21,471 bases of DNA from Blastocatellia bacterium. Its GTDB lineage: Bacteria > Acidobacteriota > Blastocatellia > Chloracidobacteriales > JADJPF01. The notes beneath the pieces were generated by a model, which was given only the letters and a program-made list of their open reading frames with translations, searched no databases and was not told the origin of the DNA. The translations under genes and the position numbers were made by a program. Shown one piece after another: positions 1-21,471 of the stretch; positions within the stretch are counted from its first letter, which is position 1, and each line of letters starts with the position of its first letter. Where the stretch lies: assembly GCA_016713405.1 (NCBI GenBank), contig JADJPF010000015.1, forward strand, positions 64,001 through 85,471. Direction: 5' to 3'.

Positions 1-1331
1 TAAATGTTAAATCTGTAGGGGATTTTGACTTGTCACTTAACTCTAATAAACAAGAAATTATGGCAGGCGAATCTGCTAATTTTGTTGTTAACACACTCGG
101 ACAAATGGGTTTTGCAGAAAGAATTACACTTTCTGCCAGTGTTGATGGGCTTCAAACTAGCTTTTCTCCTACTACAATAGATGCAACTGCTATGTCAACT
201 TTGATTGTTAATACTACACAAGAAACAGAGGCTAAAGATTATTTAGTTACTATTACTGCTAGAGGTGGAGGAATCACTAAGACCACAACAGCTACATTAA
301 CAGTAAAACCTCGCTTAATTGGTGATTTTACTTTGATAACTACACCAGACTTGCAAACGCTTTCTGCTGGTAAATCAACATCTTTTAGTTTAGCAATAAA
401 TCCTGAAAATGGTTTTAATGAGCCAGTTAATTTAACTGCCGAAGTGTCAGAAAGCTCTATACAAGTAGTCTTTTCTAATAAAACTGCAAGACCTGGTGAT
501 AATATTTCTGCTACTATTATTACAACTGGAACTACACCTCCTCAAAATTACTCTATTAGAATTATAGGTGCTTCAGGTTCCTTAGTTAAAACTGCATTAT
601 TTGGCCTAAATGTTACTCCTCAAGTGCAGGAAGCTTTCTCCTTAGCATTAGCACCTAATCTACAAAGTATTGCTAATGGTGAATCTACAATGTTTACCGT
701 TGGGGTAGTTGGTCGTAATGGCTTTAATCAAGCTGTTAGCTTAAGTGCTAGTACAACCGATCCAAGCATTCAACTTAATTTTGATAGTTCAAGTGTTAAT
801 GCTGGAGGCAATACTTTTATTACTGTAACTACTAGTTCTAATACTCAACCAGGCACTTACACTATTTCAATTACAGGTAGGACAGGAAGTTTAACAGTTT
901 CTCAGCCAGTAATTTTAGCTGTTCGTCAAGCTGTTCTAAAAGTAGACATTAGCTTTGACCCTCCTCAAGTAGGGCAAATGGGGCCTCCACAAAATGTTAA
1001 AGTTGTAGCAACAGAATTAAAACCAGGACAAACTCAATCAATTAGAACAAGTGCCAATAAACTAGAACCTTTAGCAGATGGTGATTTAGCAGGCTTTAAG
1101 ATTTATAGGCTTCCAACACCAGCAGAGGGACAACCAGCTTTAACCGCAGAAGACTTGGTAAAAGATGAAAACTTAATAGCTACAATTCCTAATGATACAA
1201 CAACTTTTACTGATAATGTTCCAGTAGGGGCAAGCTCAACAGGTAATTTCACTTATTCAGTAACAAGCTTTTTTTTGGAAATGGGCAAAATAGCAATGGT
1301 TCTAATCCTATGGGAACGGAACTACCTGTAA
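1..1331 (+). CDS. Secreted or cell-surface protein with at least three tandem ~95-aa Ig-like (beta-sandwich) repeats followed by an FN3-like region. The 5' end lies outside the window.
   Basis: The frame is open from position 3 to 1331. Three sequential ~95-aa segments share the pattern G-D-F-x-L, S-A-G-x-S, F-x-(L/V), N-G-F, a V/S-L-(S/T)-A run and T-x-T-(V/I)-T. The protein is Thr/Ser/Asn-rich. The reported TTG at position 30 is probably an internal codon. Confidence 0.6.
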   Translation, partial: NVKSVGDFDLSLNSNKQEIMAGESANFVVNTLGQMGFAERITLSASVDGLQTSFSPTTIDATAMSTLIVNTTQETEAKDYLVTITARGGGITKTTTATLTVKPRLIGDFTLITTPDLQTLSAGKSTSFSLAINPENGFNEPVNLTAEVSESSIQVVFSNKTARPGDNISATIITTGTTPPQNYSIRIIGASGSLVKTALFGLNVTPQVQEAFSLALAPNLQSIANGESTMFTVGVVGRNGFNQAVSLSASTTDPSIQLNFDSSSVNAGGNTFITVTTSSNTQPGTYTISITGRTGSLTVSQPVILAVRQAVLKVDISFDPPQVGQMGPPQNVKVVATELKPGQTQSIRTSANKLEPLADGDLAGFKIYRLPTPAEGQPALTAEDLVKDENLIATIPNDTTTFTDNVPVGASSTGNFTYSVTSFFLEMGKIAMVLILWERNYL

Positions 1332-1615
1332 TTAGAAATCCAAAGTTTATCAAAGGAACAATTTTCTTAGATTCAGCAAGTTCTTTTATCAACGCAACAG
1401 GCGCAACAATAATAATTAATGGTATAGATGAGTATCCATTAATTTTTAATTCTGAAGCTACTCAATTTACAGTTAATAAGAAAATTACCAGCTTACCAAG
1501 TAGCATAACTTTGAAAAAATTAATTAAAAAAGGTCAAACTGTAGAATTAGTAGTTAGAAATAAGGATGGTAAACTGTCTGTAGCTAAAAGTCTTACTCGT
1601 CCTAAGAAAAAATAA
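1247..1615 (+). CDS. Probable C-terminal continuation of the Ig-repeat protein in the +2 frame. It is reached by a 1-nt slip in the T8 run at 1269-1276, and the 1310..1615 ORF lies within it.
   Basis: Frame 0 ends 'SVTSFFLEMGKIAMVLILWERNYL*'. The overlapping frame is open from 1247 and reads 'FFGNGQNSNGSNPMGTELPVIRNPKF...RPKKK*'. The switch point coincides with the homopolymer 'cttttttttgg'. Confidence 0.4.
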   Translation, partial: FHLFSNKLFFGNGQNSNGSNPMGTELPVIRNPKFIKGTIFLDSASSFINATGATIIINGIDEYPLIFNSEATQFTVNKKITSLPSSITLKKLIKKGQTVELVVRNKDGKLSVAKSLTRPKKK

Positions 1616-1643
1616 ATTTTAACCATCAATTTGTAAATAAAAA

Positions 1644-1680
1644 TAGCCCAAGATAACACTTATCTTGGGCTATTTTATTA
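1644..1680. terminator. Bidirectional rho-independent terminator between convergent genes
   Basis: A perfect 12-bp stem, 'tagcccaagata' (1644-1655) pairing with 'tatcttgggcta' (1661-1672), with a 5-nt loop. It is flanked by 'aaaaa' upstream and 'ttttatta' downstream. Confidence 0.6.
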
Positions 1681-2796
1681 AACATTACTTTGACGAAATC
1701 TTAGTGATGCTAACAGTAACATTACTAGTCCCATAACTAACATTACTGCTCCATTTACCCATAAATGATTAAAACCTGCTCCACGTAAAATAATGCCTCG
1801 CAAAGTATCAATATAGTAAGTTGTAGGAATAAAACGGCTTATCAACCAAAATATTTTTGGCATATTATCTAATGAAAAAATATAGCCTGACAAAAATATT
1901 GCTGGTAGCAATGTACTCATCGCCATTTGCATTGCTTCGCTTTGAGTACGCGCTTTTGTAGAAATAATTAGCCCCATCCCTAAAATAGTTAAAATAAAAG
2001 GAATAGAGAAAATTAATAGTAAAATTACACTTCCATGAATTGGTACATCAAAAGCATAACGCATCACCAGTAAAATCCAGCAAAGCTCAAAAAATCCTAA
2101 TATCCCATAAGGCAACATCTTTCCTACCATTAACCCTAATGGGCTAATAGGTGCTAGGTAAAGATTTTCTAATGTTCCTCGTTCCCGTTCTTTTACTAAA
2201 GAAAATGAAATTAAAGCAATTAACATCATTTGTAAGACTACAGCGACTAACCCAGGAATAAAAAAGTTAGCTGAACGAGTGCTGGGATTAAAAAGAACTT
2301 TATGCCGTGATTCAACTACACCAGGTGATTTTGCTACAATTCGTTTTAATGATTCTTGTAAAGTAATAGCACTAGATACATTTACTGCCTCACTTGTAAC
2401 ATTTGATTCCGAACCATCAACTAGCAGTAAGACACTAGTGTTTATACCTTTTTGCAGAGCGCGTGAGTAATCTTCAGGAATTTTAATTCCAACTTTTGCT
2501 TCTCCTGCAACAATTTTATCATAAAGTTCCTTATCAGAATTTACTCTAGCAACTACATTAAAGTCATCACTATTAATATAACGTTCAATTAAAAGATGAC
2601 TTTCCTGAGTTTTTGCCAGGTCATAAACTACTGTTTTTATTTGACGTACATTAGTATCTACAGCAACGCCTAGTAAAACCATTTCAAAAATAGGTATAAA
2701 AAGAGCAAAAAATAATGTTGTTGGGTCGCGTAGTATCTGAAGTATTTCTTTCTTAAAAACAGGAATTAAGCCTGAAAAAAGATAATTTTCACTCAT
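1678..2796 (-). CDS. ABC-2 type transporter permease of the YhhJ/YadH-like family (372 aa)
   Basis: There is an N-terminal cytoplasmic segment, then a large periplasmic loop, then a C-terminal cluster of 5-6 hydrophobic helices. This is typical of ABC-2 permeases. A strong SD (AGGAGGT) lies 8 nt upstream of the ATG. The gene overlaps the upstream ATPase stop by 4 nt. Confidence 0.8.
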
Positions 2797-3774
2797 AACT
2801 TTGTACCTCCTAACAGCGATATGTTGTTAGTAATATTATTAGTTAGAGTGACAAAAATATCTTCTAAGGAAGGTCTGATAGGGTTTATTACTAGATTTGT
2901 AAAACCTGCTGTTTCTAGGTCTTCTTTCAATTTGGAACTACTTTGAGTCTTTTCACAAAGTATATGAATTGATTGACCAAAAATTGTTGATTCCCAAACA
3001 TAGGGAAGATCTTTAATAAAACTTAATGCTTCAGATGGAGAGCTAGAAAGAATTTCTAAGCGTGTTGAACCAACAGGAGAAACTTCTGGCAACGTTCTTA
3101 GTTCGTCAACAGTTCCAACAGCAATTAAGTTTGATAAATAGATATAACCAACACGGCGGCATCTTTCGGCCTCATCCATATAATGTGTTGTAACAAAAAT
3201 AGTTATCCCATTAGCAGAAAGCTTAAAAAGCAGATCCCATAAAGCCCGACGTGCTACAGGGTCAATTCCCGCAGTAGGTTCATCTAGGAATAATACTTCA
3301 GGTTCATGAATAATTGCACATCCTAAAGCTAAACGTTGTTTCCAACCACCAGATAAAGCACCTGCACGACGTTCTAAATAAGGGGTTAAGCCTGTTAGCT
3401 CTAAAACTTCAGGTTTACGTAAGCTTTATTTGATCTTTTTTCATATGGTATATGCCAGCATAAAAATCTAAATTCTCGTTTACTGTTAGCTCTTCATAAA
3501 GACTAAATTTTTGAGACATATAACCAATGCGTTTTTTAATTTTAAAAGAATCTTTATGAATATCTAAACCAAGAATTTTACCTTCACCAGTTGCATGAGT
3601 AATTAGCCCACATAAAGCTTTAATAATCGTAGTTTTACCAGAGCCGTTTGGCCCAAGTAAGCCAAAGATTTCACCTGTTTTTACTTGAAAAGAAACTTTG
3701 TTAACAGCAATAAATTTGCCAAATTTGATGGTTAAATCTTTTGTTGAAATTACTGGATCTATTGTATTTATCAT
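2793..3774 (-). pseudogene. ABC transporter ATP-binding protein with a single frameshift near 3415-3440
   Basis: The N-terminal ORF (3415..3774) carries Walker A, 'GPNGSGKTT'. A second frame, open from 3425 down to 2793, carries the signature '[12 protein letters not shown]', Walker B '[12 protein letters not shown]' and the H-loop 'TTHYMDEAE'. I translated the 3181-3428 frame by hand. It is continuous with the ORF 2793..3179. The frame switch lies at a T6 run (3434-3439). Confidence 0.8.
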
Positions 3775-3777
3775 AGC

Positions 3778-4920
3778 TTACTCCTTTGGCTTTAATTTAA
3801 CATCAGCCGCCATGCCAGCCTTAAGTAAGCCTTCTTTGTTATCAATATGAATTTTAATTGCAAAAACTTGATGAGAACGTTCATCACGATTTTGAACATT
3901 TCGGGGTGTAAATTCAGCTTTAGCTGAAATTTGTTCTACTTTTCCAAGAAAAGCTTTGTTAGGAAAAGAATCAACAAAAACTTCTACCTCCTGTCCAACC
4001 TGGACAAAACCCAGATCAGGCTCTGGCACATAGACACGTACACGAATTTGATCACTTTCCAAAAGTCTTGCAATAGGGCTAGTTGCTTGAACTAGATCGC
4101 CTACTCGAACACTAAGCAAATCTATTTGACTATCAACAGGAGCAATTACTTCTGCTTCATTTAGTTGGGTGTTAAGTTTTTCAAGCGTCGCATTAGCTTC
4201 GGCTAGTCGTGCTTTAGCTTCCAAAATATCTTCGCTTCTTGCACCAGATTTAAGTAATTTTAGGTTAGCAATAGCTTGTTGGTAACGTTCTTGACCTACA
4301 CGAATATCTTCGCTTCTTGTCCCTGCTTCTAAAAGATCAAGTTTTTGCTGCAAGGATTGATAACGAGAATCGCTTAAAGCCACTTTAGCAGCCATATCAT
4401 CACAGCTTTGTTTAGAAACATAGCCTTCCTTAAAAAGCTGTTCTAATCTAGCTAAGGAGGTTTTATAGTGATTTAGTTCAGCTTTTACACCAATAATTTC
4501 TTCTTTTAGTTGGGAAATTTCTTGGGGACGTGGGCCATTTTTTAAGGCTTCTAATTGGGCTAGTTCACGATTAACAGTTGCTTGGGCTTGTGCAATTTCT
4601 TCTGTCCGATAACCATTTTCTAGCTTTTTTAGATAAGCCTCAGCTTGGTCAATTTTTGCTTGGAGTTGTTTTTTTTCTGCTAGCAGGGTGTCATTATCAA
4701 ATCGTACTAGAGGAGTCCCTTTTTTTACTATTTGCCCTTCTTGTGCTAAAACTTCTATGACACGACCACCAATTTTAGAACCAATTTGTACTTCTTGAGC
4801 TTCGATTGTTCCAAAAAGCAAAAGTTCTACTTTTGTGCTTTCGCTTTTTGTATACATTCCTGTTACTACAATACCAAATGAGATTAATAAAATAATGATA
4901 ACAACAAGTTTTTTATACAT
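3778..4920 (-). CDS. HlyD-family membrane fusion (periplasmic adaptor) protein, 380 aa
   Basis: It has one N-terminal TM helix and a long Ala/Gln/Glu/Leu-rich coiled-coil region. The C-terminal beta-barrel motif 'VPEPDLGFVQVGQEVEVFVDSFP' is typical of YhiI/HlyD adaptors. The SD is GAGGTG. Confidence 0.85.
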   Translation of the reverse strand: MYKKLVVIIILLISFGIVVTGMYTKSESTKVELLLFGTIEAQEVQIGSKIGGRVIEVLAQEGQIVKKGTPLVRFDNDTLLAEKKQLQAKIDQAEAYLKKLENGYRTEEIAQAQATVNRELAQLEALKNGPRPQEISQLKEEIIGVKAELNHYKTSLARLEQLFKEGYVSKQSCDDMAAKVALSDSRYQSLQQKLDLLEAGTRSEDIRVGQERYQQAIANLKLLKSGARSEDILEAKARLAEANATLEKLNTQLNEAEVIAPVDSQIDLLSVRVGDLVQATSPIARLLESDQIRVRVYVPEPDLGFVQVGQEVEVFVDSFPNKAFLGKVEQISAKAEFTPRNVQNRDERSHQVFAIKIHIDNKEGLLKAGMAADVKLKPKE

Positions 4921-4961
4921 TTGTCACCTCGTTATAAAAAAATGAAGAGAACAAAATAAAC

Positions 4962-7622
4962 TTAGTCTTTGATCATTATTTGGCCTTTATCACCGTCAAC
5001 AGTTATATGTTGACCATTTTTAATTATAGTAAGCAGATTAGGAATATTTACTACTGCTGGTAGTCCATATTCACGCGCAACAATCGCGCCATGAGATAAA
5101 AATCCTCCTACTTGCATAACTATTGCTGAAGCACGTAAAAAAAGAGGTGTCCAACCTGGGTCAGTTGTAGGGGCTATAAGTATTTCTCCTGGAGCTAACA
5201 GATTGCCTTCTGATGGGTGCATAATAATTCTTGCAATACCTGAATATTTCCCGCTAGATACTGCTAAACCTTTTAATATTGTGCCATTTGAAGTTTTTTC
5301 TATTATTGCTGGTTTATTGACTGCGCTAGTATTTGTTGTAGGGTTGCCAAAATGATCAAAAATATAAAAATCTTTAATAGTTGTTTCTTTTAACCAAATT
5401 TCTCTTTGGTTTTTATTGTCTGTTGCTATTTCTCTTGCTCCTTGTCCGTTCCATTGGCCTGTTAAATAAGCTTCCATATCAAAACCGCTTAAATGAAAAA
5501 TATCTGTTGGATCATCTAAGAAACCACTGTTAACAAGGCGTTTACCAACTTCTACGCAAATTTTTCTAATAGGCTCTATGGTTGCAACTAACGTAGATTT
5601 GCTAAGTTCGCGTAGTGCTGCACCTTGGCGAGCTTTTTTAGTAAACCAATTGATTAAAGGACGATAAGGAAAAGAAAGCTCTGAAATTTCTTTTTCTGCT
5701 GCTTGACGAACTGCTATAGCAGTGTTTTTTGGGGAAGTGATGTTTTCTGAGCTTAAAATTAATTGTATTTGTTCAAATAAATAGCTAGGGTCTTCATTCC
5801 ATCGTGGGTTGGCTGTTTCAGCTTCATAAACTGCCCGATGTCCAAATTCAGCTAAAAACTTTTCAAACTCTTGACGAAAACTAGATGTTTTAGGAAGCTT
5901 TTGCCAGTCTTTAGCAATAATTGGTGTTTGTTTTAGATAAGTAAGTGCGTCTGTGTCTTGTTGTGCTACTTTGGCTAAATGGTAAAGTTGATAACCATGC
6001 TCTGCTGTAGTAACTTGTCCGCTACCAGCTAAAACCGCTGTAGTTAAAGCCTCGGCCCTCTCAGGTTTAATTTTTGTTAGCGTTTCTTTAATTGGTGTCA
6101 CCCACGCACCAGCATTAGCATTAGCCAACTGAAACTTTTTAGCAAATTCATATTGAAAAACTAAAATTTCCCTAACTAAATCTGCTAATTCTTGATTAGA
6201 TTTACTTGCTACATCTGTGTTTTTCCAACCCTTTATGCGTGTTTGTAAAGTGACAATATCTTTTGGCATTTGTCGGGAAATCTTAAGCAATACTCTAAGA
6301 AATTTTATTTGTCTTAGTTTACGTGTTAATCCTACTTTACCTTTTAGGGGATCGCCTGAAGGCACAGGAATTAAAGGATGATGACCGCCTAGTCCCCGTG
6401 AAGTGTCTTCGGGAGACATTCCAACAGCATCATAAAAAGCCCATTGCATAGTTGTTACTTCAAAATAACCACGTCCGTTAAAACGCTTAAGCATTGGTGA
6501 ACCGTCTTTTCTGGGATAATCCATTGCATCTAAGATTTCATATAAAATTTCAGAAACAAAGTCATGCACCATATGCCAGGTTAAAGTAGTCGGTACACCT
6601 GCAACAGCGTCTTGAATATTTCCGGTTGACCAAATTATTGGTAAATGCTCAATATTTGGGAAAGTATAATGAGGTAAACGGGTTACAGGTCTAGCTTGAA
6701 GCAGCCAAAACTTTTCTCCATCAAATGCCCATTCTATGTCCTGTGGGTTATCACCTTTTCCTATTGCCCAATGAATACGCCAAACCAGTTGAGTTAATTT
6801 TATTGTTTGTTCTGGAGTTAAAACTTGTTGCTCAGGGCTTTTTCTTGATATTTCAGTTAGATTACCTTCTTTAGATAAAACTGTAATTTCTTCAGGATTA
6901 ACTTGACCACTAACCAGGGCCTCAGCTAAACCATTGACAGCATTAATTGTTACAACATTAAGTTGACCTGTTCGCGGGTCGCAAGAAAATGCTACACCGG
7001 CTGATTTAGCCTTGACCATCTCACAAATTACTACAGCACAAGCCACTTGGTCATCTTTCAAATTCATTTTACGACGATAAGCAATTGCTTGTGGTGTCCA
7101 AAGTGAGCCATAACAACCTTTAATTGCATCAATTATTTCTCTTAGCCCTTGAACATTTAGAAAACTGCGATGAATACCAGCAAATGAAGCCGTTTCGCTA
7201 TCTTCTGCCGTCGCGCTAGAACGAACGGCAACAGATGTATTTAATAAGTTATTTCGTTTAAGAAAATTTTCTAGCTCTAATGTAAATTCTTTTGAAAAAT
7301 TAATGTTGGCTAAAATCTCTTGGATTTTATTAAGTTTTTCTATTATTTGAGCTTCTGAGACGGATAAAGGGGATATATTTTCTAATTCTAATTGTAGGCT
7401 TTTTAACTCTGGGCTAAGCATTATTTCTTGATAAAGGTTGGCTGTAACTACACCGCCTACAGGAACTTGAAAGCCATAGCGGTAAAGCTGGCCTAATTTC
7501 CAGCCTTTTCCACCACAAAGCGCGGCTCCAGCTAATGCTGCTGTTGTCCAATCTAAGATTTTGCTACTTGTAATTTCTTCATCATTTATAAAATTAATTG
7601 CTACTTGACTTGCATTGCTCAT
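4962..7622 (-). CDS. PEP-utilising-enzyme family phosphotransferase, 886 aa. It has the rifampicin-phosphotransferase-like architecture: an N-terminal PPDK-type ATP-grasp domain and a C-terminal swivelling phospho-His domain.
   Basis: The N-terminus has 'GGKGWKLGQL...GFQVPVGGVV', the PPDK_N nucleotide-binding motif. The extreme C-terminus has 'GGFLSHGAIVAREYGLPAVV', the mobile phosphohistidine domain. That domain is C-terminal rather than central, and there is no PEP-binding TIM barrel. This is the RPH/YvkC-like layout, not true PpsA. The SD is AAAGGAG. Confidence 0.75.
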   Translation of the reverse strand: MSNASQVAINFINDEEITSSKILDWTTAALAGAALCGGKGWKLGQLYRYGFQVPVGGVVTANLYQEIMLSPELKSLQLELENISPLSVSEAQIIEKLNKIQEILANINFSKEFTLELENFLKRNNLLNTSVAVRSSATAEDSETASFAGIHRSFLNVQGLREIIDAIKGCYGSLWTPQAIAYRRKMNLKDDQVACAVVICEMVKAKSAGVAFSCDPRTGQLNVVTINAVNGLAEALVSGQVNPEEITVLSKEGNLTEISRKSPEQQVLTPEQTIKLTQLVWRIHWAIGKGDNPQDIEWAFDGEKFWLLQARPVTRLPHYTFPNIEHLPIIWSTGNIQDAVAGVPTTLTWHMVHDFVSEILYEILDAMDYPRKDGSPMLKRFNGRGYFEVTTMQWAFYDAVGMSPEDTSRGLGGHHPLIPVPSGDPLKGKVGLTRKLRQIKFLRVLLKISRQMPKDIVTLQTRIKGWKNTDVASKSNQELADLVREILVFQYEFAKKFQLANANAGAWVTPIKETLTKIKPERAEALTTAVLAGSGQVTTAEHGYQLYHLAKVAQQDTDALTYLKQTPIIAKDWQKLPKTSSFRQEFEKFLAEFGHRAVYEAETANPRWNEDPSYLFEQIQLILSSENITSPKNTAIAVRQAAEKEISELSFPYRPLINWFTKKARQGAALRELSKSTLVATIEPIRKICVEVGKRLVNSGFLDDPTDIFHLSGFDMEAYLTGQWNGQGAREIATDNKNQREIWLKETTIKDFYIFDHFGNPTTNTSAVNKPAIIEKTSNGTILKGLAVSSGKYSGIARIIMHPSEGNLLAPGEILIAPTTDPGWTPLFLRASAIVMQVGGFLSHGAIVAREYGLPAVVNIPNLLTIIKNGQHITVDGDKGQIMIKD

Positions 7623-8253
7623 AAGGTGGAACTCCTTTAGCTAAAGAGAAATCCAGACTTGGTTTAGCACCTTCTAAAAACAAAGAAAGACAAAAATTAA
7701 GTTTTTCTTTTAATGAAATATTTTCACTAGATTCTAGCCAATATCTTACTGAATGGATGAAAACAAGCCCAAAGATTTGTGAAAGCTCATAGGAAGAAAT
7801 ATCATTTCTAAGCTCGCCTTTTTCTTGTGCTGTGGCTAAAAACTTATGGACAACCTGCCTAAATGAAGGATGATCATGACGCTCATGATGCTTTTTCATA
7901 TGCTGATAATTACTAATGCTATAGTGGAAAAAAATATTAGCTAGCTTACGGTTTTCTGTTAGCCATCTTGCGGCTTCTGCTAGAAAATCCTGAAGTGCAA
8001 TAAGAGGTGATTGACCTGTTTCTATAGCTATTTGTGTACGCAAAGCGTTTTCTAACATAGATGTTTCACCAAGTGCTAAAACTAGTTCCTCTTTACATTC
8101 AAAATGATAATAAAATGTTCCCTTAGCTACTTTGGCAGCTTTAGTAATATCGTCTATAGTGGTTGTTTCATAACCTTGTTTGGTAAATAGTGAAATTGCT
8201 GTAGAAATGATTTGCTCACGGGTGGCAGTTCGTTTTTCTTCTCTTAATCCCAT
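7594..8253 (-). CDS. TetR/AcrR-family transcriptional regulator, 219 aa
   Basis: The N-terminal HTH is 'TREQIISTAISLFTKQGYETTTIDDITKAAKVAKGTFYYHFECKEEL'. The stop overlaps the next gene's start by 29 nt. Confidence 0.8.
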   Translation of the reverse strand: MGLREEKRTATREQIISTAISLFTKQGYETTTIDDITKAAKVAKGTFYYHFECKEELVLALGETSMLENALRTQIAIETGQSPLIALQDFLAEAARWLTENRKLANIFFHYSISNYQHMKKHHERHDHPSFRQVVHKFLATAQEKGELRNDISSYELSQIFGLVFIHSVRYWLESSENISLKEKLNFCLSLFLEGAKPSLDFSLAKGVPPYEQCKSSSN

Positions 8254-8402
8254 AGTTAATTTATTGTAACAATCTGACTAAAGTTTATTTTTAGACTACG
8301 GTCAGTTTTCTAAAAAAGTTTCTCTACTCTAGCAAAATAAAGCTTTGGAAGCATCAATAAAAACTATGCTAAACTCAACAAAAACAGCGAAGTAGGTAGG
8401 CT

Positions 8403-8708
8403 ATGACAAATAAAGAAATTCAAAAATTAATAGAATTTATTATCACTCAACAAGCAGAAATGTCTGTAAAACATGCACAGATACTTGATATTCAATTTGA
8501 AACTGCAAAAAGACAAGGTGAATATGAAAAACGCCAAGCTGAATTTGAAATCAAATTTAACAATAAATTAGATGCTTTATTAGATTGGCAAGCAAAATTT
8601 AGTATTGATTTAGAAGATTTAAGAAAAGAGACTAAGGAATTTAGAGACGACCTTAAAAAACGGCTCTTCCGTAATTCCGTGGAGGCCACAAGATATAGTG
8701 TAGAATAA
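8403..8708 (+). pseudogene. Small charged coiled-coil protein gene, interrupted at codon ~87 by the IS insertion. The last 15 codons and the stop codon are IS-derived.
   Basis: The ORF reads through position 8661 into the left inverted repeat of the IS. The C-terminal 'RLFRNSVEATRYSVE' is encoded by IR sequence. A good SD (TAGGTAGG) precedes the ATG. Confidence 0.5.
8662..8698 (+). repeat. Left terminal inverted repeat of the IS (IRL)
   Basis: 'ggctcttccgtaattccgtggaggccacaagatatag' matches the reverse complement of 9924-9960 at about 33 of 37 positions. Confidence 0.65.
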
Positions 8709-9923
8709 AAAACAAAAATTTGACAAGACTTGACAAGCGGGGTAAGAAAAATGGGAAAATAGAAATTCCGCTAGATATAGAAGGGTAAGAGTAATAGGGC
8801 AGAAATAAACAGAAAAGGAAATAATAATCAAGGTGAAAACTAGAAGAGGGACAAAATGTAGAAAGTGTGGGGAAATCAAGAACTTTCAGGATATGATAGA
8901 AAAATAAGACTAAGGCATTTACAGTATTCAATAGGAAAGTATACGCAGAAATACGACCGAAAAGATATAGATGTCCGTATTGTGAAGGAAATCCAACAAC
9001 GACACAAAAAGTGAATGGTATGAGGGCTAATTCAGCGCATACAAAAGCATATGAGCAAATGATACTAGTAGAGCTAATAAACTCAACGATAGTAGATTGC
9101 AGTAAAAAACAAGCAGTAAGCCAAGAGAAGTAGAGGGATAATAGACAGAAATATAAAAACAAGTGTGGACTGGAAATATACGAAAGTGTACCAGTGATAG
9201 GAATAGATGAGATAGCACTAAAAAAAGGACATAAGGATTATGTAGCAATAATATCAACAATGGGGGCAAGGGTAAATATAGCAGGAACAAAAAACAGTAA
9301 AAACATTCTTAAGTAATATACCATCACGAATTAAACTAACTATAGAAAGAGTATGTACAGATCTGTATGAAGGATATATAAATGCAGCAAAAGAAGAGCT
9401 TCCTCAAGCACAAATAGTAGCGATCGTTTTCACATAGCGAAAGCTTATGAGAAGGTGCAGCAAAAAAAGAAAAAGTGAGTTAAAAGACTAAAAAAAGATT
9501 GCCGAAACCGAGTATGAAGAACAAGGGGTATGTGGACTTTTAGGCAAAATCCTCTTGACCTAGAAGTAGAACAACAATCACAACTAAAAAAGTCTTTTCT
9601 TTATCTCCTTCATTAAAATGGCTATGACTTTAGAGAAGAGCTAACAGATATTTTGACAAATCTCCATCAAAAATAGAAGCAACCCTTTCTATTTTATCTT
9701 GGGTTGATAGAGTTAAGAATAGTTCTTTATCCTGTTTTGATTCTTTTTAACTACTCTTAACAATCCCTAGATTCTATTACTAATTATTTTCTTGACCGTG
9801 AATCCTCTGGCTTTGTTGAAGGTCTTACAACAAAATTAAAGTTCTTAAACGTCGTTCTTATGGCATTTTACCTCTTCTCGTATTTTCAAAGCGATCTCCA
9901 GGTTATTTTTTGCTTTTCTTACA

Positions 9924-9960
9924 ACGCTATATCTTGTGGCCTCCACGGGTCGGAAGAGCC
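9924..9960 (-). repeat. Right terminal inverted repeat of the IS (IRR)
   Basis: The reverse complement is 'ggctcttccgacccgtggaggccacaagatatagcgt'. Confidence 0.65.
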
Positions 9961-10000
9961 AAAAACTAAAAGATACCCTTAAAAAACTAAAGATACCCTT
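9961..10000 (+). repeat. Near-perfect 20-bp tandem duplication immediately outside the IRR
   Basis: Copy 1 is 'aaaaactaaaagataccctt' (9961-9980) and copy 2 is 'aaaaaactaaagataccctt' (9981-10000). Confidence 0.6.
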
Positions 10001-10106
10001 AAAGAAACTAATGATATCCTTAAACAAGTTTCTCATTTGGCTGTTGAAACTTCTGAAAGAGTTGATAAGCTTGAAGATAAGCTTGAAGATAATGAAAAAG
10101 AATAAT
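9989..10106 (+). other. Displaced 3' end of the IS-interrupted coiled-coil gene
   Basis: This frame encodes 'KDTLKETNDILKQVSHLAVETSERVDKLEDKLEDNEKE*', matching the charged coiled-coil character of the N-terminal fragment. It includes a 12-bp in-frame tandem 'gataagcttgaa' x2 (DKLEDKLE). Confidence 0.4.
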
Positions 10107-10132
10107 TAAGATATTACCTGCATTGTTAAACT

Positions 10133-11641
10133 CTACGTTATTTTATCTAGTAACCAGGTAGGCCATTCAGATTCTTTATTCCAAAGTAAATATTCCTTTA
10201 CATAATCTTGCAACATCACTCTAAAAAAAATAGGCAGTTGAAATTGCCCGTTTCCTTTCCAGTAATTTTCCCAATAAATCGGAAGAGAAAAATTAAATAT
10301 TTTGTTAGCTTCCTGGATAATTCGTTGAAATTGATTGGTTTGCATTTGAAGACTATCCAGGAAATCTTGTTGTAAAAATTTAATACCTGATATGTCTGGT
10401 TGCCAACAATCAATCTTTTGCTCTCGCTCAATTTTCTGCTCTAAAACCTTCCATTTGTTATTAGCAGTTTTTCTTAAGACTCCAGCCTTAAAAAGCATTG
10501 GCAGCAATTCAATTACTACTTTTTTATTAAAAATAGCTAGCTGAGAGCTTTTTGCTGATAAATAAACCTCAATTTCTTGGGCAGTAACGGATAAATCTGT
10601 AACATCAATATTAGTAAAATCACATAATGCGTTAGCTAGGCGTTTAAGATAGATTTTTAAGCTAGGTGAAGGCTTTACAGATGGACAAGCATTGTCCAAG
10701 TCCCAAGAATAATTAAGCTCTGTGCGCCAAATTTCTGGTCTTTGCTGCCACCAGTTTAAGAGTAAAATTAGCAATACTACTAAACGTTCTAAAGGTTTTG
10801 TTTCTGGAATAATTACTGTAAGTCGTGAGCCTTCATTAATTTGCTCTGCATATTCTAGGCATTCTTTTAATAGCGTAGGCAAATAATTAATTTTTTGAAG
10901 AAACTCTGTTGCCAAAGAAACAAAGTTTGATAAATCACATTCAGCAAATAAAGAGCATAAATTTAATTTTCGTTTTACTCCAAAACAAGTAACAAACTCT
11001 AAACTTAATTTATTTTTTAAGTTGGGTAGTTCAGCAATATTAGTAATTTGCTTTAAGTTTGTTGCTACTTGCCAATAAGATTTTGGTGTAACGGTTAGTC
11101 GTTTTTCAAGGTCGTCTTGGCACCAAATAATGATTTTTTCCCGCAGTTTTATTATTGCTATTTTGCAAGCATGATGAGGATCTGAGCCTAAATTAAAGTT
11201 GTCAAACCAGTCATCAATTGACACTTTTGACCAAAGTTTATTTGGACGATTAACGGCCATATCCAACAGAGCAGCAGCAGTTCTAGTTGCTGGATCATCT
11301 CTAAATAAACTTGGGTCAGCACTATAAATGCTTCCAATCCGAGGCATTCCGCTACGATAAAGCAGACCGGAAAAGGCTAGCCCAATAAATAAACCTGTAG
11401 GCTTTTTGTCTCCATAATCTACTTCACTGTCCTTCCACCTTGGCGCACTTTGGTCAGCTTGAAAATTAATGTCAATTAAGATTATGTCAGGGTCAATTAA
11501 TTCTGTCTGAGCGTTAAGTAAATGCTGGGCAGTTGTCCAAGTGTCTATGTGCAGTAAATCTAGCTCATCTGCTCTTAAAACAGGATAAGAAATATAGTCA
11601 TTTACATCATCAATTAATAGAATTTGTAGCTTATCACTCAT
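10133..11641 (-). CDS. Receiver-domain (CheY-like) protein with a ~360-aa C-terminal domain of unknown function, 502 aa
   Basis: The N-terminus 'MSDKLQILLIDDVND...DPDIILIDINF' carries the acidic pair D11/D12 and a phospho-acceptor-position Asp at residue 57. This is the same numbering as CheY. The remainder has no P-loop, HNH or other motif I can recognise. It lies 6 nt downstream of the preceding ORF and has no SD. Confidence 0.7.
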   Translation of the reverse strand: MSDKLQILLIDDVNDYISYPVLRADELDLLHIDTWTTAQHLLNAQTELIDPDIILIDINFQADQSAPRWKDSEVDYGDKKPTGLFIGLAFSGLLYRSGMPRIGSIYSADPSLFRDDPATRTAAALLDMAVNRPNKLWSKVSIDDWFDNFNLGSDPHHACKIAIIKLREKIIIWCQDDLEKRLTVTPKSYWQVATNLKQITNIAELPNLKNKLSLEFVTCFGVKRKLNLCSLFAECDLSNFVSLATEFLQKINYLPTLLKECLEYAEQINEGSRLTVIIPETKPLERLVVLLILLLNWWQQRPEIWRTELNYSWDLDNACPSVKPSPSLKIYLKRLANALCDFTNIDVTDLSVTAQEIEVYLSAKSSQLAIFNKKVVIELLPMLFKAGVLRKTANNKWKVLEQKIEREQKIDCWQPDISGIKFLQQDFLDSLQMQTNQFQRIIQEANKIFNFSLPIYWENYWKGNGQFQLPIFFRVMLQDYVKEYLLWNKESEWPTWLLDKIT

Positions 11642-11647
11642 AAATTT

Positions 11648-13741
11648 TTATTTTTGGAAAACAAGCTGAGGACGAAATCTTATAGCAATAGAATGGTAAT
11701 TTGATGGTGATTTATCTACAAGCAAAAATTCAACTAACTTTTTTTCTTCTCCTTTATCATTGCGAAATACAAAACAGGAAAGCAAGTTTTGAGTTCTTTT
11801 TAGCCCATCGGAAAGTTCTGTTGGCTTTTCGTCCTCTGCTACAGAGTTAGAAATCAGTAATTCATAAAATTCATCCTCTTCTAAAATTAAGGAAAATTTT
11901 ATATCTATAATGTAACTTACTAGATCTTTTGACTTTAAGAAAAATTTCTTGTTTTGTTCTAGTTGTTTAGCTAAGTATTGGATTGCATTACCTAAAATCT
12001 CATGTATTCCTACTAAAAATAATGAGGTTGCTTCTATGCTAAATGGTGGAAATATAGGTATTTCTGCTAAATTGCTATTTTGTTCTAGTTTTGGACATAA
12101 ACAATCATTTGATTTGCTACACTCAGCTTTATGAAAAATAATAGCAATACTACTAGAGTTAATTAGAGAGAATAATAAATGCTGAATAATTTCTTGAATA
12201 GTTTTACGCCAAAGGTCAGCAAACTCTTGTAAGTTAAAAGCATTAGTGTTATTAACAAGTTTTAATAAGTAAGTTTTAGGATTATCAAATTTTGTTACAG
12301 TTCTAATTGCATCTGTAAGATGATAAAGCTCTTGTAGAACGGCGCAAGTATAAAGCACTTCAGCCTTTTCTATAGGCTCATTATTTAAGCTTTTAGCATA
12401 AAGAACGCGGTAACGACTCCGACGGATTAAGGTGTTCATAATTTCATGAGTTAAGCCTTGAGTAAGAAAATATTGTTCTTTAATAATAATTGCTGCTGTT
12501 CGGGAAAGTTTTTCTCTAAATTGTGCTTCCCAATATTCTTCTTGACCAGGTAGATTTAACTTTACACCTGGACAATTTCTGTAAATTACTAAATCAAAAC
12601 CAAAGGCTTTTTTAAGTAAATAAGCATCTTTATGTTTGTTTAGATTAAAAATTATTGTTGCCGTAGAGTTGCTATCTTCTTCAATTATCAGGAGTTTAGA
12701 TTTTTCTGCTGTAGATTCTAATATTGGCTTTGAAGTTAAATTATTAGCTCTTTTTTCTGCTGACAAATGAAGGGTTAAAGAATTTTCTCTGAAAAATAAA
12801 ATTTCTTCTGCAATCCATAAATGAGAAAAAACATTTGCAACGTTTTTCATTCTTTCCAAAGCATCTGTGTGTTTAGAAATAGCGTCTTCAAGTAGAAAAA
12901 TAAAAACATCTATTAAATTAATAGAGTAAATTTCCTCAATTGCTAAAATTAATGATTCAGGAGGCGACTTTCTAACTAATCTAAGATGCTCTTTTAACTG
13001 CTTATTTTTAGGACAGATCCAGCCAGCCATAGCTCGCCATTGTGCTAAACCTCTTAGCGGTAACAAAATAGGAATAAATGCGCTAGGCAGAATTTTGGAA
13101 AATGAAGATAGTCGTGCATAAAGATATTCTGCTAGGTAAATATGCAAATTTTCTGCTGTTATAAGATTGTTTTGAACTGTGTAATTTAATAATGCAATTA
13201 AATTAGAATACTTAATTTGTTTATATTGGTTAGGATTGTTATTTTTATTTAAGTTTGCTATATCCAATAGAGCTTGAAAACTAAAAGGAGTTTTACGATG
13301 ACTACTACTAATTAAAAGAGCTTCAGCAGAAATAATATGTCCAACCGCGCCGCCTATAAGTTCTAAGTGAAATCCTAAATTTTCTTCACTTCCAACACCA
13401 TCACCAATTTCAAGCAATTTACATAAGTCACTGGTTGGATCCAATATTTTGCTAGCAAGCTCAATTAAAGCTTGATGATTATTATCTACATTTTTGTAAT
13501 TTTCTTGCCAATAAAGATAGATATTTTTTTTGATTTTTTCAGCACATTCTTTGGTGTTAGAGTTAGTTTGATAGCCTGTATCCCAGAACTGAATTTTGTC
13601 AGATAGAGGATTAAAACTTCTTTGTTGGGTAAGAAAAAAATGTTGTAGCTTAGGGGTAAAATGTTGCAATGTCCAAACTAGTAAATCAAAGCAGCGTTTT
13701 TGAATCGCTTCTGCATTTAATTTTGCTTCTAAACTTAGCAT
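11648..13741 (-). CDS. Large hypothetical protein, 697 aa. It may be a highly divergent sensor-kinase-like protein, and this call is low confidence.
   Basis: It is an intact 2.1-kb ORF. Weak 'GLTHEIMNTL' (aa ~430) resembles a HisKA H-box. 'IHEILGNAIQYL' (aa ~580) resembles a HATPase N-box. The ATP-lid G-boxes are not evident. There is no Walker A and no SD. Confidence 0.7.
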   Translation of the reverse strand: MLSLEAKLNAEAIQKRCFDLLVWTLQHFTPKLQHFFLTQQRSFNPLSDKIQFWDTGYQTNSNTKECAEKIKKNIYLYWQENYKNVDNNHQALIELASKILDPTSDLCKLLEIGDGVGSEENLGFHLELIGGAVGHIISAEALLISSSHRKTPFSFQALLDIANLNKNNNPNQYKQIKYSNLIALLNYTVQNNLITAENLHIYLAEYLYARLSSFSKILPSAFIPILLPLRGLAQWRAMAGWICPKNKQLKEHLRLVRKSPPESLILAIEEIYSINLIDVFIFLLEDAISKHTDALERMKNVANVFSHLWIAEEILFFRENSLTLHLSAEKRANNLTSKPILESTAEKSKLLIIEEDSNSTATIIFNLNKHKDAYLLKKAFGFDLVIYRNCPGVKLNLPGQEEYWEAQFREKLSRTAAIIIKEQYFLTQGLTHEIMNTLIRRSRYRVLYAKSLNNEPIEKAEVLYTCAVLQELYHLTDAIRTVTKFDNPKTYLLKLVNNTNAFNLQEFADLWRKTIQEIIQHLLFSLINSSSIAIIFHKAECSKSNDCLCPKLEQNSNLAEIPIFPPFSIEATSLFLVGIHEILGNAIQYLAKQLEQNKKFFLKSKDLVSYIIDIKFSLILEEDEFYELLISNSVAEDEKPTELSDGLKRTQNLLSCFVFRNDKGEEKKLVEFLLVDKSPSNYHSIAIRFRPQLVFQK

Positions 13742-13760
13742 TGCTTTTATGTTTGGAGCT

Positions 13761-13790
13761 TAGGGATTTTATACAATATAAAAATCCCTA
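13761..13790 (-). promoter_or_regulatory. 10-bp-stem palindrome in the 60-bp gap upstream of the 697-aa gene. It may be an operator or hairpin overlapping -35/-10-like hexamers.
   Basis: 'tagggatttt' (13761-13770) pairs with 'aaaatcccta' (13781-13790). On the minus strand this sits within 'TAACAT-n17-TATAAA', about 25 nt upstream of the ATG. It is not followed by a U-run. Confidence 0.35.
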
Positions 13791-13801
13791 ATGTTAATTA
13801 A

Positions 13802-15419
13802 TTAATCGCGTTCACGAGTATATGCGTCTGGCAATGGGTTATCTACAACAGGACGAGATGCGCGATTAGCTAAATCTAATGTAGTCATATAGATAGTACG
13901 GGTGACTTTTTCCATTTTTTGATAATCTATTTTATCAGGGCTATCTGAGGGTTTATGATAATCTTCATGAACTCCATTAAAGTAGAAAATAATTGGGATA
14001 CCTTTTCTAGCATAATTATAATGATCGCTACGATAGAAAAATCTATTAGGGTCATTTGGATCATCATAAGTGTAATTAAATTTTAATTTTAAGTATGAGT
14101 TATTTACCGATTCGCTAACTTGGCCTAGTTCGCTACTCATTAGCTTTGAGCCAATTACATAAATTTCATCTGGGCCGGAAAGCTCTTTATTAGCTGGTTT
14201 AGTGTCGTTTGGTTCTTTGCTACGACCAATCATATCAATATTTAATTGTGTAATGATTTGATTAAGCGGTACAGTTGGAAATTTCATTAAATAGCGTGAA
14301 CCAAGTAAGCCTTTTTCCTCTCCACAATGCCAAACAAACATTATTGAACGTTTAGGGCGTGACGGCGCGTGAGAAAAGGCTTCTGCAAGTTGTAGAACTG
14401 CTACTGTGCCTGACCCATCATCATCAGCACCATTATAGATTTTATCTCCATTTACGGGCGAGCCTACACCAACATGGTCATAATGTGCGCCAATGGCTAC
14501 ATACTCATTTTTTAGTGTTGGATCACTACCTTCTAAAATTGCAATTACATTTTGAGAGACTTCTTTTTCAGTTTTAACAGCTATTTTTAAGGAGATTTTT
14601 TTGTCTTGCTTTAATTCAAAGGGGCAATTGTTTGACTAACATCACGGAAAATACTATTAGCTGATTGGGATTCTTCGCTAAACATTTTTATTAGTAATTT
14701 TGGGGAAGGGCTTATCACAGGTAAGGAAAAGATTTTTCTTCTAATTTTTCAAAAATTGTTTGTCCTTGTTCTTCAAAATAAGAAACAGTTCTATCCCAGC
14801 TAGCTAAACTTTCAAAACTTGGAATTAGGATAACTGCTTTACCACCATTTTTTTCTATATAATCAAAAGGCTCAAACCAATCTTCTCCTTCATTTCCTGT
14901 TAGGTCATTATAGCTAAGACCTTGTGGAAAACCATTGGAGATAACAACAATTTTGTCTTTAATATCAAGGTTTTGATAAGGGTTGATATTTTTAGATTTA
15001 ATTACCCAGCCATGACTTGCAAAAACAAGAGGTGCTGTTAAATCTGTTTCATTAGGAAAAGCAAAAAAATCTTCTCCTAACTTAAAGCTCTGACCTCCAA
15101 ATGTTACAGAACTATTAACACGGTCTGTTTTGTTACGACGTATTTGGATTTTTTGAAAATATGAACCATTGTCCCCACCAGGCTTTAAGCCCCACATAGA
15201 AAGGTTCATAGCCAAAAACTTGGCCGTCATATTTAACCCTTTAGATGGTGTGTCTCGTCCTTCCATCTCATCAGAAGCAATAAAATAAAGATAATCTTTC
15301 ATTGCTGAAGCATTAATTTTATCTACTCCTGTAGCCCCAGGATTTTGCGCTAACACAGAATTTAGCGGGCTAAGTAACAAGCAAAATAATATTAAATTGA
15401 GTAAAAATTTTTTCATCAA
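13802..15419 (-). pseudogene. Secreted M28-family aminopeptidase, frameshifted once between ~14620 and 14715
   Basis: The signal peptide is 'MMKKFLLNLILFCLLLSPLNSVLAQ'. The middle and C-terminal frame is open from 14620 to 13802. I hand-translated it as '...NVIAILEGSDPTLKNEYVAIGAHYDHVGVGSPVNGDKIYNGADDDGSGTVAVLQLAEAFSHAP...MFVWHCGEEKGLLGS'. These are the M28 metal-binding HxD/D/EE motifs. Confidence 0.75.
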
Positions 15420-15469
15420 TCAATTCCCCTAAGTTCTTACTATAAAATTAATTAGCTAGTAAATAATTT

Positions 15470-16357
15470 TTATTGGCGGCTAGCAATATTACTTAAAAAT
15501 TCTAATAGAGCATCTAAAACTTTTTCTGGGGCTTCTATTTGTGGATAATGGCCTATATTATGTAATGGTACTACATCAGGATTTGGAATCAATTCGCGAT
15601 ACCGATCAGCCATTGCTTGCCCAGAAGTAGGTGCAAACATCCCATTAATTAAGCGTAAAGGAACTTTGGTTGTTTGCATTGCTCCTACCCAACGATTACG
15701 AAACTTTTTTCTTTCTTCTAAATAACGGATGATTTTATGTGCTGCTGCTGTCCCATTATTGTATTTTAAGAGTTGCCAGTAATTATCTACTTCTCTTTCT
15801 GTTGGCTTAGTATTTGGGCCAAACATTGCTATAAAACCTTTCTTAAATTGCCCTTCAGAAATTAATTTACTAAAAATTGCGCCTAATGGACTCATCAATA
15901 ATTTTTGAATTAGTAAAGCTTGGTGTGCTTCAGGAAACATTCCACCATTAAGAAAACAAATCCCTTTTATTTCAAAACCTGCTTGGTTATTTTTTTTTCG
16001 ATCTTCATAACGGGCTAATAATTCTTGTGTAATAGTATCACCATAATCTTGAGCTAAAATATAAGCTTGCTTTACTTCTAAACACCTAAGCAATGTTTCG
16101 TGTAGTGTAGTTTGATAATCAATAGAATAAACATCTTCAGCAGGTTTATCAGAGAAACCAAAACCTAGCATATCAGGAGCAATAACTCTGAAACGCTTGG
16201 TTAATTCGGGCCATAAAAGATGCCAATCCCAAGACGAAGTTGGAAAACCATGAATACAAATTAAAATATCTTCTCCTTGACCATCATCACGATAAAAGAC
16301 CGTGTGGCTACCATATTTAAGGTATCCACCTTCATTTTTCCAATCTTCTAACTTCAT
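15470..16357 (-). CDS. Alpha/beta-fold hydrolase with an Asp nucleophile, epoxide-hydrolase / haloalkane-dehalogenase-like, 295 aa
   Basis: 'ICIHGFPTSSWDW' is the oxyanion motif. 'RVIAPDMLGFGFSDKP' is also present. 'ILAQDYGD' is an Sm-x-Nu-x-Sm nucleophile elbow with Asp. The SD is AGAAGGA. Confidence 0.8.
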   Translation of the reverse strand: MKLEDWKNEGGYLKYGSHTVFYRDDGQGEDILICIHGFPTSSWDWHLLWPELTKRFRVIAPDMLGFGFSDKPAEDVYSIDYQTTLHETLLRCLEVKQAYILAQDYGDTITQELLARYEDRKKNNQAGFEIKGICFLNGGMFPEAHQALLIQKLLMSPLGAIFSKLISEGQFKKGFIAMFGPNTKPTEREVDNYWQLLKYNNGTAAAHKIIRYLEERKKFRNRWVGAMQTTKVPLRLINGMFAPTSGQAMADRYRELIPNPDVVPLHNIGHYPQIEAPEKVLDALLEFLSNIASRQ

Positions 16358-16509
16358 TAGTTTTTCCTTCTATTAATTATCAAGAGAGTAAAGCAAATTT
16401 AACTTTTTTTACTATTTTTTTGCAATAACGAGATTACAGTTATTTAGGATTACTTATTTTAAGTTAAAATAGCAAAATATCAGTCTGCTAGATAGTAGGA
16501 GTTTAATTT

Positions 16510-16919
16510 GTGGATATAAAACTAAAAAAAGAAGGGCTAGCGTTTAGGTGTGAAATCTGTCACCAATCAGATCTTTTGATGCTTTTAATAACTTTTGCCA
16601 ACGTTGCACCAACTTAGCAAAACAAGCTGATGAACTAGCTAAAACACCTAAAGATTTAAGTTTGCAATATCGTTGTCAAGTGGTTGCAACAATTGTGGGT
16701 ATTAGCTTATTAACAATAGGTTTAATATTAGGAGCAGCTTTTGGGGGTTTTACAGGCAAAGTTTTAATAGGTCATGCAGGAGTAGTTTTAGGATTATTTC
16801 CAGGTGCTTTACTAGCTAGTTTTACAATGATTCAACTAGCTAAAAATTTCTCACAACAGAGAAAAATTAAACTCGTACCTTTTTTTAGCACAGCAATTAG
16901 AATATTTAATAAAACCTAG
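16510..16919 (+). CDS. Zinc-ribbon membrane protein with a GTG start, frameshifted between its two CxxC pairs (~16561-16595)
   Basis: AGGAG lies 8 nt before GTG 16510. Frame 1 gives 'FRCEIC' and then stops at 16615. Frame 0 is open from 16554, gives 'FCQRC', then the 85-aa listed ORF with two Gly-rich TM helices. The pattern CxxC-x13-CxxC is a canonical zinc ribbon. Confidence 0.45.
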
Positions 16920-16968
16920 TAATAGCTAAATATTCTAAATAAATTATTTAGAAAGATAACAATATTTT

Positions 16969-17580
16969 ATGATTATAGATTTACATATTCACACTATTTA
17001 TTCGCAAGACTCTTTAATTGCTCCTGAAGATTTAATTGAACAAGCTATTTATGTTGGATTAGACGCAGTTTGTGTAATGGAACACAATTCATTTCAAGCA
17101 TCAGAAACCGCAGAAGAGTTTGCTCTAGGGACAGGACTAAAAGTCTTTCGAGGAGTGGAAGTTACAACAGATTTAGGGGATCTGTTAGTTTATGGAGTTA
17201 ATCAAGCACAATGGCAAGAATTTGAAAATAAAACTAACCTACCAGCACAAAAAATTGTTGATTATGTTCGTAGTTGTGGAGGTGTTTGTATTCCTGCACA
17301 TCCTTTTCGCTTTAAAGCTGCTAGTATTGGTGAGAAGTTAGAAACTTTAATAGGTATTTTTGCTATTGAAGGCTATAATGCAAAGTCAGATATTGAAGAA
17401 AACCGCATGGCTTGGGAAAAGGCAGAAAAACTTAATCTAAAACTTACTGGTGGAAGTGATGCACATGTAGTAGGCCAAATAGGAAAATGTGTAACAGAAT
17501 TTCCATCTAATATTGAAAATATGTCAGAACTTGTTGAAGCCTTGAAAAGCGGTAATTTTCAAGCTAAATATTTATTTTAA
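16969..17580 (+). CDS. PHP-domain metal-dependent phosphoesterase, 203 aa
   Basis: 'IDLHIHTIYSQDS' is the PHP motif I (HxH). 'PAHPFR' and 'GGSDAHV' are later His/Asp metal-ligand motifs. Confidence 0.75.
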   Translation: MIIDLHIHTIYSQDSLIAPEDLIEQAIYVGLDAVCVMEHNSFQASETAEEFALGTGLKVFRGVEVTTDLGDLLVYGVNQAQWQEFENKTNLPAQKIVDYVRSCGGVCIPAHPFRFKAASIGEKLETLIGIFAIEGYNAKSDIEENRMAWEKAEKLNLKLTGGSDAHVVGQIGKCVTEFPSNIENMSELVEALKSGNFQAKYLF

Positions 17581-17610
17581 TTCTAGCCTTAAATAGCTTG
17601 CTGCCAACTT

Positions 17611-17647
17611 AAAGGGTTTTGTACAATTAACCCTTTCTTACTTTATT
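17611..17647 (+). terminator. Candidate rho-independent terminator after the PHP gene
   Basis: An 8-bp stem, 'aaagggtt' pairing with 'aacccttt', with a 10-nt loop. It is followed by the T-rich 'cttactttatt'. Confidence 0.4.
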
Positions 17648-17675
17648 AGATTCTTTCAAATTAAGGATATATACT

Positions 17676-18065
17676 ATGCCATTTTGTCCTAAATGCCTTT
17701 CTGAGTATAAGCGAGAAATTACACATTGTAATGAATGTGACCTAGATTTAGTTGAAGAATTGACAGATGAAAACAGAATCCATGATATTAGCGATGCACC
17801 AATGGTAGAATTACGTAGGTTTTCAACTGCTACTGAAGCACAAATGATACGAGGACTTTTAGAGCAGAATGATATTCGAGCCTTAATACAAGGTGAAACT
17901 AGTAGCAGTGGTTTATTTCCAGCCGCTACATCAGTAGTTTTACTAGTAGATGGACGAGATTTTTCTAAAGCAAAAGAATTAGCAGAAGCCTACCTTATAG
18001 CAGAAATAGTTATGGATGAAAAGATATTGGTCAGCCTGAAGAAACGGAAAAGACGAAATTGCTAG
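17676..18065 (+). CDS. Zinc-ribbon plus DUF2007-like ('putative signal-transducing') small protein, 129 aa
   Basis: 'CPKCLSEY...CNECD' is an N-terminal CxxC-x10-CxxC. The following ~70 aa have the DUF2007-like pattern. I recognised this from memory only. Confidence 0.55.
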   Translation: MPFCPKCLSEYKREITHCNECDLDLVEELTDENRIHDISDAPMVELRRFSTATEAQMIRGLLEQNDIRALIQGETSSSGLFPAATSVVLLVDGRDFSKAKELAEAYLIAEIVMDEKILVSLKKRKRRNC

Positions 18066-18099
18066 ACAATCTGTAGAGGTCTTAAAACAAACTACTGCT

Positions 18100-18407
18100 A
18101 TGGTAGTTTTAATTACTGTAGATAAAAAAGAACTAGCTGACAAAATAGCAGAAAGCCTAGTAGTAGAAAACCTTGCAGCCTGTGTCAATATTGTTAATCA
18201 AATAGAATCGGTTTATCGTTGGGAAGGAAAGCTTTGTCGTGAACAAGAATTGCTTTTAATTGCTAAAACTGACTTAGCTTTTTATCAACGATTAGAAGAA
18301 AAAGTAAAAGAGTTACATGCTTATGACACTCAGAAATTATAGCTTTGCCCATTAATCGCGGTTCAGAAAAGTATTTGGATTGGCTTAGAGAGTCCTTAAA
18401 TTTATAA
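18100..18407 (+). pseudogene. cutA: CutA1 divalent-cation tolerance protein with a single frameshift near 18325
   Basis: 'AACVNIVNQIESVYRWEGKL...ELLLIAKT' is the CutA core. The ORF ends 'LHAYDTQKL*', but the +1 frame continues 'SEIIALPINRGSEKYLDWLRESLNL*', the conserved CutA C-terminus. Confidence 0.7.
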
Positions 18408-18414
18408 ATCTATA

Positions 18415-18965
18415 TTTAGTACACTGTAAACTAAATATTCTGATATTTTAATCTTAAGCCCCAACGGGGTGACAGATATGTAGCCTAGGGCGCAAGCCCT
18501 ACGTATGATTTAGCATTAAAAGACTATGTCGCCCTTACAGGGCTTAAAGAGACTTAACTATTATTTCCTAGGGCTTGCGCCCTAGGCTACAGTTATGTCG
18601 CCCCTCTGGGGCTTAAGAGTTAAGAATACAAAATTGCTATATTACTTAGTTTGCAGTGTAGTTAGTACAGCGTAAACTAAGTAATCTGAAATTTTTATTT
18701 CTTAAAGCCCCAACGGGGCGATAGATATGTAGCGTAGGGCGCAAGCCCTACGTATGATAATGAGCAATTCCCAAAAAGCCCCAACGGGGCGACAGAAGTA
18801 TTTTCTTAGCATTTAAAGACTATGTCGCCCTTACAGGGCTTAAAGAGACTTAACTATTATTTCCTAGGGCTTGCGCCCTAGGTTACAGTTATGTCGCCCC
18901 TTTGGGGCTTAAGAGTTAAGAATACAAAATTGCTATATTACTTAGTTTACAGAGTATTTAGTATG
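18415..18965. repeat. Intergenic cluster of nested palindromic, GC-rich repeat units. A ~250-300-bp block is tandemly duplicated, and each copy carries a large inverted repeat with ~47-bp arms.
   Basis: The ~47-bp unit 'AAGCCCCAACGGGGyGAyAGATATGTAGCsTAGGGCGCAAGCCCTACG' occurs on + at 18456-18502 and 18705-18751. It occurs as a reverse complement at 18568-18614 and 18865-18910. Short hairpins 'TGTCGCCCTTACAGGGCTT' sit at 18527-18545 and 18824-18842. The flanks at 18421-18455 vs 18666-18704 and at 18615-18665 vs 18911-18962 are also duplicated. Confidence 0.7.
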
Positions 18966-19009
18966 TTCTTATGGTAAAAATCTAGTGTTCCTTTAGCTTA
19001 ATAAATAAA

Positions 19010-19838
19010 ATGTTTGGAAGTAAGTCTAATCCTTTTGCAGATAACAAATCTTCTGTAGATATTGAAGGTGTAATTCTGGATTCAGAGTTACTTCTAAAAT
19101 ATCGTTTTGTTGAAAGAGCTATTAGCACGTTAGAAAAAGCTATTGAATCTTGCCCTAAGAATATTTCTTTACGAGAAAAATTATTAGAAATTTATGTTGA
19201 TTATAATTTACCAGATAAAGGGGCTGAACAAGCCCTAGCTTTATCAAAGATTTATGCTGAATCAGGAGATATAGATCGTGCAAATGAAAATATAATGCAA
19301 GCAAAAGGTCTTAATCCTGCTTTATCAATAAATTTAATTACCCCAAATGCAGAGGCACCTAGAAGAGCAATAACCCAACCCTTACAACCAATACCCCAAT
19401 GCAACATATACCTAGGCCAGCCGCCAGACCAATGCCCCTAATACCTAGACCAATACCTAGGCCATTACCCCGCCCACAAGCTACTTATCCATCCGTCCAA
19501 CGTGAAAAAGCTGTAAAAAGTATTAACAGGAGATCTATCAACAATTACTATTTTGATGTAATTCAAATAGTGGAAAATAGCCGTATTACTGGGATACTTA
19601 CTATTAATGCTACTACTGTACAAGGAAAAATTTACTTTAACTATGGACAAATTGCAGATGCTCAAATGGGGGAATTACGTAGTAATGCAGCTTTTCGATG
19701 TTTTGTTGAACTAGAAGAAGGCCGTTTTGAAATGGAAAATCTCCTGTAGAATTTAAGCAAAACATTACTGCTCCTAATAATACTAATTTGATTTTGGATA
19801 TTTTAAGAGAAGTTGATGAGTCAAAACGCGACCAATGA
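19010..19838 (+). pseudogene. TPR-like N-terminal region, Pro-rich linker and DUF4388-like C-terminal domain protein. Two frameshifts, at ~19363-19441 and ~19738.
   Basis: ORFs 19010..19441 and 19399..19749 overlap in different frames across a P-rich linker (PIPRPLPRP). 'ITGILTI...GKIYFNYGQIADAQ...GRFEME' fits the DUF4388 pattern. The +1 frame after 19738 continues 'SPVEFKQNITAPNNTNLILDILREVDESKRDQ*', typical of the domain's end. Confidence 0.55.
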
Positions 19839-19966
19839 TGGGATAGATAAAGTAGGTTAGTGTATTTTAGGAAGACATTCTATTGCTTGTTTTTAAGAAC
19901 AAAGCTTAAATTATCTTTTTACTAGTAAGTTTAATAAAATCTGTAAATAATTGGATGGTTTATGCA

Positions 19967-21471
19967 CCGAGATAGATTTACAATTCGCGCTCAAGAAGCT
20001 ATAGATTCAGCTACTAAGCTGGCAGAACGTCACAAAATCAACAAATTGACGAACACTGCTTATAACTATGCTTGAATCAAATGAGGAGTAATTAGACCTA
20101 TTTTAGAAAAATAGGAATACGTCCTCCAATGATTTTGGCAGAGCTAGAAGAAGCAATAAAAAGCTTACCTAAAGTTACTGGGACAAGTCAGGAAAGATTT
20201 TTTCCTCCCGCCTTTATTCAACTTACTGCTGCACAAAAAGAAGCCGACAAACTCCAAGATGCACATATCAGCACTGAACATTTGCTGCTTGCTATAGCAG
20301 AAGAAAAAATGGTGCTGCTGGCAAAATACTTCGCCAACACGGGTTGTTAATAAAGACTTGTTAAAAGTCTTAGAACAGTTTCGAGGTGGTGAGAAAATTA
20401 CAGATCAAGACCCTGAATCACGTTATCAATCTTTAAGTCGCTATGGTCGGGATTCAACCGAACTAGCTCGAATAGGTAAATTAGACCCTGTAATTGGACG
20501 AGATGATGAAATCCGTCGGGTTGTTCAAGTTTTGTCCACACGTACTAAAAATAACCCTGTATTGATTGGAGAACCTGGAGTTGGTAAAACTGCTATTGTT
20601 GAAGGACTAGCACAAAGAATTATTTCTGGTGATGTAGAAGAATCTTTACGTAATAAACGCTTGGTAGTATTAGATTTAGGTGCGATGTTAGCAGGTGCAA
20701 AATATCGTGGTGAATTTGAAGACCGCCTTAAGGCAGTTTTAAAAGAAGTTACTCGACCCGATAGCAACATAATTATGTTTATTGATGGAACTACATACCC
20801 CAGTAGGTGCTGGCGCGGCAGAAGGGGCAATAGATGCTTCAAATATGCTAAAACCTGCCCTAGCACGTGGTGAACTTCGTTGCATAGGGGCAACAACCTT
20901 AAATGAATATAAAAATACATTGAAAAAGACGCAGCACTTGAGCGACGCTTCCAACAAGTCTATATTACTGAACCAAATATAGAGGACACAATTGCTATTT
21001 TACGTGGCTTAAAAGAACGCTATGAAGTCCACTTATGGAGTAAGAATTAAAGACACTGCAATTGTTTCAGCTACAATGCTTTCACAACGCTATATTGCTG
21101 ATAGATTTTTGCCTGATAAAGCAATTGATTTAATTGATGAGGCTGCATCACGTCTAAGAATAGAAATTGACAGCCTACCAACAGAGATTGACGAGGTAGA
21201 ACGCGAAAGAATTCAGCGCGAAATAGAGCGTCAAGCACTCCAAAGAGAAGATGATCCAGTTTCACGCGAAAGATTAGCTAAAATTGAGCAAGAAATTTCT
21301 GAATTAAAAGAGAAAAGTGCAGGAATGAAAGCTCGTTGGCAGTCAGAAAAGGAAATTATAGAACGTATTAGTTCTAAAAAGAAGCCCTGGAAAATATGCG
21401 TATTCAAGCTGAACAATTTGAACGAGTTGGAGATTATGGAAAAGTAGCAGAAATACGCTATGGAAGTATGG
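19967..21471 (+). pseudogene. clpB: clpB (Hsp100 disaggregase) N-terminal half with at least eight frameshifts. The 3' end lies outside the window.
   Basis: Pieces in three frames reassemble into a collinear ClpB N-terminus. They are 'MHRDRFTIRAQEAIDSATKLAERHK', 'VIRPILEKIGIRPPMILAELEEAIKSLPKVTGTSQ', '[14 protein letters not shown]', '[49 protein letters not shown]' (Walker A), '[26 protein letters not shown]', '[41 protein letters not shown]', '[37 protein letters not shown]', '[44 protein letters not shown]' and a coiled-coil M-domain. Confidence 0.8.

Follow-up and report, generated by a model that had tools for sequence, protein, structure and literature searches.

Five genes on the minus strand of the window analysed here (the whole stretch of 21,471 nucleotides from a Blastocatellia bacterium, GCA_016713405.1, JADJPF010000015.1:64001-85471) appear, with somewhat better than even confidence, to form a TetR-repressed operon that unites a dikinase of the rifampicin phosphotransferase (RPH) family with a YbhG/YbhFSR-type adaptor-dependent ABC-2 exporter, and to have been assembled from two modules. 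It resembles inducible operons of a familiar type that deal with drugs or toxins. The same five-gene order recurs in at least seven other loci (62–100% protein identity) and in at least four different flanking contexts; because the order recurs while the flanks differ, the arrangement goes beyond chance. One of these recurring loci (L085) has the enzyme and the pump without tetR.

ORF calling reproduced the genes, coordinates and close packing given in the initial annotation: tetR (7594–8253, 219 aa), the enzyme (4962–7622, 886 aa), an HlyD-type adaptor (3778–4920, 380 aa), an ABC ATPase (2793–3774) and an ABC-2 type permease (1678–2796, 372 aa). tetR and the enzyme gene overlap by 29 nt, a gap of 41 nt separates enzyme from adaptor, 3 nt separate adaptor from ATPase, and the ATPase gene shares 4 nt (ATGA) with the permease gene. 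Each of the four downstream genes is preceded by an AGGAG-type Shine-Dalgarno sequence; none was found ahead of tetR, which may be leaderless. Following the permease gene, on the same strand, is an intrinsic terminator hairpin (1640–1676) whose 17-bp stem is preceded by an A-tract and followed by a U-tract. RNA folding gave −24 kcal/mol (z −7.2), and 0 of 200 shuffles were as stable. Since the hairpin lies between the permease gene and a convergent gene, it may terminate transcription from either side. Co-transcription of all five genes as a single TetR-controlled unit, as had been proposed, is consistent with the overlapping or abutting ORFs, the conserved operator-like footprint ahead of tetR and the one strong terminator.

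The regulator has the domains expected of a TetR-family repressor: a TetR_N helix-turn-helix (HTH; E 2.8e-16) and a C-terminal domain matching TetR_C_44 and TetR_C_43 (Pfam). The conserved non-coding footprint upstream (8274–8324, minus strand) is a candidate TetR operator and promoter region and holds a 29-bp imperfect palindrome at 8288–8316, TTTTTAGA-AAACTGACCGTAG-TCTAAAAA. The core, AAAACTGACCGTAGT, occurs once within the window and is unchanged across five loci, although their proteins are only 60–70% identical and the rest of their tetR-upstream intergenic DNA is not alignable. The TetR aligns over its full length with dikinase-linked TetRs of other phyla (E 1e-24 to 1e-15); against TetRs from the nearest pump-only operons, only the HTH aligns.

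The enzyme was assigned to the RPH family of small-molecule dikinases from Pfam, PDB sequence searches, an AlphaFold (AF2) model and Foldseek. An ATP-grasp domain (residues ~20–320; PPDK_N at 35–317) is followed by a central substrate domain (~325–760) and a C-terminal phospho-His swivel domain (~775–886; PEP-utilizers at 810–880), and the phospho-His motif GGFLSHGAIVAREYGLPAVV, quoted in the initial annotation, is indeed at the C-terminus, its histidine being residue 844. The model (pLDDT 89.4) aligns along its full length with Listeria RPH structures, its top Foldseek matches (5hv1, E 2.4e-43); hhalign against RPH returned a probability of 100% over 816 columns, and Pfam Rph_4th is carried by homologues of the enzyme, including one that is 93% identical. 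The residues of Listeria RPH (RPH-Lm) with known catalytic roles (PMC4844700) correspond as follows: K22 to K39, R117 to R134, T136 to S153, E297 to E297, R666 to R671, E667 to E672, K670 to K675 and H825 to H844. The dikinase catalytic set is thus present, comprising the histidine, the Arg-Glu-x-x-Lys phosphotransfer motif and the ATP-site Lys and Arg, and these positions are conserved in nearly all of the enzyme's clade (T136 as Ser/Thr; K670 as Lys/Arg). Alignment of the central domain to a PEP/pyruvate TIM barrel had been named beforehand as the finding that would overturn an RPH-like architecture: no TIM barrel was found, the enzyme having no Pfam match to PEP-utilizers_C and an RPH-type domain at its centre. 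PEP synthase and PPDK structures match at the ATP-grasp and swivel parts only. Identification as PEP synthase or PPDK is rejected on the C-terminal position of the His domain, the missing barrel and a PEP_synth (TIGR01418) score of 279 against a cut-off of 740.

The three remaining genes form the gene set of a YbhG/YbhFSR-type exporter within one operon: a YbhG-type adaptor, an ABC ATPase (frameshifted in the window) and an ABC-2 permease. The adaptor is an HlyD-family, YbhG-like membrane-fusion protein (HlyD_D23 and HlyD_3 in Pfam) with an N-terminal membrane anchor; it scores 132.5 against NCBIfam RND_mfp, above the cut-off of 94.9, and orthologous adaptors carry HH_YBHG. The ABC_tran domain of the ATPase is split between two pieces, 3415–3774 and 2793 to ~3413. 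The permease (ABC2_membrane_3, E 8e-50) is 85–100% identical within the cassette clade and 56–69% identical to acidobacterial permeases, and for both ATPase and permease the RbbA model is the best or near-best match. No gene for a TolC-like outer-membrane channel was seen among the window ORFs examined.

Neighbourhoods of related loci distinguish the two parts of the cassette. The enzyme's clade, which covers many phyla and is monophyletic by neighbour joining, is represented by 36 loci, of which 25 have a TetR gene immediately upstream; beyond the clade, 5 of 44 loci do. At least two (L007 and L034) of the 11 clade loci scored as lacking an adjacent TetR have one slightly further upstream. 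TetR is the only recurrent neighbour across 41 loci. The tetR–dikinase pair is found in Acidobacteriota, Bacillota, Pseudomonadota, Planctomycetota, Chloroflexota, Bacteroidota and Methanoperedens, and it often stands alone, as in L094. The adaptor, ATPase and permease accompany the enzyme only in a narrow lineage, probably acidobacterial. Because the closest relatives of the pump sit in tetR–adaptor–ATPase–permease operons without a kinase, these comparisons indicate that the cassette is a fusion of the widespread tetR–dikinase pair with an acidobacterial adaptor–ATPase–permease module, whose own tetR was displaced or lost at fusion. They indicate equally that enzyme and pump came together recently in evolution and within a narrow group, and that the conserved partner of the enzyme is TetR. 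With the association limited to one lineage, enzyme and pump could share a regulator without sharing a substrate.

The operon would work as follows. TetR would bind the conserved palindrome ahead of tetR and would come off on binding a small molecule, most likely the substrate of the enzyme, whereupon the five genes would be expressed as one transcript ending at the hairpin after the permease gene. The beta-phosphate of ATP would be transferred to His844 in the ATP-grasp site, and the swivel domain would ferry it to the central domain. There, Arg671, Glu672 and Lys675 would position it for transfer to an acceptor, most likely a hydroxyl, to yield AMP, Pi and a phospho-compound. The pump, with an outer-membrane channel encoded elsewhere, would export the substrate either as such or in phosphorylated form. 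The 'inactivate and export' function put forward at the outset is a plausible hypothesis. Homologous dikinases act in catabolism and in biosynthesis, so detoxification is not the sole option.

A catabolic or scavenging role, in which the kinase traps a phenolic or similar compound and is unrelated to the pump but for a shared regulator, is fairly unlikely. Such a role is suggested by the homologous dikinases HpeHI, CreHI and PpsAB, which phosphorylate phenolics to begin catabolism, by the common control of catabolic genes by TetR regulators, and by the frequency with which the tetR–dikinase pair stands alone. However, no carboxylase, phosphatase or ring-cleavage gene recurs among the 41 loci, those three dikinases are two-component whereas the enzyme is a single chain, and fusion to an exporter runs contrary to trapping.

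Biosynthesis or self-protection is improbable. Here the enzyme would convert an endogenous metabolite to an active or a masked form, as in PigC-type and producer pro-drug schemes, and the pump would secrete the product. Some producers do protect themselves by a modifying enzyme followed by an exporter (those of oleandomycin, for example), and the PigC and RedH models match the C-terminal half of the enzyme with 322 and 304 bits. These scores nevertheless fall below cut-offs of 1300 and 1350, and the enzyme is rejected as a PigC/RedH prodiginine ligase; no pig or red genes were found near the cassette loci. The cassette is without flanking biosynthetic genes in at least four contexts, whose flanks are mutually unrelated. 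Self-protection for a secondary metabolite, which the initial annotation had entertained, is left unsupported by this absence of biosynthetic genes nearby and by the variability of the flanks.

That the operon is a rifamycin resistance locus, with the enzyme as a true rifamycin phosphotransferase and the pump as exporter of the drug, is very unlikely. The best solved-structure matches are to Listeria RPH, the phosphotransfer Arg, Glu and Lys are kept, some database entries title homologues 'rifampicin phosphotransferase', and the NCBIfam rph equivalog (NF041857) matches at E 5e-99. That match, however, amounts to 333 bits against a cut-off of 999, NF000283 gives 235 against 1700, and the enzyme scores under all curated family cut-offs. 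Identity to RPH-Lm is 26%, whereas validated clade A RPH members exceed 42% (PMC4844700); on identity and equivalog score alike the enzyme falls outside clade A. The arm-1/cap segment, which holds rifampin in RPH, is not alignable to the enzyme by HMM searches and contains an extra helix of ~15 residues relative to RPH-Lm. Alignment in this segment is of low confidence, but the contact residues are unconserved in either register: with MAFFT, Y351, P356, A357, M359, V368 and L387 become V, S, P, L, F and V, and with hhalign positions 356, 357 and 359 are K, D and S, with Phe at 368 and Val at 351. The phosphate-binding Gln337 is replaced by Asp338 in both alignments. Conservation of the rifampicin-binding residues, which the initial annotation had asked to be checked, is therefore not found, and nothing points to a rifamycin substrate. 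No rifampin resistance resulted when a C. difficile homologue belonging to a non-RPH clade was expressed in E. coli (PMC4844700), and the C. difficile sequence in our sample (L080), at 38% identity, is closer to RPH-Lm than is the window enzyme. The latter matches the distant clades for which the authors of the RPH study predicted other substrates (PMC4844700). The substrate is probably something other than a rifamycin, and from the low identity, the sub-cut-off scores and the lost rifampin contacts we infer an orphan small-molecule dikinase, rather than a demonstrated RPH.

The interruption of the ATPase gene is a single frameshift, as first reported, although not in the T6 run to which it had been assigned. 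It is caused by an additional G at 3423 on the plus strand, which brings about a premature stop at 3415–3417; the T6 run is at 3436–3441 (rather than 3434–3439), and removal of one base there creates a TAA stop. At the lesion the coding strand reads AAG CTT ACG TAA in the window, AAG TTA CGT AAA in L086 (a 99.7%-identical contig with an intact ATPase gene) and AAG CTG CGT AAA in L001 and L005. Removal of the extra base restores an ATPase of 326 aa, the length of intact orthologues. Further frame-breaking indels in the window include T8 in place of T6 at 1269–1270 and a pair of one-base indels in the gene for an M28 peptidase; a Clp-type ATPase gene is split as well. Because the window has several other broken genes, sequence error or strain-specific decay to a pseudogene is the likelier cause, over the phase variation raised earlier; if the extra base is real, the pump would be non-functional in the window. 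A biological switch controlling the pump, whether by phase variation or programmed frameshifting, is hardly credible: in its favour are the single-base size of the interruption and the presence of an A6/T6 run 13–18 nt away, but the extra base is outside any homopolymer, and the three related loci in frame at this site leave no conserved slippery site.

A more tentative extension of the two-module operon is possible, in which the tetR–dikinase pair is a widespread inducible resistance or detoxification module that phosphorylates a common environmental antibiotic or toxin other than a rifamycin, the product being expelled, in the acidobacterial lineage, by a captured ABC-2 pump. The enzyme's clade has a specific [K/R]-[D/E] pair in place of the Gln-Gln of RPH. 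Were this extension true, that pair would mark a different acceptor chemistry, and the co-inherited TetR would be a direct handle for finding the substrate.

Among known systems, RPH-Lm (PDB 5FBS/5FBT/5FBU/5HV1; Stogios et al. 2016, PMC4844700) has the same order of ATP-grasp, central and C-terminal phospho-His swivel domains and shares with the enzyme the ATP-site residues, catalytic His and Arg-Glu-x-x-Lys motif; the differences lie in overall identity, the additional helix, the rifampin contacts and the Gln-to-Asp replacement described above. The same reaction by way of a swivelling His, in which ATP gives AMP and Pi and the substrate becomes a phospho-compound, is carried out on non-rifamycin substrates by YvkC, a flavonoid phosphate synthetase likened here by description only, by the biosynthetic dikinases PigC, RedH and HapC, and by the catabolic HpeHI, CreHI and PpsAB. 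HpeI is a Foldseek match to the ATP-grasp part of the predicted enzyme structure. The enzyme differs from this group in that its loci have no recurrent catabolic or biosynthetic partner genes.

For the pump, the counterparts are E. coli cecR(ybiH)-ybhGFSR, which has been linked to drug sensing and efflux (PMC12998191, PMC7190983), and yhiI-rbbA-yhhJ. Exporters of this type likewise combine a YbhG-type adaptor, ABC ATPase and ABC-2 permease with a TetR gene ahead, but they have a fused double ATPase and two permeases, whereas the cassette has one gene for each; the cassette also differs in the dikinase gene between tetR and the adaptor gene, and its TetR is unlike CecR (19 bits to the CecR model, HTH only). 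We know of no sequence relationship between the cassette and the macrolide resistance operon mphR(A)-mph(A)-mrx, whose Mph enzymes have an APH/protein-kinase-like fold rather than the dikinase fold, and whose Mrx differs from an adaptor-dependent ABC pump. The logic is nonetheless the same: joint control of a drug-sensing TetR-family repressor, a phosphotransferase acting on the drug and a membrane protein.

The window carries five minus-strand genes, and six-frame ORF listing and translation agree with the positions proposed for them in the initial annotation: tetR (7594–8253; 219 aa), the RPH-like enzyme gene (4962–7622; 886 aa), an HlyD-family adaptor gene (3778–4920; 380 aa), an ABC ATPase gene in two pieces (3415–3774 and 2793 to about 3413; 326 aa when repaired) and an ABC-2 permease gene (1678–2796; 372 aa; stop codon at 1678–1680). 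From tetR onwards, the first two genes overlap by 29 nt, the next two junctions leave 41 nt and 3 nt between genes, and the ATPase and permease genes overlap by 4 nt (ATGA); Pfam and NCBIfam uphold the domain content. Strong Shine-Dalgarno sequences had also been reported: each of the four genes downstream of tetR has an AGGAG-like ribosome-binding site, but tetR itself is without one. The G+C content of the window is 30–39%. A PADLOC search of the window returned no defence-system match beyond a coiled-coil artefact, that is, no signature of anti-phage defence.

Looked up by exact sequence, the 886-aa protein gave no match; RPH relatives are numerous (more than 4,600 matches in a homologue search). 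Pfam places PPDK_N at residues 35–317 and the swivel domain at 810–880. The best relatives of solved structure are Listeria RPH (RPH-Lm), while the match to PEP synthases and PPDKs is confined to the ATP-grasp and swivel parts. A confident AlphaFold2 model (pLDDT 89.4, pTM 0.89; 40 homologues) matches RPH-Lm (5hv1) over its full length in Foldseek (E 2.4e-43), and profile–profile comparison of the enzyme's clade with clade A, the validated RPH clade, gives 100% probability over 816 columns. The central domain is thus of the RPH type and not a PEP/pyruvate-binding TIM barrel, and the proposal of an RPH-like rather than a PEP synthase architecture stands.

Residue-level comparison required an indirect route, RPH-Lm being unalignable by sequence and profile searches at enzyme residues ∼324–535 (phmmer) or profile positions 308–453. 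An alignment to a clade-A homologue from Bacillus served to rebuild the RPH-Lm sequence, which was then aligned by MAFFT and hhalign; in the rebuilt sequence 16 of 16 checked residues, the majority named in PMC4844700, were at the expected positions. The ATP-site and phosphotransfer residues are kept: K22, R117, T136 and E297 of RPH-Lm correspond to K39, R134, S153 and E297 of the enzyme, and R666, E667, K670 and H825 to R671, E672, K675 and H844. On sequence and predicted fold, the enzyme belongs to the known RPH-type dikinase superfamily and falls in an uncharacterised clade.

The five-gene order recurs in a metagenome contig (L086) at 100% protein and 99.7% nucleotide identity, in two loci (L001 and L005) at 93% and in three more (L002, L003 and L092) at 62–64%, and the cassette loci show at least four unrelated flanking contexts. 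Two large minus-strand ORFs upstream of the cassette (502 aa and 697 aa, within 10133–13741), for which Pfam, PADLOC and precomputed families gave no match, occupy the same place in L005; the 502-aa ORF is also present in L001 and L086, and neither was seen beside the cassette in L002, L003 or L092. A further locus, L085 (contig Ga0075163_10001048), has dikinase, adaptor, ATPase and permease in the same order without tetR (3897–4103 of the contig), and its expression may be constitutive. There a divergent 806-aa gene lies directly before the dikinase gene and resembles the VIT/VWA gene flanking the cassette in L002. The closest assemblies are labelled inconsistently, as Blastocatellia (L001), Acidobacteria (L002) and ‘uncultured Clostridia bacterium’ (L005), even though L001 and L005 are near-identical loci; the pump genes have acidobacterial affinities, which suggests that the Clostridia label is wrong.

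Across 80 genome loci sampled from the wider family, the sequences sharing 31% identity or more with the window protein group together as a single clade in a neighbour-joining tree. A TetR gene lies directly upstream on the same strand in 25 of the 36 clade loci with upstream DNA, compared with 5 of 44 outside the clade, and TetR is the sole recurrent neighbour among the clade loci examined. The hosts are diverse: Syntrophomonas, Clostridium, Desulfosporosinus, Ralstonia, Acidithiobacillus, Nitrosospira, Gemmataceae, Chitinophagales and Methanoperedens. In several genomes, Syntrophomonas among them, between two and four paralogues of the RPH family are clustered in a few kilobases (loci L014, L018, L019, L004 and L079), where TetR-linked clade members accompany closer RPH relatives (54–56% identical to RPH-Lm).

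The adaptor–ATPase–permease trio, by contrast with this broadly distributed pair, is found beside the enzyme in just the one narrow lineage that includes the window. A metagenome scan with the permease found three loci only. The nearest permease relatives outside the lineage (57–68% identity) come from Acidobacteriota, including Terriglobus albidus, and lie in tetR–adaptor–ATPase–permease operons without any dikinase. The window TetR matches dikinase-linked TetRs of other phyla over its full length, whereas its alignment to pump-linked TetRs is limited to the 55–64-residue HTH. The simplest history would be that a tetR–dikinase module and a pump module of Acidobacteriota became joined and the pump's own regulator was displaced.

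Upstream of tetR is a block of ∼50 bp whose core, AAAACTGACCGTAGT, is identical in three lineages, the rest of the intergenic DNA being unalignable. In the window the core falls inside a 29-bp imperfect palindrome (8288–8316), the form expected of a TetR operator overlapping a promoter, and we regard it as a candidate operator. Only one copy of the core is present in the window, which gives no hint of a further operator; a consensus promoter scan did no better than shuffled sequence (24 vs 25.9 matches). At the other end of the cassette, 2 nt past the permease stop, begins a hairpin (1640–1676) with a perfect 17-bp stem, a U-tract on one side and an A-tract on the other. It was overlooked by the terminator scan and was instead folded directly as RNA (−24 kcal/mol, z = −7.2); between the cassette genes the same scan, which missed this hairpin, reported no comparable structure. 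Given its flanking A- and U-tracts and its position between convergent genes, the permease gene and a plus-strand gene ending at 1615, the hairpin could terminate transcription from both directions. The stretch 30–1615 is the C-terminal part of that convergent gene (∼970 aa as a whole), broken into ORFs 30–1331 and 1310–1615; the L001 orthologue is called at 968 aa and has a faint A2M_BRD match only.

We propose that the operon is inducible: a small molecule would free TetR, the dikinase would put phosphate on a small molecule via phospho-His844, and the pump would expel the compound or its phosphate. The family gives good grounds for the dikinase chemistry; ligand, substrate and a connection with the pump are what we infer. 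Two other roles were considered for the locus, one in which the dikinase is a catabolic trapping kinase and one in biosynthesis or self-protection.

That the dikinase is a true rifamycin enzyme is unlikely. Its identity to RPH-Lm is 26%, compared with more than 42% in validated clade A, and it scores at one third of the curated rph cut-off. The initial annotation had raised the conservation of the rifampin-contact residues as a check; these are replaced in the MAFFT and hhalign alignments alike. Gln337 of RPH-Lm is Asp in the enzyme, and the Gln-Gln pair of RPH is [K/R/C/Q]-[D/E] across the whole clade. As judged from these comparisons, the features that define the rifampin enzyme are absent. 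Distant RPH clades have been predicted to keep phosphotransferase activity on other substrates, and a homologue from C. difficile that belongs to a non-RPH clade did not confer rifampin resistance (Stogios et al., PMC4844700).

A regulated frameshift in the ATPase, the last alternative considered, fares worst: programmed +1 frameshifting at CUU-A is rejected because the reading frame is unbroken in the related loci, which show no conserved slippery site. The break itself is genuine in the window sequence, but the T6 run to which it had been assigned lies at 3436–3441, and dropping one base of that run yields a TAA stop. Comparison with L086 instead identifies one extra G at plus-strand position 3423; the coding strand reads AAG-CTT-ACG-TAA in the window, AAG-TTA-CGT-AAA in L086 and AAG-CTG-CGT-AAA in L001 and L005. 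The ATPase is intact in all relatives (318–331 aa).

Other genes in the window are also broken. At 1269–1270 a T8 in place of the T6 of L086 disrupts the convergent gene at 30–1615. The M28 peptidase gene (13802–15419, minus strand) is split into ORFs of 179 aa and 234 aa, with single-base deletions at 14617 and 14726 relative to L005, where it is a single 539-aa ORF. A Clp/Hsp100-type AAA ATPase gene (20358–21447, plus strand) is in at least two out-of-frame pieces, with the AAA domain in 20358–20873 and AAA_lid_9 in 21022–21447, a further sign of the many indels in the window. In addition, a 1,316-bp insertion at 8661–9976, missing from L086, L005 and L001, has terminal inverted repeats of ∼35 bp (GGCTCTTCCG...CGTGGAGGCCACAAGATATAG). 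A single-frame Pfam scan gave it no family; its plus-strand translation, with frames stitched, matches DDE_Tnp_ISL3 (E 8e-25), which identifies an ISL3-family element containing several frameshifts. It disrupts a small coiled-coil ORF (8403–8708) that is intact in L086 (125 aa), and a ∼10-nt overlap of the insertion flanks in L086 looks like a target-site duplication. Together with the degraded element, these frame-breaking differences make the ATPase lesion one among many. A better fit than the phase variation once suggested is an error in the sequence or general decay, and the frameshift probably reflects an error or a lesion specific to this strain.

RPH relatives are routinely mislabelled as PEP synthase or rifampicin phosphotransferase, and only a handful have known substrates. 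The present analysis guards against an annotation of rifampicin resistance and against a biological reading of the ATPase frameshift. Its main value is a practical route to the substrate of an orphan enzyme clade, made experimentally tractable by its usual pairing with a TetR of its own and, in one lineage, an exporter fusion: built into a reporter, the repressor and the conserved candidate operator could be used to search for the inducer, probably the same compound as the substrate. The searchable literature yielded no paper on an RPH clade linked to TetR or on this cassette; within it, the pairing with TetR and the fusion of the pair to an ABC-2 pump appear to be undescribed. The pump belongs to the known YbhG/YbhFSR type, and the combination of TetR, drug kinase and membrane export has an earlier case in the mphR–mphA–mrx operon.

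Follow-up and report, generated by a model that had tools for sequence, protein, structure and literature searches.

The intergenic region between cutA and the TPR-DUF4388 gene carries a cluster of GC-rich palindromes in AT-rich surroundings within the window (the whole stretch of DNA that was analysed, 21,471 nt), which raises the question of whether the cluster is a mobile element, a structured RNA or the product of a local duplication. The region can be divided into two palindromic elements, el1 and el2, which are flanked and separated by pentamers and built from AT-rich tails, a two-hairpin unit matched by the Rfam model RF01687 (h1 and outer hairpin h2b) and an inner hairpin (h2a), as follows:

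18415-18419, no strand: left flanking pentamer TTTAG, a TSD or a cleavage/target pentamer (read from the sequence)
18420-18660, no strand: el1, palindromic element of 241 bp with the termini TACACTGTAAACTAA... and ...TTAGTTTGCAGTGTA
18420-18455, plus: left AT-rich tail of el1, TIR of the short-arm type (inverted-repeat detection, copy alignment)
18457-18503, minus: degenerate two-hairpin unit of el1, h1 and outer hairpin h2b (RF01687, 19.0 bits, below the gathering score of 37)
18528-18545, plus: right-arm inner hairpin h2a of el1, GTCGCCCTTACAGGGCTT, 21-22 nt upstream of h1 as is found family-wide
18567-18613, plus: two-hairpin unit of el1, with h1 (CCTAGGGC-TTGC-GCCCTAGG), linker and h2b (RF01687, 45.9 bits against a gathering score of 37)
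18615-18660, plus: right AT-rich tail of el1, long-arm type (inverted-repeat detection, copy alignment)
18661-18665, no strand: pentamer GTTAG, common to el1 and el2 (read from the sequence)
18666-18956, no strand: el2, 291 bp, with the full-length family structure tail-h2b-h1-h2a / h2a-h1-h2b-tail
18706-18752, minus: left-arm two-hairpin unit of el2 (RF01687, 37.6 bits)
18776-18793, minus: left-arm inner hairpin h2a of el2, the "extra half-unit" of the initial annotation, present in all other full-length copies
18824-18841, plus: right-arm inner hairpin h2a of el2 (hairpin pattern search, spacing)
18863-18909, plus: right-arm two-hairpin unit of el2 (RF01687, 42.2 bits)
18957-18961, no strand: right flanking pentamer TTTAG (read from the sequence)

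Beyond the right pentamer, the downstream ORF (19010-19441) is frameshifted in the window.

All four copies of the ~47-bp two-hairpin unit described in the initial annotation, two per orientation, were located, and its third hairpin was found within each spacer. Its two large inverted repeats with ~47-bp arms and ~65-bp spacers hold for the arms (55 and 46 nt) and for the first spacer (67 nt), while the second spacer measures 114 nt. The 16-mer TAGGGCTTGCGCCCTA occurs four times in the window, always in the repeat region (0.10 expected; none of 100 shuffles reaches four), and hairpins of the GCCCC-N3-GGGGC type with their flanks, among them the three inner hairpins h2a, are observed seven times against 0.08 expected. 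Each arm comprises an AT-rich tail (36-46 nt, with TACAGYGTAAACTAAG at its end) and the RF01687 two-hairpin unit, to which full-length copies add the third hairpin about 23 nt further inside. Folding, which the initial annotation had recommended, gives one long hairpin for each element as single-stranded DNA (el1, -64.7 kcal/mol, z = -12.0; el2, -72.1 kcal/mol, z = -10.3), with none of 200 shuffles as good in either case.

The pair had been explained as one 250-bp block that was duplicated in tandem and then gained a small insertion at 18776-18798, and the direct repeats in the region (158 nt with 96% identity, 54 nt with 94% and 40 nt with 83%), above all the two longer ones, would fit such an event. 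However, el2 shares 99% and 98% identity with the copies at two other loci (L068 and L081, respectively) and 93% with el1, in an alignment with 50 gap columns, and the left tails of el1 and el2 are merely 83% identical. The supposed insertion is found in all other full-length copies and is thus the family norm; it is el1 which is the deletion variant, having lost the left-arm inner hairpin, as seen from a gap of about 50 columns in the alignment with eight other copies. A local tandem duplication is hardly credible, given that copies on other contigs resemble el2 more than el1 does.

Full-length copies with 84-99% identity are present on other Ga0268299 contigs of the same metagenome, so that the unit is not confined to this site; confinement is what the initial annotation would have held against a mobile MITE. 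In a syntenic relative (L141, about 92-94% identity), homology stops at 18414 and restarts at 18962, and 13 nt stand in place of the window's 547 nt, which identifies an empty site; these 13 nt have diverged from the window flank. In the preferred reading, which includes the link to Y1 enzymes described below and has a probability of about 0.7, el1 and el2 lie side by side as independent copies of a palindromic mobile element that is non-autonomous and belongs to a family dispersed in an AT-rich Blastocatellia genome. Taken by itself, the feature in the window is an ordinary pair of mobile-element insertions.

The 47-nt two-hairpin unit belongs to RF01687 (Acido-Lenti-1), as three of the four units (45.9, 42.2 and 37.6 bits) reach the gathering score of the covariance model (37 bits) in the Rfam/Infernal search that had been proposed, and the degenerate fourth scores 19.0 bits. 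The match spans both hairpins and the conserved linker (GGCUA...UAUG.CG), and the acidobacterial host of the window is in line with the family name. Compared with the model, the conserved module has an additional third hairpin upstream, and the copies in the window add AT-rich tails. Of 232 units, 78 have this third hairpin 20-25 nt upstream, compared with three in a control window. When the three-helix structure is named and counted on the MAFFT alignment, 90.6% of the cells are paired and 15 of the 18 pairs show compensatory changes; RNAalifold on the same alignment does not call the third hairpin, since the variants with a 6-bp stem are out of register.

Acido-Lenti-1 is described as a trans-acting sRNA of unknown function (type 'Gene; sRNA'; Weinberg et al. 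2010, PMC2864571; Rfam) and is 'sometimes near group II introns' (Weinberg et al. 2010); the Rfam scan reveals nothing intron-like within the window. The units might accordingly be structured RNA genes or parts of them, as both this listing and the covariation in the two hairpins suggest, or they might act in cis on the neighbouring mRNAs, stabilising or terminating that of cutA at its 3' end or insulating the DUF4388 gene that follows. REP elements stabilise upstream mRNA in E. coli, and the element in the window begins 13 nt past the cutA stop codon. A primary role of this kind, which the initial annotation had also entertained, is very unlikely, as the units are found in both orientations within a single element, form arrays, and border transposase genes as inverted copies. 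On the strand modelled by Rfam, the seed contains 38 A.C mismatches against 8 G.U pairs, and these non-canonical pairs favour the opposite strand. Neither terminator-like sites (2 against 0.9 +/- 1.1 expected) nor promoter-like sites (1 against 2.4 expected) are enriched, and the syntenic relative functions with an intergenic spacer of 67 nt that holds no element. The element may have a secondary effect at the RNA level. Matches to microRNA families in the E-value mode of Rfam (among them MIR841, whose 45 bits compare with a gathering score of 200) are far below the gathering scores and are artefacts of the long hairpin.

In contrast to the sRNA of the Rfam entry, the unit behaves here as repeated DNA on either side of Y1 transposase genes. 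At least 120 metagenome stretches, with GC contents from 30 to 68%, contain the exact 23-nt motif of hairpin 1; a scan of the genome collection with hairpin 1 plus linker returned three stretches, none from the host. Among 120 loci with the hairpin-1 motif, tblastn identifies Y1 ORFs in 9, and each of these genes has a (-) unit at its left and a (+) unit at its right, so that the units point outward. The association also holds in the opposite direction, since hairpin units flank the Y1 gene in all nine loci picked by protein similarity alone: in six of them a match at or above the RF01687 gathering score lies directly beside the gene, and inspection of the remaining three shows inverted pairs (L130 and L138) or a unit to either side of the gene (L143). 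The Y1 gene between inverted copies of the unit is a property of related loci (L071, L094, L105, L126, L127, L132-L138 and L143), not of the window. With multiple copies in the metagenome, an empty site in a relative, contig breaks and units that flank Y1 genes elsewhere, the first description of the cluster as MITE/REP-like is borne out.

Two of the Y1 ORFs were scanned and match PF01797 (E = 2e-25 and 2e-18; 89.5 and 67.1 bits). For NF033573 (cutoff 55) the ORF of L071 lies above the threshold with 70.2 bits and that of L094 below it with 48.2 bits, while both remain far below the cutoff of 80 for NF047646, the RAYT class (27.5 and 30.4 bits). Five aligned Y1 proteins (131-154 aa as aligned) share the invariant residues D54, H55, V56, H57, W95, Q96, Y115, I116, Q119, H122 and H123. 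The Y1 profile matches the TnpA structures of ISDra2 and IS608 in the PDB (2xm3 and 2a6m; E ~1e-12), and more than 7,700 proteins are homologous to the motif-linked group at E <= 1e-10. No Y1 gene of the host was detected by tblastn in the window and about 110 kb of loci from the same metagenome. The protein P0008 was wrongly guessed to be a Y1 enzyme of the host metagenome; its locus is a further positive case of flanking hairpins.

The window elements resemble two arms of a Y1 gene joined head to head with the gene missing, and the gap between unit and inner hairpin is 22-23 nt in the window elements and the Y1 gene flanks alike. The doublet L119, which keeps the last 20 codons of a Y1 gene, is a deletion intermediate. 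As the same inverted arms flank Y1 genes elsewhere and a doublet with a gene remnant exists, el1 and el2 are probably gene-less, REPIN/MITE-like deletion derivatives that would be mobilised in trans as single-stranded hairpin DNA. On this sequence-based model, exposure of a single strand, as on the lagging-strand template, would let the GC hairpins fold; a Y1 dimer whose gene lies elsewhere would recognise the folded hairpins, cleave and rejoin the strand at the element ends, and re-insert the element next to an N-T-W-A-N pentamer. Y1 catalysis and mobilisation in trans in this host, as well as the nature of the 5-bp flanks, are what we infer from these patterns.

It is at the element ends that another explanation has to be weighed, namely that a DDE transposase moves the family as a classical MITE through its AT-rich TIRs, with the Acido-Lenti-1 hairpins as passengers (such as a captured or inserted REP doublet) that play no role in movement. 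The window family has TIRs and no coding capacity, like a MITE, and its terminal 18 nt are conserved among copies which otherwise share only 70-85% identity. Well-defined TIRs together with 5-bp flanking direct repeats are a hallmark of DDE enzymes and are unexpected for the Y1 chemistry of IS200/IS605, which makes no duplication. Identical 5-mers occur on both flanks in two of six copies and differ at one position in three of six; the repeats are perfect in L086 (CTTAA/CTTAA) and L021 (TTTAG/TTTAG), match at four of five positions in the window and L081, and are discordant in L068 and L001b. Exactly one pentamer is common to the tandem copies of the window, and L001 and L068 likewise hold adjacent copies with exactly 5 bp between them. 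However, the flanks on both sides of the family copies fit N-T-W-A-N, a bias that could alone yield matching pentamers without any duplication, so that a TSD is not statistically secure.

The tails may come from a different source, since GC-rich relatives (L007 and L143) lack them, an observation that also favours DDE mobility; a Y1 locus from Pyrinomonadaceae (Blastocatellia) likewise has the hairpin arms and lacks AT-rich tails. Against this, tails of about 40 nt extend beyond the outer hairpin in the Y1-bearing family of L071, which is another AT-rich lineage, and in its gene-less derivative L119. The hairpin module adjoins every terminus in the sampled loci, with neither a solitary terminus nor a transposase-bearing copy, and the order and spacings of the arms equal those of the Y1 gene flanks. 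Among the sampled loci, which include a small part of the host genome, no autonomous DDE partner with TACAGYGTAAACTAAG termini was found. We thus regard movement by a DDE transposase as unlikely and prefer the gene-less derivative of a Y1 element. A bolder proposal is that Acido-Lenti-1 and the Y1 enzymes with the motif Y-x3-Q-x2-HH form a separate, ancient REPtron-like lineage, whose gene-less derivatives would move as TIR-bounded palindromes, duplicating 5 bp of target (N-T-W-A-N). This is distinctly doubtful, but if true it would define a HUH/Y1 pathway different from the duplication-free 'peel and paste' route of IS608.

In organisation the family is like the REPtrons (REP/BIME/REPIN with RAYT, or TnpA-REP; Nunvar 2010; Bertels & Rainey 2011; Ton-Hoang 2012), which share GC-rich extragenic hairpins that occur alone, in inverted pairs or in arrays, one Y1 gene between inverted copies, gene-less inverted doublets as the dispersed unit, and a short conserved tag at the hairpin foot. 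Where REPs are defined by GT[AG]G at the 5' foot, the present family as a whole conserves only YAG (Rfam seed columns 22-25); in the window, three of the four units have GTAG ahead of hairpin 1 when read on the non-Rfam strand. Unlike in REPtrons, the enzyme belongs to class 1 (IS200-like, Y-x3-Q-x2-HH) and not to the class 2 RAYTs (Y-x3-NP), and the unit is a module of two to three hairpins (47-95 nt) instead of one palindrome of 20-40 nt. Its sequence is moreover conserved across phyla, and in the window family there are terminal tails and 5-bp flanking repeats in addition. The motif-linked Y1 proteins resemble TnpA-Y1 subclass 1.2, as they contain DH[IV]H, WQ and YIxxQxxHH in about 148 aa. 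Quentin et al. 2018 (PMC6006769) list this subclass as 'REP: no' and mostly from Cyanobacteria/Bacteroidetes, whereas the members found here have flanking inverted hairpin repeats and come from MAGs of Acidobacteriota, Planctomycetota, Verrucomicrobiota, Chlamydiota and Bacteroidia. The subclass is characterised by few copies per genome and by the absence of associated REP-like sequences; this absence does not apply to the members found here, as flanking repeats are present at all nine loci.

The IS200/IS605 elements (IS608 and ISDra2) have homologous transposases, subterminal hairpins and short gene-less derivatives, the last of which are known as PATEs. Their end hairpins are oriented directly on one strand, and they insert 3' of a fixed tetra- or pentanucleotide with no duplication of the target, whereas here the arms are inverted both at every Y1 gene and within el1 and el2, and the flanks look duplicated in some copies. 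Y1 genes flanked by unusual repeated structures or inverted repeats are also represented in Acidobacteria/Planctomycetes by the class 3 TnpA-Y1 enzymes (atypical hairpins, about 600 copies in Solibacter) and by the TIRtrons/TIRYT (Di Nocera et al. 2013). Class 3 differs in its Y-x4-Q motif and CnGA foot, and the TIRtrons of Koribacter were set aside as a prior description of the present family, as the TIRYT proteins carry the class 2 Y...NP motif (Di Nocera 2013). Neither group has been linked to RF01687. Classical bacterial MITEs such as Correia/NEMIS, ERIC and Nezha are comparable in being non-coding elements (240-290 bp here) with TIRs, a hairpin formed by the whole element, intergenic insertion and short flanking direct repeats. 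In the present family, no DDE partner is known, and the core is made up of the hairpin modules found beside Y1 genes at other loci.

RF01687, carried as an sRNA of unknown function since 2010, would thereby become the cognate hairpin repeat of a large IS200-like Y1 group, and systems of the REP/RAYT type that 'structure' genomes would no longer be limited to class 2 enzymes and would reach into Acidobacteriota and the PVC phyla. A protein-DNA pair is now defined, which consists of hairpin 1, conserved across phyla, and an enzyme of 150 aa. Short-read contigs end 26 nt within the element, and the breaks of short-read assemblies at such sites in these genomes are thereby explained.

The region 18415–18961 lies between a frameshifted DUF2007-CutA1 gene, whose stop codon is at 18405–18407, and a gene with a weak TPR match and DUF4388 in Pfam, whose ATG is at 19010. 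It comprises two adjacent palindromic elements with flanking pentamers.

Palindromic elements and pentamers in the window
18415–18419: flanking pentamer TTTAG
18420–18660: first element (el1)
18661–18665: pentamer GTTAG between el1 and el2
18666–18956: second element (el2)
18957–18961: flanking pentamer TTTAG

The cluster of GC-rich palindromes recognized in the initial annotation is genuine, as the 47-nt two-hairpin unit occurs four times (two per strand), the palindromic 16-mer core four times against 0.10 expected, and the second hairpin with its flanks seven times against 0.08 expected. Each element starts with TACA(C/G)YGTAAACTAA and ends with its reverse complement, and the full arm runs from an AT-rich tail through the outer hairpin (h2b), about 12 nt of linker, hairpin 1 (h1) and a spacer of about 23 nt to the inner hairpin (h2a). 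The folding proposed in that annotation gives one long hairpin per element as single-stranded DNA (el1, −64.7 kcal/mol, z = −12.0; el2, −72.1 kcal/mol, z = −10.3). A single sigma-70-like match occurs in the region (18946–18975). It lies 35 nt before the start of the DUF4388 gene, its −35 hexamer (TTTACA) being part of the el2 right tail at the end that faces outward, and is a consensus match only, not above shuffled sequences.

Both elements are insertions, as a related genome (GCA_964492845.1), which is colinear with the window at 92–94% identity and shares the gene order cutA–DUF4388–ClpB, has 13 nt in place of 18415–18961, with homology breaking and restarting exactly at the outer pentamers, and no element copy was found in its 20.9-kb locus. 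The genes on either side work without the elements. A metagenome scan with hairpin 1 retrieved further AT-rich contigs from the same JGI sample, carrying full-length copies at unrelated loci; together with the empty site, these show the MITE/REP-like reading to be right in kind. The proposed tandem duplication of one block is wrong, since el2 is 99% and 98% identical to copies elsewhere in this metagenome (L068 and L081, respectively) versus 93%, with 50 gap columns, to el1. Likewise, 18776–18793, formerly taken for an insertion, is the inner hairpin found in every other full-length copy, and has instead been lost from el1. Three short-read contigs carrying the window's genes end 26 nt inside the left tail, as is typical for genomic repeats, and a same-strain JGI contig (L001, 99% identical) spans the site. 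On L001, the second element (7395–7700, the counterpart of 18666–18956) is a different family member, 72–78% identical, and runs on into an amino-oxidase gene, not DUF4388; this contig has either undergone rearrangement at the repeat or been assembled as a chimera, and the window's gene order is supported by the related genome.

The Rfam search suggested earlier was productive: the sole family matched in the whole window at the gathering threshold is RF01687 (Acido-Lenti-1; 37 bits), which is found in three of the four units (45.9, 42.2 and 37.6 bits), the remaining one scoring 19 bits. As the unpaired linker is part of the match, the unit is more than the 'two GC hairpins' first described. 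Weinberg et al. 2010 (PMC2864571) reported 89 representatives, mostly clustered copies in Lentisphaera araneosa, with others in Koribacter and Rhodopirellula and single copies in a small number of other genomes and in environmental reads; the copies are sometimes near group II introns, and the function proposed is 'sRNA', nothing further. The host of the window belongs to a MAG lineage of Blastocatellia (Acidobacteriota).

The unit is not confined to the window: at least 120 metagenome stretches (GC 30 to 68%) contain exact copies of the 23-nt hairpin-1 motif, arranged singly, as doublets (head-to-head or tail-to-tail) or as direct arrays. Nine of these loci contain an ORF of about 150 aa between two units, (−) to the left and (+) to the right, independent of the ORF strand. 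These ORFs are Y1/HUH transposases (PF01797, E = 2e-25 and 2e-18; NF033573, 70 bits for one of them) from four lineages at most 43% identical to each other, and all contain DHVH, WQ and Y-I-x2-Q-x2-HH. A profile search yields more than 7,700 homologues. In the reverse direction, nine Y1 gene loci were chosen on protein similarity alone from Planctomycetota, Chlamydiota, Verrucomicrobiota, Acidobacteriota (including Pyrinomonadaceae) and other MAGs. In six of them, RF01687 units that reach the gathering score lie immediately beside the gene, in five on both sides as (−) left and (+) right, and in L139 downstream only; the other three contain the same two-hairpin units by inspection, forming inverted pairs in L130 and L138 and flanking the gene singly on each side in L143. 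The Chlamydiota locus has four (−) units upstream of the gene and three (+) units downstream. The doublet L119 has arms as in the gene-bearing element L071 and keeps the last 20 codons of the gene, and is thus a deletion intermediate.

In the AT-rich Y1-bearing family (L071, L042, L099 and L119), the arms are often followed beyond the tail, on both sides, by another GC-rich inverted sequence (GGCGGCGCGGAGCGCCGC...), so that the element ends are uncertain in this family. L132 (660–5489) carries an IS1595-type DDE transposase gene in three copies, which are interspersed with a Y1 gene and six Acido-Lenti-1 units. Some insertion sequences target REPs, and by analogy this IS1595-type element may target the hairpin repeats.

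A strict h2-type hairpin ends 20–25 nt upstream of hairpin 1 (mode 23 nt) in 78 of 232 distinct sites, compared with 3 in the control window, and the spacing found in el2 (23 nt) matches that beside Y1 genes (22 nt in L133). Among 40 diverse modules, 90.6% of the cells of the three-helix structure are paired versus 77% in shuffles and at most 59% with slid partners, the percentage being biased upward by the relaxed hairpin filter used for choosing rows; compensatory changes occur at 15 of 18 pairs, and the diversity of pair types is free of this bias. In L139 (4560–4740), the h2-type hairpin alone (TTAGGGACGAAGTCCCGACA..) is repeated seven times in tandem with a 23-nt period between two full units; the small hairpin can evidently be amplified without hairpin 1.

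Non-canonical pairs on the modelled strand of the Rfam seed are 38 A.C versus 8 G.U, which places the wobble-tolerating strand on the complement, the excess lying mainly in two columns of related Lentisphaera copies and thus reflecting few independent events. Read on the complement, 47 of 70 sequences show a GNRA-like loop in hairpin 1, which is preceded family-wide by YAG (GTAG in three of the four window units). The region shows no enrichment of terminator-like or promoter-like sites. Taken together with the dispersal, the empty site and the attachment to Y1 genes, these data are explained less well by the structured-sRNA reading than by a DNA-level repeat.

The Y1 proteins match the structures of IS608 and ISDra2 TnpA, enzymes that bind single-stranded DNA hairpins and cut and rejoin one strand via phosphotyrosine. 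By analogy with the REP/RAYT and REPIN systems, we infer that a resident Y1 dimer would mobilise the gene-less doublets. This mechanism agrees poorly with two findings: no Y1 gene was found by tblastn in the window or in about 110 kb of same-metagenome loci, and the flanks resemble 5-bp duplications (CTTAA/CTTAA, TTTAG/TTTAG, with several others matching at 4 of 5 positions). Since all element flanks fit N-T-W-A-N, identical flanks could instead arise if both symmetric ends had the same preference for cleavage or target.

Among known systems, Acido-Lenti-1 and its Y1 gene work like the REPtron/REPIN, whereas the Y1 protein falls outside the RAYT and the ends are not oriented as in IS200/IS605. 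The RF01687-flanked proteins share the DHVH/WQ/Y-I-x2-Q-x2-HH-type motifs that define TnpA-Y1 subclass 1.2, which is however recorded as 'REP: no' (Quentin et al. 2018, PMC6006769), and differ from the class 2 'TIRYT' genes of Acidobacteria (Di Nocera et al. 2013). No published link between RF01687 and a transposase was found in the literature searched. Within the window, the feature amounts to two repeat insertions of an ordinary kind, and the wider, moderately new result is the identity of Acido-Lenti-1 as the repeat that flanks genes of a Y1 transposase subclass.

Elsewhere in the window, a 1.3-kb insertion (8661–9962) absent from both L001 and the related genome has perfect inverted repeats of 18 bp at its ends (GGAGGCCACAAGATATAG ... 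CTATATCTTGTGGCCTCC), a strong purine skew and broken ORF pieces only. It is probably a decayed insertion sequence, with fragments such as IGIDEIALKKGHKDYVAIIS that look ISL3-like. Compared with related contigs, genes are split by frameshifts in 2793–3774, 13802–15419, 17676–18407, 19010–19749 and 20129–21447 (ABC ATPase, M28 peptidase, DUF2007-CutA1 with one C missing near 18331, TPR-DUF4388 and ClpB). The alignment with L001 (8.9 kb, 99% identity) contains 14 gaps, which suggests indel errors of long-read assembly rather than real pseudogenes. Two adjacent co-oriented ORFs on the (−) strand (10133–11641, 502 aa; 11648–13741, 697 aa) have no Pfam match, and all related contigs share them, as does the relative at 92% identity.
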